From: an uncultured cyanobacterium
Lineage (GTDB): Bacteria; Cyanobacteriota; Cyanobacteriia; Cyanobacteriales; Geitlerinemataceae
Assembly (NCBI GenBank): GCA_937899645.1
Contig: CALCCD010000128.1
Location: forward strand, 21,357-85,356
Reading direction: 5' to 3'
DNA: 64,000 bases
Position 1 is the first letter of the stretch. The number at the start of each line of letters is the position of its first letter. The translations under genes were made by a program, and so were the position numbers. Positions 1 through 64,000 of this stretch are shown in pieces. The notes under the pieces are model-generated. The model was not told the DNA's origin, searched no databases, and saw nothing but the letters and a program-made list of their open reading frames with translations.

Positions 1-953
1 AGCGCGCTTAGCGTCGGAAATTCTGGGTCTTGACGCAGTTGGCGCAGGGCGGCGTGGATGTTGTCTAGGAGGTTTTCGATCGTGGAGATCGCGTCCGTCT
101 TCGGCACTTTCGATTCACCGTTCCCCGCCAGGTCGTAAAGCCAGTCCAGCGCCTCGGCGACCTGAAGCTTAAGGCGATTGCTGCGGGCTTTTATACGCCA
201 GTCACCGTAAACGGTCGCACCGATGCCTTCGATCCTCGCAAACTGCCGCGCTTCAATGCGTTCGGCGAGGGCTGTGCGTGTTTGCCAGGTGTCCCAGATG
301 CGCGGCGCTTGGAGAGGCGAAATGGGCTCGATATCCGATGCGACGAGCGCGATCGCGTTCGTCGAGATCGCCACGTCGATTTTGAGCGCGATCGCGGACT
401 GTGCGACCGCAACCGCACCAAACCAGTCTGTCGCGACAAAGGGCAACAGCTCCGGCGCGATCGACAATGCGTCTTCACCTTTTAAATGTTCTAGCGCCGC
501 CACACAGACCTCACGCCGAACCAGCGCGTTCGACCAGCCGTCTAAGACATCACTAACCGCAAGCTGCACCGCCAGATCCGATTCCTGGATTGGCAAGATA
601 GAACCAGCAACACCGCTCGCAACGATCGCCACATCCGGCTCGGCCTCGATCGCAGCGTACTGCGCGCCCAGCTTCGTCGGCGTCCAGCGGTGACGCGGTT
701 CGATCCAGGCCAAATAGCGCCCTGCCGCCCGCTCGACGCACTGCGCCATTAGCCCTTGCAGCGAAAACTCCGCTTCGCTAACTGGCCACGGCCACGCCCG
801 CACGCGCGGGTCTTGCAGCCAGCTCGCTGCCGCGATCGACTCGGGAACCCACAGCTCCCAGCTCTGAAGCTCGCTGGCCAGCACCGACCGCAGCGCCGGT
901 TCCGGATCGAGACCGGACGGCGTCGGCAAAAAGAGAATAGAGATGTCCGGCAT
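1..953 (-). CDS. Glycosyltransferase family 2-like protein; 3' end lies outside the window
   Basis: Minus-strand ATG at 951-953, frame open to the window edge, so it is absent from the ORF track. My translation MPDISILFLPTPSGLDPEPALRSV...AAGRYLAWIEPRHRWTPTKLGAQYAAIEAEPDVAIVASG follows the GT2 N-terminal layout, but EPR replaces the usual DxD. Confidence 0.5.
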   Translation of the reverse strand, partial: MPDISILFLPTPSGLDPEPALRSVLASELQSWELWVPESIAAASWLQDPRVRAWPWPVSEAEFSLQGLMAQCVERAAGRYLAWIEPRHRWTPTKLGAQYAAIEAEPDVAIVASGVAGSILPIQESDLAVQLAVSDVLDGWSNALVRREVCVAALEHLKGEDALSIAPELLPFVATDWFGAVAVAQSAIALKIDVAISTNAIALVASDIEPISPLQAPRIWDTWQTRTALAERIEARQFARIEGIGATVYGDWRIKARSNRLKLQVAEALDWLYDLAGNGESKVPKTDAISTIENLLDNIHAALRQLRQDPEFPTLSA

Positions 954-1090
954 AGGCTGGTGAATGTATCCGCACGCTTAAGGACTTCAGAACGCCCGCA
1001 TCTCATTCAGGGCAGAACCGATCGCCAGAGGGCGACGCACCCCGAGGAAGCATCCAAAACGCACCCCGAAGACGCACCCATAACGCACCC

Positions 1091-2293
1091 ATGAAAATCG
1101 CTTTTCTCAACTATTTCGACCTGCAAAATCCCGACAGTTGGCCGCGATCGGAGTTCGGTTTTATCTCCACCAACTACCACAAGGCCAAGAGCCTCGAAAG
1201 CTTCGCCGAAGTCGAGTACGTCTGCGCCCTAGAGTATCCCCTATCGGCTCGCCGATCGCGCCTTGTCGAGTTCAAGCGCCGCATCTACCGCAAGCTCGAT
1301 CGGCGCTACATCCACTGGGCGACGCCGCACCTGAGCCGCACCCTCGCGCGCCAGATCGCGCCGCGCCTAAAAGGCGTCGATCTCGTCGTCGGCTCCGACA
1401 CAACCCTCATCGCCCAGCTCGATATCCCTCAGCCGATCGTCCTCTGGGCGACGAACCTATTCGATCCGCTAATCGGGCGCTACGGCGACTACAGCGGCCT
1501 TTGCTTCGAGTCGCGCTATGGACTGCGCTGGTTCGATCGCCAGTCCGTGCGTCGCTGTCGGCAGCTCGTATTTCCGTCCCAATGGGCGGCGGATAACGCC
1601 ATTCAGAAATTCAACTTCTCCCGCGATCGTGTCAGCGTCGTGCCCTACGGTGCGAACAACGCCGCCGATCGCACCGAAGAAGAAATCGAGCGCGACATTC
1701 TCAATCGCCCCACCGATCCCCTAAAGCTGCTGTTTATTGGCGTGGACTGGGCGCGCAAGGGCGGCGAGATCGTCCTCGAGGTCGTCCGACGCTTGCAAGA
1801 TCGGGGCGTCAAAACCGAGCTAACGATCGTCGGCGTGCAGCTCCCACAGAACAAAACGCTGCCGCCCAATACGCGCTCCCTAGGCTTTCTCGATCGCTTT
1901 ACACCCGACGGAAAAGCCCGCCTACAGCAGTGCCTGCGAGAGTCCCACGCGCTGCTGCTGCCCTCCGAAGCGGAGACCTATGGCAACGTCCTCTGCGAAG
2001 CGAACTCCTTCGGGTTGCCCGTCTTCGCGTCGCGGGTGGGCGGCATGCCGACGATCGTCCGCGATGGAGAGAACGGCTACAGCTTTTCTCGCGCCGATTT
2101 TGCCGCCGAGTGCAGCCGTATTCTCGAGCCACTCGCGACCGATTCCGACACCTACCGCCAGCTCGCTCGGGGCGCACTGCGGACGTACCGATCGCGCCTG
2201 AGCTGGGATGCCGCCAGCCAGCAAATGCAGCGCCTGTGCCGGTCGGCTCTCGGGGCCGGTAGCGCGCCCGACGATCGCCGACTCCGTCAGTAG
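1091..2293 (+). CDS. Glycosyltransferase, GT-B fold (GT4 family)
   Basis: 400-aa ORF. EAETYGNVLCEANSFGLPVFASRVGGMPTIVRDGENGY matches the GT4 E-x7-E sugar-nucleotide binding region. Confidence 0.85.
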   Translation: MKIAFLNYFDLQNPDSWPRSEFGFISTNYHKAKSLESFAEVEYVCALEYPLSARRSRLVEFKRRIYRKLDRRYIHWATPHLSRTLARQIAPRLKGVDLVVGSDTTLIAQLDIPQPIVLWATNLFDPLIGRYGDYSGLCFESRYGLRWFDRQSVRRCRQLVFPSQWAADNAIQKFNFSRDRVSVVPYGANNAADRTEEEIERDILNRPTDPLKLLFIGVDWARKGGEIVLEVVRRLQDRGVKTELTIVGVQLPQNKTLPPNTRSLGFLDRFTPDGKARLQQCLRESHALLLPSEAETYGNVLCEANSFGLPVFASRVGGMPTIVRDGENGYSFSRADFAAECSRILEPLATDSDTYRQLARGALRTYRSRLSWDAASQQMQRLCRSALGAGSAPDDRRLRQ

Positions 2294-2425
2294 AGCCGCC
2301 CGCCACAGCGCAAGACGAACCGCAAAAGCTAAAAAAACTCCCCGCTCGATCGCCGACGATCGACAGCGAAAACGTACCGAGATCGCCACAAAGAAACGCA
2401 ACGTCGGGCCGCGCTATTTTCAAGC

Positions 2426-2457
2426 ATAAAAAATAGCCGCCTTAGCGACCGGGCGGC
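2426..2457 (-). terminator. Candidate intrinsic terminator downstream of hup
   Basis: GCCGCC (2436-2441) and GGCGGC (2452-2457) form a hairpin. On the minus strand it is followed by TATTTTTTAT (plus-strand 2426-2435). It lies about 150 nt after the hup stop. Confidence 0.5.
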
Positions 2458-2610
2458 ATATATTTGCTTCAGTTCGTACGACGCAGATCGCAGTCAATTC
2501 CGCGATCGGCGAGCCCGTCAAAATCACGCCGCTACCTTCCCGATCTTTCCTCGCATTTAGCGTAAAGACGAGGCAAATAGATAGCGGCAGAGTCTCGATC
2601 GGGCGACACG

Positions 2611-2892
2611 CTACTTGTTCGGCGCGACTTTATCTTTGAACAGCTTCCCTGCCGAAAAGGCGGGCACTTTCGTTTCAGGGATGGTCATTTTCTGGCCGGT
2701 CTTCGGATTGCGACCTTCGCGGGCCTTACGCTCGCGCGATTCAAACGATCCGAAGCCGACGAGCGTCACTTTATCGCCATCGGAAACGGCCTCCATAATG
2801 GTCTCGAGGGCGGCGGTCAAAACGGCATCCGCCTCTTTTTTCGTGACGCTGGCTTTGTCCGCAACCTTGTCGACCAGTTCTCCTTTATTCAT
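2611..2892 (-). CDS. hup: HU family DNA-binding protein
   Basis: MNKGELVDKVADKASVTKKEADAVLTAALETIMEAVSDGDKVTLVGFGSFESRERKAREGRNPKTGQKMTIPETKVPAFSAGKLFKDKV is a canonical HU/IHF sequence. Start trimmed from the track ORF (3024) to the ATG at 2892. Confidence 0.9.
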   Translation of the reverse strand: MNKGELVDKVADKASVTKKEADAVLTAALETIMEAVSDGDKVTLVGFGSFESRERKAREGRNPKTGQKMTIPETKVPAFSAGKLFKDKVAPNK

Positions 2893-3640
2893 TACCTTAA
2901 GCTCCTGAGTTTTGGGACTAGATGAGTGCTGAAAACGAACGAAAGTCGATCGCCTGACGAACACCCAATGCTCGATCGAGGGCGGCGACGACAGTAGAAA
3001 TCGCTGAAAAGCCCTTACCCCCAATGTTTTACTGGATTATTCTCAAGGTTGCAAGTCCCTCGTAACGGCTTGAAACCTTTAAGTGATGTTGAATCGAGGG
3101 TCAAACTTAAAAAAAAGCTAAAAAAGACGGCGAAATTTGATTTACAAGCCGCTTTAAACCCGTTCTAAAAACATAACAGACACTTCCCGCATGTCGTCTG
3201 GAATTTAGATTGCAGATCGGTAACGAGATGTTAGGGAAAGCGACGGGAAACGGAACGCCGCCCGTAACAGGCGTGACGCTTCTCCATCTTCATCTCGATC
3301 GACTGCGCTAAACAAGGCTCAAAAAACTCCTCAAAGCCCCGCTGAGTATGAGATAGGGGGATCGCGGAGAGGCGGCGGTGCTTGTCGGCTCGGGAGCTCG
3401 CATTGCTTGCGTTGATACGAAACGCTCGACGGCCGGACTGCGGCGATCGCCCGTCTGGCCTCGGTGTGGCGGGAGGCGCAGGGCGGGTGACGCGAGTCGC
3501 TGGGAAGCTACAGGATAGCACTCGGATTCGCGTACCGGTCGAATACGGGGCGGGCCACGGCGAGGCGCGCGACGGGGACTCGGACGCGCTGTTTGGGATT
3601 TGTCAGGACTTGCTGTTTTTTGGGGCTGCGAGAGCTGGCA

Positions 3641-3830
3641 GGAGGCCGAAGAGACCTCCAAGAAATATTTGTCTGGAATTCGCCAATGAAGGCTGAGCTT
3701 GTCGATCGCCGGGCTTCGCCGATCGCCTGAGTGTGTGTAACGCACGACTCGCTTCGCGAAAGCGACGCCAACGACGACGCCCAGCGATCGACCCCCCGAC
3801 GGTGGGCGTTCATGTCCCTGGAGTCCTCTA
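3641..3830 (-). repeat. Noncoding repeat, copy A (about 190 nt), starting at the crtH stop codon
   Basis: Aligns with 27851-28040 in opposite orientation. A 36-nt core (3749-3784) is 35/36 identical to 27900-27935. GACAAGCTCAGC and GCGATCGGCGA(A/G)GCC are also shared. Core contains the hairpin TCGCTT-TCGCG-AAGCGA. Confidence 0.6.
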
Positions 3831-5360
3831 AATGCCCAAATCGACAGCAACGCGGTGGGCGCAGGCAAAGCCCGAAAAGGCAACGGCATTAAGGCCCTGG
3901 CCGGGGAAGGTGCTGTCGCCGACGCAGTAAAGCCCAGGCACGGACGTGCGGTTAAACGGCATGCCCAACAGTCCGAGCAGCTTGCGCTGGGGAATCGGGC
4001 CGTAGGAGCCATCGACGCGACCGAGGAAACGGCGGTGCGTGCGCGCCGTGCCCACTTCCATGTAGTCCACGGCGTGGGTGATGCCGGGGAAGATCGCGCC
4101 CAGGCGTTCGATCGAGCTCCAGGCGGCGGCTTCTTTTTTCTGCTTGTATTCGGTAGGGGTTAGGTTCTGCCAGCGCTCGATCCAGTCCGGCGTAAAGGCG
4201 TGGATGATGTGGTGGCCGTCGGGCGCGAGGCTCGGGTCGAGCAGGGTCGGGATCGAGACGAAGAGCGTACCTTCGGGCTCTTCCATCTTCTCCCAGTCTT
4301 CCACGACGATGTGGTGGCACTCGGTTCCGGCGGGCAGTAGGTCGGCGCTGACGCCCAGGTGCAGGCTCAGGAAGCTGGGGGACTTTTGGTAGCGATCGCG
4401 CCAGCTCTCTTCGGCACGGGGCGTTTTGACTTCGCCCAGGAGCTTGTCGAACGTGTCCCAGCGCGTCGCGTTAGAGATAATGCGGCGGGCGCGGAATTCC
4501 TTTCCGTTGACGAGCTGAACGCCGACGGCGCGGTTTCCCTCCATCAGAATTTTCTTGACGCGAGACTTATAACGGATCGTGCCGCCGTGGCGCTCGAGAC
4601 CCTCAGCTAGCTCGACGGCGATTTGGCCGACGCCGCCTTTGGGGTAGTTGATGCCGCCGTAGTGGCGATCGCTGAACACCATCCCGGCATTGATCGCGGG
4701 CGTCAGGTCTGCCGGAACCACCGACCAGCAGTAGCATTCGATGTCGATAAAGCGCAGCAGCTCGGGATCGCGAATGTAGCGGCGGGCGATATCTCCGGCA
4801 TTTTGCGGCAGGTATTTCGCCAGGTTCAGGCAGGCCAGCGGATTGCTAAAGAAGACGCGCATCAGGTAGCCCAATTCTTCGAGGGAGAGCAGTTCCATCG
4901 CGTTGAGGCTATTGAAAATGCTCCAGCACTCGTCGTAGAACTTGCGGATGCCCTCGCGCTCGTGGGGGAAGCGATCGCCCAGCTCGGCAATAAACTCTTC
5001 GTAGTCGCGGTGGACTTTAACTTCCAGGTCGTTGGGCAGGTGGTAATGGATTTGAACGGGGTCGGCGATCGTCTCGATTTTTGCGCCCACGGCATCCAGG
5101 GCGCGGGTCAGTAGGTTGGTCGTGCCTTCTTCGCCGAAGCCGAAGATCATCGACGCGCCGACATCGAAGCGATAGCCCTTGCGCTCGAATGCGCCGCCGC
5201 TGCCGCCGGGGATCGTGTATCCCTCGAGTACCAGCACCTTCGCACCTTTGCTAGCGAGCTGGGTTGCCGTCACCAGGCCACCCATCCCCGACCCGATAAC
5301 GATCGCGTCCCATTCGGTATCGATCGACGCAGTCGAGGCAGCGGGGGCGGTAGCAGTCAT
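3828..5360 (-). CDS. crtH: Carotenoid cis-trans isomerase (prolycopene isomerase, CrtH/CrtISO type)
   Basis: 510 aa with an FAD dinucleotide fold ([29 protein letters not shown]). [37 protein letters not shown] and [41 protein letters not shown] closely follow Synechocystis Sll0033 as I recall it. Confidence 0.85.
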
Positions 5361-5651
5361 GGCAGTTTCTGGGAGGTAGGGCAGGCGGTGCGATAGGTAA
5401 AGAATTGCGATCGCACGAATATATTAACGACGAACCGTAGCCTTGCGCGAGCGCTGCGACACGGATGCGGGTGGATTTTGGGGCAGTTTTAGGGCGAATT
5501 GTTGGGGCGGGCTTCTGGGCGAACTCCTGAGCGGACTCTTGGGCGGACTCGAGCCGATCGGTTGCGGCGTCTGCCGGGAGAAGTCGAGGCGAGCGGTGGC
5601 GACACGAGGGCGGGTCTATACTAAAGCCCTTCATATACACCCCCTGCCGAC

Positions 5652-6341
5652 GTGAACGCGAAAGCTATCATTCTGCTCTCCGGTGGCCTCGATTCGTCTA
5701 CGGTGCTATATCAGGCCAAGGCCGACGGCTGCGACTGCTACGCGCTGTCGTTCGACTACGGCCAGCGTCACGATCGCGAACTGATTGCCGCGAAGGCGAT
5801 CGCTAAGGCCGGAGGCGCACTCGAACATCGCATTATTTCGTTTGACATGGCGCAGTGGGGCGGCTCGTCGCTGACGGACACCAGCCAGGAATTGCCCCAG
5901 GGTCGCCCGATCGAGGAAATGGGCGAGGAGATCCCGACGACCTACGTTCCGGCGCGCAATACGATTTTTCTCAGCTTTGGGCTGTCCTACGCTGAGGCGA
6001 TCGATGCGGACTGGGTCTACATCGGCGTCAATGCGCTGGACTACTCGGGTTATCCCGACTGCCGCCCGGACTATACGGACGCGATGCAGAACGTTTTTCG
6101 GCTGGGGACGAAGCGCGGTCGCGAGGGCAACCCGACGACGATCCTCAAGCCGCTGATTCACTTGAAGAAGACAGAAATTATCGAGATGGGAAACCGGCTG
6201 GGCGTGCCTTGGGACAAGACTTGGTCGTGTTACGCCGGGGGCGAGGCGGCCTGCGGCAGATGCGACTCGTGTTTGCTGCGGCTGAAGGCGTTTGCCGATC
6301 TCGGTCTCGAAGATCCGCTACCCTACATCACGCGCGGGTAG
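5652..6341 (+). CDS. queC: 7-cyano-7-deazaguanine synthase
   Basis: PP-loop LLSGGLDSST, then YGQRHDRE, and a C-terminal Zn cluster CYAGGEAACGRCDSCLLR. GTG start. Confidence 0.9.
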   Translation: MNAKAIILLSGGLDSSTVLYQAKADGCDCYALSFDYGQRHDRELIAAKAIAKAGGALEHRIISFDMAQWGGSSLTDTSQELPQGRPIEEMGEEIPTTYVPARNTIFLSFGLSYAEAIDADWVYIGVNALDYSGYPDCRPDYTDAMQNVFRLGTKRGREGNPTTILKPLIHLKKTEIIEMGNRLGVPWDKTWSCYAGGEAACGRCDSCLLRLKAFADLGLEDPLPYITRG

Positions 6342-6485
6342 GGGCGTCACGGTAGTGCGCCCGCGAAATTTTTCGATTTCAGCCAAGCAATTCGCGCTTT
6401 CCCAGCCATGTTCGGGCGCATTGCCATGCGCCCCTACGGTTTTTGTCGATTCCCATTGATTTTCGCTGTATCTCTCCGTATTTCT

Positions 6486-7193
6486 ATGTCTGACTTCCCG
6501 TCGTCTCTTGACGTGACCGAATCGCTTTACGATCGCATGGTGGAGTGCGCGCCGGAAGAGTGGCGCGAACAGCTCGCCGACCCGCTGACCTGGGACGACG
6601 CGATGCGCGATCGCGTGGCGGCGCTGCTGATTCCGGCAGCGCGGGACGAAGCAATCGCCCAGGCGGAGGCGCGCGGCGATCGCGGCTTTATTCTCTACGA
6701 CCAAAAGGCGATCGAGACCTACATCTACTACGTCGGTAGCGAGTTTGCTGATACGGTGCTGTGGATGGCTGACGCACCGACGAAAGCTGAGCTGAACGAG
6801 GTGTTGGCGGATTACGATCCGCAGTCGGAAGCGGCGATCGCGATCGCCAGCGCCGAGAGCGTTCAGGTGATGTGGATCAAGCAAGACGGCCAGGTGGCGA
6901 CCCAGGGCGCGCAGGAAGTTAACCCGCTGCCGATCGCCCTACCCGAAGGCGTCACGGCGGAGACCAGCGAGCGCGACGGCTGCTACGGCTACGACTTTAC
7001 TGACGCCAAGCTCGGCAAGCTGGGGCGCATCACGTTCATGCCGCTGGGCAACAACCAGCTCGATTTTCATTGCGAGTTTGCGACGTCTGGCGATGCGGCA
7101 CGCGACGACGAGGCCAAAGCCTACTTCGAGCCGATCGCGCAGCGGGCGATCGCGGCCTGGACGGCGGCACTCCAGCGCAAGGCGGGCAACTAG
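6486..7193 (+). CDS. Hypothetical protein
   Basis: Long ORF with protein-like acidic composition. Start trimmed to the ATG at 6486 (MSDFPSS). No recognisable motif. Confidence 0.55.
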   Translation: MSDFPSSLDVTESLYDRMVECAPEEWREQLADPLTWDDAMRDRVAALLIPAARDEAIAQAEARGDRGFILYDQKAIETYIYYVGSEFADTVLWMADAPTKAELNEVLADYDPQSEAAIAIASAESVQVMWIKQDGQVATQGAQEVNPLPIALPEGVTAETSERDGCYGYDFTDAKLGKLGRITFMPLGNNQLDFHCEFATSGDAARDDEAKAYFEPIAQRAIAAWTAALQRKAGN

Positions 7194-9412
7194 TCGATCG
7201 GCTGACTTGATGGCTGCTCGACCTTCTCGCGCGCCTTCACGGGCAGGCCGATAACAAATTCGACGCCGCCCCCCTCGGGAGAATGAAACTCCAGCGTGCC
7301 GCCGTGGGTTTGGGTGACGATCTCGTGGGAAATCGAGAGGCCGAGCCCCGTGCCTTTGCCGACGGGCTTCGCGGTGAAGAAGTGCTCGAATAGTTTGCCT
7401 TCGGTCGCGCCTGCGATGCCGACGCCGTTGTTGCAGATGCGGATGCAGACGCGATCGCCGCCGTCCATGGCTGTTTCGATCGTGATTTTGGGCGTGAAGC
7501 CACAGTAACAGGGCGCTTTGGCTGCATCTGCCTCATCTACATCCGACCCGCCTGCGTCCGACCCATCTACATCCGACCCATCTGCATCCGACCCGCCTAC
7601 ATCTGGCATTTTGTCCGCGACGACCTCTTCGAGCGCATCGATCGAGTTCACCAGCAGGTTCATGAACACCTGATTGAGCTGGGCGGGGAAACACTCCACG
7701 AGCGGCAGCTCGCCGTAGTGCTTCTCGATTTCGATGTTCGCCAGCCCACCGCAGAATTTCAGTCGGTTGCCCAGGATCGACAGAGTGCTGTCGATGCCTT
7801 CGTGGATGTCGACAGCTTTGAATTCGGCTTCGTCTAGGCGCGAGAAGTTGCGTAGAGTCAGAACGATCTGACGGATGCGATCGGTGCCGATTTCGATCGA
7901 CGACAGCACCTTTGGTAAGTCTTCGAGGATAAAGTCGATATCAAGATCGCGGCATCGATCTTGCAGGTCGGTGATGTCCTGCGTTGAGTTGGGATCGAGC
8001 TGCCGACAGGCGATCGCTAAGGAGAGCAGGTCTCCGACGTAGTCGTTGATGTGGGGCAGGTTGCCGTGGATGAAGCTGACGGGGTTGTTGATTTCGTGGG
8101 CGACCCCGGCGACGAGCTGACCGAGGCTGGCCATTTTCTCATTTTGGATGAGCTGGAGCTGCGACTCGCGCAGCGCCTCGGCTTGGGACTGAATCTTCCA
8201 GACGAAGTCTGCCTGCTGGAGCGCGATGCCGAGCTGTTCGCCCACCTGAGAGAGCAGCTCGATTTCGTCGGTTTGCCAGTGGCGCGGCGCGTCGTTTTGG
8301 AAGGTGGCAAGCAGCCCCCATAGCTTGTCGCCCTGGAAGATCGGCGCGAGCGCGTAGGCTTTAGCCTGGAACTGCTCGAGTAGCTCGATGTGACACTCGG
8401 AGTGTCCCACCTTGTAGATGTCGGGAACTGAGAACGTCTCGTGGTTGGCGTAGCGTCCGCCCCCGGTTTCCATCAGATAGGTGTCGGCGATCCGGCTCGT
8501 GGCCGCGACCAGCGGCGTCCAGCCCACCGCGATCGACTCGAACGTAAAGCTGCCGCCCCAGTCTGCATCGAAGCGATAGACCGCCACGCGATCGGCCTTG
8601 AGGATTTGGCGCACTTCGTCGGTCGCGGTCTGACAGATGTCGGCCAGTTCGGGAGTCCGGCGGATTTTGCTGACGATCTTGACCAGGGCTTTTTGGCGCT
8701 TCAGGGCGGCGGTTTTGGCTTCGGCCTTCGCCAGGAGCGAAGTTTGGTGCTTGATGCGTTCGAGGTGTTCGGCCTGCTGGAGAGCGATCGCCAGGTGAAC
8801 CGCAATTTTCTGGACGAAGCCGATCTCCGCGAACTGCCAGCGTCGCGGCTGGCCGCACTGGTGAATGCACAGCAGACCCCAGATCTGCTCGCCTTGCAAG
8901 ACGGGCACGATCAGGCAGGCGCGCACCTGCAACCGCTCGAGGACATCCAGGCGCACGCGATTGACTTCGGCCTCGATGTTGGCGGCCTGGAGGTCGGCGA
9001 TCGACTGCACGTATTCGGGGTCGTCCTCAGAATCGAGCCCGAACGAAAAATCGGCGTGCCCTTCTGCCTGTAAGGCCAGCGCTGAGGGAAATCCCGCGCC
9101 CACCGCTTCGGCGATGAATTGGCCGGTCTGTACCGAACTGAGGCGATCGACGGGCGCGGTATCTGCTGCGATCTGGCAGTGGGGACTAAAGCGAAAGATC
9201 GCGACGCGATCGGCATTGAGGAGCTGCCGGATCGAGGTGGAGGTTTCGGCCAACACGGCCTCGAGGTCGAGACACGCACGGATGCGCTCGATGATGTCGT
9301 CGAGAACCTGCTCCTGCTCGATCTGCTGAAAGATGCGATCGGTGCAGTCCGCGAGCTGGTACGCGGCGCTTTGCAGTGCGTTGAAGGTCGAGTTCGGCAG
9401 GGGCTTGACCAT
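7190..9412 (-). CDS. Sensor histidine kinase with tandem GAF domains
   Basis: 740 aa with two GAF-like segments, H-box LVAGVAHEINNPVSF, N-box NLLVNSIDAL and G-box GTGLGLSISHEIV. Confidence 0.85.
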   Translation of the reverse strand: MVKPLPNSTFNALQSAAYQLADCTDRIFQQIEQEQVLDDIIERIRACLDLEAVLAETSTSIRQLLNADRVAIFRFSPHCQIAADTAPVDRLSSVQTGQFIAEAVGAGFPSALALQAEGHADFSFGLDSEDDPEYVQSIADLQAANIEAEVNRVRLDVLERLQVRACLIVPVLQGEQIWGLLCIHQCGQPRRWQFAEIGFVQKIAVHLAIALQQAEHLERIKHQTSLLAKAEAKTAALKRQKALVKIVSKIRRTPELADICQTATDEVRQILKADRVAVYRFDADWGGSFTFESIAVGWTPLVAATSRIADTYLMETGGGRYANHETFSVPDIYKVGHSECHIELLEQFQAKAYALAPIFQGDKLWGLLATFQNDAPRHWQTDEIELLSQVGEQLGIALQQADFVWKIQSQAEALRESQLQLIQNEKMASLGQLVAGVAHEINNPVSFIHGNLPHINDYVGDLLSLAIACRQLDPNSTQDITDLQDRCRDLDIDFILEDLPKVLSSIEIGTDRIRQIVLTLRNFSRLDEAEFKAVDIHEGIDSTLSILGNRLKFCGGLANIEIEKHYGELPLVECFPAQLNQVFMNLLVNSIDALEEVVADKMPDVGGSDADGSDVDGSDAGGSDVDEADAAKAPCYCGFTPKITIETAMDGGDRVCIRICNNGVGIAGATEGKLFEHFFTAKPVGKGTGLGLSISHEIVTQTHGGTLEFHSPEGGGVEFVIGLPVKAREKVEQPSSQPID
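7527..7606. repeat. 15-nt tandem repeat (TCCGACCC + 7 nt, about 4-5 units) inside the kinase gene
   Basis: Direct reading of the sequence. It encodes GGSDADGSDVDGSDAGGSDVD, inserted in the ATPase domain of the 7190-9412 kinase. Confidence 0.7.
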
Positions 9413-9564
9413 GGAATTACGGGGGGTGGGTCGCCGCGCATCCGATCGACCGATCTGAATTTAGCGCGCGTCGGTGGCGGACAACGAAGGTTCGGTAGGG
9501 GAGTCGCTGAAAGTCGTTAGAAATCGCTGCGTAATTGAAGCGAACGGGTGGGGGACGGGTCGCG

Positions 9565-12500
9565 TCAGGTCGGGCTCGGGGAGTTGTCTTCGACGTCTTC
9601 GGGCCATGCTGACGTCACGTCCAGCGGAATGGCCACCTCGAATACCGTACCCCGTCCGAGTTCCGACTCGCAGGTCAGGCAGCCGCCGTGAGTATCGACG
9701 ACGATCTGGTGAGAGATCGAGAGGCCGAGGCCCGTACCTTTATTGACGTCCTTGGTGGTGAACAGGCGCTCGAAGATGCGATCGCGCACCTCCGGCGGCA
9801 TGCCCGGCCCGTTATCGCAGATGCGGATGACCGCCTCGCGATCGTCGCGCACCGAAGTCTCGATGGAGATCCGACAGCCGGAGAGTTTTTTGCCTTCCCA
9901 GAAAAAGTCTTCTGGCAAGGGCGTGTCGTCAGCGTGGCAATCGGCGTAGCGCTCGGCCAACTCGTCAAAGGCATCGACGGCATTGGCGATCGTATTGGTA
10001 AACACCTGGTTGAGCTGACCGGCGTAGCAGACGACTTCCGGCAGCTCGCCGTAGGTTTGGACGACCTCGACGCTTGTCCGCCGATCGGTGAACTTCAGGC
10101 GTGGCTTGAGGATCATCAGCGTACTGTCGAGACCCTCGTGGAGGTTGACGGCGACGGGGCGCGACGTGTCCGAGCGCGAGAACGTCCGCAGGGATTTGCT
10201 GATCTGGCGGATGCGATCGGTGCCGACCTTCATCGAACTCAGCAGCTTCGGTAGGTCTTCGCTAATAAACTCGAACTCCAAATCTTCGAGGGCGGCTTCG
10301 ATTTCTTCGGTATCTTCGCCCGGCGCTGCCTGGTAGTGCCCGATAAGCTCCAGCAGATCGTCTACGTAGCCGCGCGCGTGGTTGAGGTTGGCGTCGATAA
10401 AGCCGATCGGATTGTTGATTTCGTGGGCGACCCCGGCGACGAGTTGGCCGAGGGTGGCCATTTTTTCGCTTTGAACGAGCTGGAGCTGGGTTTCCTGAAG
10501 TTCGGCAAAGGAGCGATCGAGTTCGATGGCGCGTTCTCGCTCGCGCTGCTCGGACTGGCGGAGGGTGTCGTAGAGTTGGGCGTTTTCCAGGGCGATCGCC
10601 GCCTGAGCGCAGATCAGCATCAACAGCCCGAGGCGATCGTCGGTAAACGCGCCCGCCGTCAGCACGTTTTCCAGATAGAGCACGCCGAGGAGCTGGCCGT
10701 GGCCCTGGATCGGCGAGCAGAGGATCGACTTGGGCCGCACTCGCTGGATATAGGGATCGTTGGCGAAGGTGCGATCGGCGCGCACGTCGTTGAGCAAGAC
10801 GTTGCGGCCCGTGCGGGCGGAGTAGTTGAGCACCGAACTGGGTACGAGGGAGGCGTTGGCAGGTGTGGGCAGTTGCTCCTCACCGTCGGCGGGCGCGCCG
10901 CCTCGCTCGATCGCCACTACCGCAAAGATACCGTCGCGCTCGAGGCTGAGGCTGCCCGAGGTCGCGCCCGCATTGGCCAGCACCAGCTTCATCAGCTTAT
11001 CGAGCAGGCGATCGAGATCCATCTCCCCGGCCAGGATCTGGGAGGTTTTGATGGCCGTGTCGATATCGAAGACGACTTCGCGGGTGGGGCGGCGATCGAA
11101 GGTGCGATTGAGGTGTGACTGAGAGGGCATCTCCCGCAGCGATCGCGGCTTCGCGGTGGGCGTTGCGACGGCGATCTCGGCAGCGGGCTCGGCCAAGGCA
11201 ATCCGAGGCGACAGCAGCGCGGCGGCGTGGCGCTCGATCGCCACCGCCCGCAACTGACAGCCCCAGTTGACGTACAACCCGTGGGCTTCCTGGAGGTAAA
11301 CGCGGGCGACAGAGGTATTGTCACGGCTGAGCCAGAGCCGCGCTGTCAGCTCCTTAGCAATCGCGCCGTAGTGGTCGAACTGGCCGCGCTCGGCAATCGC
11401 GATCGCCCGTTCGTAGCCATCGAGGGCCTCGAGGACGCGACCGTCCACCCGCGCGATCTCCGCTGCGAGCAGGGCGTACTGGCACTCGTGCTCGACGACC
11501 TGACGGCGGGCGCGCTTGTCGAACTGCGCCAGCAGCTTCTCGAGGCGGGCGCGCAGGGCGGCGCGATCGCCCCCAACCCGTTTCGGTGCGGGCGCTTCGC
11601 CGAGCGGCAGGGGCGCGAGGGACATCGCGATCGATAATCCCCAATAAAACTCGTGCTGCTCGAGGGCGATAAAGTCGAATAGGGAGGCGGTGTGGCCGTC
11701 GAGGCGCGAGGCCAGGGCGATCGCGGCTTCCTCTTGCCCCGCCAGGTAGCAGTACTGAATCGCATGGACGGCATCGAGTGCGCTGACGATCGAGACGTCG
11801 AAGTAGTCCGGATCGCGCTCGCGCTCGATCGTCGGTTCCGGCGGGCCGGTTTCGCGTCCCTGGAGCCGCTGGAAGTGAGCGCGCAGGCGGGCGATACACG
11901 CCAGCGCCCAGCTATCGCGATGGTACTCGCAAAAAGCCGCGACTTCTTCGAGCCGTTCGAGCAGCTCGCCGAGGCCGACGCCGCGATACAGCCCCAGGGC
12001 CAGCGAGGCCACGCGAATGTAGCCGGAGTACTGTATCTCGCGCGCGTCGAGGGTGTCGATCGCCAGCCGCTCGAGGCGGGGCAGCACGATCGCCAGCGGC
12101 TCGTGCCAGGGCGCGAAGTAAATATCGTGAATCGACTGCATCCGGTGCATCGTGCGCGGCTCGCCGCAGTAGCGCACCATCCGCTGCGCCGCCGCCAGCC
12201 ACACCTGGGCCCGATCGACCTCACCGCAGGTATGAAACAAAATCGCGCCGACCGTATAGGCCGTCATCAGCTCGGGGATGGGCGTCTCGGACTGGGCGAT
12301 CAGCCGCGTGACCAGGGCCGCAAGGCGCTCGGGGCGTCCGGAGAGGGCAGCGGGGGCCAGAGCCTGCTCGAGCAGCGTGGCGATCGCACTGCGCTTGGCA
12401 GTGCGACTGTCGGCGATCTCGGCGACGGAGATCGTACTTAGAGGCGTCGGCCACTGGGCAATCTGCTCCTGCCAGGGCGTTCCGTCTTCGAGTTCGAGGG

Positions 12501-15141
12501 AAATCCCGAGCTGAGCCGCGCCCGCGTTCAGGGTCTGCCAGAGGGCCTCGTAGTCGCCGCGCATGGTCTGCTCGACCACGATGAGAGAGTAGAGCGCAGC
12601 CAGATCTTGGGGCCGCTCGGCTTCGGGCAGGAGCTTGTAGATGCAGCGCTCGGACTGCTCGAGCTTGCCCTGGAGGTAGTAGAGCGTAGCGTGTTCGAGT
12701 TCGAGTTCGAGGCTCAGGTACGGGGCGCTGGCATCCAGGTCGAGCGTGACTTCGGTTAGGGCACTCAGTCCGGCTTCGCAGTAGGTCAAGGCGATTTCGT
12801 ACTCGCCTTCCTGTTTGGCCTGGTGAGCCGCCGCCAGGTTCAGTCGCGCGCGATCGATGCGATCGCGATCGTTGTCGATCGCCGCCGCTCCAGCGTTCCA
12901 CTGGTACACCAGGTCGGGCAGGTGCTGGCGCGACTGTTCTAGTTCGTCCGGCGCGCCCAGTTCGGCCAGCAGCAGTCGCCCGATGCGTAAGTGAATTCCG
13001 GGGCGTTCGGCTTCGTCGGTGGCTTGGTAGGCCGCCTGGCGCACCAGGTCGTGCAAAAACTGGTAGCTGGCTTCGCCGACAGGTCTAGATTTATCGTCGC
13101 GGCGCGGCTCCGAACTCAGCGACGGGTAGAGCAGGCCGTCGACGATCGCCGGGGTCAGCTCGTGGAGCACCTCGAGGACGGAGAGCTGGCACAGCTGGGC
13201 GAGCTGGTTTACCTCGAAGGTGCGCCCGAGGAACGCCCCGAAGCTGAGAACGCGTCGTGGTTGTTCGGGCAGGCGGCAGAGCTTGTCGAGCATCAGGTCG
13301 AGCACGTTATCGGTGATCGCCTGGGTACGCACGCGCTCTAAGTCCCACTGCCAGCTTTTCGATTCATCGTCGAAGTGCAGCAGCTCTTCGTTGTAGAGCG
13401 TCTTGAGGAACTCGCGGACGAAGAACGGGTTGCCGTTGGTTTTTTGGTAGACCAGCGAGGCGATCGGCACCACGGATTTAGGCGTCTGCTGGAGCGTGTC
13501 GGCCACCAGCGCCACTGTCGAGGTGATGTCGAGCGAGGCCAGGGCGATCGACTCGACACTCGCGCCGCGCTCGCGCAGCCGCATGCCGCAGGCTTCGATT
13601 TGCGAGCGGCGCTCGTCCGGACGGTAAACGCCCACCACCGTCAGCGATCGCACTTGCGGGTCTCCGAGCAGCTCCTCGATAAATTGCAGCGTCGAGGCGT
13701 CGGCCCACTGCAAATCGTCGAGCAGGATGGCGATCGGGTAGCGGCTGTCGCCCAGCGCCCGAAAAAAGCGCTGGAGCACGAACAAAAATGAAGTCGGCTC
13801 GATCGGCGGCGGCTCGCGGTAAGTCTCGACTTCGATCGCGAAGCGCAAGTCCGGGACGATTTGCTCCAGGGCGGGCAAGTCAGGGCCGAGGGACTCGCGC
13901 AAATGGGCGCGCCACTCGCTGACGCGCGCTTCGGTTTCCGTCAGGAGCTGCCGCGCGAAGGCTTGGGCGGCCTGCACGAAAGCTGCATAGGTCAGCTCGT
14001 TAGGGTTGGACTCGAAGCGCCCGCTCAGCACGTAGCCGTACTGGGGCGAGATCGGCTTAAAGCTCTCGGCAATCAGGCTCGACTTGCCGATCCCCCCTTC
14101 CCCAGACACCAAGATCAACTCCGGCGGTGACTGTAGCGCGATCGAGCCGGTGGGGTCGAACATGCCGATGCGACGAAAGCTCTCGGCCAAACAGCTCAGC
14201 TCGGCCTCGCGGCCGTAGAGGCGATTCGGTAGCCGCAGACGATCGATCGCGTCGTGTTCGGCCAGGATCAGTGGCTCGATCTCCCCGGTCGCCTCCCACT
14301 GGATCAAGCACAGCACCAGATCGGTCTGCAAGCCCCAGGCCGTCTGGTAGCGATCCTCGGGCATTTTGGCGAGCAGCTTACCGACGATCGCGCCGACCGG
14401 GCCGGGAATCGTCGGGTCGATATCGCTGGCCAGGGGAGGCGTCTGGGCGATATGGGCGTGTACTAGCTCGAACGGGTCGCGGGTGCGAAAGGGCAGAAAG
14501 CCCGTCAGCAGCTCGAAGAGGGTCACGCCCAAGGCGTAAAAGTCCGTACGGTAGTCAGTGTCCCAATTGACGCGGCCCGTCTGCTCCGGGGCAACGAAGG
14601 CCAGCGCCTGAACGGCCTGCAAGTTCGGATCGCAGCGGCGCTCGACGGACACCGCCAGCGGCTCGCACGCCACCCGCTCGTCTTTGACCTGGACGGCGCG
14701 GCTGAAGTTCGCCAGCGTTAGCGTCTCGGTCTCCGGGTCGAAGAGGATGTTCGCAGGGGAAATATTGCAGTGGGCGATGCGCGCGGCGTGAACCTGGCCG
14801 ACGATCTCAGCCAAGCGGCTGGCGATCGTCAAGAACGTCCCTAGGTCGGTGCGCCCGGTACGCGAGGTCAAGAAGTGGCCGCCGGGATCTTCAAACACCA
14901 GGGCGGGAACTTCGCACTCCAGCAGCGCCTCGATCGCCACCGCCGCTCCGTCGATTTCCGCCTCGCGCAGCAGCATCCACTCGTGCCGATAGCGAGCGAC
15001 CTCGTGGGAGCCGAGGGCCGCAGGCTTCGGTGTCTTAACCAGCACCGGGCGATTGTCACACAGCCGTCGCCCGCGATAAATCCAAGAAGCTGGCGTTTCG
15101 CCAAGCTCGCACTCCAAACTGTAGCCAGGTAAATCGATCAT
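9565..15141 (-). CDS. Multidomain Ser/Thr kinase - AAA/STAND ATPase - TPR-like - GAF - histidine kinase
   Basis: Kinase motifs [11 protein letters not shown] and APEQ, P-loop [10 protein letters not shown], a long helical repeat region and a GAF domain. H-box [14 protein letters not shown] and HATPase [13 protein letters not shown]. Start trimmed to the ATG at 15141 (MIDLPGYSL). Confidence 0.85.
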   Translation of the reverse strand: [1858 protein letters not shown]

Positions 15142-15587
15142 TGCGCGAAAGCCACAAACAGAGCGAAGAGAGCAGAGACGTAACGGCTCCGACAGCCGCC
15201 TTGCAACGTTGGCCAACGGCGTGGGTGGCCACGACTAATCGGGCAGATGCTTCAGCGCAAAACGGGCAGTGAAGCGTTGCTCGGAGCGCGGCGATCGCGA
15301 GGCGCGAAACCGTCGTTCCGCTGCCGATCGCCCACTTGTAGGCGCGGCTCGTAGTGCCCAAATCTTCATGCTATATTCTAGCAATCTCAAATTTGACCTC
15401 CCAATTTTACGACGAGAGTTCGTGCAGGTTACGCATGGATTTCAGGGGCGATTCAGCATGGAATTTCCCAGCCATGACAAAGTTTCCTCACAATTGGGAG
15501 CTTCGGACGGTGCGCGGGTTGTTCGACATCTCGGGGCCATCCTAACTTCGAGGTTTTATAGTTCTTGCTGCGCGAGCCGCCATCGGG

Positions 15588-16511
15588 ATGAATTCACTGA
15601 CAGGACGCGATCTACTGACGCTCAACGACCTGAGTTCGGACGAGCTGACCGGTTTGCTAGATCTGGCGGCCAAGCTTAAGGCGGGAGAGGTTGCACCTCA
15701 GTGTCCCGGCAAGGTGCTCGGCTTGCTGTTCTCGAAGGCATCGACTCGCACGCGCGTGAGCTTTTCGGTTGCCATGTATCAGATGGGCGGCCAGATCGTC
15801 GACCTCAACCCCAGCGTTACCCAGGTGGGGCGTGGCGAACCGCTCGTCGATACGGCACGGGTGCTCGATCGCTACGTGGACGCGATCGCCATCCGCACCT
15901 TTGAGCAAAGCGACCTGCAAACCTTCGCCGACTGCGCAGAGATTCCCGTGATCAACGCCCTGACCGATCTGGCTCACCCCTGCCAGACCCTGGCGGACTT
16001 GCAGACAATGCATGAAGCTTTCGGGCAGCTCGCCGGTCTGACGCTGACTTACATCGGCGATGGCAATAACGTGGCGCACTCGCTGATGTTGGGCTGTGCG
16101 CTGGCGGGCGTCCACGTGCGTATCGCCACGCCGGAAAACTTCGAGCCGCTGCCCGAGATTACCGAGCTGGCGAAGCAGCTAGCGGGCGATCGCAGCGACG
16201 TCGTCCTCACCCCCGACGTTAAGGCCGCCTCCGAGGGTGCGCACGCGCTCTACACCGACGTTTGGGCCAGCATGGGACAAGAAACTGAAGCCGACGATCG
16301 CGCGCCGATTTTCGCAGACTACCAAATCAACGACAAACTGATCGGGCTGGCCGATCCCGAGTCGATCGTGCTGCACTGCCTACCCGCTCACCGGGGTGAA
16401 GAAATCACCGAAGCGGCGATGGAAGGCTCCCACTCGCGCATTTGGGATCAAGCCGAGAACCGCATGCACGCCCAGAAAGCCCTCCTCGCAAGCCTCCTCG
16501 GTTTGGTGTAG
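15588..16511 (+). CDS. argF: Ornithine carbamoyltransferase
   Basis: STRTRVSF carbamoyl-phosphate motif, HPCQ and HCLPAHRGEE motifs. 307 aa. Confidence 0.9.
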   Translation: MNSLTGRDLLTLNDLSSDELTGLLDLAAKLKAGEVAPQCPGKVLGLLFSKASTRTRVSFSVAMYQMGGQIVDLNPSVTQVGRGEPLVDTARVLDRYVDAIAIRTFEQSDLQTFADCAEIPVINALTDLAHPCQTLADLQTMHEAFGQLAGLTLTYIGDGNNVAHSLMLGCALAGVHVRIATPENFEPLPEITELAKQLAGDRSDVVLTPDVKAASEGAHALYTDVWASMGQETEADDRAPIFADYQINDKLIGLADPESIVLHCLPAHRGEEITEAAMEGSHSRIWDQAENRMHAQKALLASLLGLV

Positions 16512-16621
16512 CTTACGAGTAAGTTTCGCGAGCGCCCGCTACGGTCATTGCGTTTTGCCGATCGCGAGCGCCCGCCACATGTCGTTCCTCCGCCCCACGT
16601 CCACCGGACGTTCAACCTGCG

Positions 16622-17851
16622 ATGACTTCAGTCAGCGAAGCGCCCGTGATGAGCGCCCCGAAACTCGGCATGCCCGTGACGATCGTCACCGGTTTCCTGG
16701 GCAGCGGTAAAACGACCCTGCTCAACCACATCCTGTTGAACCAACAGGGCGTCAAGACTGCGATCCTCGTCAATGAGTTCGGCGAAATCGGCATCGACAA
16801 CGACCTGATCGTCTCCACTGATGAAAGCACGATCGAGCTGAGCAACGGCTGTATCTGCTGCACGATCAACAGCGATCTACTCGACGCCGTGTATAAAGTC
16901 CTCGAACGCGACGACAAAGTTGACTACCTGATCGTCGAGACGACCGGCGTCGCCGACCCGCTGCCCGTGGCGCTGACCTTCCTGGGAACCGAACTGCGCG
17001 ACCTCACCAGGCTCGATTCGATCGTCACTCTAGTAGACTGCGAAAACTACAGCCTCGACTTGTTCAACAGCGAAGCGGCCTACAGCCAAATTGCCTACGG
17101 CGACATCATCCTGCTGAACAAAACCGATCTGGTAGACGAAGCGAAAGTAGACCACCTAGAGACACGGGTGCGGGATATCAAGAGCGACGCGCGCATCCTG
17201 CGGACGACCCACTCTAAGACTGCGCTGCCGCTGATCCTCAGTGTCGGCTTGTTCGAGTCGGACAAGTACTTCGAGTCCGAGAAGTCCGATCGTTCCCACG
17301 ACCATCACGACCATTCTCACGACCACAGCAGCTCGCACGACCACTCGCACGACCACGATGGCGGCGGCGAACCAGGCGGCACCGATGAGACTCACAATCA
17401 TTCGCACGACCACGGCCACCACGACCACGGCCATCACGACCACGACCATCACGGGCACGACCATCACGGGCACGACCACGACCATCACGGGCACGACCAT
17501 CACGACCACAGCCACAGCGACCACCTAACGATTGACGGGTTCGTGTCAGTCTCGTTCCAGAGCGATCGCCCGTTCGATATTCGCAAGTTTCAGTACTTCC
17601 TAGACAACCAGCTCCCGGAGAATATCTTCCGCTCGAAGGGCATCCTTTGGTTCGAGGAAAGCCCCGCCCGCCATATCTTCCACCTGAGCGGCAAGCGTTT
17701 TACGATCGAAGATGACGACTGGCCCGCAGGCGCAACGCCAAGCAACCAGATCGTGTTTATCGGTCAAGACCTCGATCGCGAGACCCTGCTCGGATACATC
17801 GAGCACTGCCTGATCCTGGAGACGGCGGGAAGCGATAAAGGCTTCGACTAG
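16622..17851 (+). CDS. COG0523/CobW-family metallochaperone GTPase with a His-rich tract
   Basis: P-loop GFLGSGKTTLLN, a CxCC motif (NGCICCT), a His/Asp-rich insert of about 75 aa, and a CobW C-terminal region. Confidence 0.85.
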   Translation: MTSVSEAPVMSAPKLGMPVTIVTGFLGSGKTTLLNHILLNQQGVKTAILVNEFGEIGIDNDLIVSTDESTIELSNGCICCTINSDLLDAVYKVLERDDKVDYLIVETTGVADPLPVALTFLGTELRDLTRLDSIVTLVDCENYSLDLFNSEAAYSQIAYGDIILLNKTDLVDEAKVDHLETRVRDIKSDARILRTTHSKTALPLILSVGLFESDKYFESEKSDRSHDHHDHSHDHSSSHDHSHDHDGGGEPGGTDETHNHSHDHGHHDHGHHDHDHHGHDHHGHDHDHHGHDHHDHSHSDHLTIDGFVSVSFQSDRPFDIRKFQYFLDNQLPENIFRSKGILWFEESPARHIFHLSGKRFTIEDDDWPAGATPSNQIVFIGQDLDRETLLGYIEHCLILETAGSDKGFD

Positions 17852-17902
17852 CGAGAGCGCTAGATTAGTGGTGAAACCCTGCTCTCTTAACCTCGAACGA
17901 CC

Positions 17903-18394
17903 ATGACCTGGCGCGGCCAAAGCTCCCCACCCGATCGCATCTTTTCGGCACTCGTTTATCTCCTGCCGATTATTCGCGCGCTCCCGTTCGGATTGACGCT
18001 GCTGGGCGCGATCCCCGTACTCGGACAGGTGCTGTTCTTGGCGATCGGGCCGTTTTTGACGCTTTACGCGTTCCTGAGCGGCACGATTCCGTTCTTCGAT
18101 CTGATTGTCTTTTTCGCACTCTATCTCGGCGTCGTGCGCAACTCGCGCTTCAGCTACTTCCTGCGCTACAACGTCATGCAGGCGCTGCTGATCGGTTTCG
18201 CCGTCTCGATCGTCGCCATCTTGACCGGCATCCTGGGCCTCGCGGGCGGTGGCCTCATCGTGCAAACGCTCTACACCGCGACCTTTATCGCAGCATTAGG
18301 CGCGAGCACCTACAGCCTCGTCCGTAGCGCAACCGGCACGTTTCCGGAGCTGCCCGTTATCTCCGACGCGGCCTATCAGTACATCGGCCGCTAA
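17903..18394 (+). CDS. Tic20-like membrane protein
   Basis: DRIFSALVYLLPI ... VVRNSRFSYFLRYNVMQALLIGF matches the conserved Tic20-family pattern. Four predicted TM segments. Confidence 0.7.
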   Translation: MTWRGQSSPPDRIFSALVYLLPIIRALPFGLTLLGAIPVLGQVLFLAIGPFLTLYAFLSGTIPFFDLIVFFALYLGVVRNSRFSYFLRYNVMQALLIGFAVSIVAILTGILGLAGGGLIVQTLYTATFIAALGASTYSLVRSATGTFPELPVISDAAYQYIGR

Positions 18395-18414
18395 ACCGCG
18401 CCGAGGATACGGGC

Positions 18415-18798
18415 CTAGAGCGATTCAGACTGTTCCAAAGTGAGGGGCGATGCCTGCGGGCGATCGTCCCTTTTACGTTCGAGGTGTTGCGCCCCCCAAG
18501 CTTGTAGCGCCGCAATCACGGGCTCGAGGGTTTTGCCGTACTCGGTGATGGAATACTCCACCCGTGGTGGCACTTCTGCGTACACCGTTCGAGAGATTAA
18601 AGATTCCGACTCGAGGTCGCGCAGCTGCTTGGTGAGCATCCGCTGCGTCACTTCTGGAATCAAACGGCGCAGTTCGTTAAAGCGCATCGTTTTTGACATC
18701 AGGTGGAACAAGATAATGCCCTTCCATTTGCCGCCGATAACCTCCAATGCAGCTTCTACCGGGCATCCCTGATTGCAGTCGTATCTATAGTGCGTCAT
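18415..18798 (-). CDS. HxlR-family transcriptional regulator
   Basis: CPVEAALEVIGGKWKGIILFHLMSKTMRFNELRRLIPEVTQRMLTKQLRDLESESLISRTVYAEVPPRVEYSITEYG is the HxlR winged-helix signature. Start trimmed to the ATG at 18798. Confidence 0.8.
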   Translation of the reverse strand: MTHYRYDCNQGCPVEAALEVIGGKWKGIILFHLMSKTMRFNELRRLIPEVTQRMLTKQLRDLESESLISRTVYAEVPPRVEYSITEYGKTLEPVIAALQAWGAQHLERKRDDRPQASPLTLEQSESL

Positions 18799-18914
18799 AC
18801 CTGAAAGCGCTTCAGTGGTATACAAAAGGATACCGTGTATCAAAAATGTGCGGTCTTACACCGATCGAGCGTTCGACTTATTCTGAATTTAGCAGAAAAG
18901 TATGGAGCATTTAG

Positions 18915-19208
18915 ATGAGCGCAGTGCTGACTATTGTCGCCAGAATCGAAGCCGAGCCCGATCGCGTCGATTTCTTCCGTGCAGAGCTTTTGAAGCCGAT
19001 CGGGCCGACCCGTCAAGAAGATGGATGCCTTCAGTACGACCTCCATCAAGACAATAACGATCCGAGCGTGTTTGTATTCTATGAAAATTGGACGAGCCGG
19101 GATCTATGGCAAGTTCATATGAATAATTCTCATATTCAGGAATATCTCAAGAATACGGAAGGTGCGGTTAAATCTTTCGTTCTGAATGAGATGAAGCGAT
19201 GCGATTAG
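18915..19208 (+). CDS. Antibiotic-biosynthesis-monooxygenase (ABM) domain protein, YgiN-like
   Basis: 97 aa with ...EDGCLQYDLHQDNNDPSVFVFYENWTSRDLWQVHMNNSHIQEY, the typical ABM pattern. Divergent from the HxlR gene. Confidence 0.75.
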   Translation: MSAVLTIVARIEAEPDRVDFFRAELLKPIGPTRQEDGCLQYDLHQDNNDPSVFVFYENWTSRDLWQVHMNNSHIQEYLKNTEGAVKSFVLNEMKRCD

Positions 19209-19313
19209 CTCGATCTTTTTAGAGCTATCAGGACTTTGTACGTTTGAGAAATCTCGTACGTTTGAGAAACAATGAGAAATAGCCGGTTGCAGTAATAGCA
19301 AAGAATACAAATT

Positions 19314-20318
19314 ATGAAAGCAGTTGGTTATAAAACGGCAGGCTCGATCGAGGTTTTGCAAGATATCGAACTCGATCGCCCGACCCCGTCCGGTCGCGAC
19401 CTGCTCGTCAAAGTCGAGGCGATCTCCGTCAATCCTGTCGATACGAAGCTGCGCCAGAGCGTCGAGCCGGAAAACGGCGACTGGAAAATCCTCGGGTTCG
19501 ATGCGGCGGGCGTCGTGGAGAGTGTCGGCGAAGCGGTGGAAGGCTTCCAGCCCGGTGATGCGGTGTTCTATGCAGGCTCGATCGCCCGTCCCGGCACGAA
19601 CGCCGAATATCACCTGGTTGACGAGCGCATCGTCGGTCGCAAGCCGGAAAACTCGAACTTCTCCGCAGCGGCAGCGCTTCCACTGACGGCGATTACAGCC
19701 TGGGAGATGCTGTTCGATCGTTTGGAGGTGAAGCGCGCGACGCCGGACGGTGGCGACAAGATTTTGATTATCGGCGGGGCGGGCGGTGTCGGCTCGATCG
19801 CCGTCCAGCTCCTGCGGGCGCTCACCGACTTGACGATTATCGCTACGGCTTCGCGCCCGGAAACCCAGGCTTGGGTGAAAGAGTGCGGCGCGCACTATGC
19901 GATCGACCACCGCCAGCCGATGGCTCCGCAGGTGGAAGCGTTGGGTTTGGGCGCACCCGGTTTCGTATTTTCGACGACCCACTCCGACTCGCACCTGGCC
20001 GACATCGCCGAACTCATCGCGCCCCAGGGTCGCTTCGGCCTTATCGACGACCCCGACCATCTCGACATCAAAGCGCTGAAGCCGAAGGCCGTGTCGCTGC
20101 ACTGGGAGTTTATGTTTGCACGATCGCTATTCGAGACGCCGGACATCAGCGAGCAGGCCAATCTGCTGAACGAAGTGGCAGCGCTTGTGGACGCGGGAAA
20201 AATCAAGTCCACGGCGACGGCGGTAGCAGGCAAGATCGACGCGGCGACGCTGCGCGAAGTCCACGCACAAATCGAGAGCAACTCGACGCGCGGAAAAATC
20301 GTGCTGGAGGGCTTCTAG
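19314..20318 (+). CDS. Zinc-type alcohol dehydrogenase / quinone oxidoreductase (MDR superfamily)
   Basis: KVEAISVNPVDTKLR and the Rossmann motif ILIIGGAGGVGSIAVQL. 334 aa. Confidence 0.8.
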   Translation: MKAVGYKTAGSIEVLQDIELDRPTPSGRDLLVKVEAISVNPVDTKLRQSVEPENGDWKILGFDAAGVVESVGEAVEGFQPGDAVFYAGSIARPGTNAEYHLVDERIVGRKPENSNFSAAAALPLTAITAWEMLFDRLEVKRATPDGGDKILIIGGAGGVGSIAVQLLRALTDLTIIATASRPETQAWVKECGAHYAIDHRQPMAPQVEALGLGAPGFVFSTTHSDSHLADIAELIAPQGRFGLIDDPDHLDIKALKPKAVSLHWEFMFARSLFETPDISEQANLLNEVAALVDAGKIKSTATAVAGKIDAATLREVHAQIESNSTRGKIVLEGF

Positions 20319-20439
20319 CACGGTGTCTCGCCAGCAGTAGGAGCCCGACCTTTTCAAACCAGCTTCTTTAGAAAACGAATTCCTCAACGACCGCAAAGAC
20401 ATTTATCTTGCCGCCGCCGCGCCGGAGGAGAAGTGGGGG

Positions 20440-22911
20440 TTAGCTCCGATCGCAGTTCGGCTTGGGCAGGTGGACGGCGGCATGGTGGTCTTGCGTCAGA
20501 ACGATCGCGCCGTGTTCGGTTTGCAGCCAACCGCGACTCTCGATCGCGGCTGGCATCTCGTCAGCACCATCGGGGTTTTGGAGCGGCCAGATCGCGGCCT
20601 CGGCGGACGCACCGGAAACGCCTGCGAGGGGCAGCGCCTGGCTGAAGGTACCGGCGGGATTGCTCGGCAGGCCCGATCGACCCGTCAGGGCGAAGCGGCC
20701 GCGCTGGAGTTCGTTGCAGCCCTCTCGAACCAGGGCGTCGCCATCGAGGGTTTGGGTCGAGAGCACCACCGCTCCCTGGCGAGTGTCCAACTCTGGGGTA
20801 TTGAGGCGGATGTTCCCGGCAATGCCGAAGTTCGAGCTGGCAGTGATGTCGCTGCCGGGGGTTTGCTCCGATCGCAGTGCCGCGCCGAACAGCCCCTGAG
20901 TTTCGAGGCTGACGCTGCCGCCGCGTCCGGCGATCGCGTTGGCGGTGATGTCGCTGTTGTCGAACGCCACGATCGTCGCGGCGGAAATATTGATGTTGCC
21001 GCCGTTGCCCGCACCGCCAGCGGTGGCGGAAATCGCTGCTTGCGAGCGTAGTTGGAGCGAGTCGCTGACGCGAAGGGTGATGTTGCCGCCCTCGCCGGAG
21101 TCGGCCGTGGCGGAGAGCGTGCCGCGATCGCTGAGGCGAATGTCGTCAGCAACGATCTCCAAGCGCCCACCGTCGCCCGTGCCGTCGTTGAGGACGCCCA
21201 CATTTGCGCCATCGCTCACCTCGAGCCGATCGACGACCAGCCGCACGTCTCCCGATGCGCCGGTCGGCAGCGAATCCACGCCCAAGAGGTCTCGCAGCAC
21301 GGGATCGACAACGTTCGCGCTCGACAGGATCGAGGTGGGATTGAGCGAGCCGGGGACGGTTCCCGTGGCGGTCAGTCGATCGGCGACGATCGTCACCGTG
21401 CCCGCCATGCCCGAGGCGAAGCCAGAAGCATCGATGCGCCCGCCCGCCCGCAGCTCGATTTCGGGCGCGCGCACATCGAGGTTGCCCGCATCCCCGCTCG
21501 CGAAACTAGAGGCGATGATGATGCCGGGGCTGAACTGCCGCAGGTCAACGCCGACGATCTCGATACGAGCGCTCGCCGCCACAGTGACATTGCCCCCGTC
21601 GCCCGCCCCGAAGGTCGAGGAGGCGAGCGCGCCGCCGTTGCGAATCAGGAGGCGATCGGTTGTCACGATCGAGTTCCCGGCCTGCCCCGTGCCGAGTGTC
21701 GTGGCCGTCACATTCGCGAAGAAATCCGGGATTCGCGCGTTAGTATCGACAATCTGGATGTTGGGCGCATCCACGATCAGGTCGCCGCCCCGCCCCGCCC
21801 CGAAGCTGCGCGTCGCCACAGCCGCCCCCTGACTGACGGTGAAATTTGGCGTGCGGATAACGATATCGCCGCCGCGCCGCTGGCCTTGGAGGGCGCTGCT
21901 ATTGAGGCGCGTTTGGATTCGTCCGTCAGCCGCGATGCCGTCTAGGGTGATGGCGCGATCGCCAGCGAGGAAAATCCCGGAGCCGGGAAAGTCCGGGACG
22001 CTGTCATCGAACTGCTGGGCGAGGACGATCGAGCCGCCCGCCACCTGGATGCGATCGCCGATAAGGTCGATCCGCCCCGACACCGGCCCCGTCACGTCGA
22101 GTAGGGCAGTGTTGTCGATTGTGATGTCGCCGAATTCAAAGCTCGGATCGAGGGTTCCCGCGCCGTCAATCGTCAGACCCAGCGGCACGAAGCCGTTACG
22201 CCCCGCGACGATCGAGAGCTGGCCGCTCGCCGCCGTCACCGTACCGCCGTCGATCGCCACTTCGCCACCCACCAGCGTCAGCAAATTCCCCGGCGCGCCC
22301 CGCAGGCCGTCGGTTGCGCTATTTCGCTCGATCGGTGCGAGGACGGGGTCGGTAACGGTCAAATCGTGACCGCCGCCCGCCGCGCGAATCGCGCCCGCCT
22401 CGCTGCCGAGCTGCAGGCCCACCGGCACGGCCACCGACAGCAGTGTGTCAGCCGCCGGACTGGCAAAGCCAGGAAACACAGACCCATCGGCGAACATCAC
22501 CGCGTCGGCGCTGGAAAATGCGATCGCACCGCCCACATCGAGCTGCGCCTGGGCTCCGAACAGCCAGCCTTGAGGGTTGACAAAAATTAGATTCGCGCCG
22601 GTGTCCGAGACGATCGTGCCGTCGATTTGCGACGCGCGGCCGCCCGTAACGCGGACGATCGCGTTGGCGATCGTGGCATCGAGCCCGAAAGCCGCCACCT
22701 CGCCGGTATCGAGGTCGAACTCGCGAAAGCTATGGAACAGGTTCGCCCCGCTTGCGGTTCCGCCCGTAATTTGATGCATCCCCGGCGCAGCGGTTTCGAC
22801 CCTCGACACCTCCGGCAGCGAGGCGTCCGGAACCGGCTGAGCTTGAAGAGAAAACGGCGCGATCGCCAAAGCGGCGGGACAGGCCGCGAGAATGAATAGA
22901 TCGCGAAGCAT
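20440..22911 (-). CDS. Filamentous-haemagglutinin-type exoprotein with an N-terminal two-partner-secretion (TPS) domain
   Basis: Signal peptide, then GANLFHSFREFDLDTGEVAAF ... ANLIFVNPQGWLFG (haemagg_act motif). Long Gly/Asp-rich beta-helix-like repeats follow. Confidence 0.8.
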   Translation of the reverse strand: MLRDLFILAACPAALAIAPFSLQAQPVPDASLPEVSRVETAAPGMHQITGGTASGANLFHSFREFDLDTGEVAAFGLDATIANAIVRVTGGRASQIDGTIVSDTGANLIFVNPQGWLFGAQAQLDVGGAIAFSSADAVMFADGSVFPGFASPAADTLLSVAVPVGLQLGSEAGAIRAAGGGHDLTVTDPVLAPIERNSATDGLRGAPGNLLTLVGGEVAIDGGTVTAASGQLSIVAGRNGFVPLGLTIDGAGTLDPSFEFGDITIDNTALLDVTGPVSGRIDLIGDRIQVAGGSIVLAQQFDDSVPDFPGSGIFLAGDRAITLDGIAADGRIQTRLNSSALQGQRRGGDIVIRTPNFTVSQGAAVATRSFGAGRGGDLIVDAPNIQIVDTNARIPDFFANVTATTLGTGQAGNSIVTTDRLLIRNGGALASSTFGAGDGGNVTVAASARIEIVGVDLRQFSPGIIIASSFASGDAGNLDVRAPEIELRAGGRIDASGFASGMAGTVTIVADRLTATGTVPGSLNPTSILSSANVVDPVLRDLLGVDSLPTGASGDVRLVVDRLEVSDGANVGVLNDGTGDGGRLEIVADDIRLSDRGTLSATADSGEGGNITLRVSDSLQLRSQAAISATAGGAGNGGNINISAATIVAFDNSDITANAIAGRGGSVSLETQGLFGAALRSEQTPGSDITASSNFGIAGNIRLNTPELDTRQGAVVLSTQTLDGDALVREGCNELQRGRFALTGRSGLPSNPAGTFSQALPLAGVSGASAEAAIWPLQNPDGADEMPAAIESRGWLQTEHGAIVLTQDHHAAVHLPKPNCDRS

Positions 22912-23038
22912 GGCGTCTCCGAAGCGAGCGACACAGACAACGGCAATAGACCTCTTGCGGGGCTCTCAAACCCAGAGCAGCGGAGATGGCTGCACGACGG
23001 GAAATTTAGATTTTCGCTTCCATAGCGCTGGTGTCGGG

Positions 23039-24748
23039 CTACCGGCGCGACTGGCGCAGGCGCATCCCCAGCGGGGCAAATGTCCAGGCTACGGCAAAAC
23101 CGATCGCCGCTCCGGACAGGTGGCAGGTCGCGCAGATCTGCGGATTGAGGACATCGAAGCTGGTTTGCAGCAGCAGCAGCAGCCCTACCGTCTTGAGGTT
23201 ACGCCGTGCCAGCTCTGCGCGATCGCGCTGGACGCCCCGCCAAAGTAGCGCCGCGATCGCGCCGAACACGCCCATTACCGCCCCCGACGCACCAACCACA
23301 AAGCGTAAGTCGTCCTCTAAGCCCAGCGCCACCGTCATCACCACCAGCCCCATCGAGCCGACGCCGCTCGCCAGGTACACCAGAGCATAGCGCAGCGTCC
23401 CCAGCCAGCGTTCCGCCAACTGCCCGAGCAGAAACAGCCCGAACATATTGCTGAGCAGGTGCAGCCAGCCGAAGTGCAAAAACGTCCCGGCCAGCAGCCG
23501 CCACACCTGACCGTCTTCGAGAATGGCGCTGGGAACGACCGCGCCGAGGGCATAGAGAACGTAGGCGTTGCGACTGCCGCCCAGCGCCAGCTCGAGGCCG
23601 AAGACGATGCCGTTGAGCACGATCGCGATGCTCGTCAGCAGCGGAAAGTAGAGCGGCCTGTGAAAGCCGTAGCGCACTTCTTCCAGGAAGCGGCGCTCGA
23701 TCGCCTCCAAGCGCTCCTGAGTTTCTGGCTCGATCGGCGTTGCCGTTGACGAAATGCCGCGCTCGGTCGTGGCTTCAACCGCCGAATTCGCAACCGAAGC
23801 GCGATCGCCGGGCTTACTGGGGCGATCGCGCTTCGGCAACGCCCACCGGAGCGCCTGCCGGAACGTTTGCTGAAACGCATCAGCCAGCAGCAGCCGCAGC
23901 GGCCTCTCGGTACGAAGCTCCAAAGCGGGCGATCGTACCGACGTTTCCCGCGCCTCGGCAATGCGCCGCCAGCGATCGCGTGCGCCTCTCGGCAGATCGA
24001 GCAAGCGGCTGGCAAACAGCGTCTCGACAGCCTCCGCATCGCCGCTGTACGCAAAGGCAAACAGCCAGGTGCGATAGGTACGCGGGCGGACTGTCGAAGC
24101 CTCCAGCCGACTCGCAAGCCGCTCGCACTCGCGCACCAGGCGATCGAGCTGATTCGTCTCGCCCAGCGCCTGCAAGTAAAACAAAATAACGTTGATATCC
24201 TGCTCGGTGTCGGCAGGATTTTTCGGATTTTTCGCCAGGCTGTCCTTATGCTTCGTGTGGAACTTCAGCCACGATAGCAAGCCGCTCCAATCGCCCTCGA
24301 GGCTGTAGGTCAGACAAATACTCAGGCGACCGACAAGCGAGCCGATACCGCGATGGGGATGCAAACGATCGACCGTGGCCTCGACTCCGACGCGATCGCG
24401 CGCCGCCACGATCCGCCAAATTCGGGCCCGCTCCGGCCAGTCGTCGAACGGGTGCAGCAACGCCGCGATCGCACTCCAGGCTGCGGCCCCACCGTAGCGC
24501 TCGTTTTGCAGCGCCGTGCTGGCCTGCTGGGCGGCGATCGTCGGCGTGACGATCGCCAGCAGCCAGACCCCAAAACCGATCCAGCCAGCCCGCTCTGGGT
24601 ACCACACCAGACCCGCCACCGCCGCCAACAGAACGATTCCCAGCACCGCAAACCAGCCCGTCTGTCGCTGCGGGTCTCGCCAAACGCGCGCCGCAAACAG
24701 CAGCACCGAAAACAACGCCATCCACAGCAGCAGTCGATTGATATCCAA
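23039..24748 (-). CDS. Rhomboid-family intramembrane serine protease with a long N-terminal helical/TM extension
   Basis: FLHFGWLHLLSNMFGLFLLG and GASGAVMGVFGA (GxSG catalytic Ser), plus a downstream His-containing TM segment. Confidence 0.8.
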   Translation of the reverse strand: MDINRLLLWMALFSVLLFAARVWRDPQRQTGWFAVLGIVLLAAVAGLVWYPERAGWIGFGVWLLAIVTPTIAAQQASTALQNERYGGAAAWSAIAALLHPFDDWPERARIWRIVAARDRVGVEATVDRLHPHRGIGSLVGRLSICLTYSLEGDWSGLLSWLKFHTKHKDSLAKNPKNPADTEQDINVILFYLQALGETNQLDRLVRECERLASRLEASTVRPRTYRTWLFAFAYSGDAEAVETLFASRLLDLPRGARDRWRRIAEARETSVRSPALELRTERPLRLLLADAFQQTFRQALRWALPKRDRPSKPGDRASVANSAVEATTERGISSTATPIEPETQERLEAIERRFLEEVRYGFHRPLYFPLLTSIAIVLNGIVFGLELALGGSRNAYVLYALGAVVPSAILEDGQVWRLLAGTFLHFGWLHLLSNMFGLFLLGQLAERWLGTLRYALVYLASGVGSMGLVVMTVALGLEDDLRFVVGASGAVMGVFGAIAALLWRGVQRDRAELARRNLKTVGLLLLLQTSFDVLNPQICATCHLSGAAIGFAVAWTFAPLGMRLRQSRR

Positions 24749-25041
24749 GGATTTGAACGCTCCAGAGTGACGAGATCGCGCCGCGAGAACAATGCCACGC
24801 TACGAAAACATACGAAAACAGCGATGGGAACGACTGTAGCGCGGGCGTCATCGCTGAGTTCGGGCCCCGCGGCGGCGGCCAGCAATCGAGGCCGCGATCG
24901 CCTCACATCAAATCTCGATCCCCGCCCTGTCGGGATGCCCGGCCAATGCTATTATGCCCGTCAGTGTTTGGCGGTTGTCGCTGCTTCGAGCCTCCCCTCG
25001 ATAGCGCGAGCGCGAGACCGCAAACCTCTCGTCTTCCTGAA

Positions 25042-25686
25042 ATGGGCATCGAACTTCGCAGCTACGTCTACCTCGATCGGCTGCAACCGCAACACGCCGC
25101 CTATATCGGAACCGTAGCCTTTGGCTTTCTGCCACTCCCCGGCGACAGCTCGCTCTGGATCGAAATTTCCCCCGGCATCGAGATCAACCGCATCACCGAC
25201 GTGGCGCTCAAATCTACCGCCGTTCGTCCCGGCGTGCAGATGGTCGAGCGCCTCTACGGCCTGCTAGAAATCCACTCCTCCAAACAGGGCGAAACTCGCA
25301 CGGCAGGCAGAGCGATCCTCGCCGCTCTCGGCGTCCGCGAGCAGGATCGCCTCCGTCCCAAAATCGTTTCCAGCCAGATCGTCCGCAACCTCGACCCCCA
25401 CCAGGCGCAGCTCATCAACCGCACCCGACGGGGCCAGATGATCCTCTCCAGCGAAACGCTTTACGTCCTCGAAGTCGTTCCTGCCGCCTTCGCCGCCCTC
25501 GCCGCCAACGAAGCCGAAAAGGCCGCGAGCATCAACATCCTGCAAGTTACGGCAGTCGGCAGCTTCGGGCGGCTCTACCTCGGCGGCGAGGAGCGCGACA
25601 TTCTGGCGGCGCAGCGGGCGATCGAAGCCGTCCTCGGCAGCATCTCGGGCCGCGAACACGGCGAAAAAAAAGGCGGGCGCGAGTAG
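25042..25686 (+). CDS. ccmP: Carboxysome shell protein CcmP (tandem BMC domains)
   Basis: [57 protein letters not shown] ... [32 protein letters not shown] closely follows Synechococcus elongatus CcmP as I recall it. Start trimmed to the ATG at 25042. Confidence 0.8.
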
Positions 25687-25787
25687 GGCGCGACCGCCAG
25701 GCTTAAATTCAAGTTCAGATTTGGGTTTAGCTTTGAGTTTTGACGAAAGCTCGAAGCCGGTTCGGTTAGCGGGACAGACAGAGCGTC

Positions 25788-26204
25788 CTACGAGATCGCC
25801 ACGAAGCTCAGCGCGTACAGCACCACCGTCGAGGCGCTCCCCACGCCGAACATCAACGATCGCAGCGGCGGCACGTTCAGCACGTAAAACGTCGAAAACA
25901 GCAGCCGCGCCACCACGAACGCGATCGCCGCATATTCCGCATAGGGCGAAGTCACGCCGGTCACGTAGGCGATAATTGCCGCTGCCGCAAACGGCATAAA
26001 CGTCTCGAACGAATTTTGGTGCGCCCAAGTCGCGCGCTGGGCGTAGGGCGGCAGGCGATCGAACATCGCGCGCGGTGCGGCCAGATCGAAGTCCGAGATC
26101 AGGCGACCGTAAGCCACGAGCAGATACGGCACGTAAATTGCGAACGCCGCCGCCGCGACGGCGTACAGCAAAATATTTGAAGCGCTAGACGAGATCGAAG
26201 ACAT
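25788..26204 (-). CDS. MAPEG-family membrane protein
   Basis: 138 aa, hydrophobic, with RATWAHQNSFETFMPF (MAPEG R..AH.N..E motif). Start trimmed to the ATG at 26204. Confidence 0.7.
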   Translation of the reverse strand: MSSISSSASNILLYAVAAAAFAIYVPYLLVAYGRLISDFDLAAPRAMFDRLPPYAQRATWAHQNSFETFMPFAAAAIIAYVTGVTSPYAEYAAIAFVVARLLFSTFYVLNVPPLRSLMFGVGSASTVVLYALSFVAIS

Positions 26205-26348
26205 GAAAACTGGGTAACGATCGACAGTGAAAAAATGCCGCACCGGACGTACCGCGCGACGCAATTCGCTATCCACTCTAGCAACCGCTCACCCCATTCA
26301 AGCCCGACCGTTCTCCGTCATACTGCCTCGATCGCCCGCGCCAGCCGC

Positions 26349-27626
26349 CTACGTGATATCGAGAAACGACATATCCGCCGAACCGAAGTTCGTACTTAGC
26401 GCCACCTGCAAGTTTTCCAGCGACTTGACCAGCCACTGCACGGCCTCGCGCGTCGATTGGTCGTAGTGGTCGAACAAAATCGAGAACCGCTTCTCCATGT
26501 GCGGGCGCACCTTGCGGCAAATCAGCAAAATCTTCAGCAGGATCCCCATCACCGCTGTCGGGCCGATATTAGAAAGCAAATCGATCAAGACGTAGTGATT
26601 TGGGTTTTGCGGGCTCTCGACCACCAGGAAGTTGATGAGCTGGCTGCACGTGCGAATGATCAAAAAGTCGCTGAGCTTTTGATCGTCCGATTGGGGCAGC
26701 GTTGCCATCAGATGCTGGTAGAGCTTGTCGTTGAACTGCCGCTGGCCGTAGCTCTCGTCGATCGAAGAGATTAGGTACTCGTAAAAGTCCTTTTTAAACT
26801 CTCTAAACGTGCGCGTCTGGCTCGTGTGGGTCACGAAGTTTTGCGCGACGTCTCTATAGGTTTGCGAGCCCTCGATTTTACCCGTGAACTGTTTGACCGC
26901 AACGTACAGCTCCTTGTCCGACAGCATCGTCGGATTGCGAATGGGTTTGATGATTCTCGAGTTGTCCGCCAGCTCGGGCCTTTGTCTCAGCAGCTGAGCT
27001 CTTTTGACCTTGTAAGCGACGTACTTGGTCAGGTGGCTTTCGTACTGCTTTTGGCGCTGACCCTGTAGTTGCAGGATCGTCTGCTGCTGTTCGTAGCTGC
27101 TGCTGTCGCTGAGCAGACTGTGGGAATAGAGGTAAGGGTAGCGGCCGATGAGGGAAGACAGGGGGCGCTCGTTAGGGGGCTTGTCCTTGTGCTTGGAGCG
27201 ATCGACGACATTGACCAGACGCTGCATGGTCTGGAACTCCTCGGTCGTTTTAAAGTTAGAGACCAGGGCCTGGAGCTTGCGCCCGTCGCGCGAGTGAATG
27301 CGGCGGCTATCTGCGACGTCGATCGACTGAATTAGCTCGCCAATCGCCTGCTGGTGGCGCGTCTCCATCTGCCAGTGATTGATGAGAATGTGGCAGCAGC
27401 GGTTAAAAACGCTATTAAATTCGTTCGGCGCGTTGTCGAGCGCCGTCAACTCGCGAACGATGCGCGAGACTTCCCGATCGGGATAACCCGAACCCTGCAA
27501 AAACAGCGCTCTAAATCGCTCGATCAGACGTTCGGGCGACTCCTCTTTAACATGACTGAGAAGGTGCTGGTACAGCTCCTGCTCCGCTTGTTGTATGTGG
27601 GTAGAGTGGTTTGCTGCGGTCGACAT
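26349..27626 (-). CDS. Hypothetical protein
   Basis: Long ORF with balanced composition and no recognisable motif. Start trimmed to the ATG at 27626 (MSTAANHS). Confidence 0.6.
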   Translation of the reverse strand: MSTAANHSTHIQQAEQELYQHLLSHVKEESPERLIERFRALFLQGSGYPDREVSRIVRELTALDNAPNEFNSVFNRCCHILINHWQMETRHQQAIGELIQSIDVADSRRIHSRDGRKLQALVSNFKTTEEFQTMQRLVNVVDRSKHKDKPPNERPLSSLIGRYPYLYSHSLLSDSSSYEQQQTILQLQGQRQKQYESHLTKYVAYKVKRAQLLRQRPELADNSRIIKPIRNPTMLSDKELYVAVKQFTGKIEGSQTYRDVAQNFVTHTSQTRTFREFKKDFYEYLISSIDESYGQRQFNDKLYQHLMATLPQSDDQKLSDFLIIRTCSQLINFLVVESPQNPNHYVLIDLLSNIGPTAVMGILLKILLICRKVRPHMEKRFSILFDHYDQSTREAVQWLVKSLENLQVALSTNFGSADMSFLDIT

Positions 27627-27850
27627 ATAGAAACGTAGCCCTCGTATATTCTCAGCAGCAGGGCCGAACCCATCTCCTACTCCGAGGACGTCGTCGCGAA
27701 AAAACATCAGGGGATGCAACAGAGAGCGACAAGTACCCCCATAGCCTCAATGTATCACACTCATTTTTGTCGAGCGGGAACATTTAGAACACGGGATCTT
27801 CCAGGGCGTGGCGCTCTTCCCATATGCACGGGGGAAGCACTGCCATCGGG

Positions 27851-28040
27851 CTTAGAGTGCTCCACGGAAGACAAACGCTCACTGTTCGGAATTCGAGCGC
27901 TGGGCGTCGCCGTTGGCGTCGCTTTCGCGAAGCGAATCGTACGGCACGGGCGATCGGCGAGGCCAACGCTACGCGAACGACAAGCTCAGCTTCCATCGGC
28001 GACTTCCGGAAAATATATCCTTAGAGTGCTCTTGGTGAGG
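27851..28040 (+). repeat. Noncoding repeat, copy B (about 190 nt)
   Basis: Homologous to 3641-3830 in inverted orientation. Bounded by the 12-nt direct repeat CTTAGAGTGCTC at 27851-27862 and 28020-28031. Confidence 0.6.
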
Positions 28041-28183
28041 TGCAGGAGTGGTAAAACTCGGGGTGCGAGGGCGGCCGAGCCTTCAATATATGGCTTGCCC
28101 TGTGCTTTGCTTGGCACAAACGCGATAGCTTACTTGAGATGCAATGTCAGGCAGGGGAACACCCGCGTCCCGACTGCAGTATA

Positions 28184-28396
28184 TCAAAAGTCGCTTGGCT
28201 CCAGCGCTCGATCGCGAGTCGGCGAAAGCTTCTCCTCGACCGGTGCGATGACAAGCTTGCGATCGCGGTATGCCTGAGGCGCGTCATCATTTAAAGCCAG
28301 ACTCGCCACGGGGTAAGCAGTCGAGCACTCGGCTAAAAACAAAGCTAGGGACTGAGTCCCTTGCGGGGGAAAGGTCGCCAATGTAACTAACGACAT
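28184..28396 (-). CDS. Possible small protein (70 aa), unverified
   Basis: ORF downstream of and co-directional with 28466-29179. GAGG lies about 9 nt upstream of the ATG. Third-position GC is about 60% (42/70 by my count), which looks lower than in neighbouring genes. No motif. Confidence 0.3.
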   Translation of the reverse strand: MSLVTLATFPPQGTQSLALFLAECSTAYPVASLALNDDAPQAYRDRKLVIAPVEEKLSPTRDRALEPSDF

Positions 28397-28465
28397 CCCC
28401 TAGCCTCGCCTTAAGAGTTATTGAAGGGCGACACCGTACAGGTACTTGGCCCCGCGAGATGCAAT

Positions 28466-29179
28466 TCAGCGCGTGCTGTTCGCAATTTCGAGCGAGTCGG
28501 GGCTGTATTTTTCGACGCGGTGAATCTTGCGCTGTAGCTCTAAGGTTCGCCGCATTTGGTCGCGTCGGAGAGCAGCTTCGTCGTTGCCAAACCCGCCTGC
28601 CTCGAGTTCGCCACTTTCTGGATTGTAAAAGCTACGCACGCGCGCTTCGATCACGACGTCGGCTGGAGGCTGGCGAACATCGGACTGCTTGACGGCCTCG
28701 AGGTGATCTCCGAAAGCCGGAAAAGCTCCGCGCGCCTGAATCGAGAGGTCGGCAGCGGACAAGTATTCGAGGGGCGACAGGTAGGGATAGTCTCGGGCGA
28801 AAGCTTCGAGCTGCTTGCGGATTCGCTCTAGTTCTGCAGCATCGGCGAGGTCTGGGCTGAGGTTGGTGTTCTGGCTGCTGAACGTTCCGACATTGACGCG
28901 GGCGTTGCCAGGATCGACGTGCTGATACCAGGCGCTCGTGCGCACGCCATCGATCGTGCGCGTCCCCTCTGCCATGCCGAGGGCGATCGCACCAGGAGAA
29001 TCCGGCGTCGCGAACCAAAACTCGGTCAGCGAACGAGCAGGAACAATCTGCGAGCGAGTGCTCTCCGGAGTCGCTGGCAGCAGCTCGGGCGGGACTTCAG
29101 TTACTTGAGGCTCCCCAACCAAAACGCGGGCGATCGTATGGAACACGGTAAAGAAACTAACGGCGGTATTCAAACTCAT
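28466..29179 (-). CDS. Secreted or membrane-anchored protein with a conserved lysozyme-like (AEGTRT..DPGN) domain; paralog of the C-terminus of 38873-40705
   Basis: N-terminal hydrophobic segment. PDSPGAIALGMAEGTRTIDGVRTSAWYQHVDPGNARVNVGTFSSQ aligns with NPDSPGVIAIGMAEGTRTVDGGKTGAYWGHTDPGNGKRNLGSFSFQ in the SLH protein. Confidence 0.65.
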   Translation of the reverse strand: MSLNTAVSFFTVFHTIARVLVGEPQVTEVPPELLPATPESTRSQIVPARSLTEFWFATPDSPGAIALGMAEGTRTIDGVRTSAWYQHVDPGNARVNVGTFSSQNTNLSPDLADAAELERIRKQLEAFARDYPYLSPLEYLSAADLSIQARGAFPAFGDHLEAVKQSDVRQPPADVVIEARVRSFYNPESGELEAGGFGNDEAALRRDQMRRTLELQRKIHRVEKYSPDSLEIANSTR

Positions 29180-29653
29180 TTCTATTACGTGTTAGACGCT
29201 CCAGGGCGGTGGGTGGGGGGGACAATAAAAAGCTGTGCGACAGTGAAAACTTCGGTTGAGGTTCGGGCGAACCGCTCGAAAATCTCAAAAAGTCCCGGAG
29301 AACGGAACCTATCGTGCGAAAGTCGAGTGGGTGGGTTTATCCCGTCCTAAAAAGCGAAGCTGCGCGGGCCTCTAGGTCGCTCTCCTGCGGTCTCCTATCG
29401 CGCTCGGATGAAGGTTTAGAAAGTCACGAACTACATCGCTACTCGAAGCAATTCCGGGCAACGTACTAGTAAAATTTGCGACCTTTCCTACTACTTAATC
29501 CGTTGCAATGTGCGAGTCCGGGTGTAATAGAGAAACCCAACTATAGTATCACGTGAGACAAAATCTGCAAGTTTGGCGTGCGAAAGCGCACGCCCACCGG
29601 CTCGATCGCGCTGTGAACGTGCGGCCGTTATTTAAGAGAGGGGTCGAGCGAAT

Positions 29654-30751
29654 TCAGGTTTTGCCCAGGCGCTGTCCGGAGTTGGCGTCAAACCAGTGCA
29701 GCGCCTCTAAATCCACCGCCAGCGAAACGATTTCGCCAAGGGCGGGAACGCTAGATTCAATCGTCGCGCGCAGTTCGCGGGGCGTGCTGTCGGGCGTCTC
29801 GGCAGCGATCTCGATGGCGATCAAGCGGTACATGCCCAGATTTTCGACACGCGAGATCGCGCCGGAAAAGATGGCGCAGCGCTCCGAGGCCGCCTCGGGA
29901 GAGGCTAAGCGCAGGGCTTCGGGCCGAATTCCGAGGACGATCGCCGGGGCGTCGATGCCCGAGGGCATAGGGATGCGGGTCTCGCCGAGGCTGGTCTCGC
30001 GCCCGGTGCAGCGCAGGTTGAGCAGGTTCATCTGCGGGCTGCCGACGAACCCGGCGACGAACTGGTTGGCTGGCTTCGTGTAGAGCCGGTCGGGCGCGTC
30101 GAGCTGCTGGACGATGCCGCGATCGAGTACGGCCACTTTTGTTGAGAGGGTCATCGCCTCGACCTGGTCGTGGGTGACATAGACGACGGGGGCCTGCTGA
30201 CGCTCGAAGATGCGCTTGAGCTGGGCTCGGACGCTCTCGCGCAGCAGGGCGTCGAGGTTACTCAGGGGCTCGTCGAGCAGAAATACGTCGGGATCGCGCA
30301 CGAGGGCGCGACCGAGGGCGACGCGCTGGCGCTGGCCGCCGGAGAGCTGTCCGGGCTTGCGATCGAGCAGGTCGGCGTTCAGGTCGAGAAAATCACCGGC
30401 CTCGCGGACGCGGCGGCGAATCTCCTCGGTGCTCAGCTTTTGTAGCTTCAAGGCCGAGGCCATATTGTCAAACACGCTCATATGCGGATAAAGCGCGTAG
30501 CTCTGGAAGACCATTGCGATATTGCGATCGCCCGGTTTGAGTGCCGAGACATCGCGATCGCCGATCCAAACCTCACCGTGCGTCGGTGGCTCGAGTCCGG
30601 CGATCAGCCTCAGCGTCGTCGATTTCCCGCAGCCGGAGGGGCCGAGCAGCGAGAGAAACTCGCCGTCTTCGACCGACAGGCTGATGTCTTTAACGGGGAT
30701 CGTCTTGGCGTTGTAAGTCTTATTGAGCGATTTGAGTTCGAGTTTGGCCAT
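29654..30751 (-). CDS. ABC transporter ATP-binding protein, MalK/UgpC type
   Basis: Walker A GPSGCGKST, signature LSGGQRQRVALGRAL, Walker B FLLDEPLSNLD. Start trimmed from 31210 to the ATG at 30751 (MAKLELKSL), giving 365 aa. Confidence 0.85.
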   Translation of the reverse strand: MAKLELKSLNKTYNAKTIPVKDISLSVEDGEFLSLLGPSGCGKSTTLRLIAGLEPPTHGEVWIGDRDVSALKPGDRNIAMVFQSYALYPHMSVFDNMASALKLQKLSTEEIRRRVREAGDFLDLNADLLDRKPGQLSGGQRQRVALGRALVRDPDVFLLDEPLSNLDALLRESVRAQLKRIFERQQAPVVYVTHDQVEAMTLSTKVAVLDRGIVQQLDAPDRLYTKPANQFVAGFVGSPQMNLLNLRCTGRETSLGETRIPMPSGIDAPAIVLGIRPEALRLASPEAASERCAIFSGAISRVENLGMYRLIAIEIAAETPDSTPRELRATIESSVPALGEIVSLAVDLEALHWFDANSGQRLGKT

Positions 30752-31036
30752 AGGTGAAATAGGGTCGGCAGCGTAGCGGAAAAAGCGCGAAAAGAACGAG
30801 ACAGTCGCGCAAATCGATCGGGAGGCCTCCAGCGGCCAGCTTTCAACGCTCAACATAGCGGTCACTCGCGATCGGCGGCAAATCCGAGGCGCGATCGCAC
30901 CTTTGGAGCGCGCCCGTCCCGGATTGGCCCGCGCCCGCCGTGAATTGAAAGAGAACCCCAGCCGTTGGGGTGAGAGTCGGCAAGCACGGGCATCAGGTGA
31001 TAGAACAGAGATGCTGCCTCGTCGAACTCGACGCGA

Positions 31037-32152
31037 TTGAAATCCGAGCGTCTCACTGGCGTCTCGATTCTCGAGCGGTTGGCACGTCGAAAACGAGCCG
31101 CCCGAGCCGTCACCCGAATGCCGCCAATTCCTCCTACTTTCGTACACCCTGCATCTTTTGTTTTGAAATCTCCCCCTCATCTCATTTTGCGTACGGAAGC
31201 TGGCTCCCATCGACTCCCTCTCGATGTTGGTAACTGCTGGACGTTTGGACGCAGCAGCGACAACACGTTCCCGCTGCCCGATCGCTGGGCGTCACGGGCC
31301 CACGCAATGCTGCAACGCACGGACGATGGCGAGTACTACCTCATCGATCTCGGCAGCCGCAACGGAACTTTCGTCAACGGTCGGCGAGTGAGCATTCCCG
31401 TGCGCCTGCGCAACAGCGACCAACTGACCGTCGGCCAAACCGACCTGGTTTTCTACTCGCCCGCCCAGGTCGATCGCGATGAATCGACGGAGTTCGACAG
31501 CGAGGACGGTGCGACGGCGGTACTGTCGCTGCGCCGTTTGATTTCGGTGGTCGTCGTCGATATCCGTCAGTTCACCGTGCTGACGCGCCAGCTCGACGAG
31601 CAGATTCTCTCGGAGCTGATCGGCACGTGGTTCCGTCAAGCGGGCAACATCATTCGCAATGCCGATAGCTGGGTGGACAAATATATCGGCGATGCAGTGA
31701 TGGCCGTTTGGTTCCACAAATCCGAAGTCGCCAGCCCCGACGAAATTCGCAATATCTGTCAGGCGCTCTCGCAGCTCGCGGAGATGACCCAAACGCTCAA
31801 CGCTCAGTACACCCTGCCGTTTCCGGTGCAGATCGGAGCGGGTGTCAATACCGGCTACGCGATGGTCGGCAATACGGGGAGCGGCGATCGCCCGGACTAC
31901 ACGGCGCTGGGCGACACCGTGAACGCAGCGTTTCGCCTAGAATCATCCACGAAAGAAATCGGCAAAGATATCGCTTTCGGCGAGTCCACCTTCGTGGCTC
32001 TCTCGGAGCTGCCGGTGGACTGTAGCGCTTTCGCGGCAAAGCTGGTGGAGCTGAAGGGCTACGACAAGCCCACGAAGACCTTTGCCTGCGATTTCGACGA
32101 CCTGGCTGAAGTGGTCGCCAACCTGGCGAACCAGGAGATGCAATGGTCGTAG
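31037..32152 (+). CDS. FHA domain - class III adenylate/guanylate cyclase
   Basis: FHA motifs (WTFGRSSDN ... SRAHAML ... DLGSRNGTFVNG). Cyclase motifs (VVVDIRQFT ... KYIGDAVMAVW ... GDTVNAAFRLES). The true start may be the ATG at 31118. Confidence 0.8.
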   Translation: MKSERLTGVSILERLARRKRAARAVTRMPPIPPTFVHPASFVLKSPPHLILRTEAGSHRLPLDVGNCWTFGRSSDNTFPLPDRWASRAHAMLQRTDDGEYYLIDLGSRNGTFVNGRRVSIPVRLRNSDQLTVGQTDLVFYSPAQVDRDESTEFDSEDGATAVLSLRRLISVVVVDIRQFTVLTRQLDEQILSELIGTWFRQAGNIIRNADSWVDKYIGDAVMAVWFHKSEVASPDEIRNICQALSQLAEMTQTLNAQYTLPFPVQIGAGVNTGYAMVGNTGSGDRPDYTALGDTVNAAFRLESSTKEIGKDIAFGESTFVALSELPVDCSAFAAKLVELKGYDKPTKTFACDFDDLAEVVANLANQEMQWS

Positions 32153-32294
32153 ACGGTATGACTGAAGCGCCTTCAGGCGATCGTGCCAGATTCTAGAGCT
32201 GGTTCGCGGTCGTCTTGCACGCGACTGCGGGTTTTGGGTAATAATGTCTTCAACAAAGCAGCACTTATCTTACATATTAAGAGGATAGAAATTC

Positions 32295-32705
32295 ATGAAA
32301 TATCTGGCGCGGTTGTTCGCCGTACTTAGCCTTGCGGTTGCTTGCGTCTTCGCGTGGAGCGGCGATCTGGCAGCAGTGGCCGCCCCCAGCCCGATCTTGG
32401 CTGAAGCCGAATACGTGGCTCCCAATGCTGCCGATAGCAAGCTAGCCACCGACTTCGGCAAAAAAATCGACCTGAACAATACCAACCTTCGTAAGTTCCG
32501 CAAGCTTCGCGGCATGTACCCGACCCTGGCAGGGCTCATCGTGCAAAACGCTCCCTACAGCAGCGTCGATGACATATTTGCCATCGAAGGTCTCTCGGAA
32601 CGCCAGAAAGCGACCCTGGAGTCGCACCGCAAGAGTTTCACGGTAAGCCCGCCGGAAGACTTTCTTATCGAAGGTGACGAGCGCTACAACAACGGCATCT
32701 ACTAA
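32295..32705 (+). CDS. psbU: Photosystem II 12 kDa extrinsic protein PsbU
   Basis: Signal peptide, then KIDLNNTNLRKFRKLRGMYPTLAGLIVQNAPYSSVDDIFAIEGLSERQK, the canonical PsbU sequence. Confidence 0.9.
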   Translation: MKYLARLFAVLSLAVACVFAWSGDLAAVAAPSPILAEAEYVAPNAADSKLATDFGKKIDLNNTNLRKFRKLRGMYPTLAGLIVQNAPYSSVDDIFAIEGLSERQKATLESHRKSFTVSPPEDFLIEGDERYNNGIY

Positions 32706-32794
32706 GGCCGAGTTTTGTCAGGGCCGAGTTTTTCGAGTTCTCGCGGGCTCGCGCTCTGCGAAACCTGATGCAAGCCGGTCGGTCGTTCCGAATG

Positions 32795-32833
32795 AAAAAG
32801 CCCCGAGAGCTGCTGTGCTTCTGGGGCTTTTTT
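32795..32833 (+). terminator. Intrinsic terminator after psbU
   Basis: Stem GCCCCGAGAG (32800-32809) pairs with CTTCTGGGGC (32818-27), core GCCCC/GGGGC. It is followed by TTTTTT at 32828-32833 and preceded by an A-run. Confidence 0.6.
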
Positions 32834-32949
32834 GTGTAGCGTGCGAGGCGTCTGGCCAGCAGGCCCGATGTTTTCGGCAAAGTCCCGGTCGAGTCCTGGT
32901 ACATTGAGTTCGGCTCCGCCACCCGCAAACTAACCTCAGGACGCCCCTC

Positions 32950-33840
32950 GTGAAACGGATACTCGTCACCGGCGTAAACGGACAGCTCGGCGCGGAGCTA
33001 TTGCGCGTGCTCGCGCCGATCGCCAATATTCAAGTGCTGGGCACGACCCGCGCGAAGCTCGATCTGGCCGAACCGGACAGCCTTCGCAGCGCGATCGCCG
33101 ACCTCGATCCCCATATCGTTCTGAGCTGCGCGGCCTATACCGCCGTGGACAAGGCCGAAACCGAGGCCGAGCTGGCGCGCCAAATCAACGCGATCGCCCC
33201 CGGCTCGATCGCCAGGGAAACCGCCAAGCGCGGCGCGAAGTTAATTCATATTTCCACGGACTACGTGTTTGACGGCCAAAAGGGCTCGCCATATCTGGAA
33301 AGCGACGCCACCGACGCGATCGGCGTTTACGGCCAGACGAAGCTCGACGGCGAGCGGGCCGTGACCCAGGCCGACCCCAATGCCGCGATCGTCCGTACGG
33401 CCTGGGTCTATGGCGTCGGCGGCACGGGAAATTTTGTCAAGACCATGCTGCGGGTCGGCGCGACGCGCGAGGAGCTGCGCGTGGTGGCCGATCAGGTGGG
33501 CAGCCCGTCCTGGACGGGGGATATCGCCACGGCGATCGCCGACCTGGCTCTCAATCATCCCGATGCGGCGGGCGTCTTTCACTTCACGAATAGCGGCGTC
33601 GCCAGTTGGTACGACTTTGCGGTGGCGATCTTTGAAGAGGCGCGCGCCCTGGGCTTTCCGCTGGCGGTCGAGCGCGTCGTGCCGATCGCCACGGAAGAGT
33701 ACCCGACCCCGGCGCAGCGTCCGGCCTATTCGGTGCTATCCGGTCGTAAGCTGGCCGAGCTGCGCGGCGCGGTTCCGCCCCACTGGCGCGAGGGGTTGCG
33801 ATCGATGTTGGCCGAACTTAAGGCGGCAGGCGCGGCGTGA
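32950..33840 (+). CDS. rfbD: dTDP-4-dehydrorhamnose reductase
   Basis: ILVTGVNGQLG, AAYTAVDKAE, STDYVFDG, YGQTKLDGE (YxxxK). GTG start. Confidence 0.85.
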   Translation: MKRILVTGVNGQLGAELLRVLAPIANIQVLGTTRAKLDLAEPDSLRSAIADLDPHIVLSCAAYTAVDKAETEAELARQINAIAPGSIARETAKRGAKLIHISTDYVFDGQKGSPYLESDATDAIGVYGQTKLDGERAVTQADPNAAIVRTAWVYGVGGTGNFVKTMLRVGATREELRVVADQVGSPSWTGDIATAIADLALNHPDAAGVFHFTNSGVASWYDFAVAIFEEARALGFPLAVERVVPIATEEYPTPAQRPAYSVLSGRKLAELRGAVPPHWREGLRSMLAELKAAGAA

Positions 33841-36167
33841 GCGCGTCACCGATCGGGTCTTCGGCTCACCACAAGGAAGCGGAACGGCTCATCGATGCGG
33901 GCAAAATCGAAGCGGCGATCGTCAAGCTTTGCGAGAGTACGCTGCTCGCAGGTCGCAGCGATCTTTTTGACTACTCGCTGCTGGCGACCTGTTTCGTGCG
34001 TCTCGGTCGGGTCGAAGCGGCGCTTGAAGCGGCAAGGCGGGCGGTCGAACTGTCGATCCCCAATAATTGCAGCCAGTGGTTTTACGATCTGCACGTCGAA
34101 ATGGTGACGCGTTTACCGGCAGCGGCGATCGAGCAGGCGGTTACGTATTACGGGCGATGGCTCGACATCCGGATCGACAACCGGTCGGACGAGCGCTTGC
34201 GACACACAATCGCCGCGTGCGGCCTGTCTATGCTGGCCGTTCTGCGCGCCGACTCCGAACGGGCGGGGCAGATGTCTCTGATGGGGCTGAAGCTCGTGAC
34301 GATCGCCGATCGCCCCACGGACGTGACCTACTATCGGTTTCCTCTGGCAGGCATCTTCGATCGCGTCGGCCAGCACTACCTCGTGACGCAGCAATACCGC
34401 CTCGGCGCGGACTACTATCGCGGCGCGATCGAGATTCAGCCTGACAATGCCGCGTTTTATCGCAATCTGGCGATGATGTTGTCTGAGGCGGGCGATCGAG
34501 CGCGCGGCCTCGACTGTACGGTGCGCGCCTGCGAACTCGATGCCAGTATCTACTCGGAGATGCAGCTCGAAAGCATTGAATTCCGGCTGCGTCAGGTCAA
34601 GCACGCCCGCTACGCCGACTTTGCCGAAGCCGTTCTCGCCCAGCGCCCGAACCAGGCGACGATCGCCCTGATCTACGGTCGGCTCTGCTTGCAAGCGGGT
34701 CGGGCCGAGCGCGGGATTCGCGCGTTGCAGCGGGCGATCGCGACATTTTACGCAGAAGCCGTCGGCGATCGCGCCTTTATTCGTGCCTATATCGAGCGCA
34801 CTGCCCAGCTCGCGCCCGACGCCGTCAATGGCGACGCCGATCGACGCATGGCGCGCTGGCTGGAGACGCTGCGATCGACCCCAAAATCGCGCGAGTGCTA
34901 CCGCAAGTTTGTCGATATTCAGCTCCACCAACAGGAGACCGATGCCGATCGCACGCGCGAGCAGATGCTGGGGATGACGCGCGCGATCCCCAAGGCGATC
35001 GGCTGGTACGATAGCACAGCCGACTACGTTCGCGCGGCCAGCCTCGGCGGCCAGCGCTACATCGCAATCGACGACGAGCGGCACGTCCGGCTGAAAGCGC
35101 CCCGCACTCTTCCCGGCCTGGAGGCCGATCTGTTCGCACCGAGAGAGTTTGACTCGACGCCGCTGTTTGTCGCGGAGCTGATCGGCGCGCGGCTCTGTTG
35201 GGGCGGGGCGATCCCGGTCGCGGGCAAGAACGTCGTCGCCACCATCACCCACGATCGCCACCTGCTCGCGGATGTCTCGGTGCGGATGCCGTACCCGACC
35301 GTGGGCTTCGATTACCCGCACCCGCGCCAGCACTGGCTGCTAAACCAAGAGCGGACGCCGCCGTTGCAGCACCATCCCGGCGCTGTAGCGAACCTGGCCT
35401 CGATCGCCGGTCGCGACGGCACGGCGAACTACTACCACTGGATTGTCGATCTGCTGCCACGCGTGACGATGCTGCGCGATTCGGGCTTCGATTTGGACGC
35501 GATCGATTTGTTTCTCGTCGATAACTACCGATCGCAGTTTCAGCGCGATAGCCTTGCAGCCCTGGGCGTACCGCTCGATCGCGTCGCCAGCATCAGCGAC
35601 TATCCCCACCTTCAGGCAGAGCGCACGATCCTGCCGTCGCTCCCCGGCAAGCTGGCGACCCTGTCTCACTACAGCGCCCGCGTCCTGCGCCGCACCCTGG
35701 GTCGGCAGTTCGGCGCGCCCGAAGGAACCGCACCGACCCAGCGGCTCTATATCCGCCGCGATCGCGCCCGCTACCGCCGCATCTTCAACGAAACCGAACT
35801 GGTCACCCGCCTGGAGCACCACGGCTTCGTGCCCGTCCGCCCGGAAGAGCTGAGCTTTGGCGAGCAGGTGCGGCTGTTCTCCGAGGCTGAAGCGATCGTC
35901 GCGCCCCACGGTGCGGGCCTGACCAACGCCATTTTCTGCTCGCCCGGAACCCGCATCGTCGAGCTGCTGGCTCCGGGCTACATCGTTCCCTACTACTGGA
36001 TTCTGGCCAGTCAGTGCGATCTGGATTATTACTACCTCACCGGCGAGGGGATGCACGGCTCGCACCTGCGTAAGCTGATTTATCCAAATCGCATTGAAGA
36101 GGACGTATTTATCGATCTCGATCGCCTCGAGGCGCTGCTGGAGCTGGCGGGACTGACGCACTCGTAG
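33837..36167 (+). CDS. TPR-repeat protein fused to a GT61/DUF563-type glycosyltransferase domain
   Basis: N-terminal TPR-like helices. The C-terminal part has NYYHWIVDLLPRV and APHGAGLTNAIFCSPGTRIVELL, typical of DUF563. Overlaps the rfbD stop by 4 nt. Confidence 0.75.
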   Translation: MSASPIGSSAHHKEAERLIDAGKIEAAIVKLCESTLLAGRSDLFDYSLLATCFVRLGRVEAALEAARRAVELSIPNNCSQWFYDLHVEMVTRLPAAAIEQAVTYYGRWLDIRIDNRSDERLRHTIAACGLSMLAVLRADSERAGQMSLMGLKLVTIADRPTDVTYYRFPLAGIFDRVGQHYLVTQQYRLGADYYRGAIEIQPDNAAFYRNLAMMLSEAGDRARGLDCTVRACELDASIYSEMQLESIEFRLRQVKHARYADFAEAVLAQRPNQATIALIYGRLCLQAGRAERGIRALQRAIATFYAEAVGDRAFIRAYIERTAQLAPDAVNGDADRRMARWLETLRSTPKSRECYRKFVDIQLHQQETDADRTREQMLGMTRAIPKAIGWYDSTADYVRAASLGGQRYIAIDDERHVRLKAPRTLPGLEADLFAPREFDSTPLFVAELIGARLCWGGAIPVAGKNVVATITHDRHLLADVSVRMPYPTVGFDYPHPRQHWLLNQERTPPLQHHPGAVANLASIAGRDGTANYYHWIVDLLPRVTMLRDSGFDLDAIDLFLVDNYRSQFQRDSLAALGVPLDRVASISDYPHLQAERTILPSLPGKLATLSHYSARVLRRTLGRQFGAPEGTAPTQRLYIRRDRARYRRIFNETELVTRLEHHGFVPVRPEELSFGEQVRLFSEAEAIVAPHGAGLTNAIFCSPGTRIVELLAPGYIVPYYWILASQCDLDYYYLTGEGMHGSHLRKLIYPNRIEEDVFIDLDRLEALLELAGLTHS

Positions 36168-36301
36168 CGGGCGATCTAGCGGCTGTCATTAATTAAATTT
36201 ACAGTCCTCACACAACAAGAGTTCCAGCCCCTAGTTTTATTTTGGGTCGGGCGCTCAACGGCTTTGCCCGCAAGGGATCGGGCGCTAATTGATAACACGC
36301 C

Positions 36302-36814
36302 CTAGCTCAGCTTCTTTTCCCAAAACAAGGCCCGACCCATCGTCGGGTCGAGTTCGTATCCGGTGAAACCGGCCATGCGGTAGGCCGCCCGCGCGGCGTC
36401 GTTGCCCTCCAGGACTTCTAGCGTTAGCTTGCAGCAGCCCAGCGATCGCGCGATCTCCTCAGCTCTTGCCAGCATGCGCTTTGCAAGCCCGCGCCTGCGG
36501 TATTCCGGCGCGACGATAACGTCGTGAACATTGAGCAGAGGCCGACTGGCAAAGGTCGAAAACCCCTCGAAAGTATTGACGAGTCCCGCCGGACGAACGC
36601 CCGCAAACGCCAGGATGATATGCGCTGAATCGCGACGCGCCAGTTCTGCCGGGAGTCGCGCCTTCACGTCTTCCGGAAGTCCCTTTCCGCCACCCATCGG
36701 GTCGCAGGCGTAGGTGTCCATCAGCTGCACGACCGCCGCCGCGTGGGCGGGCAGGCTCAGGTCGGCGTCGACGATATTGACAATATCGATCGCGGGCTTT
36801 GAGGAGTCTGGCAT
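36302..36814 (-). CDS. GNAT-family N-acetyltransferase
   Basis: VAPEYRRRGLAKRMLARAEEIA matches the acetyl-CoA binding motif (R/Q-x-x-G-x-A). Confidence 0.75.
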   Translation of the reverse strand: MPDSSKPAIDIVNIVDADLSLPAHAAAVVQLMDTYACDPMGGGKGLPEDVKARLPAELARRDSAHIILAFAGVRPAGLVNTFEGFSTFASRPLLNVHDVIVAPEYRRRGLAKRMLARAEEIARSLGCCKLTLEVLEGNDAARAAYRMAGFTGYELDPTMGRALFWEKKLS

Positions 36815-36848
36815 GGTGGCTGGCCTCGATCGTCCGATCGTCCGATCG

Positions 36849-37388
36849 CTATACGGGCAAATCCGCCGGAATACGCAGCACTTGACGGCGGTACTCGGCC
36901 TCGCTCATCAGATCGCTGCTGCTCTCGACGCGATCTAGGAAGACGACGCCATCGAGGTGGTCGCACTCGTGCTGGACGATCCGCGCCACGAAGTCCTCGC
37001 AGTTGAGCGATCGCACCTGACCGTCGCGCGTTTGATAGTTCACCGTGACGGTCGTCGCCCGCGACACCAGGCCGCGCACGCCCGGCACGCTCAGGCAGCC
37101 CTCCCAGCTGCGATCGCGCGCCTTGGATCGTCTGACGATATTGGGATTAATCAGTACGAGCGGCGACATGTAGGGAGCGTCGGGGTAGCGCGGCGTGGGG
37201 TGGGAGGCGATAACGCACCAACGATCGCGGCCGCCGACCTGGGGTGCAGCGATGCCGACGCCACCGACCCGAACGAGCTCGCTCAGCGCTGCATCGATGG
37301 TGTCTTGGAGCGTGCTGTCGGCGAAGTTGATGACCTTCCGCGTCGGTTGACGCAGGAGTGGATTCCCGAGCTGGAGAATATCTGTCAT
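36849..37388 (-). CDS. def: Peptide deformylase
   Basis: Three canonical motifs: GVGIAAPQVG, EGCLSVPG, HECDHLDG. Confidence 0.9.
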   Translation of the reverse strand: MTDILQLGNPLLRQPTRKVINFADSTLQDTIDAALSELVRVGGVGIAAPQVGGRDRWCVIASHPTPRYPDAPYMSPLVLINPNIVRRSKARDRSWEGCLSVPGVRGLVSRATTVTVNYQTRDGQVRSLNCEDFVARIVQHECDHLDGVVFLDRVESSSDLMSEAEYRRQVLRIPADLPV

Positions 37389-37723
37389 GACAGTCTGGCG
37401 GGCGGGCGGTTTTGTACGAATTTTCCCCAGATGGCCGTAGCGCTGTCAATATCGTCATTTTACGTACTGTGAATTGCGTACCGCCGGTGGCATCGCGCCC
37501 CGCGATGCCTCGAATGGGGTAAATTTACAGCCTTGCGTCTGGGGGGTTGTGCGGGTGTCCGGCTCGCGGGTAACGCGTCGGCGGAATTACCCGTGGCAGC
37601 AGTGTAGTCTAGCTGACCACCTCATGCGATTTCAGGACGCAATCAGAGCGATTGCAGCGCCCCTGTCACGACACCGATCGCGCCGCTTAAACCAATATCC
37701 ACACCCTTACCCAATCCATCACC

Positions 37724-38113
37724 ATGTCTGAATCTCAACCTAAATCCGGTTTCCCCAAATCTCTGCTCTTCGGGGCAATCTCGATCGCCACCGTCGGCCT
37801 CGCCTTCGTCACCAATCCTGGTAGACCGGCCTACTTAAACTACGCGGCCTCACAGTTTGACGATCGGTTCGGGTCGCTCTGCCAGGGTCTGGAGCTGCCC
37901 GGCTTCCTGGAGCAATTCCAAGACAGCGCCCAGCAAGCTTGCGAAGGACTGCGCGAGGGGAGCGACGATCTCGAGCTAGTCGAAACCGCGATCGACAGCG
38001 TCACCGATCGCCAAAACTATGGCGTCTTTAGCATCTACGAAACGAAAGCACCCCAGGGCTCGATTAAGACGATCGGCGCATTCGGCCAGTTCGTCAGCCT
38101 GCCTGGAAAGTAG
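37724..38113 (+). CDS. Small membrane-anchored hypothetical protein (possibly DUF4359-like)
   Basis: 129 aa with one N-terminal TM segment and NPGRPAYLNYAASQ. The family name is from memory and not verified. Confidence 0.6.
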   Translation: MSESQPKSGFPKSLLFGAISIATVGLAFVTNPGRPAYLNYAASQFDDRFGSLCQGLELPGFLEQFQDSAQQACEGLREGSDDLELVETAIDSVTDRQNYGVFSIYETKAPQGSIKTIGAFGQFVSLPGK

Positions 38114-38152
38114 GTTCGCTCGGCGTCGTATCTCCCAGACTCTGGCGGCCCG

Positions 38153-38623
38153 CTACTCGCCGTTAAGCTGCTCCTTTGCCCGCGTCTTGAGCTGGGTTGC
38201 CATGCTCTGGAGCAGCCTCTTTTCGCGCTTGAGGCGTTCTTCGAGAGCCTGGATCTGCTCGCGGCGCGTCTCTAGCTCCACCGTGCGGCGCGCCAAGTCT
38301 TGGCTTTGCAAGGTCAGCGACTGCCGCCACTGCTCGGCGCGCTCGGTTTCGCGCTTGATAAAGTCCGGGGTGATGCCCTGCCCGAGAAATTTCCCCACCA
38401 GGTCTAGCACCCAGCCGCGCGCGTCTTTAATCGCAACGACCTGCTTGTTGGCGTTGAGGTCGATCACGAGCAGAACACCTTCGCCGTACGAGCCCGCGTC
38501 AATTTCTAGGGTTTCGCCATTTTGCAGCAGCACCCACGTCTCATCCGTGCGCTCGCGAGCGAGCAACTGGACGACAGACTTCCCGAGCAATCCTTTTTTA
38601 ACGACTTGGACGAGGTGTAGCAT
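38153..38623 (-). CDS. Hypothetical protein with a C-terminal coiled coil
   Basis: ORF with a heptad-rich C-terminus (RTVELETRREQIQALEERLKREKRLLQ). Start trimmed to the ATG at 38623. Confidence 0.6.
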   Translation of the reverse strand: MLHLVQVVKKGLLGKSVVQLLARERTDETWVLLQNGETLEIDAGSYGEGVLLVIDLNANKQVVAIKDARGWVLDLVGKFLGQGITPDFIKRETERAEQWRQSLTLQSQDLARRTVELETRREQIQALEERLKREKRLLQSMATQLKTRAKEQLNGE

Positions 38624-38872
38624 TGCGACTCTTCGTTGCACTTATTCGCAGTGCACCTGAGGGAAAACCCGCCAGAGGTAGGGCTGGGCTCGGCACGGTC
38701 GTATCGATGTCACGATATCACCTTGCTTCTATTTGCGATCGTACTCGATAGTCGCCGTAAACGTGACCGCCCGCAGGCGATAGCGGAGCCGCAGCCGACC
38801 GAAGGCAATATAAAAGTTGGCGAGCGCTTCTTTCAGGATATCTTCTCGATCCCGGTTGCCTACTCCGATTGC

Positions 38873-40705
38873 CTACTCGATACCGTAGCTATCGAGCACG
38901 TAGCGAATCTCAGCGAGGCGACGCGCTTGGTCGAAGCGCAGGCGACCCCAGTCGTTGCTAAAGCCCGAGGCTTCGAGCTGGCCGTTGTAAGGATTGATGT
39001 AGCTGTAGGAGCGCGCCTCGAAGATGGCCTCCATGCCCGTAAAGCCCTGGGCTTTTGCTTCTTTGAGGTTGGCCAGGTAGTGCTGGGCGGCGAGGGGTGC
39101 TTGGGTAGCCAGATCGATACCGGCGACCAGCTCGAGGGCGGAGAGGCCCATACCGCGATCGCGGGCGAAGGACTGCATGGCCGCGATGTATGGATACATA
39201 CGCTGGAGCTGGAGCGCATCGGCCACTTCCGGCGAGGGCGCGCCGTGCTGGAAGCTAAACGAGCCGAGGTTCCGCTTGCCGTTGCCAGGGTCGGTGTGGC
39301 CCCAGTACGCGCCGGTTTTGCCGCCATCGACGGTGCGCGTGCCTTCTGCCATGCCGATCGCGATAACGCCGGGTGAGTCGGGGTTGGCGAACAGGTCGAG
39401 GGCGAAGTCGTCGCCGATGATGTCACCGGCGATCGTCGTGTCGAGTTCGACGTCGATTTCCACATCGGTACTACGCTCGAACTTCGGCTCGCTCAGGGCG
39501 CTGGCTCCGGTCATCACCACCGGCGCGAGGCGTCCGTCTTTGACCAGGGCACGGTAGAGCAGCACGGCCACGTCGGCGCGGGTGGCGGCGAAGTGCGGGT
39601 GCAGGTCGGGATTTTCCGGGTCGGGGGTGACGAGCTGGTGTGCCAGAGCCGTCTTCAGGCGCGCGTCAGCGCTGGGCGGGATGCGATCGGCATCGCCGAA
39701 GGGCAGTGCCTCTGGCGCGTCTTTCGCAGGCGTCAGCTCCAGCGCATCGACGAGGCCGACGACGGCTTCGAGGCGCGAAACGCGCGGGGCGGCGTCGCTG
39801 CCTTCGTCGGCTTTGCCGCGCAGCTCTTTGCTAAAGCGTGCGACTTCGATCGAGCCCTCAGCGGTCTTCTTGACCTCAAAGGTCTTACGGGCGAGGCGCT
39901 GTAACTCGGGGTTGTTGGCTTTCGGGTCGAGATGAGTCGCGATAACACCGTCTACTTCACCCGTCGGAGCGCTCAGCAGGCTGACCATCGGGCGCAGACC
40001 GGCAACAACCGGGGCCGTGGCATTGTGTCCGGTGCGATCGAGGGTTGCCAGAACCTTGGCGATCGCCTGGCTGAGGGGCTTGGTGCTCTGGCTCGTGCTC
40101 TGGCTCGTGCTCTGGCCGTCCTCCGCAGCGCCTTTTCTGGCGTCCGTCTCGGCTCCCGGCTCGGAAGCAGACGCAGCTGCGATCGCCGCGCCGTCAGCAT
40201 CGACTTTTGCCGCCGCCTTATCATCCGACGCGCTCTGCGCGTCGGCCCCAGACTCTGACGCCTTGGCCGCTTCGGGGATCTCGAGCATCTCGGCTTTGCT
40301 GGCGACGGTCAGCGCGCGATCGAGCCACTCCGTCAGCTCGGCGTGGGTCAGCGGCGCGTCCGGACGAAACTGGCCGTCGCTCGGCGCGGCGAGAGCGCCT
40401 TGCTGGATTAACGCTTCGATGTAGGGCTGCGACCAGTGCTCGTTCAGGTCGGCGATCGCGTTGGCGTTGGGAACGAAAATATTGTTGCCGTAAATCGGCG
40501 CGGGGCCGTCGGGGTCGGCGGGCTGGCAGACGTTCACCGGGGCCGAGCGACCCGTCAACTCCGAGGGCAGACTGACGATCTGGCAGTTTTCCGGCAGTTG
40601 GATCGCGACGCGGCCCGGTTGTTCGGCCTCGGGGGTTGCATTCGCACCAGGCGCGAGGGGATTGGCAGCCGCAAGGGCAAGCAGAACGGCAGTCGGGAAA
40701 CTCAT
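38873..40705 (-). CDS. SLH-domain envelope protein with a C-terminal lysozyme-like (AEGTRT..DPGN) domain
   Basis: Signal peptide. SLH-like segments (LNEHWSQPYIEALIQQGAL...FRPDAPLTHAELTEWL; ATRADVAVLLYRAL). The C-terminal roughly 190 aa are paralogous to 28466-29179. Confidence 0.75.
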   Translation of the reverse strand: MSFPTAVLLALAAANPLAPGANATPEAEQPGRVAIQLPENCQIVSLPSELTGRSAPVNVCQPADPDGPAPIYGNNIFVPNANAIADLNEHWSQPYIEALIQQGALAAPSDGQFRPDAPLTHAELTEWLDRALTVASKAEMLEIPEAAKASESGADAQSASDDKAAAKVDADGAAIAAASASEPGAETDARKGAAEDGQSTSQSTSQSTKPLSQAIAKVLATLDRTGHNATAPVVAGLRPMVSLLSAPTGEVDGVIATHLDPKANNPELQRLARKTFEVKKTAEGSIEVARFSKELRGKADEGSDAAPRVSRLEAVVGLVDALELTPAKDAPEALPFGDADRIPPSADARLKTALAHQLVTPDPENPDLHPHFAATRADVAVLLYRALVKDGRLAPVVMTGASALSEPKFERSTDVEIDVELDTTIAGDIIGDDFALDLFANPDSPGVIAIGMAEGTRTVDGGKTGAYWGHTDPGNGKRNLGSFSFQHGAPSPEVADALQLQRMYPYIAAMQSFARDRGMGLSALELVAGIDLATQAPLAAQHYLANLKEAKAQGFTGMEAIFEARSYSYINPYNGQLEASGFSNDWGRLRFDQARRLAEIRYVLDSYGIE

Positions 40706-41232
40706 AGGTCGGCGTTGGGGTTTACGTCGGCAAGCGGTCGGCGATGGAAATAAGTCGGGGCAGGCACGCGGACGCGATCGATCGCGCTGCGCTCGCTTCT
40801 CAGAGTTCGGGAGCCATAAGGGCCATGCCGGAAACGCACGCGCAAATCGCGCAGTCTACGTTTCAGAATGTTAACTCGCCCCATAATACATCGCCCGATT
40901 CACTACGGTCAGGGTGAAAGCCGCAATTTTCAGGCGGCACGGCCACCGCGCCGAACTGTTGGGCTTGTGGCTTGAGGACAGCTTTACCTCGACGTCCTAG
41001 GCCGTGGACTCGAAGGCGGAAAGGCCAGTGAGCCCAGCCCCTGTCGAACTATCCACCCGCACCCTGAGAACTTACGCATTGAGTTCTTGCATTCGATCTC
41101 GGGTGATAATAACGGAGAAAAGTTAAGTGGGCTTTACAGTTTCAGAACGTTATTATTTGCAGACTCATTCGCAATCGTTTGACCTCGCGCTCCGCCGTTG
41201 AGTTCCCGCCCCGCTAACGCCCTCGAACATTC

Positions 41233-41847
41233 ATGGCTCCCAAACGCTCCCGTCCGACCTCGCGCTCCACGCGCAACGATGACTACGACTATTACGGTGG
41301 CGACGCCTATGGTGGCGATCGCGGCGGTCAGCGCGGCGGCAAGGGTAACGGCAAAAGCGGCGGCAAAAGCGGTGGCATGAACCCGCTGATGCTGGCGCTG
41401 TTCGGCGGCATCTTTATCCTCGGCATTGGCGTCGGCATTGCCTTTAGCTCGACGGCGACAGTCAGCGAGCGCAACGTGGCCAACCGCGAGTTCCTCGATC
41501 GCAACGCGCCCAACCCGGAGGTCTGCGTGCAGTTCGGCGCGAGCGCGATGGTGGTTGAGAGTCGATCGTACGTAACGCTCAACCCGTTTAACGTCTACAT
41601 TTCGCAGCCGCGCATCGTACCGGGCTGCGTGATGCGTAGCAACAACTGGTCGGTGCTGGAGCGCGCTAAGGCCGTGACGCCGGAAGAGGTGCGCGACTGC
41701 AAAAACCGCCTGAATACGTTTGGCTTTACGGGCAACCTGGAAGACGACCCGCTGGTGCAGTGCATCTACCAAAACGACGGCGAGGACAACCAGTTCCGCA
41801 ACAATCCCGGCGTCTCGGCTCCGGCCCCGGAGGGCGAGCGATTCTAG
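41233..41847 (+). CDS. Conserved hypothetical membrane protein (possibly DUF3172-like)
   Basis: Gly/Asp/Tyr-rich N-terminus, one TM segment, and a Cys-containing C-terminal domain (PEVCVQFGASAMVV...PGCVMRSNNW). The family name is from memory. Confidence 0.65.
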   Translation: MAPKRSRPTSRSTRNDDYDYYGGDAYGGDRGGQRGGKGNGKSGGKSGGMNPLMLALFGGIFILGIGVGIAFSSTATVSERNVANREFLDRNAPNPEVCVQFGASAMVVESRSYVTLNPFNVYISQPRIVPGCVMRSNNWSVLERAKAVTPEEVRDCKNRLNTFGFTGNLEDDPLVQCIYQNDGEDNQFRNNPGVSAPAPEGERF

Positions 41848-41962
41848 TCCGCCGAGATCTGCATCTATTGAATTTAGATGAATTTAGAAACCGGGATTCT
41901 TCGGTTCGATCGCGATTTTCGTCAGCGGATCCCGGACGCCAAGCTCCTCGCGCGTTACTGAA

Positions 41963-42916
41963 TCAGCCGCACGCGCGAGCGATAACGGTGCGGTGGCGGG
42001 GGCTGTTGCAGTCGACCGTCGGTTGCTCGAATCCGGCCTCGACGATCGCCCGCGCGAGATCGAGCTGGAAGTAGCTGTCGAGGTAAGGCTCGGTACTTTT
42101 GAGCAGCGTAAAGACGTAGGGCGGCATCTTGGCGTAGATTTCCGACTGCGGGTTCATTTCCATAATGCCCAGGTGGCCGCCGGGACGAAGAATGCGGCGC
42201 ACTTCGCGCAAAATTTCGCAGGTGGCTTCAGCAGGCAGCTCGTGGCAGACCAGAAAAAGGCTCGCAAAATCGCAGCTATTGTCAGCCAGGGTCGTATTTT
42301 CCGCCGCGCCGTGGAGCCAGCGGATCGGCTGAGCTACACTCGCCCGACGCGCGCGATCGCGATAGCTGGCGACAGCGAGGAAATAGGACGAGAGGTCGAG
42401 GCCCGTGACCTGCGCCTGAGGGAACTGCTCCTGAAGCCGGAAGGCACTCATGCCGACGCCACAGCCGAGATCGACAGCGGCAGTGACGTTGGCGCGGCCG
42501 ATGCGCCGATCGACAATCTCGTAAAAGCTGTCGCGCAACTTGCGATCGCCCTCGGCTCCGGCTTCCGGCCAGATCTTGGCGTGGACGGCGCGAGCGGCAA
42601 CTTCGACTTCCGTGGCGGGGAGCCAGCCCAGGTTGCCTTCGTCGTAGGCGTGGAATGAGGTGAGGTAGTAGTCGGGATAGGTCAGGCCGGGATTTTCGAT
42701 TTCGCCGCGCAAAGCGTCGAGGTTGCAGCCGCGGAGGAGCTCGGCTTCCTGCCGCCAGGGTACGCCGATCGACTCGGCGCGATCGATCATCATCTGACGG
42801 GCGCGAGATTTGGCGAAGTTAGCCAGCGGCTCGATCGACAGTAAAAAGTTCACCAGCCCCGAAATCGGGCGCGGCTGGAACGACGATCGCGCGGCGGACG
42901 GAGGAGCGACAGTCAT
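41963..42916 (-). CDS. Class I SAM-dependent methyltransferase
   Basis: Motif I VDLGCGVGMS. Start trimmed to the ATG at 42916 (MTVAPPS). Confidence 0.75.
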   Translation of the reverse strand: MTVAPPSAARSSFQPRPISGLVNFLLSIEPLANFAKSRARQMMIDRAESIGVPWRQEAELLRGCNLDALRGEIENPGLTYPDYYLTSFHAYDEGNLGWLPATEVEVAARAVHAKIWPEAGAEGDRKLRDSFYEIVDRRIGRANVTAAVDLGCGVGMSAFRLQEQFPQAQVTGLDLSSYFLAVASYRDRARRASVAQPIRWLHGAAENTTLADNSCDFASLFLVCHELPAEATCEILREVRRILRPGGHLGIMEMNPQSEIYAKMPPYVFTLLKSTEPYLDSYFQLDLARAIVEAGFEQPTVDCNSPRHRTVIARACG

Positions 42917-43119
42917 GGCAGATAGGTTGAGATCGTTATCGGGACGTTTTTTAAGTGAGCCAATCCTAGCTCGATCGCTCGTTCGACTGGCGATCGACTG
43001 GCGTCCGCATGCTGCCGGTCGATTCAGTATGATGAAGTCGAGGAGCTGTCGCCGATTTCGCCGCCATTCCATCGCTAACGGTTGCAGCCGCTCGATCTGT
43101 CGAAGGGGGTGAGCCCGCC

Positions 43120-43875
43120 ATGCTCAAGGCCGTATTGTTCGACTTCAACGGCATTATCATCAACGACGAATCGATCCACGAACGGCTGCTCGAAGCGCTG
43201 CTGCTGGAAGAAAACCTGCGCCCGCATCCGGGAGAGTTTCAGGCGATCGCCCTGGGGCGCAGCGATCGCATCTGCCTCTCGGAGCTGTTCGCGCGGCGGG
43301 GCCGCATCCTCGACGACGCCACGCTCGATCGGCTGCTCGAGCGCAAGGCCGAAGCCTACCGCCAGGAAATCGACGCCCTCGAAGAGCTGCCCCTCTACGG
43401 CGGCATCACGGACTTTTTATTGAAGCTGCGCGTAGCGAACCTGCGGCTGGCGCTGGTCAGCGGGGCGGTGCGTACGGAGATCGAAACGGTGCTCGATCGC
43501 GCGGGGCTCTCGTCGCAGTTTCCCATTGTCGTCGCCGGGGACGAAGTCGCGAGCAGCAAGCCGGAGCCCGCGAGCTACTTGGAAGCGATCGCCCGCCTGA
43601 ATGCCGCCGAGCCCGACCTAAACCTCAAACCCGAGGAGTGTTTGGCAATTGAAGACAGCTTTGCGGGCATCGAAGCGGCCAAGCGCGCCGGTATCCCCGT
43701 GGTCGGCGTCGCCAATACCTTCCCGCAACACATGCTGCTGCGCCTCGCCGATTGGGCGGTCGATCGCCTGGCCGAGCTGGAGTTCGAGCGAGTGGTGCGG
43801 GTCTTTTCCGGAGAGGAGCGCGCCGTGGCCGCCCCGCAGGTATTTCTAGAGAGCGAGAGCAGTGCCGTCGGCTAA
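43120..43875 (+). CDS. HAD-superfamily hydrolase (beta-phosphoglucomutase-like subfamily IA)
   Basis: Motif I AVLFDFNGIIIND, motif II LVSGA, motif IV EDSFAGIEAAKRAG. Confidence 0.8.
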   Translation: MLKAVLFDFNGIIINDESIHERLLEALLLEENLRPHPGEFQAIALGRSDRICLSELFARRGRILDDATLDRLLERKAEAYRQEIDALEELPLYGGITDFLLKLRVANLRLALVSGAVRTEIETVLDRAGLSSQFPIVVAGDEVASSKPEPASYLEAIARLNAAEPDLNLKPEECLAIEDSFAGIEAAKRAGIPVVGVANTFPQHMLLRLADWAVDRLAELEFERVVRVFSGEERAVAAPQVFLESESSAVG

Positions 43876-44039
43876 AGACTGTCGTCAATTCCTCGCGCGG
43901 GTTTTACCCCCGCACTATCCTGTGGGTCTTTTGGGTCGGGCGCGCGATCGCTCCATCGAGGTTCCGGCGCTGGTGGCTGACCTGTCCCACGCCGAGCCCG
44001 AAGTCCCGACGCCTCCGTGCTAGGATCGGCCTGACTTTC

Positions 44040-44112
44040 GGGGAATTAGCTCAGTTGGTAGAGCGCTGCGATCGCACCGCAGAGGTCAGGAGTTCGAGTC
44101 TCCTATTCTCCA
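44040..44112 (+). tRNA. tRNA-Ala (anticodon CGC)
   Basis: Hand-folded cloverleaf. Acceptor GGGGAAU/AUUCUCC with the G3:U70 alanine identity pair, D arm GCUC/GAGC. Anticodon stem CUGCG/CGCAG with loop A-U-CGC-A-C, T arm AGGAG-UUCGAGU-CUCCU. CCA is not encoded. Confidence 0.9.
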
Positions 44113-44196
44113 TTCTTCATCAAGACACTTTCAGGCCCGATCGCCAGCTTCGCCAACATCTGGCGGCTAGCTTTAGCGGCGACTTTGGCGGGGCTC

Positions 44197-45381
44197 TCAT
44201 GACTTGGCGATCGCCGAAAACGGCTGCACCAGCGCCTCCCCGATTTCGTCGATCGGCAAGACGCGCTGGGCGGCTTGGAGCGCGATCGCTTCCTTTGGCA
44301 TGCCAAACACGACGCAAGAACTTGCGTCCTGAGCGATCGTCCGACCGCCGTTCTGCGCGATCTCCAGCAGGCCCGACGCCCCGTCCCGTCCCATACCCGT
44401 GAGCAAGACGCCCGTAGCCCGATCGCGAAAGGCGCGCGCCACCGCCTCGAACATCACCGTCACGGACGGGAAGTGGCCGTCGCGCGGGTCTCCCGGCACG
44501 CAGCGCAGAATTCCCGATCGGTCGATCGCCAGGTGCGCGGTTTCCGGCGCGAAGTAGATCCGACCAGCTTCGGCGCGCTCGCCAGCCCGCGCCACCCGAA
44601 CGCTGAGCGCGCAGTCGGCGTCGAGCCAGTCCACCAAGCCCGCCAAGAAGCCGTGACTGATGTGTTGGGTGCAGAGGATGGGCGCGGGAAAGTCGGCAGG
44701 TAAGGCCTTGAAAATCTTACTCAGCGCCTGGGGGCCGCCAGTGGACGCGCCGATCGTCACGATCTGCCGGGAAGGACACTGGGCGCGATCGGTGGCGGTG
44801 GGCGAAACGCTGGCTTGTAACGTGGGAGGCGGATCTGGAGCCGGGGCCGGTTTTGAGTCTGGCGGAGATGCTGGCTCGGAAGCTGGCTGGCAGGTGATTG
44901 CCGAGTCGGGGCGGGCGAACGGCAGCCGCGACACGGGCGCAGACGTGGTGCGCACCGGCGTGCCGTGACGCGAAAACACCACCACCCCGGCCAGGACGCG
45001 GATCTTCGACAGCAGCTCGCGCTCGAGGTGCTCGCGCTCGTCGTTCATCCCGGCGAAAGGCTTGGGCAGAATGTCCACCGCACCGGCCTCAAAGGCGCGA
45101 AAGACATTTTCAGTTTCGTCGGCCTGCACGGAAGCGCTCAGCACCAAAATCGGGCGCGGAAAGCGATTCATAATTTCGTCGGTCAGCTCCCAGCCGTCCA
45201 TCTCCGGCATGTGCAGGTCGGTGCAGATCACCTGCGGGTCGAGCTGGGGGATAAGTTCGAGGGCTTCTTTGCCGTTGGCCGCCGTGCCGACCACTTTGAT
45301 GTCGGTGGCGGCGGCGAGCATGCGCTCGAGCAGCAGCAAAACCACCGGAGCATCTTCAACGAGCAAAACACGAATGGCCAC
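44197..45381 (-). CDS. cheB: Chemotaxis response regulator protein-glutamate methylesterase
   Basis: N-terminal receiver (VLLVEDAPV...DLHMPEMDG), Pro-rich linker, and a CheB methylesterase domain (IGASTGGPQAL ... GMGRDGASG). GTG start. Confidence 0.85.
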   Translation of the reverse strand: MAIRVLLVEDAPVVLLLLERMLAAATDIKVVGTAANGKEALELIPQLDPQVICTDLHMPEMDGWELTDEIMNRFPRPILVLSASVQADETENVFRAFEAGAVDILPKPFAGMNDEREHLERELLSKIRVLAGVVVFSRHGTPVRTTSAPVSRLPFARPDSAITCQPASEPASPPDSKPAPAPDPPPTLQASVSPTATDRAQCPSRQIVTIGASTGGPQALSKIFKALPADFPAPILCTQHISHGFLAGLVDWLDADCALSVRVARAGERAEAGRIYFAPETAHLAIDRSGILRCVPGDPRDGHFPSVTVMFEAVARAFRDRATGVLLTGMGRDGASGLLEIAQNGGRTIAQDASSCVVFGMPKEAIALQAAQRVLPIDEIGEALVQPFSAIAKS

Positions 45382-45673
45382 GATGGAAATCCTTAGTAGG
45401 GCAGCACGGAGCTTCTCAGGTTGAAATGCCGCAGGTAGAAATAGCCCCTCATGTACGTTCTACGGTTCGAGCCCCCTGAGCCGCCGGAACGATCGTGCGG
45501 CGCGGAATCCGGATTTTTTCTTGCGCAGCGCTTGCGGCTCGACCGCTTCGGCAAATGTCCCAACTGGCTGCCTACTGTGTTTCTAGGGTAGCGCGTCTCG
45601 ATCGCGGCCCGATCTCGCGGGCTTCTGGAGTCGGGGGGCTCGCATGGCGATCGCGGGGGAACTTCCGCCCGGA

Positions 45674-45735
45674 ATATTTGACGAATATTTGACCCAGAGG
45701 CGACATATTTGACCCAGAGGCGACCCAGAGGCGAC
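45674..45735. repeat. Short compound tandem repeat in the cheA-cheB spacer
   Basis: ATATTTGAC occurs 3 times and CCAGAGGCGAC 3 times, interleaved. Direct reading. Confidence 0.6.
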
Positions 45736-45757
45736 CCCGACTCGGCTTCGACTTAAC

Positions 45758-48700
45758 TCAAATCAGGCGGTTCAGCGTCTCGATCAAGATGGCTTGGTTG
45801 AAGCTGCTTTTGGTGATGTAGGCGTTCGCGCCCGCTTCTGCGCCCCGGCGGCGATCTTCGTCGGTGGCGAGGCTGGTGACCAGCACGATCGGCAGTTCGG
45901 TATAGCGGCTTTCCTGGCGGACGCGGGCCGTAAGCTGGAGGCCGTCGAGGTTGGGCATCTGTACGTCGGAGACGATCGCGTCGAACTCGCTGCTCCGGAG
46001 CTTATTGAAGGCGTCGAGGCCATCCACGGCAGGAGTCACCTCGAAGCCCGCCGCTTCGAGGATGCGCTTTTCTTGGGTGCGCGTGGCGATCGAGTCTTCC
46101 GCCAGCAGGATGCGCAGCTTGGCCTTGCGGGGCTCGTCGATCGCCGCTGCGACCGGGGCGGCGATGCCGCGCACCGACTCGATCAGATCCGGCGGGTGCA
46201 GCACCATACACACCTCGCCCGTCCCCAGAATCGTCGCGCCGGAGACGTTTCGCACCCGTCGCAGCAGCTTGCTTTGGGGTTTGAGCAGGGTGTCCTGCTG
46301 GTCGATCGAGCGATCGACGACGATCGCTAGCAGCTCGCCATCGACGCTGAGGATGACGCAAGAGAGGTACTTGCGCTCGTTTAGGGTGACGGCGTGGGGC
46401 AAGCCCAGCAGGTTCCCGAGCCGCGCCAATGACACCGGGCGGCTATCGACCAGGATCGTCTCGCGATTTTCCATCAGGAAAATATCGTCCGGCGATAACG
46501 TCGCAGTGCTGCGGATGTACTCGACGGGAATGGCGAACGGCATTTGGTTTAGCTCCACGAGCAGCACGTTCGTCGTCGAGAGCATGCTGCCCAGCTCGAC
46601 GTGCATCGTACAGCCCTGGCCGAACTCGGAGTCGATCGCGATTTTGCCCTTGAGGCGCTCGACGTTGGCGTGAACGACATCGAGCCCGACGCCGCGCCCG
46701 GACACCTCGGTCACGAACGATCGCGTCGAAAATCCCGGCATAAAGATCAGCGACTGCACCTGGTTCGGGCTCATCGCCGCCAGGTCTTCTTCGCGGCAGA
46801 GGTTGCGCTTCAGGGCCGTCTGGCGGATCTTGTCCAGGTCGAGGCCGCGCCCGTTGTCGCTCACTTCGATCGTGGTGCTGTTGGCGGACTGGTAGCCGCG
46901 TAGGATTAGCGTCGCTTCGGCGGGTTTACCGCACCGCTGACGCTCCTCGGGCGTCTCAATGCCGTGATCGATCGCGTTGCGGATGATATGCATCAGCGGA
47001 TCTTTCATCTCCTCGAGGACGCGCTTGTCCGCCAGCGTCTCGCCGCCTTCAATCTGGAAGTTAATACTTTTACCCTGGCTGCGGGCCAGGTCACGCACCA
47101 TACGTGGATAGAGGTTAAAGATCGTCGAGAGCGGCAGCAGGCGCAGGGTCTGGATGCCGTCTTCGAGCTTGGCGGACACCGTCTCCAGCCGGGTGGTATC
47201 TTCGCCGATCGCGGCGTGCAGCGCTTCGACTCGGGCCGAGAGCCGTTCGATATTCTGCTCGACTTTGCTGTGATAGTCCCGCACCTTGCGCAGCACCAGA
47301 GCGGCCTCGCGGCTGATGTTCGGGTCGCCGAGCCCGTCCCAAGCGAAGCGGTTGGCAAAGGCTCTGCGGTTGAGCGATTCGAGCTGGCTGGCGATCGCGC
47401 CGATTTCCGCCATGCGGTGGGCGATGCGGCTCTTGGAGACGGTCAGCTCGCCGACCTGGGTCAGCAGCGCGTCGAGATGGCGCGTCGCCACCCGGATCGT
47501 GTCGATCTGATAGTTGCTGCCCTCGTGGCTCGATCGCCCGAGCGCCTGCCGGGTCATCTCCTCGACCAGGTCGGGACGGTTCGAGGCAACCTCGCCTTCG
47601 TTAACGTGGGGTGTCGCGCTCGATGTTGCGGTGGAGGCGGCTCCGGGCGCTTGGGCGGAGGTTGCAGCGGGCGAGGCGGTCGATGTCGGCGGGGACGACA
47701 GGCGGGCAGAACGGGCGGGCGGGGCGGCTCCGGGCGCTTCTAGCTCGGCGATCGCCGTGGCGATCTCGAAGTCGATCGGCGTGCCTTCTGTGGCTTGGTT
47801 CACCAGCGCGCGAATCCGTTCGATGCCCAGCGCGAGACGATCGCACAGCTCCGAGGTCAGCGCGATGCTGCTTTCTTTAACGGGGATAAGCTGCTGCTCC
47901 CAGGCGTGGGCGAGGGGAACCAGAGCCTCGACGCCCAGCATGCCCGAGTCGCCCTTGATGCTGTGGATTTCGCGCAGGACCGAGTCGAGGCGGGCGGTGT
48001 CGTCAGGATGGCGCTCGAGGTGCAGCAAGCCGGCATCGAGCTGCTCGAGATGGTCGGCGCTGGCCACCCGAAATATATCGCGCAGCTCTTCGTCGTCGAT
48101 AAAGTGCGCGACCTGGGAGATCGCAGAGATCGGCGCGATCGGCGCGGGGGCGGGTGTCGGCACAGCGTCGATCGCGTCGGCAGCAATCCCGGCGGCTTCG
48201 GTCGGGTCGCTCGCGCCGGTCTCTGGAGAAATCTCCGAGCGGACTTCCGGTCTGCTTTCCGGGTTAACTTCTGGGCTGGCCTCCAAGCTGGCCTGTTCGA
48301 GCGGACGCTCGGACTCCGTCGGAACTTCCGCAAATCCGCCCGTCTCGGCATCGAGAGCTTCAGTCTGGCGACTCGCGGAGGAACTCGCCGCACCGCCCCC
48401 CGGCACGATCGTCGCCATCGGGTTCATTAACTGCGCGAGCACGTAAAACGTCTGAATCCCCGAAGGTTCGCCCGTCAGCGCCTCATCGACCAGCGCGGTA
48501 AGCGCCTCGAGTCCTTGGCGTAGGGTGGCGATCGTCGATTCGCAGGGCTCCGCCTCACCGCGAGCCACCTTGCGAGCCAGCTCCTCCCACTGGCGGGTGA
48601 GTGTCGCCACATCCTTGAGGCCCAGCATGCCCGCGCTGCCCTTCATCGCGTGGGTGCGATGCAACATCGCCGTCACTTTGGCCGCGTCGAATTCACCGGA

Positions 48701-48805
48701 GCTTTGGCCCGCCTCAAATGCGGCGATACCTTCAGTCATGGCTGCGAGTTCTTGCTGGCTCGCGCTGCGAAAGAGATCCCGCAGTTCTGCGTCTTCGATC
48801 TGCAT
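45758..48805 (-). CDS. cheA: CheA-type hybrid histidine kinase (2 Hpt - dimerisation - HATPase - CheW-like - receiver)
   Basis: Hpt motifs HAMKGSAGMLG and HSIKGDSGMLG. HATPase motifs (IRNAIDHGIE, DNGRGLD, GRGVGLDVV). CheW-like segment and C-terminal REC (ILLAEDS...DVQMPNLDG). Start trimmed from 49060 to the ATG at 48805 (MQIEDAELRD). Confidence 0.85.
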   Translation of the reverse strand: MQIEDAELRDLFRSASQQELAAMTEGIAAFEAGQSSGEFDAAKVTAMLHRTHAMKGSAGMLGLKDVATLTRQWEELARKVARGEAEPCESTIATLRQGLEALTALVDEALTGEPSGIQTFYVLAQLMNPMATIVPGGGAASSSASRQTEALDAETGGFAEVPTESERPLEQASLEASPEVNPESRPEVRSEISPETGASDPTEAAGIAADAIDAVPTPAPAPIAPISAISQVAHFIDDEELRDIFRVASADHLEQLDAGLLHLERHPDDTARLDSVLREIHSIKGDSGMLGVEALVPLAHAWEQQLIPVKESSIALTSELCDRLALGIERIRALVNQATEGTPIDFEIATAIAELEAPGAAPPARSARLSSPPTSTASPAATSAQAPGAASTATSSATPHVNEGEVASNRPDLVEEMTRQALGRSSHEGSNYQIDTIRVATRHLDALLTQVGELTVSKSRIAHRMAEIGAIASQLESLNRRAFANRFAWDGLGDPNISREAALVLRKVRDYHSKVEQNIERLSARVEALHAAIGEDTTRLETVSAKLEDGIQTLRLLPLSTIFNLYPRMVRDLARSQGKSINFQIEGGETLADKRVLEEMKDPLMHIIRNAIDHGIETPEERQRCGKPAEATLILRGYQSANSTTIEVSDNGRGLDLDKIRQTALKRNLCREEDLAAMSPNQVQSLIFMPGFSTRSFVTEVSGRGVGLDVVHANVERLKGKIAIDSEFGQGCTMHVELGSMLSTTNVLLVELNQMPFAIPVEYIRSTATLSPDDIFLMENRETILVDSRPVSLARLGNLLGLPHAVTLNERKYLSCVILSVDGELLAIVVDRSIDQQDTLLKPQSKLLRRVRNVSGATILGTGEVCMVLHPPDLIESVRGIAAPVAAAIDEPRKAKLRILLAEDSIATRTQEKRILEAAGFEVTPAVDGLDAFNKLRSSEFDAIVSDVQMPNLDGLQLTARVRQESRYTELPIVLVTSLATDEDRRRGAEAGANAYITKSSFNQAILIETLNRLI

Positions 48806-49129
48806 ACTCGAGTTTCGCCTCTTTAGCGCTGCCAGAACTACGATAAAGCACGAGGATTTTCGGCGCGTCCGCCAGTCCGCTAACGAGCGACGGCAGGTCG
48901 GAGCGATAGCGAGCCGAAACGAGAACAAAATCGCTAGCCGATCGCCCCCGATTTTTTCGGTGCTGTCAATAACAACATACGATCGTGAATCGTCGCTCTC
49001 AGCAATACCGGCGCAGTTTGCAGAAATTTTGAGGCATTCCCCGTAGGGGAGCGAAAACACCCAGGAGGCCGCGCGATCGCATTCCAGCTCGATATTGAGA
49101 CCCTCTCCGCCCTGAGCCTGTCGCTGCGC

Positions 49130-49747
49130 GTGGCGGGTGGTGCAATGTTGGCGATCGTGCCCGTCGGCCTAAGCCTAGGCTACCTGTTCGCCCGATCGCG
49201 ACTTTGGGGCTGGCTGGAGGCGATTGTCATGCTGCCGCTGGTGTTGCCGCCGGTCGCGGTGGGGTTTCTGCTGCTCGTGCTGCTCGGACGCAGCGGGCCG
49301 GTGGGACGGGCGATCGAAGCGGCGACGGGGCGATCGCTCGTCTTTTCCTGGATCGGCGCGGCGATCGCAGCGGCGATCGTGGCGCTGCCGCTGATGGTCA
49401 AAACCACCAAAGCTGCCCTGCAAAGCGTCGATCCGGTGTACCTTCAGGCCGCCGCCATCTTGGGTAACTCACCGCTACGGGTCTTCTGGCGAGTCTGGCT
49501 ACCGCTGGCGTGGCGCGGCATTCTGGCCGGAGTTGCCCTCAGCTTCGGGCGGGCGCTCGGCGAGTTCGGCGCGACGGTGATGGTGGCGGGCAATATCCCG
49601 CAAGTGACCCAAACGCTGCCGATGGCGATTTACGAGGCGGTGCAGGTAGGCGACGACGATCGCGCGGTGGTGCTGGTGGCGCTGCTGGGCGCACTGTCGA
49701 TCGCGACGGTCTGGCTGAGCAACTGTCTCGACGGGCGATCGCGCTAA
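49130..49747 (+). CDS. modB: Molybdate ABC transporter permease ModB (N-terminus uncertain)
   Basis: MLPLVLPPVAVGFLLL and the EAA loop (LQAAAILGNSPLRVFWRVWLP...GRALGEFGATVMVAGN) match ModB/CysT-type permeases. Homology continues upstream of the first canonical start (see finding). Confidence 0.75.
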   Translation: MAGGAMLAIVPVGLSLGYLFARSRLWGWLEAIVMLPLVLPPVAVGFLLLVLLGRSGPVGRAIEAATGRSLVFSWIGAAIAAAIVALPLMVKTTKAALQSVDPVYLQAAAILGNSPLRVFWRVWLPLAWRGILAGVALSFGRALGEFGATVMVAGNIPQVTQTLPMAIYEAVQVGDDDRAVVLVALLGALSIATVWLSNCLDGRSR

Positions 49748-49835
49748 GCGCCCCGAGCCATTCACCATCGCGACTTCCCGGCCCCCGCGCCTACAATTGA
49801 TAGATAAGTGAGGGCACTCTCGTCGGAGAAGACAG

Positions 49836-50600
49836 ATGGACAGCAGCGCAAACGTTTCGGTCACGCTCGATATCCCGCAGGAAATGTGGGAGAGCTTGCA
49901 GCACATCGCCCGCGAGAAGGGCGAAGACGCTCGTGCGCTGCTGCGGACGTATCTCGATCGCGGTGTGAAGCGCGATCGCGCGGACTCTCCGAAGCGCTAT
50001 CTGCTCGACACGTGCATTTTTAACAAGCTAGTCGAGGGTTCGCTGCACCACTCCGATCTTCCACAAGATGGCCGCTACGTTATTACCCACGCCCAGCTTG
50101 ACGAAATCAACAATACTCCTGACACGTATAAAGAGAAGCGGGCGCGCCTTGTATTATCAGCCCTAAAAGACCTTCAGCTCGATCTCGTTCCAACTTCAGA
50201 TTGTTTAGCTGATTTCAGCCGTGTGGGTATGGCATATGTAAGTGACTCAGATATATTTGATTTGCTGAAAGCTGCGCTAGATAAACGTCGAAAGAAAAGT
50301 AGTAATACAGTTGATGCACTCCTCGCATCCAGTGCGATACAGCAGGGTCTCATACTCATAACAACGGATCGCAACTTGAGCGACGTTGCTCAACAGTATG
50401 GATGTGACGTCGTCTTTCTAGAGAGCAAGGGACTAGCGGCTGAAGAACCGAACGAGACGGTGAATAAATCTCTGCCGTTCTTTGAGGCGATCGCCGGGAT
50501 TGGCGCTTCCGATGAAGGAGATATATCTGAAAATGATGAAGAATTTCTCCGCCGTGAAATTCATCCCATTTATGGCTGGTCAACGAAACCAAATCAATAA
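49836..50600 (+). CDS. Fusion protein: RHH (CopG-like) segment + PIN domain + C-terminal VapB-like tail
   Basis: VSVTLDIPQEMWESLQHIAREKGEDARALLRTYLDRGV shows a ribbon-helix-helix pattern. RYLLDTCIFNKL ... VDALLASSAIQQGLILITTDRNL shows the PIN acidic motifs. The tail FFEAIAGIGASDEGDISENDEEFLRREIHPIYGWS resembles antitoxin C-termini. Confidence 0.65.
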   Translation: MDSSANVSVTLDIPQEMWESLQHIAREKGEDARALLRTYLDRGVKRDRADSPKRYLLDTCIFNKLVEGSLHHSDLPQDGRYVITHAQLDEINNTPDTYKEKRARLVLSALKDLQLDLVPTSDCLADFSRVGMAYVSDSDIFDLLKAALDKRRKKSSNTVDALLASSAIQQGLILITTDRNLSDVAQQYGCDVVFLESKGLAAEEPNETVNKSLPFFEAIAGIGASDEGDISENDEEFLRREIHPIYGWSTKPNQ

Positions 50601-51014
50601 ATGGTTGCCATTCTAGACTCGAGCTTTCTCTTTGCCCTGACCAATGGAAAAGACCGAAGTCACGACATCGTTTTAAAGACAGCACGGGGACTGCAAGGTA
50701 AATCTATTCTGCCCGATGTGGTTTTGCCTGAAGTTTGCCACCTGATTCTCGCGCGGCTCGGCCACTTCACCATGCGCCAATTTCTCCGTAGCCTCGACCC
50801 AGAACACCTTCAGCTAGAACCGCTGCACGCCGAAGATCTCGTGCGCGCTCGGGCATTGCTCGAAACATATGCGAATATTCAGCTCGACCTTGCAGATGCT
50901 GCGATTATCGCGATCGCTGAGCGCTTGAACATCACGCAAATCTGCACCCTCGATCGCCGCGACTTCTCGATCGTCCGTCCCCGACACTGCGAGTACTTCG
51001 AGGTGTTGCCCTGA
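50601..51014 (+). CDS. vapC: PIN-domain toxin VapC
   Basis: MVAILDSSFLFAL (Asp 1), LPEVCHL (Glu), LDLADAAIIAIAERL and CTLDRRDF (Asp 3/4). Its ATG immediately follows the upstream TAA (TAAATG). Confidence 0.8.
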   Translation: MVAILDSSFLFALTNGKDRSHDIVLKTARGLQGKSILPDVVLPEVCHLILARLGHFTMRQFLRSLDPEHLQLEPLHAEDLVRARALLETYANIQLDLADAAIIAIAERLNITQICTLDRRDFSIVRPRHCEYFEVLP

Positions 51015-51048
51015 GCCAGACAGCCAGAGCGTGTCTCCAGACCCGGCA

Positions 51049-51909
51049 TCACTTCGCCGCCGCACGCGCCTGGATGTAGTCAGTGTTGAGAAAAAGCAGG
51101 ATTTGGTTGAACTGGAAGACGCTCCAAATCAAAAAGCCGACCGTGTTGCCAACCACGAATCCCAACGTCACCGGACTACCCGCCTCTCCCATCAGCACGA
51201 TGCCGTTGAGGCCGATCGCCGTGAGAACCAGAGGCACGAACCAGTAGGCGACGATACCCGTGACAATGCCCGCAAAAATGTAGCTCGCCGACATTTTCAG
51301 CGGAATGGCTTTGACGATCCGAGAGTGACTGTATTTAAGCGAATCGGGCTCGACGTGTTCGCGCAGCGCCAGCGCGAAGGGAAATAGCGAATAGTTAAAT
51401 GCCGGGATCAGTATTCCAACTATCAGCAGCAGCGCGAAAGGGATACTGACAAGCGAGACGCGCAGCTCCGCGAGCAAAAGCTTTACGTACTTGCTAAAGG
51501 TAAGGCGCAGCGCTTCAAAATAGCCCACCGATCGCCCCTCGATTTCGCCTTCCGACAAATAAGCTAGGGGCGTGCAAGACAGAGGAAAATAGAAAAAGGC
51601 CACGACAACGAGCGCACCGTAGAACATCAGCGTCTTTTGCATTATCTCGGCGCTGACGCTGGGATCTAGGGATTGTGGATCGACGCCTTGATACTGAAGG
51701 AAGTCTAGCGCCAGCGTGCCGAAAAGCACGGTCGTTAGAATGGCGTAGGGTAAATGAATGGTGAGGGTATGCTGAAGCAGCCAAGGCAATTTTCTAGAAA
51801 AGAGGCCGACGCTTGCAGCGAATAGCTCGAAAATGTTGAGCTTGCGTTCCTTGATTCCCGAAAGTGACATGGGTCTTACAGGCTGAGGTGAAAAGTACTC
51901 ACCAGACAT
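51049..51909 (-). CDS. Polytopic membrane protein, function unknown
   Basis: 286-aa ORF with about 6 hydrophobic segments. AT-richer than the flanks. No motif recognised. Confidence 0.55.
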   Translation of the reverse strand: MSGEYFSPQPVRPMSLSGIKERKLNIFELFAASVGLFSRKLPWLLQHTLTIHLPYAILTTVLFGTLALDFLQYQGVDPQSLDPSVSAEIMQKTLMFYGALVVVAFFYFPLSCTPLAYLSEGEIEGRSVGYFEALRLTFSKYVKLLLAELRVSLVSIPFALLLIVGILIPAFNYSLFPFALALREHVEPDSLKYSHSRIVKAIPLKMSASYIFAGIVTGIVAYWFVPLVLTAIGLNGIVLMGEAGSPVTLGFVVGNTVGFLIWSVFQFNQILLFLNTDYIQARAAAK

Positions 51910-52104
51910 AGCACGCCACTTTCAAGGGTTACGGTCTTTGGCTCGGAGTCTTAATATTTTCGATCCCAAACAGAAGAGTCCTTGCAATCTCGGCCCTATC
52001 TCTATAAGTTCCCGTAATGACGTGCGCAGTTTCGGCAAACGGGAATCTCCGATCGCAGCCGAATCGTCAGAACTTGCTGGCGACTTTTCGGGAGCGAAAC
52101 GCGA

Positions 52105-53004
52105 CTAGCGCCCCCGCTGCGGCTCGACCGACTCGGTGACGCCCTCGCCAAACAGCGACAGCCCCGTCGCCATTAGCGTCATCGCCCCGCCGGGAAATAG
52201 CGCCGTCCACCAAATGCCCGTCGGTAGCGCCTCTAGCGCCTGACGCAGATCGCTGCCCCACTCCGGCACGCTTTCGGGCAAACCGAGACCGAGGAAACCA
52301 AGGCCGCCCAAAATCAGAATCGCGTCGGCGGCGTTGAGCGCAAACAGTACCGGCACGCTTTGGATGACGTTGCCAAATAGGTACTTCCGCAGAATCCAGC
52401 CCGTCGGTGCGCCCATTGCCTGTGCGGCTTCGACGAATAGCTCGGTCTTGACGCTGACGGTTTGGTTGCGGACGACGCGATAGTACTGCGGCACGTAGGC
52501 GATGCTCAGCGCGATCGCGGCGTTGAATAAACCACGTCCGACGACGAACGCCAGCGTAATCGAAAGCAGCAGGCCGGGAAGCGTATAGATCGCGTCCATC
52601 ACGAACAGCAAAATGCGATCGACCCAGCCACCGAGATAGCCGCCGAGCAAACCGAGCGGCACGCCGATCGCCACACTCATCAGCGTCGCCAAAATCACGA
52701 CCTGCAAAGCCGCCCGCGCTCCGAACAGCGTCCGTGAAAATACGTCGTAGCCCTGTCGGGTCGTACCGAACCAGTGCGCGCCCGACGGCGATTCGTGGAT
52801 GGGGTTGCTCAGCAGCTCGTTGGGATCTTGAAGAATGCCGACCTGGGCGAGCAGCGGTGCAAACAGCGCGATCGCCACGAAAGCCAGCGTCATCAGCGCG
52901 CCGATCTGCATCAGTCGCCGCGACACCGACACGCGGCCGCGCGGCCACAGGATCGACTGCAGGCGAGCGATGGGAGTTAGGGCGGGCGGTTCGATGGGGG
53001 TCAT
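52105..53004 (-). CDS. ABC transporter permease, DppC/OppC family
   Basis: GTTRQGYDVFSR and the EAA-type loop EAAQAMGAPTGWILRKYLFGNV, typical of peptide/nickel permease subunit C. Confidence 0.85.
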   Translation of the reverse strand: MTPIEPPALTPIARLQSILWPRGRVSVSRRLMQIGALMTLAFVAIALFAPLLAQVGILQDPNELLSNPIHESPSGAHWFGTTRQGYDVFSRTLFGARAALQVVILATLMSVAIGVPLGLLGGYLGGWVDRILLFVMDAIYTLPGLLLSITLAFVVGRGLFNAAIALSIAYVPQYYRVVRNQTVSVKTELFVEAAQAMGAPTGWILRKYLFGNVIQSVPVLFALNAADAILILGGLGFLGLGLPESVPEWGSDLRQALEALPTGIWWTALFPGGAMTLMATGLSLFGEGVTESVEPQRGR

Positions 53005-53265
53005 CGCGGTTGCCGAAAGGTCAGGGCCATCTTCCCACGATCGCGATATCCCGAGCGCCTTAGCGACACGCGCGCCAGCCCCAATTCTGGCGAAATTCTT
53101 TAGAGTGCATTAAGCTCACCCGCCGCAGCGGAATGCTAGCGATCCCTGCGCTACGATCGCGGCAAAGGCCAGGTGCGCGTGTTGCGTTTCGTTCGGTGCG
53201 CTCGGCCAGCGGCAGTTAGTGGCAGCTTCCCAACGCCCGCGATCGCCCCACACCCTAAGGCTTTT

Positions 53266-54795
53266 ATGGTTTCACTGGCAGAAAATCCCCTGCGCGTCGG
53301 CCTCCAGCAGGATCGCGTCCCCGACCCGCAAATCTTGATTATTTTCGGTGCGTCCGGTGACTTGACCCAGCGTAAGCTCGTCCCCGCCATCTATCAGATG
53401 CACCTAGAGCGACGCCTCCCGCCGGAAATCACGATCGTGGGCGTGGCGCGGCGCGAATGGAGCCACGACTTCTTCCGCGAACACATGCGCGAGGGCGTTG
53501 AAGAGTTCGGCGGCGGCCTGCAGTCCGAGGAAGTTTGGAACAGCTTCGCGAAGGGACTGTTTTACTGTCCCGGAAATATCGACAATCCCGAGAGCTACCA
53601 AGAGCTAGAAGCGTTCCTCGCCGAGCTGGACAAACAGCGGGGCACGCGTGGCAACCGCGTCTTCTATCTTTCCGTTGCGCCGCGCTTCTTCGCCGAGGCG
53701 ACCCAGCAGCTCGGCAAGGCCGGAATGCTCGACGACCCGAACAAGCAACGACTGGCGATCGAGAAACCCTTCGGTCGCGACCTCGCCACCGCCCAGGAAC
53801 TCAACCGCGTCGTTCAGAATGTCTGCGACGAGCGCCAGATCTACCGAATCGACCACTACCTCGGCAAAGAAACCGTCCAGAACCTGCTGGTTTTCCGGTT
53901 CGCTAACGCCATTTTCGAGCCGCTCTGGAACCGGCAGTACGTCGATCACGTGCAGATCACCGTCGCCGAAAAAGTCGGCCTAGAGGGGCGCGCTGGATAT
54001 TACGAAACGGCGGGCGCGCTGCGAGATATGGTGCAAAACCACCTGATGCAGCTCTTTTGTCTGACGGCGATGGAGCCGCCGAACTCCCTTGATGCCGACA
54101 GCATTCGCGGCGAAAAGGTGAAAGTCCTTCAGGCGACGAGTCTGGCCGACGCAGACAACATCGATCGCTCCGCCGTACGCGGCCAGTACACCAGCGGCTG
54201 GATGGGCGGCAAAACCGTCCCCGGCTACCGCGACGAAGAGGGAGCCAGCCCTGGCACGACGACACCAACCTACGCAGCCATCAAGCTGCATATCGATAAC
54301 TGGCGCTGGAAAGGCGTGCCATTCTACCTGCGGACGGGCAAGCGCATGCCCAAAAAAGTGTCTGAAATCGCAATCCAGTTCAAGGATGTGCCGTTTTTGA
54401 TGTTCCCGTCGGCGGCGAAGCAGGCGAACCCGAACGTTTTGGCGATGCGAATCCAGCCGAATGAGGGCATCGGGATGCGCTTCGAGGTGAAGACGCCGGG
54501 GAGTTCGCTACGAACGCGATCGGTGGAGATGGACTTCCGCTACGATGCAGCGTTCGGAAAGGCGAATACGGATGCCTACAGTCGCCTGCTGATCGACTGC
54601 ATGTTGGGGGATCAGACGCTATTTACGCGGGGCGATGAGGCGGAGTCGTCGTGGCGAATCCTGACGCCGCTGTTGCAGGTGTGGGATGCGCCCGCGCCGC
54701 CGGAGTCAATCCCGCTGTATGAGGCGGGAACGTGGGAGCCGGTGGAGGCGGAGTTGTTGATGAATCGCGATGGTCGCCGTTGGCGTCGGTTGTGA
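53266..54795 (+). CDS. zwf: Glucose-6-phosphate 1-dehydrogenase
   Basis: [17 protein letters not shown] motif and the active-site RIDHYLGKE. Start trimmed to the ATG at 53266, giving 509 aa. Confidence 0.9.
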
Positions 54796-54806
54796 TTCGG
54801 TCTATT

Positions 54807-54966
54807 CGGTAGGGTGTGTTATTGCAGCGGCGATCTTTGGGTTCTACGAACAATTGATACAGGCAATAACGCACCGCCGGATGTGGTACGAGATCGCGGT
54901 GCGTTACGGCGAAATTCAAGGTATCGCGATCGGGTCAATCCTTTCGCCGCCGAACACACCCTACCG
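54807..54966. repeat. 160-nt nested inverted-repeat element
   Basis: 14-bp perfect outer stem 54807-54820/54953-54966. Inner stems: 54818-25/54863-70 (8 bp, extendable to 12 with one G-T), 54868-77/54896-905 (10 bp), 54907-14/54942-49 (8 bp). Confidence 0.6.
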
Positions 54967-55011
54967 CTGCACCACATTTTTTAGAGACCACAGAAGATAG
55001 GTTTTTCTTAA

Positions 55012-55575
55012 ATGAACGCTAGCAATATTCAGGATGCAAACTATACCCAGATGGTATCCTTCATCGAGCGAAATAACTTCACGTTCCAGGAGAAAGAGGA
55101 AAATGGAGCGAAGCGAATTGACGTTCAAAGTGGCAAGAATAAATGTTGTATCAAGGTTTATTCAACTGGAACTATTCAAGTTCAAGGATCTAATTCGCGA
55201 CTAAAAGAAATTCTGGAACAGGCTAAGACCGCGATTGAAAATGAAGAAGCTCTTGATGAAATCCTCCCGTTTGAAATAGAAAGATTTCCGAATGTCTTAC
55301 GAGAGACAATTGCAGATATCGATCTTGTGATCGTGAGATTCATAGAGGAAGCAATCTTAAGCTACAAGGCGAAATCTTTACTTGGATGTGCTTTCTTGCT
55401 CGGCAGTGCATCAGAGAAAGCCATCCTGCTCTTGATTGAAACATACGGAAATGCGATTGATGACGATAAGAATAGAACAAAATTCCAGAATCGAATCAAA
55501 GGGAAGTTTATTAGCAAAGCTTTTGATGAATTCAAAATCTCCTTTAAGAGCTCAAAAAATAAACCTGATGGATAA
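55012..55575 (+). CDS. TBP-like (RNase HIII N-terminal-like) domain plus the first half of a HEPN-like helical domain
   Basis: KCCIKVYSTGTIQVQGSNS resembles B. subtilis RNase HIII N-domain CTITAYQSGKVLFQGKNA (recalled from memory). The helical region IEEAILSYKAKSLLGCAFLLGSASEKAILLLIE follows. AT-rich codons. Confidence 0.55.
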   Translation: MNASNIQDANYTQMVSFIERNNFTFQEKEENGAKRIDVQSGKNKCCIKVYSTGTIQVQGSNSRLKEILEQAKTAIENEEALDEILPFEIERFPNVLRETIADIDLVIVRFIEEAILSYKAKSLLGCAFLLGSASEKAILLLIETYGNAIDDDKNRTKFQNRIKGKFISKAFDEFKISFKSSKNKPDG

Positions 55576-55780
55576 AAATTCATGGAGCCACGATCTGGAG
55601 ATCAAGATAGAGAGTATTTTTCAGTTCTGTCGCATTTGTCGGAATGAGGTTGGGCATCCTCAACTCCCGCCAAATTTAGACAAAGGGGTGCTCCTCTCCA
55701 ATATGGGACAGTTTGTTAAGTACACAGAAGATTTATACGAGCTGATTCATTACTACCAAAATAATAACGTTGAGTTGTAG
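55568..55780 (+). CDS. C-terminal half of the HEPN-like domain (RNxxxH); overlaps the upstream ORF by 8 nt in the +1 frame
   Basis: ESIFQFCRICRNEVGHPQLP contains the R-N-x3-H HEPN signature. Removing one A from the A6 tract at 55554-55559 joins it in frame to 55012-55575. Confidence 0.45.
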   Translation: MDKNSWSHDLEIKIESIFQFCRICRNEVGHPQLPPNLDKGVLLSNMGQFVKYTEDLYELIHYYQNNNVEL

Positions 55781-55788
55781 ATTTTTTC

Positions 55789-55903
55789 TCGTTCCCACGC
55801 TCCGCGTGGTACACGCAATCTCCAGACGCTCTGCGTCGCAACTTTCTCCACACACGGGACGCAGAGCGTCCGAATGGCATTCCCACGCAGAGCGTAGGAA
55901 CGA
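55789..55903. repeat. Palindromic mini-element (MITE-like cluster of short inverted repeats)
   Basis: CGTTCCCACGC (55790-55800) pairs with GCGTAGGAACG (55892-55902, one mismatch). Internal palindromes CCACGC..GCGTGG, GACGC..GCGTC and GGACGC..GCGTCC. Confidence 0.6.
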
Positions 55904-55937
55904 TAGGTAAAACCGATTTACTCCAGCGGGGGCGATC

Positions 55938-56564
55938 GTGACAGCATCAACCATTGCAGCCAACCAAGTCGAACTGAGCGATCTCATCGATCGCCTCGAC
56001 CTCACACGTATCAACGATCTCGACTTTTTCTCTGAGTGGCAAACCGACTTGCCCACTCTCGCCGACCTCGATCGCCAACTCCTCGATCGCGTCCGTGACG
56101 GTTACTTCAATCTCATCGAGTACCCGCCCCTACGAGAAGATGCGATACGGATGGCAATTCTCGATCCGATTCTTTTCATCGCTGGACTCTATCTTCCGCC
56201 CTTTCACATTCGATCGGAAGCGCCGATTTCTCTAGAAATCCCAGATGAAGATCGGTCAATTTCCGGACGCATTGACACCCTAATCTTTCGCGAACACCTG
56301 TGGGTCATGGTCATTGAAGCAAAGCGAGCATCATTGTCGATCGAAGCAGGTTTGGCGCAATTACTAACGTATTTGCTCGCCGCTCCGAATCCAACCAACT
56401 ACGGCTTAATCACATCCGGCGGTGAATTTATTTTTGTGAAATTAGAGCAAGGTACTCGCCCCAAATATGCCACCTCCGACATGTTTGTTATGCGAAATCG
56501 CCGACGCAACGAACTTTATGAGGTACTGCAAATCTTGAAAAAACTTGCCGACCTAACGACCTAG
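55938..56564 (+). CDS. PD-(D/E)xK nuclease-fold protein (type I restriction HsdR N-terminal-like domain)
   Basis: REDAIRMAILDPILFIAGL ... GRIDTLIFREHLWVMVIEAKR gives a D ... E-x-K arrangement typical of the HSDR_N family. GTG start. AT-richer than the flanks. Confidence 0.7.
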   Translation: MTASTIAANQVELSDLIDRLDLTRINDLDFFSEWQTDLPTLADLDRQLLDRVRDGYFNLIEYPPLREDAIRMAILDPILFIAGLYLPPFHIRSEAPISLEIPDEDRSISGRIDTLIFREHLWVMVIEAKRASLSIEAGLAQLLTYLLAAPNPTNYGLITSGGEFIFVKLEQGTRPKYATSDMFVMRNRRRNELYEVLQILKKLADLTT

Positions 56565-56599
56565 CCCTAACCAAGCGCAGACTCAACCGAGAACCAATC

Positions 56600-57928
56600 A
56601 TGAGCACTCCTCTCGTCGCCCTCCAAAAACCCATCGATATTTCCCTCCAGGAAATCGAAACCGAGCTGGGTAAAATCTGGCTCGGCCAGTCCATCAGCCA
56701 GGGCTCTCCGATCGCCAGCCGCGCCACGACCTTCACGATGGTGATCTACGAGCCCGAAGAATTCCAGCAGCTCCTCGGCGGGCTGGGGTTCTACGATGGC
56801 CCGATCGATGGCATCCACGGCCCCAAGACCCGCAGCGCGATCGAGTCCGCGCAGAAAAGCTACGGTCTCGCCACGACCGGGCGCGTCGATAACGACACCC
56901 TGGCGCGGCTGCGCGAAGAGTTCGCCAAGCAGCCTGGAGATCGCCAGATTGTTGAAAACCTCAACGCGCGTGGCTACAGCCTCAGCGATGCGATCGCCGA
57001 TCGCAACCCGTCGCGGATTATTACGTTGTGTCCGACCCTTGGTGAAGACACTGGCGTGACGGCGCAGGTCTCAGCCTACTGTCCCGTCCAGAAGAAAAGC
57101 GACCGGCTCACCTGCTGCGAATACATCACGCTCCGGGGTACGAAAGCGGCACTCGATCGTGTCGGCTCTGTGGTCACGTCGCTGCTGCTGCCGAACCTGC
57201 CGACCTTTTTGTGGTGGAAAGCGACGCCCAATCCCGAGCAGGCGCTATTCCAAACCCTGAGCGAGGTATGTAGCTGCGTAATCGTCGATTCGGGCTACTT
57301 CAGCGACCCCGATCGCGAGCTGCTGAAGATGCAGGAGTCGATCGAGAAAGAGATCTATGTTGCCGACCTGAACTGGCACCGCCTCGCCGCGTGGCAGGAG
57401 CTGGCGGCTGCGGCCTACGATCCGCCGGAGCGCCGCCAGTCCCTGTGCGAACTCGATCGCATCACGATCGACTACGAAAAGGGCAACGACTCCCAGGCAC
57501 TGATGTTCCTGGGCTGGATTGCCAGTCGCCTGGGCTGGGAACCTAAATCCTATAGCTTCGAGGGCGGCGACTACGATATCAAGCACGTGCGCCTGACCTC
57601 ACCCAACGGCAAGGAGATCGAAGCCGAGCTGGCCGGCATCCCCGTGGCAGACATGGGCGAAATCCCCGGAGACCTGGTGGGGCTGCGCCTCGACTCGCAG
57701 AATCCGAATGCCGATTGCTGCACGATTTTGTGTTCGGAGACGACGGGCTGCATGCGGATGGAGTCGGGCGGCAGCGCCCAGTCTTGCCGTACGGAGCAGG
57801 TGACGACGCTGTCGGATCAGAAAGCGGAACTGCTGATGGCGCAACAGCTCCAGCGCTGGGGTCGCGACGTGCTCTACGAGGAAAGTCTGGCGCTGACGGC
57901 GCAGGTTTTGCAGTTGCCGCAGTCGTAG
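56600..57928 (+). CDS. opcA: Glucose-6-phosphate dehydrogenase assembly protein OpcA
   Basis: N-terminal pattern LQEIETELGKIW...ATTFTMVIYEPEE and the C-terminal OpcA region. Contains the LGFYDGPIDGIHGPKT putative peptidoglycan-binding-like insert that I recall in cyanobacterial OpcA. Confidence 0.9.
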   Translation: MSTPLVALQKPIDISLQEIETELGKIWLGQSISQGSPIASRATTFTMVIYEPEEFQQLLGGLGFYDGPIDGIHGPKTRSAIESAQKSYGLATTGRVDNDTLARLREEFAKQPGDRQIVENLNARGYSLSDAIADRNPSRIITLCPTLGEDTGVTAQVSAYCPVQKKSDRLTCCEYITLRGTKAALDRVGSVVTSLLLPNLPTFLWWKATPNPEQALFQTLSEVCSCVIVDSGYFSDPDRELLKMQESIEKEIYVADLNWHRLAAWQELAAAAYDPPERRQSLCELDRITIDYEKGNDSQALMFLGWIASRLGWEPKSYSFEGGDYDIKHVRLTSPNGKEIEAELAGIPVADMGEIPGDLVGLRLDSQNPNADCCTILCSETTGCMRMESGGSAQSCRTEQVTTLSDQKAELLMAQQLQRWGRDVLYEESLALTAQVLQLPQS

Positions 57929-57939
57929 GCGATCGCGGG

Positions 57940-57972
57940 CCGGTGCGATCGGGGAATTGCGGATCGCACCGG
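57940..57972 (+). terminator. Strong hairpin after opcA (possible terminator or stability element; no U-tract)
   Basis: 11-bp perfect stem CCGGTGCGATC (57940-50) / GATCGCACCGG (57962-72) with an 11-nt loop. Confidence 0.35.
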
Positions 57973-58044
57973 CGCTTGCACTAAACTAAATCGAGCGATC
58001 TGTTTGTTAGTCTGCGCCGATCGCGCGTTTCGAGCTTAGCCACT

Positions 58045-59730
58045 ATGCCCCAGTCAAACGAGCCGCCCCGTCGCCTGCATCCTCTCAACCCCGCTGCCCG
58101 CGCGAAAGATCCGGGCTGGCAGCGTCGGCAGTGGCGGCGCTATTTGGATACGACGGTCGATGCGACGATCGATGCGATCGCCCAGCATTTGCAGCCGCCG
58201 ATTCACCCGAACGCCTCTCAGCACCAGTCCGGGCCGCAGCCGCAGCGGAACGGCGGAACGGCGTTGCCCAGCTTGCCGAACGCTCGCCCGAGCGCTGAAG
58301 CGGCTCGTCCCGCGAACCCTTCAGTTTCGGGTTCTGCGTCTTTTAATCCTCCCGTCAATCCTCCGGCTTCAGGCTCGCCCGTTGCTTGGGGTCGCGATCG
58401 CGCGCCGCAGCCGCCTGCCGATCGCCCGGAAACCAGCGCTGAAACGATCGCGCGGCTGACGCCGAAAGAGAGTCTGTTCGATCGCAGCATTACCGAACGC
58501 CGCCGCCAGCGCCGCGCCACCAGCAGCGCGCGCCCCAAACGCCAGACGCCGGTAGCTCCTAAGGCCGCGCCCAAGACTGCGCCAAAAGCCGCGCCCAAGG
58601 CGGCCACGAAGGCGAAGGTGACGCCGCTACGCCGTGCCGCTGCGCCTGCTGCGCCGTCGCCCGCCGGATCGCGATCGCGCCGCAGAGCGCCCCTAAGCCC
58701 GCTGATTTACGGCGCGCGGCTGGCGATCGTCGGCGTCGGCTTGAGCGCGATCGCCGGAACGATGCTGTCGGTGCTCTCGCCTTCGCCCGTGGAAGGTACC
58801 GACCCCGAACGCCCGAACGCCCCCGAGGCGATCGAGCCGCAGGCGCTGCCCGTGTCTTTCCAGCGCACCCAAGAAATCGCCACTCTCAGCGCCCAGATGC
58901 AGGAGCTGGCAGCGCGCTACCCGGACTTTTTGGCAGGCGTGTCGCTGGTGGATGTGGATACCGGCGCGTTTGTGAGTTTGAACGGCGATACGGTACTGGC
59001 TGCGGCGAGCACGATTAAGCTGCCGATCGCGATCGCCTTTTTCCAAGCGATCGATCGCGGCGAGATTCGTCTCGACGAGCGGCTGACGCTCAAGCAAGAG
59101 CACATCTCGATCGGCTCGGGCGCGATGCAGTCCGACACGCCGGGGACGCAGTACACCGCGCTCGATGTCGTCACCCAGACGATTGTAAATAGCGACAATA
59201 CGGCGACGAATATTCTGCTGGAGCGTTTGGGCGGCTTGGATGCGCTGAACGCGCAGTTCCGCAGTTGGGGTATGGCGGACACGGCTTTGAACGCGCCGCT
59301 GCCCGACCTGGAGGGCACGAACGTGGCGTCCCCGGACGACCTGACCTACCTGCTGTCGTCGATCGATCGCGGCGAGCTGATTTCGCTGCGTAGCCGCGAT
59401 CGACTGCTCGATATCCTTCAGGCCACGGAGAACGACAGCCTCCTGCCCCAGGCACTGGGGACGGGCGCGACGATCGCCCACAAGACGGGCAATATCAAGC
59501 ACAGCCTCGGCGACACGGGCTTGATCGATCTGCCCAACGGCAAGCGCTACATCCTCTCGGCAATTGTTAAGCGTCCCGCTGAAGACGATCGCGCCGCCGA
59601 GATTATCCGCCAGGTGTCGCAGCTCGCCCACGACTACTTTTCCGGCGCGAACTACGTCGCGCCCGTCACCGATCCCGACGCCTTGGAAACTCAGCAAGCC
59701 CAGCGCGCCCTCGAGCGTCCGGAGCCCTAA
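58045..59730 (+). CDS. Class A beta-lactamase-related serine hydrolase with a long Pro/Ala-rich N-terminal region and one TM segment
   Basis: SxxK (AASTIKLPIA), SDN (IVNSDNTATN) and KTG (AHKTGN) motifs in the canonical order. Confidence 0.75.
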   Translation: MPQSNEPPRRLHPLNPAARAKDPGWQRRQWRRYLDTTVDATIDAIAQHLQPPIHPNASQHQSGPQPQRNGGTALPSLPNARPSAEAARPANPSVSGSASFNPPVNPPASGSPVAWGRDRAPQPPADRPETSAETIARLTPKESLFDRSITERRRQRRATSSARPKRQTPVAPKAAPKTAPKAAPKAATKAKVTPLRRAAAPAAPSPAGSRSRRRAPLSPLIYGARLAIVGVGLSAIAGTMLSVLSPSPVEGTDPERPNAPEAIEPQALPVSFQRTQEIATLSAQMQELAARYPDFLAGVSLVDVDTGAFVSLNGDTVLAAASTIKLPIAIAFFQAIDRGEIRLDERLTLKQEHISIGSGAMQSDTPGTQYTALDVVTQTIVNSDNTATNILLERLGGLDALNAQFRSWGMADTALNAPLPDLEGTNVASPDDLTYLLSSIDRGELISLRSRDRLLDILQATENDSLLPQALGTGATIAHKTGNIKHSLGDTGLIDLPNGKRYILSAIVKRPAEDDRAAEIIRQVSQLAHDYFSGANYVAPVTDPDALETQQAQRALERPEP

Positions 59731-59769
59731 TTTTCACCTAATTTCTAAAAGCTCAGGGGGGCTAGAACC

Positions 59770-60558
59770 GTGGCAGAGCTGCGCCGCATTACCCTCAGCG
59801 CCGATCGCCGCGATGGCGACTGCTTTCGACTGACGAGCGAAGCGCGCCACTACCTCTGTCGGGTGTTGCGGCTGGTGGCGGGCGATCGCTGCATCGTGGC
59901 GGACGGCGGCGGCGGCGTCTGGGAAACCGAGCTAGTGGGGTCGTCGCCGGATTGTGACGGCGGCGAGCTGGTGGCAACAATCGTCCGGGAACTGCCGGAG
60001 AGCGTCGGCGCAAGCCCCGAGTTGGCGGTTCCGCTGGTGCTGGTGGCGGCAGTGCCGAAGGGCAGCGGCTTTGATGAGGTAGTGCGCCAGGTGACAGAAC
60101 TGGGCGTCACGACAATCGCGCCGGTGACGAGCGATCGCACGGTGCTCGTGCCCAGCCCGAAGCGGGTCGAGCGCTGGCGGCGCATCGCCACCGAAGCCTT
60201 CGAGCAGTGCGAACGGGCGATCGTCCCGCAGGTGCTGACGCCACAGCCGTTTGCCACCTGGTTGCGCGACGGTAATGCGGGCACAGATGTGATTAAAGCG
60301 ATCGCGATCGCGCGTGACGATGCTCCGGCCTTGGGTCAGTACGTCGCGGACGAGCTGGCCAGGGGCGATCGGGCGGGTGTGGCGATCGCGATCGGCCCAG
60401 AAGGCGGCTGGACGCCCGACGAGCGCGAGCTGGCATTTGCAGCGGGCTTTTACGGCGTGTCCCTGGGCGGTCGAGTCCTGCGGGCGGTGACGGCGAGCGT
60501 GGCCGCGACGGCGATCGCTGCTACGGCGATCGAGGCACGCGCCTCGGTGTTTTTTTAG
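59770..60558 (+). CDS. rsmE: 16S rRNA (uracil1498-N3)-methyltransferase
   Basis: RHYLCRVLRLVAGD N-terminal PUA-like motif and IGPEGGWTPDE SPOUT motif. GTG start. Confidence 0.85.
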   Translation: MAELRRITLSADRRDGDCFRLTSEARHYLCRVLRLVAGDRCIVADGGGGVWETELVGSSPDCDGGELVATIVRELPESVGASPELAVPLVLVAAVPKGSGFDEVVRQVTELGVTTIAPVTSDRTVLVPSPKRVERWRRIATEAFEQCERAIVPQVLTPQPFATWLRDGNAGTDVIKAIAIARDDAPALGQYVADELARGDRAGVAIAIGPEGGWTPDERELAFAAGFYGVSLGGRVLRAVTASVAATAIAATAIEARASVFF

Positions 60559-60591
60559 CGATCTGGGCTTTTCGTCGTCGCCGTTATTGCC

Positions 60592-63500
60592 TCAGATCTG
60601 AATCGCCCAATCCTCGGTAACGCGCGTCAGGTTGGGACTGTAACACGGGTCGTTATCGAGCAGCTCGCCCCAACGATCGCGCATGTAATCGACCTCGCTT
60701 TTAAAGCGCATCTGCTTCTCCGGCGTATCTTCCAGGCCGCGACTTTTCGACTCGTAGTGGTACAGCACAACGTGGGGAAGATGCACGTTGCGGTAGCCGC
60801 GTTCGACGATCTTCAGACAAAAGTCCACGTCGTTAAACGCAATCTGCAAGCTGGGCTCCAGACCGCCGACCTCCACGAACACGTCGCGCCGACACATCAA
60901 ACAAGCCGCCGTCACTGCCGAATAGTTATTGACGGTCTTGAGCTGCGCCACGTAGCCGCCCGCGCCGTGGGGGAAAGTTTTGTGGCTATGTCCGGCGACG
61001 CCACCGATGCCGAGAACGACGCCCGCGTGCTGGATGGTTTTGTCGGGGTAGAGCAGTGTCGCGCCCACCGCGCCGATCGACTCGCGCTGCGCCTGTTCCA
61101 CCATTGCCGTCATCCAGTCGCCGTCGATAACTTCGGTGTCGTTGTTGAGCAGCAGCAGGTAGGGGCTGGTGGTTTGGCTGGCGGCGTAGTTGTTGATGCT
61201 GGAGTAGTTGAACGGCGCATCGTAAGTGACGACGCGGAAGCGATCGGGCTCTTTGTCCGTCCAGCGATCGAACAGCTCGCGGGTTTTGGCTTCGACGCTG
61301 CCGTTATCGACCACCAGCACTTCGTAGTCTTCGTAGGTGGTCAGCGTAAAGATCGATCGCAGGCACACCTCTAGCACGTCGGCCAAGTCGCGCGTCGGGA
61401 TGATGACCGTGACGCGACCGGGCTTGACGATCTCGTAGCGGGCGATCCAGTGGCCGGAACCGCTGGGCAGCATCTTGCCGGGTTCGTTGCGGCGATCGAT
61501 CGCTTCTTCGAGAGCTTTGCGCGCGGCGTCGGCGGCGTAGTCTTTGCTGTCGAGGTTTTGGGCGGTGGACTGGGCGTGCGATCGCCAGTGGTACAGCACC
61601 TTTGAGATATGGCCGATCTGGCTTGGGTCGCGAACTTGCTCGGTGAAGCGCAGCACGAAGTCGTAGTCCTGCGCGCCCTCGAATCCGACGCGGAAGCCGC
61701 CGATCGCCTCGACGATCTCGCGACGATAGACCCCGAAGTGGCAGGTATACATCCGCGACAGAAACGAGTCGGGACACCAGCCGGGCTTAAAGAACGGGTC
61801 GAAGCGCCGATCGCGCGCGTCGATTTTGTCCTCGTCGGTGTAGACCATTGCGGCGTCGGGGTGCGCGTTCAGATACGACACCACCTCGTAGAGCGCGTGG
61901 GGCGCGATCGCGTCGTCGTGGTCGAGCAGGGCGATATAGTCTCCGGTCGCCAGATCGAGTGCGGAGTTGGAGGCGCGAGAAATATGGCCGTTCTCCTCAC
62001 GGAACGCCACCGTGATGCGCTTATCGAGGTCGCGGTAACGCTCTAGCACTTCGCGGACGTGGGGCTCGCTGGAGCAATCGTCGGCGAGGCACAGCTCCCA
62101 GTGGGGGTAGGTCTGCGATCGCACGGACTCGATCGCCGCTTCGAGAAAGTCACGGTCGGGATCGTACACCGGCACGACAATGCTGATAGTGGGCTGATAT
62201 TTAAGCTGCTGCCAGTCGCGGCGCATGCGATCGAAGTCGGCAGCGGTGGGTTCGTTTTGCTGTCGCCAACTCTCATAAACGTCGGCGGGCGGCAGGGCGG
62301 ACACCGGCAGATAGTTGGGCGCGACGCCGAGGCGAGCGAGCGCCACCGCAACCGCGTCGGTTTCCATCGGCTTGCCGAGGCGCTGCGCCAGCGGTTCGCG
62401 TAGCTTCAGCCAGCGATCGCGTAGCTTCCAGAACTTGCTGGTGCGCATCGCGCCGATTGTATCGATCGCCACCTGGCGCGTCTGGCTGCCCTCCCACGCG
62501 AGTTTTTCGGCTTCATCGCGCAGACCGTCGCACTCGGTTTCGAGCTGCTCTTTTTCCACCGAGACGCTGTGGAGCTGGGCGTGGGTGGCGGTGAGTTCGG
62601 TGCGCAGGTCGCCAATCTCGACGCGATCGGCGGCGTGTTGCGCTTCGAGGGGCAGGAGCTGCGACTGCGCGGTTTGGAGCTGAAGGTTGGTGCGGTGCAG
62701 GTCGCTGGCGAGGCTATCGAGTTCGGCTTTTTGGCGGGCGAGTTCGGCCTGAAGCTCGTTTCGCTCGCGCTCGAGCTGGGCGGTGTGGTTGCGTTCGGCT
62801 AGCAGCTCGGCGTCTTTGTGCGCGAAGATATCGGCGAAATTGGTGGCATAGAGATCGATATGCTTGGCGCAAAAGTAGTGCATCAAGCGCTGGCGGTTTT
62901 CGGGAATATTGCAGCCAGAGACCATCGAGTCCACGCGCACGCGGTAGTCAAATAGCACCTGCGGCTCGTGGTGGAATTTCCAGCCCTTCGCAGCGGCGGT
63001 CAGCCATAGATCCCAGTCTTCGTAACCGAGGCGATCGGGAATCTGAGTGTCGTAGCCGCCGCAGTCTTTCCACAGCTCGCGGCGAATCACGGCGCAGGCA
63101 TCGATATAGTTGCCGATGCAGAGGCGGTTAATGTCGAACTCGGGGACTTCCAGCGTGCCAGTTTTGTCGCCGATGTAGCGCACGTCGCTGTAGACGACGC
63201 CGATCGCCGGGTTCGCGTCCATGACTTCAATGGCGCGGGTGATGTATTCCGGTTCGATGCGATTATCGGCGTCCAGCGGCAAGATATAGCGTCCGCGTGC
63301 GTTCTCGATGCCAGTGTTGCGCGCCGCCGAGAGGCCACCGTTGACCGGGCGATCGATGACGTTGAGCCCCTTCGAGCGTAGGTAGTTCAACACCTCGATC
63401 GTCATTGGATCGGTGGAGACATCGTTGACGATAACGATCTCGTAGTGGCGTTCCGGGTCGCTGTCGCCAGAGTCGCTGTCGTCTGAGCCGCCGAAGCCGC

Positions 63501-64000
63501 CAGAGCCGCCGAAGCCGCTGAGGTCGTCAAACTGGGGGCAGCGCTGAACGCTGGCGATCGCCTCCAGGATAAATTCGCCCTGGTTGTAGCAGGGAATCAC
63601 GACCGAAACGGCGGGCGTGGTGGCGGCGGTGTTTTTGGAAGCGACCGGCGCGAGACTGGCGGTGTCAGGCGCGATCGCGGGAAACTGACAGGCGGACACC
63701 AGGTCGATCGAGCGGTGGGGCGGACGGGCGAGCGAGCGATGCCAATCGTCGGCGCGGGCGCTGGGCAGGTCGGCGGCGCGCTCCAGGTCGCCGAGCCAGC
63801 GCAGGTGCTGCGGCGTGCGGTGGTGGACGCTGGCGATCAGCGGATGCGTATCGCTGAGGCTTCCGAACAGCTCGGGGCGGTAGAGTTCGGCAACGCGATC
63901 GGCGGTGAGGGTTGCGGGTACGTCGAGACCGAGCTTGTCGGCGAGGAGCTGCGAGAAGGCTTCGGGGCGATCGAGAACGGCGCGGGTGCTGACGAGCAGG
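60592..64000 (-). CDS. Giant multi-domain glycosyltransferase (three GT2 modules with a central coiled coil); probably extends beyond the window
   Basis: GT2 motifs VSVVIPCYNQ...LDADN, ISIVVPVYD...LLDHDD, VTVIIPTRD...LLLNNDT. The track start is the GTG at 63699. The same frame stays open with coding-like composition to position 64000. Confidence 0.8.
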   Translation of the reverse strand, partial: LLVSTRAVLDRPEAFSQLLADKLGLDVPATLTADRVAELYRPELFGSLSDTHPLIASVHHRTPQHLRWLGDLERAADLPSARADDWHRSLARPPHRSIDLVSACQFPAIAPDTASLAPVASKNTAATTPAVSVVIPCYNQGEFILEAIASVQRCPQFDDLSGFGGSGGFGGSDDSDSGDSDPERHYEIVIVNDVSTDPMTIEVLNYLRSKGLNVIDRPVNGGLSAARNTGIENARGRYILPLDADNRIEPEYITRAIEVMDANPAIGVVYSDVRYIGDKTGTLEVPEFDINRLCIGNYIDACAVIRRELWKDCGGYDTQIPDRLGYEDWDLWLTAAAKGWKFHHEPQVLFDYRVRVDSMVSGCNIPENRQRLMHYFCAKHIDLYATNFADIFAHKDAELLAERNHTAQLERERNELQAELARQKAELDSLASDLHRTNLQLQTAQSQLLPLEAQHAADRVEIGDLRTELTATHAQLHSVSVEKEQLETECDGLRDEAEKLAWEGSQTRQVAIDTIGAMRTSKFWKLRDRWLKLREPLAQRLGKPMETDAVAVALARLGVAPNYLPVSALPPADVYESWRQQNEPTAADFDRMRRDWQQLKYQPTISIVVPVYDPDRDFLEAAIESVRSQTYPHWELCLADDCSSEPHVREVLERYRDLDKRITVAFREENGHISRASNSALDLATGDYIALLDHDDAIAPHALYEVVSYLNAHPDAAMVYTDEDKIDARDRRFDPFFKPGWCPDSFLSRMYTCHFGVYRREIVEAIGGFRVGFEGAQDYDFVLRFTEQVRDPSQIGHISKVLYHWRSHAQSTAQNLDSKDYAADAARKALEEAIDRRNEPGKMLPSGSGHWIARYEIVKPGRVTVIIPTRDLADVLEVCLRSIFTLTTYEDYEVLVVDNGSVEAKTRELFDRWTDKEPDRFRVVTYDAPFNYSSINNYAASQTTSPYLLLLNNDTEVIDGDWMTAMVEQAQRESIGAVGATLLYPDKTIQHAGVVLGIGGVAGHSHKTFPHGAGGYVAQLKTVNNYSAVTAACLMCRRDVFVEVGGLEPSLQIAFNDVDFCLKIVERGYRNVHLPHVVLYHYESKSRGLEDTPEKQMRFKSEVDYMRDRWGELLDNDPCYSPNLTRVTEDWAIQI

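Follow-up and report, generated by a model that had tools for sequence, protein, structure and literature searches.

We have analyzed a stretch of 64,000 nucleotides of DNA from an uncultured cyanobacterium of the Geitlerinemataceae (the window), in which zwf, encoding glucose-6-phosphate dehydrogenase, and opcA are separated by an islet containing two palindromic elements and two genes, one of them split. The zwf gene (53263..54795, + strand, 509 aa) forms the 5′ boundary, and its product matches the Pfam families G6PD_N (E 6e-65) and G6PD_C (E 6e-127). The gene truly begins with the ATG at 53263 and not with the GTG at 53173; the equivalent ATG is the start in the zwf homologues of three related assemblies (L001, L002 and L091), and the gene on the NCBI source contig also encodes 509 aa. 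The opcA gene (56600..57928, + strand, 442 aa) forms the 3′ boundary. Its product matches OpcA_G6PD_assem (E 3e-36) and OpcA_G6PD_C (E 2e-37), with PG_binding_1 at residues 53-104, and across 80 genomes OpcA shows 69-88% identity in residues 1-439. The genes identified by Pfam thus bear out the limits of the spacer, 54795 and 56600, that were proposed in a sequence-only reading of this DNA made earlier by a model. That reading also placed the stop codon of the last islet gene 35 nt before the opcA ATG, and the sequence agrees (56565..56599, + strand). The final ~14 nt before opcA, its ATG included (GAGAACCAATCATG), are common to the window and L091.

The zwf-opcA spacer is 1804 bp long and has a GC content of 0.458, whereas windows of the same size across the 64 kb average 0.611 (sd 0.037). 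This is the global minimum, with only 0.05% of windows equally low, and the windowed GC therefore upholds the claim that the spacer is AT-richer than its surroundings. The same reading had held that the HIP1 sequence GCGATCGC is missing from the spacer and frequent in both flanks. A scan of the sequence found no HIP1 in the spacer, but the contrast with both flanks did not stand. At 3751 bp (53239 to 56990), the HIP1-free gap is longer than any other in the window and takes in the whole of zwf. With an average of one HIP1 per 610 bp in the window, finding none in 1.8 kb has P ~0.05, and the argument is weak because zwf too is free of HIP1. The composition of the islet is moreover uneven. The split gene, which we call the HEPN gene, has a GC content of 0.39 and no CGATCG core, and the nuclease gene orf3 has a GC content of 0.50 and five such cores, a density higher than the window average.

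The islet in related genomes

In cyanobacteria the genes for glucose-6-phosphate dehydrogenase and its activator OpcA are normally adjacent, and are usually regarded as an inseparable operon. It had been suggested that opcA directly follows zwf in other cyanobacteria, and that alignment with close relatives would reveal whether the spacer is empty there. The first point was confirmed. In 62 other cyanobacterial species the spacer measures 47-725 bp (median 154), and is free of gene-sized open reading frames, the longest being 82 aa. A gene-bearing, AT-rich islet is found only in the clade of the window, a small group of filamentous cyanobacteria, where it is present in 5/5 Geitlerinemataceae assemblies (the window, L091, L001, L002 and L003), all of them metagenome-assembled genomes (MAGs) or metagenome contigs. 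The five islets are of 1.8, 2.2, 4.3, 3.0 and 2.4 kb respectively, with GC contents of 0.42-0.46 vs 0.57-0.63 for the flanking genes, and the DNA of zwf and opcA is ~81-88% identical between species of the clade. The direct adjacency of zwf and opcA is the ancestral state, and the islet is a horizontally acquired insertion that has been maintained for a long time across species. The idea of a foreign insertion thus holds with respect to the ancestral state, but not as a single recent event, since the islet is of long standing at this site. The exact point of insertion could not be mapped by alignment of the spacer with those of distant relatives, which are too diverged.

The islet has a fixed frame with exchangeable cargo between its parts. 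Constant in the clade are an element A after zwf, an element B, and orf3 placed 35-55 nt before opcA. Between zwf and orf3/opcA the five genomes carry five different sets of cargo. That of the window is the frameshifted HEPN gene. A JukB-like protein of 400-443 aa is encoded in L091, L003 and L001, and L001 carries a JukA-like protein as well (250 aa; PADLOC JukA 1e-19, nearly full length). A 161-aa protein and a PIN-like gene are present in both L001 and L002. Eight of the nine distinct cargo families lie on the operon strand. Scans of all cargo proteins against NCBIfam and PHROGs gave no meaningful match.

The jukA gene adjoins varied effectors, including PD-(D/E)xK nucleases (Li et al., bioRxiv 10.1101/2022.09.17.508391). 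The cargo of the sister islets resembles the Juk anti-jumbo-phage system in its matches to the PADLOC profiles for JukA and JukB (both in L001), although the 400-aa JukB-like protein is matched in its N-terminal half only (7e-9). Unlike that system, the two genes in L001 are separated by 1.5 kb that holds other cargo, the JukB-like gene occurs alone in L091 and L003, and the window contains no Juk genes. The expectation of nuclease, toxin or defence-type cargo is nevertheless supported, by a HEPN gene with an Rx4H motif in the window and by the JukA-, JukB- and PIN-like genes of its relatives. The assignment of the cargo to defence is tentative, as the profile matches are weak or partial.

The palindromic elements

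Both inverted repeats noticed in the sequence-only reading are confirmed. Element A (54804..54966) is a nested inverted repeat at the 3′ end of zwf, in which GGTAGGGTGTGTTATTGC and its complement alternate as units of ~18 nt. It has perfect 14-nt outer arms together with inner arms, and its RNA is calculated to fold with −77.7 kcal/mol (z −4.7). Copies of A, split or expanded, are found in the islets of L002, L003, L091 and L001 only. The islet of L002 has the right half of A immediately upstream of orf3, and the cargo there is therefore located inside A.

Element B (55786..55906) is a two-tier palindrome with outer arms TCGTTCCCACGCTCCGCGTGG / CCACGCAGAGCGTAGGAACGA and inner arms GACGCTCTGCGTC / GACGCAGAGCGTC, and a calculated fold of −63.2 kcal/mol (z −7.3). 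It is present in all five islets, whole or as halves, with an isolated left half in L001. The arms are invariant in sequence, without covariation. A search of 54500-56800 against Rfam (E<=1) returned just a meaningless miRNA-precursor match on the hairpin of B, and a literature search with the sequence of B yielded unrelated primers only and no published name.

The homology between genomes of the clade breaks inside these elements. On comparing the window with L091, homology stops at 54881, within A, and restarts at 55843, the center of B. We infer that A is a recombination boundary and that B acts as a boundary between modules, although breakpoints within palindromes could be a by-product of the limits of alignment in short repeats.

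In the sampled contigs of the clade, which are not whole genomes, 31/31 matches to the A and B motifs lie in islet DNA (13.8 kb in total), and ~107 kb of flanks contained none. Neither the 64-kb window nor 80 opcA loci of other cyanobacteria contain copies outside the islets of the clade. B is, however, collinear with, and 73-79% identical to, a repeat that is dispersed in Pseudomonas contigs, and at least 119 B-like stretches were found in these contigs, several per contig. The elements invite comparison with the REP, REPIN and BIME repeats. Like these, B comprises two inverted invariant arms of ~21 nt with an inner hairpin, and Pseudomonas contigs carry many scattered copies of the B-type repeat; A resembles a BIME in that its inverted units alternate and are clustered at a gene's 3′ end. 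Unlike them, A and B were seen only in the islet in the sampled DNA of the clade.

The split HEPN gene and orf3

The HEPN gene lies in two reading frames. The first, orf1 (55012..55575, + strand), encodes the N-terminal 187 aa, consisting of a TBP-like α-β4-α domain and the first HEPN helices, and its homologues are 62-72% identical. The second, orf2 (55568..55780, + strand), was found by three-frame translation and encodes the C-terminal 70 aa in the +1 frame; it is followed by element B and then orf3. Together orf1 and orf2 match homologues of 252 aa over 99% of their length, as the description of a split TBP-like/HEPN-like gene in the sequence-only reading implied. The frameshift, at ~55566-55580 (CCTGATGGATAAAAATTC, with an A5 run), is seen both in the MAG contig at NCBI and in a Logan assembly made independently. 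Programmed frameshifting was considered for the split gene, and is ruled out by the observation that essentially all other members of the family are single ORFs of ~250 aa. The frameshifted copy of the window is thus probably inactive, i.e., a dead gene.

The family to which it belongs gave 224 matches, with a full length of ~252 aa and 62-72% identity across bacterial phyla and one archaeon, and its genes have GC contents of 0.35-0.48 irrespective of that of the host. Its membership of the HEPN group is indicated by the Rx4H motif, which is invariant in 20 family members. In orf2 the motif reads RNEVGH, and R211, N212, E213, G215 and H216 are invariant in an alignment of 19 homologues. An AlphaFold model of a full-length homologue of 72% identity (pLDDT 84) contains only helices in residues 91-251.

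The RnlA/LsoA type II toxins (RNase LS) have TBP-like N-terminal domains and a C-terminal HEPN domain in ~357 aa. The present family is similar in having an N-terminal α-β4-α domain, with a weak match of orf1 to Pfam RnlA_toxin (E 0.0075; 16.9 bits, below the cut-off of 27), and a helical C-terminal domain with the invariant Rx4H. RnlA (6y2r) is also its best fold match in the PDB by Foldseek, with E 0.039, probability 0.89 and TM 0.28, where no match reached E<=0.001. The differences are clear, however. The proteins of 252 aa have a single TBP-like domain and not the NTD, NRD and DBD of RnlA, the profile of the RnlA DBD is not matched, and the similarity scores are all under threshold. Moreover, there is no gene for an RnlB- or Dmd-like antitoxin beside family members in the contexts examined, nor any other small, conserved antitoxin-like neighbor across contexts L081-L098, and the window copy is frameshifted. 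No PDB sequence was matched by a profile search with the family, and in PADLOC the window protein matched PDC-S35 (3e-4, N-terminus only) and Csx1 (0.0047).

In four Pseudomonadota contexts (L081, L084, L085 and L086) a member of the family is carried as an integron cassette, together with IntI and attC, and in L095 the gene adjoins GmrSD, PLD and MZB genes. A tblastn search of plasmids gave no match, and in viral contigs there was one relative only, of 44% identity. The family is a highly mobile putative RNase found in integron cassettes and defence islands. It is extremely conserved and uncharacterized, with no Pfam model, and as an integron cassette it crosses phyla and domains. This mode of movement makes it a promising candidate for an RNase toxin or defence effector that acts alone.

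The gene orf3 (55938..56564, + strand), the conserved 3′ anchor of the islet, encodes a protein of 208 aa. The sequence-only reading had called it a PD-(D/E)xK gene, and several observations point the same way. In Pfam the best matches are all below threshold: HSDR_N_2 (E 5.7e-5; 23.6 bits, cut-off 25), HSDR_N (1.8e-4; 21.9, cut-off 25.1) and PDDEXK_1 (6.6e-3; 16.8, cut-off 22). PADLOC gives PD_DExK at 6.5e-7 and Cas4 at 2.4e-5. Among 21-23 family members D113 is nearly invariant and E127-x-K129 invariant, and these residues lie on predicted strands (106-117 and 121-128), giving the D...(D/E)xK arrangement. Foldseek with the orf3 model found nothing in the PDB at E<=0.001, only non-significant matches to ribosomal proteins. 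The sequence thus points to a stand-alone nuclease for DNA of the Mrr or HsdR-N-terminal type. Databases label the homologues 'restriction endonuclease subunit R'. A type I HsdR can be rejected, because the 208 aa correspond to the N-terminal nuclease region of HsdR only, without its SF2 helicase/translocase domains, and the islet has no methylase or specificity gene. The family is widespread in cyanobacteria, with 50-58% identity in Nostoc, Calothrix, Okeania and Trichodesmium, and because it is solitary there and found in unrelated contexts, orf3 may have no part in defence.

Could orf3, with the frame of the islet, be a native partner of the oxidative pentose phosphate operon, e.g., in the regulation of opcA or in RNA processing? 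The islet would then be no more than an operon that has expanded. Its constant position, 35-55 nt from opcA in 5/5 genomes, the cyanobacteria-wide distribution of the orf3 family, and the abundance of CGATCG cores in orf3, unlike the HEPN gene, would all be consistent with this. The cyanobacteria-wide distribution of the family, and the abundance of CGATCG cores, unlike the HEPN gene, would all be consistent with this. Nevertheless we regard it as improbable. Elsewhere the family stands in unrelated contexts, such as beside Uma2 genes or after DNA ligase, and it is missing from the zwf-opcA spacer of the 62 species. The GC content of orf3 is 0.46-0.50 and its GC3 0.53, compared with a GC3 of 0.77-0.80 for zwf and opcA. 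It also evolves faster than OpcA (76% vs 88% identity to L001). At the equivalent position orf3 is 87% identical in L091, 76% in L001 and L002 and 39% in L003, where it has been replaced by a different allele, keeping only the last ~55 nt. Such replacement and divergence are typical of accessory nuclease genes.

Proposed exchange of cargo and transcription through the islet

We consider it probable that one clade of the Geitlerinemataceae has long kept a variable islet, specific to this lineage, between zwf and opcA, and that the 1.8-kb spacer is its form in the window. Recombination would swap the cargo, with the conserved flanks (zwf and orf3/opcA) and elements A and B providing homology or break points, and the incoming DNA would probably be taken up from relatives. 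The HEPN RNase, Juk-like and PIN-like genes would be stand-alone toxins or anti-phage effectors. The cargo would be transcribed from the zwf promoter; this is probable because the genes are co-oriented and there is no recognizable promoter or terminator. Using a crude σ70 consensus that is ill-suited to cyanobacteria, no promoter- or terminator-like sites were found in 54600-56700, vs 2.4 and 2.2 expected. It is plausible that read-through still reaches opcA, and the co-oriented cargo, the lack of such sites and the short, fixed distance from orf3 to opcA are all compatible with it. The hairpins of A and B might modulate the stability of the transcript.

A more ambitious view is that the islet is a platform for cassette exchange, independent of an integrase or dependent on a recombinase acting in trans, with the centers of A and B as the recombination sites at which promoterless toxin or defence modules enter and are exchanged. 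We think this unlikely. Were it true, immune cargo would be driven by the promoter of a housekeeping operon. The islet would then be a cyanobacterial functional analog of the integron, using a REPIN-type element common to Pseudomonas. Its acquisitions would include at least one gene that spreads among bacteria and archaea as a genuine integron cassette.

Slightly less likely still is a degenerate array of integron cassettes (CALIN), with A and B as attC-like folded sites, an integrase encoded elsewhere and the zwf promoter acting as Pc. The 252-aa family is a genuine cassette in Pseudomonadota, carrying its own attC (cores ...TAAC/GTTA...) beside IntI, a divergent 326-aa Phage_integrase protein (L084/L085), and lying in arrays of same-strand ORFs (L081, L086). 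The cargo of the window is likewise co-oriented and promoterless-looking, it is flanked by structured palindromes of 120-160 nt, and the breakpoints fall within these. Yet the window has no attC signature, IntI or common cassette boundary. The R''(RYYYAAC)...R'(GTTRRRY) polarity is absent from A and B, and in B the arrangement (GTTCCCA...TAGGAAC) is reversed. Our own structure-aware attC scan found no site at the intergenic positions of the islet, and it recovered most of those in L081 and L084. No IntI-like ORF was found in the window, L001-L003 or L091 by tblastn with the L084 query (nothing under E 0.49). The DNA similarity of the window HEPN gene to the cassette copies ends at the coding region, and therefore no cassette boundary is shared. 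In Pseudomonas, B is a dispersed repeat and not a cassette-associated site.

The window does come from a MAG (GCA_050043505.1), and low-GC inserts of metagenome assemblies can be chimeric, but an artefact of assembly or binning that joined zwf and opcA to foreign low-GC DNA is scarcely credible, given the order zwf-islet-orf3-opcA in five independent assemblies from different projects and a Logan assembly of SRR3401482 that contains the zwf end, A, both HEPN fragments and B in 1904 bp at 100% identity.

Defence islands and integration hot spots flanked by core genes have been described in the pan-genomes of E. coli and Pseudomonas aeruginosa. The variable zwf-opcA islet is similar to these in occupying a fixed site with conserved core genes on either side, and in carrying toxin or defence-type cargo that varies between related genomes and deviates in composition; a mobility gene inside the islet is not required. 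It differs in lying within a two-gene metabolic operon and not between independent transcription units, in its very small size (1.8-4.3 kb) with cargo nearly all co-oriented with the operon, and in having modules bounded by two islet-specific palindromic elements. The islet is real, and as a hot spot for accessory genes it is fairly ordinary, although its place is unusual. Current concepts are unchanged, and one unusual location and two uncharacterized parts are added to known categories. The zwf-opcA operon is able to host a small, recombining hot spot over long evolutionary time, which raises the question of how the expression of opcA is coupled to that of zwf across variable cargo. Besides the 252-aa family, the two-tier palindromic repeat common to Pseudomonas genomes and the cyanobacterial islets provides a second lead.

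Layout and base composition of the zwf-opcA spacer

The ORF listing and Pfam matches place the end of zwf at 54795 and opcA at 56600-57928, exactly where a reading from the sequence alone had put the borders of the spacer. The zwf gene encodes 509 aa from the ATG at 53263, which is also where its homologues and the gene annotated by NCBI on the source contig begin. Mechanical calling had opened the ORF at GTG 53173, and the 30 extra codons (53173-53262) are probably untranslated. The contents claimed for the 1804 bp spacer were all located, in the order element A (a nested inverted repeat, 54804-54966), orf1 (55012-55575) and orf2 (55568-55780), which overlap in different frames of the plus strand, element B (a two-tier palindrome, 55786-55906) and the plus-strand orf3 (55938-56564, 208 aa), whose stop lies 35 nt upstream of the opcA ATG.

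The spacer looked AT-richer by eye, and windowed GC bears this out: no 1804 bp window of the 64 kb stretch (mean 0.611, sd 0.037) falls below its value of 0.458. The split gene formed by orf1 and orf2 has the lowest GC within it (0.39; GC3 0.39-0.51), and orf3 is intermediate (GC 0.50; GC3 0.53). GC3 is 0.77 in zwf and 0.80 in opcA. The supposed contrast in HIP1 sites survives in part. There is indeed no HIP1 site within the spacer, but the HIP1-free gap (53239-56990; 3751 bp, the longest in the window) spans the whole of the native, high-GC zwf, and a 1.8 kb gap has P ~0.05 at one site per 610 bp. The HIP1 argument thus adds little, and local absence of the site is by itself no sign of foreign DNA. 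The HIP1 core CGATCG is more informative here, with none in the split gene and five in orf3.

At 2.2 kb upstream of zwf there is a second low-GC patch (49836-51014; GC 0.45-0.48). It holds two abutting plus-strand ORFs of 254 and 137 aa, the latter with a PIN/VapC-like look by eye, and is probably another small toxin-antitoxin-type islet.

A clade-specific islet with exchangeable cargo

The sequence-only reading had held that opcA directly follows zwf in cyanobacteria such as Synechococcus PCC 7942 and Anabaena/Nostoc, and that an insertion would be revealed by an empty spacer in relatives. We scanned genomes for OpcA and took the best 80 of 353 opcA loci. Where zwf and opcA share a contig (62 species), the spacer measures 47-725 bp (median 154) and contains no ORF longer than 82 aa, as that reading expected. 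The closest relatives among these 80 are three Geitlerinema-type MAGs (L001-L003; OpcA 86-88% identical), and a fourth relative, L091, was reached via the orf3 protein. All four carry an islet, with spacers of 2.2-4.3 kb and GC 0.42-0.44 between flanking genes of GC 0.57-0.63. The short, gene-less spacers of the 62 species against the long, low-GC spacers of the relatives show direct zwf-opcA adjacency to be the ancestral state and the islet to be a derived feature confined to this clade, where 5/5 sampled members have it. The site is both clade-specific and long-lived. The pattern is defined by five genomes, all MAGs or metagenome contigs. An assembly artefact is ruled out because five independent assemblies contain the islet and an exact match to 1904 bp of the window is present in a Logan assembly of SRR3401482.

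Within the islet, orf3 stands immediately 5' of opcA in all five genomes, with identities to the window copy of 87% (L091), 76% (L001 and L002) and 39% (L003). DNA similarity of the L003 allele (L003 1850-2488) is limited to its last ~55 nt and the spacer to opcA, as if the allele had been replaced through a crossover near the gene's 3' end. The cargo 5' of orf3 is unlike in each genome. The window has the split HEPN-type gene. L001 has a 400 aa protein (5816-7018; PADLOC JukB, 7e-9), a 250 aa protein (8513-9265; JukA, 1e-19), a 111 aa minus-strand ORF, a 161 aa protein and a truncated PIN-like gene. L002 has ORFs of 114 and 103 aa, the same 161 aa protein as L001 and an intact 212 aa PIN_12-like protein. 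L091 (6576-7907) and L003 (472-1698) encode homologues of the L001 400 aa protein, in the range 408-443 aa. The operon strand carries eight of the nine distinct cargo families. These comparisons show a conserved frame and exchangeable cargo, with genes of toxin/defence type. The Juk genes concern the sister islets only, where they possibly represent Juk-type systems in cyanobacteria; in L001 other cargo separates the JukB-like from the JukA-like gene, and L091 and L003 have the former without the latter.

In OpcA of the window and of L091, a PG_binding_1 (peptidoglycan-binding-like) domain (E = 2e-15) precedes the two OpcA domains; in the window it covers residues 53-104 (DNA 56756-56911). The OpcA alignment begins at residue 1 in all 80 relatives, and so this domain appears conserved in the group.

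Palindromic elements as module boundaries

Both elements are predicted to fold stably, A at -77.7 kcal/mol (z = -4.7 against shuffled controls) and B at -63.2 kcal/mol (z = -7.3). Collinearity between the window and L091 extends to 54881, inside A, and resumes at 55843, the center of B. L091 retains the right half of B only, and L001 a lone left half joined to an A-like fragment. The L002 copy of A has its right half next to orf3, on the upstream side, so that the entire L002 cargo lies inside A. In these alignments homology breaks inside both palindromes, and they mark the module boundaries of the islet. All 31 matches to the A/B core motifs fell within the 13.8 kb of islets (window, L091, L001-L003), with none in ~107 kb of DNA flanking the five islets.

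The right arm of B matched at least 119 stretches in one metagenome scan. The 80 loci fetched have GC ~0.60, no HIP1 enrichment and often several copies per contig, and hold full-length B-like elements (73-79% identity, collinear over ~117 nt). Two of the 80 encode proteins identical to those of Pseudomonas zeae or the fluorescens group. Element B thus belongs to a repeat type that is foreign to cyanobacteria. Its arms are sequence-invariant and its loops variable, with no covariation, as would be expected of a protein-recognized repeat of REP/REPIN type. We found no literature match to the sequence. Element B is a case of cross-phylum sharing of a non-coding repeat that is multi-copy in fluorescent Pseudomonas genomes.

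Cargo is probably exchanged by recombination via the conserved flanks and palindromes and expressed from the zwf promoter, and opcA may be reached by read-through. A crude scan found no promoter-like or terminator-like sites, which in a cyanobacterium is weak evidence for read-through. In our view it is improbable that the islet is a platform on which palindromes mediate cassette exchange and a housekeeping promoter provides the drive. The closest known kind is the defence/accessory hot spot between core genes; unlike these, the islet lies inside a two-gene metabolic operon, has strand-biased cargo, and has modules bounded by islet-specific palindromes, one of them shared with Pseudomonas.

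The orf3 nuclease and the mobile HEPN family

The identification of orf3 as a PD-(D/E)xK gene is supported. Profiles of the HsdR N-terminal nuclease domain, PD-(D/E)xK and Cas4 match it (sub-threshold in Pfam, 6.5e-7 in PADLOC), D113, E127 and K129 are conserved in the family, and the predicted secondary structure has an alpha-beta-beta-beta-alpha-beta core. A Foldseek search of the PDB brought up no significant match. Across cyanobacteria the family is widespread (50-58% identity), usually solitary and in unrelated contexts, which argues against an origin outside the phylum. The proposal of foreign nuclease or RNase cargo therefore stands for the toxin/defence type, but not for the foreignness of orf3, a putative accessory stand-alone nuclease of cyanobacterial type that has become the 3' anchor of the islet.

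The split TBP-like/HEPN-like gene was also correctly recognized. An in silico fusion of orf1 and orf2 matches 224 proteins. The best of them are single ORFs of ~252 aa with 62-72% identity along 97-100% of the query, and occur in Nostoc, Planktothrix, Halomonas and other Pseudomonadota, Cytophagales (Bacteroidota), Syntrophales, Thioglobus and Candidatus Methanoperedens. None of these best homologues has a Pfam domain or informative name. In an alignment with them the frameshift falls after ...SSKNKP, at CCTGATGGATAAAAATTC, and the invariant FQFCRICRNExGHP block containing the HEPN Rx4H motif now sits on the 70 aa fragment, orf2. The window copy is probably a recent pseudogene, since all family-invariant residues are kept and there is a single frameshift. 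In the structure model of the 72% homologue (pLDDT 84), an alpha-beta4-alpha domain forms the N-terminal part and a helical domain the C-terminal part. The model's closest PDB match, E. coli RnlA, is not significant (E = 0.039, prob 0.89) and the Pfam RnlA_toxin match is sub-threshold, so membership in the RnlA family is not demonstrable. We conclude that the family is a putative TBP-like+HEPN RNase.

The family is mobile, with GC 0.35-0.48 regardless of that of the host, and includes a true integron gene cassette. On two skin-metagenome contigs (L084, 1-8005, and L085) the 252 aa gene is the first cassette beside a divergent 326 aa IntI-like integrase. The identical cassette occurs in other arrays (L081, 5100-12759; L083; L086, 900-3800), with identical 5' end and attC site (GGCATAAC...GCGTTAG). 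The window gene resembles these copies in the coding region only, and an integron/CALIN reading of the islet is unsupported, with no attC-like site, integrase or shared cassette boundary found there. In another locus (L095) the neighbors are GmrSD, PLD and MZB genes. In Nostoc and Planktothrix the HEPN gene is followed after 5-66 nt by a Cauli_VI+RNase_H gene of ~212 aa (L087-L090, 6001-7464; L097, 5001-6406; L098, 3812-5217). The wider neighborhoods differ, and the pair may be a two-gene module or mark a shared insertion site.

What the first reader, a model, noticed from the sequence alone, without database searches (positions are those of the whole stretch)
55012..55780. Undescribed-looking TBP-like (RNase HIII N-domain-like) + HEPN (RNxxxH) protein, broken at an A6 tract
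Seen: ORF 55012-55575 ends ...FKSSKNKPDG*. ORF 55568-55780 starts in the +1 frame within ATGGATAA. Deleting one A from the A6 run (55554-55559) gives one continuous protein of about 255 aa (...FKSSKINLMDKNSWSHDLEIK...). The N-terminal 70 aa carry C-x-I-x-x-Y-x-[ST]-G-x-[IVL]-x-x-Q-G-x-N (KCCIKVYSTGTIQVQGSNS), which I recall as the hallmark of the TBP-like substrate-binding N-domain of RNase HIII. The C-terminal part is all-helical and has CRNEVGHP, matching the R-N-x3-H catalytic motif of HEPN RNases. The predicted helices of that domain lie on both sides of the frame break. Inference: a nucleic-acid-sensing domain fused to a HEPN RNase effector, which is abortive-infection or toxin logic. I do not know a described family with this architecture. 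The break could be a pseudogenising mutation, a homopolymer sequencing error, slipped-strand on/off switching, or genuine translationally coupled split subunits.
Basis: partly seen in the sequence, partly recalled or inferred. Interest (0 to 1): 0.75.

Follow-up and report, generated by a model that had tools for sequence, protein, structure and literature searches.

The report
Broken RnlA-like TBP–HEPN RNase gene
This is a dead copy, broken by a 4-base insertion, of a horizontally acquired RNA-cutting toxin or defence gene built like E. coli RnlA; intact copies spread between distant microbes as integron gene cassettes, so the family is worth study but this locus is an ordinary pseudogene.

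Summary
The fold call holds. AlphaFold models and Foldseek show an N-terminal TBP-like α/β domain and a C-terminal helical HEPN domain with an invariant R-x4-H. The best full-length structural matches are E. coli RnlA and a phage 'RNaseLS-like' protein.

- **The architecture is already described.** RnlA/LsoA have it, and Anantharaman 2013 lists TBP-like+HEPN fusions.
- **The break is not at the A6 tract.** Those bases are the conserved Lys-Asn codons. More than 200 intact ~252-aa homologues read ...SSKNKPxGYGW..., and the window reads SSKNKPDG*. The lesion is a 4-nt AAAA insertion inside the Tyr codon (GGA TA[AAAA]T TCA TGG). An independent assembly has the same sequence, so this is a pseudogene, not a ±1 homopolymer error.

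Context adds three things:
- The family is an antitoxin-less single-gene integron cassette found across many phyla.
- One cyanobacterial clade has a dedicated RNase H1 gene immediately downstream.
- The window copy (39% GC in a 61% GC genome) lies in a variable cargo slot between zwf and opcA. A related genome carries JukAB defence genes in that slot.

The HEPN domain matches no Pfam or NCBIfam model and occurs with many other N-terminal domains.

The parts
55012..55575 (+). ORF1, 187 aa. It holds the TBP-like domain and the first part of the HEPN domain, and is cut short by a premature TAA.
   Evidence: It equals NCBI protein P0002, 'hypothetical protein, Geitlerinemataceae cyanobacterium'.
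55012..55239 (+). TBP-like α-β4-α domain (aa 1-76), with the motif STGTIQVQG at 55162-55188.
   Evidence: AF2 secondary structure. Pfam RnlA_toxin/TBP/DUF3378 sub-threshold hits. hhalign aligns TGTIQIQG to RnlA 157-167 TTGKLQIQGRP.
55261..55780 (+). HEPN-like helical domain (aa ~84-255 of the repaired protein), interrupted by the frameshift.
   Evidence: C-domain AF2 model: pLDDT 87.7, pTM 0.85. Foldseek matches 2q00, 2hsb and 1o3u.
55402..55419 (+). GSASEK, the conserved helix-2 acidic motif. The Glu is invariant across the C-domain superfamily.
   Evidence: Alignment A3 invariant E53. Coordinates.
55554..55559 (+). A6 tract. It is the conserved Lys-Asn codon pair (AAA AAT), not the lesion.
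   Evidence: Codon alignment with seven homologues.
55574..55578 (+). A5 run that contains the inferred 4-nt AAAA insertion inside the Tyr codon (TA[AAAA]T). It creates the TAA stop at 55573-55575 and shifts the frame by +1.
   Evidence: An independent Logan assembly of SRR3401482 has the same sequence.
55568..55780 (+). ORF2, 70 aa in the +1 frame. It holds HEPN helix 3 with RNEVGH (55640-55657) and helix 4.
54887..55842 (.). Cargo segment specific to this genome. Homology with the sister genome L116 stops at about 54886 and resumes at about 55843. The HEPN ORF within it is 39% GC.
   Evidence: GC profile.
55789..55902 (.). 114-nt imperfect hairpin just after the stop codon. The left arm is cargo-specific and the right arm is host sequence shared with L116. 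It is not a canonical attC.
   Evidence: ΔG -38.8 kcal/mol, z -7.0. The repeats occur only here in the window. The cores run GTT...AAC, the reverse of attC, and the attC test was negative. Right arm shared with L116.
53173..54795 (+). zwf (glucose-6-phosphate dehydrogenase), the left flank of the cargo slot.
   Evidence: Pfam G6PD_N and G6PD_C.
55938..56564 (+). Conserved cyanobacterial PD-(D/E)XK / HSDR_N-like gene, the right flank of the cargo slot. It is not part of the HEPN element.
   Evidence: 436 homologues at E<=1e-5, and all named ones among the 120 listed are cyanobacterial. The same position is seen in L116 and L117.
56600..57928 (+). opcA.
   Evidence: Pfam OpcA_G6PD_assem and OpcA_G6PD_C.

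Best explanation
The locus is a pseudogene of a horizontally acquired single-gene RNase of the RnlA type. It has one TBP-like domain followed by a HEPN domain.

In intact family members (inferred): the HEPN domain dimerises to form an R-x4-H active site that cleaves RNA. The TBP-like domain either senses nucleic acid or recruits RNase H, and so gates that activity. The expected result is growth arrest or abortive infection.

In this genome (shown):
- The gene arrived as about 1 kb of low-GC cargo in a variable slot between zwf and a conserved PD-(D/E)XK gene upstream of opcA.
- It has neither an attC site nor an RNase H partner.
- A 4-nt AAAA insertion in a Tyr codon has inactivated it. The insertion creates a TAA stop and moves the catalytic helix into another frame.

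The 187-aa product lacks the R-x4-H helix and should be catalytically dead (inferred).
For: **Lesion**
- Codon-level alignment with seven homologues places it at 55573-55582.
- The Logan assembly of SRR3401482 is 100% identical over 1904 bp across the break.
- The 187-aa product is recorded on 7 contigs from NCBI, ENA and Logan.
- The window copy departs from 5 of 105 columns that are >=95% conserved; the family mean is 1.3.
- Other copies are also broken: L034, L037, L038, L040 and L041, plus many truncated representatives.

**Fold**
- Full-length AF2 model, pLDDT 81. Foldseek top five PDB hits are all E. coli RnlA (E 3.6e-3, prob 1.0).
- The top BFVD hit is an 'RNaseLS-like protein' (E 6.3e-4).
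- C-domain model pLDDT 87.7. It superposes best on HEPN 2q00 (TM 0.74, rmsd 3.6 Å), 2hsb and 1o3u.
- The motif R is invariant and the H nearly invariant; the helix-2 Glu is invariant.

**Acquisition**
- The gene is 39% GC against 61% for the window.
- Sister genomes carry different cargo at the same slot. That cargo includes JukA (E 1.4e-19) and JukB (E 6.9e-9).

**Family biology**
- An identical protein lies next to an integron integrase (TIGR02249, 352 bits) and is bounded by GTTATGC and GCATAAC...GCGTTAG.
- 39 of 91 loci have an attC-like site downstream.
- RNase H is the only recurrent neighbour, and no antitoxin candidate appears.
- The closest relatives sit beside PLDc/GmrSD/MZB/helicase genes or an Mrr gene.
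- RNase HI binds the second TBP-like domain of RnlA and is needed to activate it (PMC5308261).
Against: - No RNase activity, toxicity or phage protection has been measured for any member.
- The HEPN assignment rests on predicted structures. Foldseek E-values for the C-domain are weak (0.19-2), and non-specific vinculin-tail bundles rank ahead by E-value.
- hhalign finds no significant similarity to an RnlA family alignment.
- The window copy keeps every catalytic residue. The break lies in a disordered loop, and the ATG overlaps the stop codon, so a two-piece protein is not physically excluded.
- I could not inspect raw reads. It is also unknown whether the NCBI MAG and the Logan contig derive from the same sequencing run.
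Confidence: 0.72

Rival explanations
1. The break is a sequencing or assembly artefact, and the gene is intact in the organism.
For: The lesion lies in an A-rich stretch, and the source is a metagenome-assembled genome.
Against: - Restoring the family's sequence and length needs four bases removed. A one-base change in the A5 run leaves an in-frame TAA.
- Two assemblies (the NCBI MAG and Logan SRR3401482) are identical across the site.
- The truncated product is recorded on 7 contigs.
Confidence: 0.07
2. The two ORFs form a working split enzyme, through translational coupling at ATGGATAA, or are joined by +1 recoding at GGA-TAA.
For: - The break falls in a loop with pLDDT <50 between helices.
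- The start codon of ORF2 overlaps the end of ORF1.
- All catalytic residues are kept.
- Two more distant family members, P0143 and P0140, are also broken in this loop.
Against: - About 200 close homologues and most of the 873 relatives are single chains.
- No split arrangement recurs among the 95 loci examined.
- Other broken copies are broken at unrelated positions.
- GGA-UAA-A has no prfB-like slippery codon and no upstream Shine-Dalgarno sequence (read directly from the sequence).
- Conserved positions have begun to drift.
Confidence: 0.07
3. The family is not a phage-defence gene. It is a stress-dormancy or cassette-stabilising toxin RNase of integrons. This concerns the family's role and is compatible with the pseudogene verdict.
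For: - 39 of 91 loci are cassette-like.
- Anantharaman 2013 proposed that integron-borne HEPN proteins induce dormancy under stress.
- Frequent pseudogenisation fits a costly toxin.
Against: - No antitoxin is present in the cassette or as a recurrent neighbour, so a classical addiction module is unlikely.
- The closest relatives and the window's own slot are defence-island contexts: GmrSD/PLD/MZB, Mrr and JukAB.
Confidence: 0.2
4. The C-terminal domain is a helical bundle with a non-nuclease role, and the R-N-x3-H motif is coincidental.
For: - Foldseek's lowest E-values for the C-domain are vinculin tails.
- No Pfam, NCBIfam or PDB sequence match was found.
Against: - The vinculin matches have rmsd about 8 Å. 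The HEPN structures superpose at 3.6 Å with TM 0.74.
- R is invariant, and N and H nearly invariant (>=90%), across sequences only 28-45% identical. [quoted passage not shown]
- The whole protein matches RnlA and a phage RNaseLS-like protein.
Confidence: 0.06

Closest known systems
E. coli RnlA / LsoA (RNase LS) toxins of the RnlAB and LsoAB anti-phage toxin-antitoxin systems
   Same: - TBP-like domain followed by a C-terminal HEPN RNase domain with R-x4-H spacing (RnlA R318...H323).
- A conserved helix-2 Glu, as RnlA E258.
- RnlA is the top structural match.
- The TGxxQxQG motif is shared with the second TBP-like domain of RnlA.
- A link to RNase H. RnlA needs RNase HI, which binds that TBP-like domain. 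The cyanobacterial clade of this family has an RNase H1 gene immediately downstream.
   Different: - One TBP-like domain instead of two; 252 aa against 357.
- No RnlB-like antitoxin gene.
- No detectable sequence similarity in the HEPN domain.
- The RnlA R255 equivalent is not evident.
- Carried mainly as an integron cassette rather than in a prophage or plasmid TA operon.
RNase LS-family HEPN fusions described by Anantharaman et al. 2013 (PMC3710099)
   Same: That paper reports RNase LS-family HEPN domains fused either to a TBP-like domain like that of RNase HIII, or to Cauli_VI+RNase H. It infers that they target RNA in RNA:DNA hybrids. The present family has the first architecture. In cyanobacteria it adds the second as a separate adjacent gene.
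   Different: I could not show that the present family belongs to the sequence family they analysed. Pfam's RNase LS HEPN models do not match it.
Integron-cassette HEPN (PDB 3jrt) of Anantharaman 2013
   Same: A HEPN protein carried as an integron gene cassette.
   Different: A profile of the present family finds no 3jrt-like chain in PDB sequences at E<=10. 3jrt is not among the 50 Foldseek hits listed for either model. Neither Anantharaman's table nor the passages read mention a TBP-like domain for it.
PADLOC candidate PDC-S35
   Same: The N-terminal ~70 residues match the start of both PDC-S35 profiles (E 3e-4 to 3e-3). The same TBP-like sensor module is probably shared.
   Different: Only the N-domain matches, so the effector part differs. 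No paper in the searchable library mentions PDC-S35.

Membership tests
RnlA/LsoA (RNase LS) toxin family | TBP-like N-terminal domain(s) | tested here: met
   The model shows α-β4-α. RnlA is the top Foldseek hit. Pfam RnlA_toxin hits 11/14 members, all below the curated cut-off (best E 3e-3). There is one domain rather than two.
RnlA/LsoA (RNase LS) toxin family | Sequence membership of the HEPN domain (Pfam PF19034 / PF18869) | tested here: not met
   No hit at E<=1 in 14 close members or at E<=0.1 in 10 distant members. True RnlA homologues all carry these models. hhalign of A3 against the RnlA alignment A6 gives probability 0.8%.
RnlA/LsoA (RNase LS) toxin family | Cognate antitoxin gene (rnlB) immediately downstream | tested here: not met
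   The cassette boundaries leave room for one gene only. No recurrent neighbour other than RNase H appears in 95 loci.
RnlA/LsoA (RNase LS) toxin family | Functional dependence on RNase HI | not testable with these tools
   Genomic hint only. A Cauli_VI+RNase_H gene lies 5-120 nt downstream in 10 loci. The seven intact copies fall in one NJ clade of eight. It is absent from the window.
HEPN superfamily | Rx4-6H motif at the C-terminal end of core helix 3, with a conserved acidic residue in helix 2 | tested here: met
   R127 and E53 are invariant and H132 nearly so in A3. The motif lies at the end of helix 108-131 and the start of the following loop. This matches the position described in PMC3710099.
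HEPN superfamily | Four-helix up-down HEPN core fold | tested here: met
   Predicted structure only. Matches are 2q00 (TM 0.74, rmsd 3.6, prob 1.0), 2hsb (TM 0.63) and 1o3u (TM 0.47). E-values are weak, and generic bundles also score.
HEPN superfamily | Metal-independent endoribonuclease activity | not testable with these tools
   This needs biochemistry.
Integron gene cassette | attC site (R''...AAC / GTT...R' imperfect palindrome) directly after the ORF, and a GTTRRRY core upstream | tested here: not met
   - In the window it is not met. The test found no AAC...GTT pair downstream, the hairpin cores run in the reverse order, no GTTRRRY core lies upstream by eye, and no IntI is present in the window.
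- In homologues it is met: 39 of 91 loci, with IntI adjacent in L006, L007 and L009.
RNase HIII N-terminal domain (Pfam DUF3378) | Sequence match to PF11858 | tested here: inconclusive
   2 of 14 members hit, best E 0.029, below threshold. This supports a shared fold class and nothing more.
Programmed +1 frameshift (prfB type) | Slippery P-site codon before a poor-context stop, with an upstream Shine-Dalgarno-like element | tested here: not met
   The sequence GAT GGA TAA AAA offers no re-pairing for tRNA-Gly in the +1 frame and has no SD-like element upstream. Judged by eye only.

The most novel reading that the evidence does not exclude
The intact family would be an uncharacterised, antitoxin-less, single-chain relative of RnlA. 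A TBP-like module would gate a HEPN RNase of a sequence family not yet curated, either by reading RNA:DNA hybrids or by docking RNase H.

Two observations would then be linked. Integrons have spread the gene, at 62-71% protein identity, across MAGs and genomes labelled as Pseudomonadota, Bacteroidota, 'Deltaproteobacteria', Cyanobacteria and even an archaeon. One cyanobacterial lineage made the RNase H dependence explicit by acquiring its own RNase H1 gene.

The same HEPN module, joined to many other N-terminal sensors (873 relatives), would define a new modular defence superfamily.
Probability: 0.35. Interest if true: 0.6.

Novelty: new variant of a known kind. Interest (0 to 1): 0.4.

Why it matters
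For this window it matters little, because the gene is dead cargo.

The family behind it is a reasonable target for three reasons:
- It is a compact one-gene RnlA-like RNase with no antitoxin. How a HEPN toxin of this kind is held in check is unexplained.
- The HEPN–RNase H1 gene pair in cyanobacteria is a natural, separable version of the poorly understood RnlA–RNase HI dependence. It could make that dependence testable in vitro.
- Very high conservation across phyla through integron cassettes suggests a function that works in almost any host.

The zwf–opcA slot also looks like a defence-cargo hotspot in this cyanobacterial lineage.

Tried and rejected
It gives an open frame but destroys the conserved NKPxG, so it was rejected.
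- **A5→A4 repair.** It leaves an in-frame TAA.
- **Sequence searches for a named family.** Pfam, NCBIfam and PADLOC gave only sub-threshold N-domain hits and one weak Csx1 hit. PDB sequence profiles gave nothing relevant. hhalign against RnlA and an RnlA family alignment was not significant.
- **Downstream hairpin as an attC.** Rejected. The core order is reversed, there is no AAC...GTT pairing, and its right arm is host sequence shared with a genome that carries different cargo.
- **Rfam on 54700-56700.** Only a chance miRNA hit on the hairpin.
- **Promoter and terminator scan.** Nothing found.
- **RNase H or IntI in the window.** None.
- **Plasmids and phages.** No homologue in PLSDB or INPHARED. 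One distant relative in 2.9 million IMG/VR contigs.
- **First attC detector.** It used the strict RYYYAAC core with ungapped pairing and found nothing, even in known cassettes. It was replaced by a gapped test calibrated on shuffles.
- **Literature.**
  - No paper mentions PDC-S35.
  - The integron-defence papers I read do not describe this family.
  - I could not check whether 'Esos', a HEPN-like cassette system of V. cholerae, is related.

Full report
**Observation.**
- ORF 55012-55575 encodes 187 aa ending ...FKSSKNKPDG*.
- ORF 55568-55780 encodes 70 aa and starts in the +1 frame inside ATGGATAA.
- The motif STGTIQVQG lies at 55162-55188 and RNEVGH at 55640-55657.
- The gene is 39% GC in a window of 61% GC, and the dip is sharp.
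- The 187-aa product is NCBI's 'hypothetical protein' of a Geitlerinemataceae cyanobacterium MAG.

**Where the gene is really broken.** A search of 5.8 billion proteins found 222 proteins at E<=0.001. The 120 listed are almost all intact, about 252 aa long, and 61-71% identical to the repaired query.
- All read ...SSKNKPxGYGWTNDLEIK....
- The window's first frame reads SSKNKPDG and then stops. The frame is therefore still correct past the A6 tract, which is simply the conserved AAA-AAT Lys-Asn codon pair.
- Codon alignment shows the lesion. Planktothrix has CCT CAA GGA TAT GGC TGG, and the window has CCT GAT GGA TA[AAAA]T TCA TGG.
- A 4-nt AAAA insertion in the Tyr codon makes the TAA stop and shifts the frame by +1. 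Removing it restores G-Y-S-W and the family's length.
- Removing one A from the resulting A5 run leaves the stop codon in frame. Removing T55573 gives a protein one residue longer than the family.
- A Logan assembly of run SRR3401482 is 100% identical to the window over 1904 bp across the site.
- The truncated product is on record from 7 contigs.
- The copy departs from 5 of 105 columns that are >=95% conserved, against a family mean of 1.3. It keeps every catalytic residue.

I read this as a fairly recent pseudogenisation, not a homopolymer miscall.

**What the protein is.**
It shows α-β4-α (residues 3-76) followed by an all-helical domain. The frame break lies in a loop with pLDDT <50.
- The five best Foldseek hits in the PDB are all E. 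coli RnlA (4i8o, 6y2r, 6y2s, 6y2q; E 3.6e-3, prob 1.0).
- The best hit among predicted viral structures is an 'RNaseLS-like protein' (E 6.3e-4).
- Pfam gives only sub-threshold N-domain hits, but they agree with each other: RnlA_toxin in 11/14 members, TBP in 4/14 and DUF3378 (the RNase HIII N-domain) in 2/14.
- hhalign aligns only TGTIQIQG with RnlA's TTGKLQIQGRP, which lies in its second TBP-like domain.
- The C-domain, modelled alone from 35 diverse sequences, reaches pLDDT 87.7 and pTM 0.85.
- By Foldseek E-value, generic vinculin-tail bundles come first, with rmsd about 8 Å. The good superpositions are 2q00 (TM 0.74, rmsd 3.6 Å), 2hsb and 1o3u. Anantharaman et al. 2013 list all three as HEPN.
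- Across C-domains only 28-45% identical, the invariant or nearly invariant positions include Arg, Asn and His of R-N-x-x-G-H-P and a Glu in an A-S-E motif.
- These sit where HEPN places its Rx4-6H motif (end of helix 3) and its helix-2 acidic residue.

**Comparison with what is known.** The architecture is not new.
- RnlA is TBP-like, TBP-like, then HEPN, with catalytic R255, E258, R318 and H323 (PMC8266594).
- Anantharaman 2013 reports RNase LS-family HEPN domains fused to a TBP-like domain 'similar to that ... in RNase HIII', or to Cauli_VI+RNase H.

Family membership by sequence fails.
- Pfam's RnlA HEPN models do not match any of 24 members tested, although every true RnlA homologue carries them.
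- Profile-profile comparison with an RnlA alignment is not significant.
- No RnlB-like antitoxin gene is present.

I classify it as a new variant of the RnlA kind. It has a single TBP-like domain, no antitoxin, and a HEPN domain from a sequence family that Pfam, NCBIfam and PADLOC do not cover.

An exhaustive profile search found 873 relatives at E<=1e-3. In most of them only the C-domain matches, joined to other N-terminal regions. This suggests a modular effector.

**Gene contexts elsewhere.**
- *Integron cassettes.*
  - One identical protein (P0025) occurs in many different neighbourhoods.
  - In L006, L007 and L009 it is the first gene beside a divergently oriented integron integrase (TIGR02249, 352 bits).
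  - It is bounded by GTTATGC upstream and GCATAAC...GCGTTAG downstream, and is followed by a string of small ORFs each with its own attC.
- *How common that is.* A shuffle-calibrated test finds attC-like sites after 39 of 91 loci. These come from genomes labelled Halopseudomonas, Aliikangiella, Microbulbifer, Cytophagales, Syntrophales, Zoogloea, Nevskiaceae, SUP05 and others. The cassette has room for one gene only.
- *RNase H clade.*
  - The only recurrent neighbour in 95 loci is a 212-aa Cauli_VI+RNase_H protein. It lies 5-120 nt downstream on the same strand in 10 loci.
  - The seven intact copies sit in one NJ clade of eight. Where the source is named, it is cyanobacterial.
  - This echoes E. 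coli, where RNase HI binds the second TBP-like domain of RnlA and is required to activate it (PMC5308261).
- *Defence islands.* The window's closest relatives sit beside PLDc/GmrSD/MZB/helicase genes or an Mrr gene, or in a cassette (L045).
- *Not on known plasmids or phages.* The family is absent from sequenced plasmids and phages and nearly absent from viral contigs.
- *Composition.* Its genes are low-GC everywhere, with a median of 42%.
- *Decay.* Broken copies are common.

**Context in the window.** The gene lies between zwf and opcA.
- The next ORF, 55938-56564, is a PD-(D/E)XK protein. All named homologues among those listed are cyanobacterial.
- Related genomes keep the order zwf – X – PD-(D/E)XK – opcA, but X differs.
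  - L116 has a 443-aa low-GC gene. It is 45% identical to L117's JukB-like protein.
  - L117 has five genes, including JukB (E 6.9e-9) and JukA (E 1.4e-19).
- Homology between the window and L116 stops at about 54886 and resumes at about 55843. The HEPN gene is therefore about 1 kb of lineage-specific cargo in a slot that holds defence genes in a relative.
- The window has no attC, no IntI and no RNase H gene.
- A strong 114-nt hairpin follows the stop codon (ΔG -38.8, z -7). Its right arm is host sequence and its left arm belongs to the cargo.

**Mechanism, with the status of each step.**
- *Shown:* the domain architecture (on predicted structures), conservation of the catalytic motif, mobility as a single-gene cassette, the RNase H linkage in one clade, and the frameshift.
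- *Inferred from RnlA and the HEPN literature:* intact proteins dimerise through the HEPN domain to form the R-x4-H site and cleave RNA. The TBP-like domain controls this by binding nucleic acid or RNase H. The outcome is growth arrest or abortive infection.
- *Inferred for this locus:* the 187-aa product lacks helix 3 and is inactive.

**Rivals.**
- Sequencing or assembly artefact: 0.07.
- Functional split or recoded enzyme: 0.07.
- Not a HEPN nuclease: 0.06.
- The family serves integron or stress physiology rather than phage defence: 0.2. This is compatible with the pseudogene verdict.

**Verdict.** The locus is an ordinary pseudogene of an uncharacterised but RnlA-like family. Its claim of novelty and its proposed lesion site were wrong.

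Noticed in passing
window 54796-55937; L116:2446-4000; L117:375-4000: The gap between zwf and the conserved PD-(D/E)XK gene upstream of opcA holds different low-GC cargo in related cyanobacterial genomes. The window has the HEPN pseudogene. L116 has a 443-aa JukB-like gene. L117 has five genes, including JukA (E 1.4e-19) and JukB (E 6.9e-9). It looks like a defence-cargo hotspot inside the zwf-opcA cluster.
   Followed up: partly
window 55789-55902: A 114-nt imperfect hairpin with four copies of ACGCAGAGCGT (ΔG -38.8 kcal/mol, z -7). The loop and right arm (from about 55843) are conserved in L116, which carries different cargo. The left arm occurs only in the window. The cargo therefore ends in an inverted copy of the host flank. 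How this arose is unexplained.
   Followed up: partly
window 54867-54906: An 11-bp stem, TAACGCACCGC / GCGGTGCGTTA, sits at the left cargo boundary. L116 shares only the left arm, and homology ends in the loop. Both cargo junctions thus fall in loops of palindromes. The fold is not significant on its own (z -1.7).
   Followed up: partly
L011:6765-7406, L015:6826-7464, L027, L031, L034, L040, L041, L055, L070, L074: A 212-aa Cauli_VI+RNase_H gene (NCBIfam RNaseH_Halikb, 287 bits, below the 320-bit cut-off) lies directly downstream of the HEPN gene in one clade. It persists even where the HEPN gene is degraded to a 55-aa remnant (L041).
   Followed up: partly
proteins P0143, P0140 and P0002: Three independent family members, including two distant ones, are truncated or frameshifted in the same loop (...K-[ST]-[RK]-P-[ST]-D / NKPDG), just before the catalytic helix. 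Other copies break at other positions. This may be chance or a mutation-prone A-rich stretch.
   Followed up: no
proteins P0133-P0269: The C-terminal HEPN-like module (GxASE ... RNExGHP) is joined to many unrelated N-terminal regions of 90-360 aa that match no Pfam model, apart from one winged-helix hit and one DUF5677 hit. It also occurs on its own (P0139, P0148, P0173).
   Followed up: partly
window 49836-51014: Two adjacent PIN-domain ORFs, of 254 aa and 137 aa, abut end to end. They lie in a stretch of lower GC (about 51%). This may be a toxin pair or another island.
   Followed up: partly
window 56600-57928: OpcA here carries an N-terminal PG_binding_1 (peptidoglycan-binding) domain at residues 53-104 (E 2e-15). 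The same domain is present in the L116 and L117 orthologues.
   Followed up: no
L003:6001-12759, L006:1247-7100: The arrays downstream of the cassette copy contain many small ORFs with no Pfam match. L008 has an ApeA-type HEPN protein (PF18862/PF18739) as the next cassette, so two different HEPN cassettes sit side by side.
   Followed up: no
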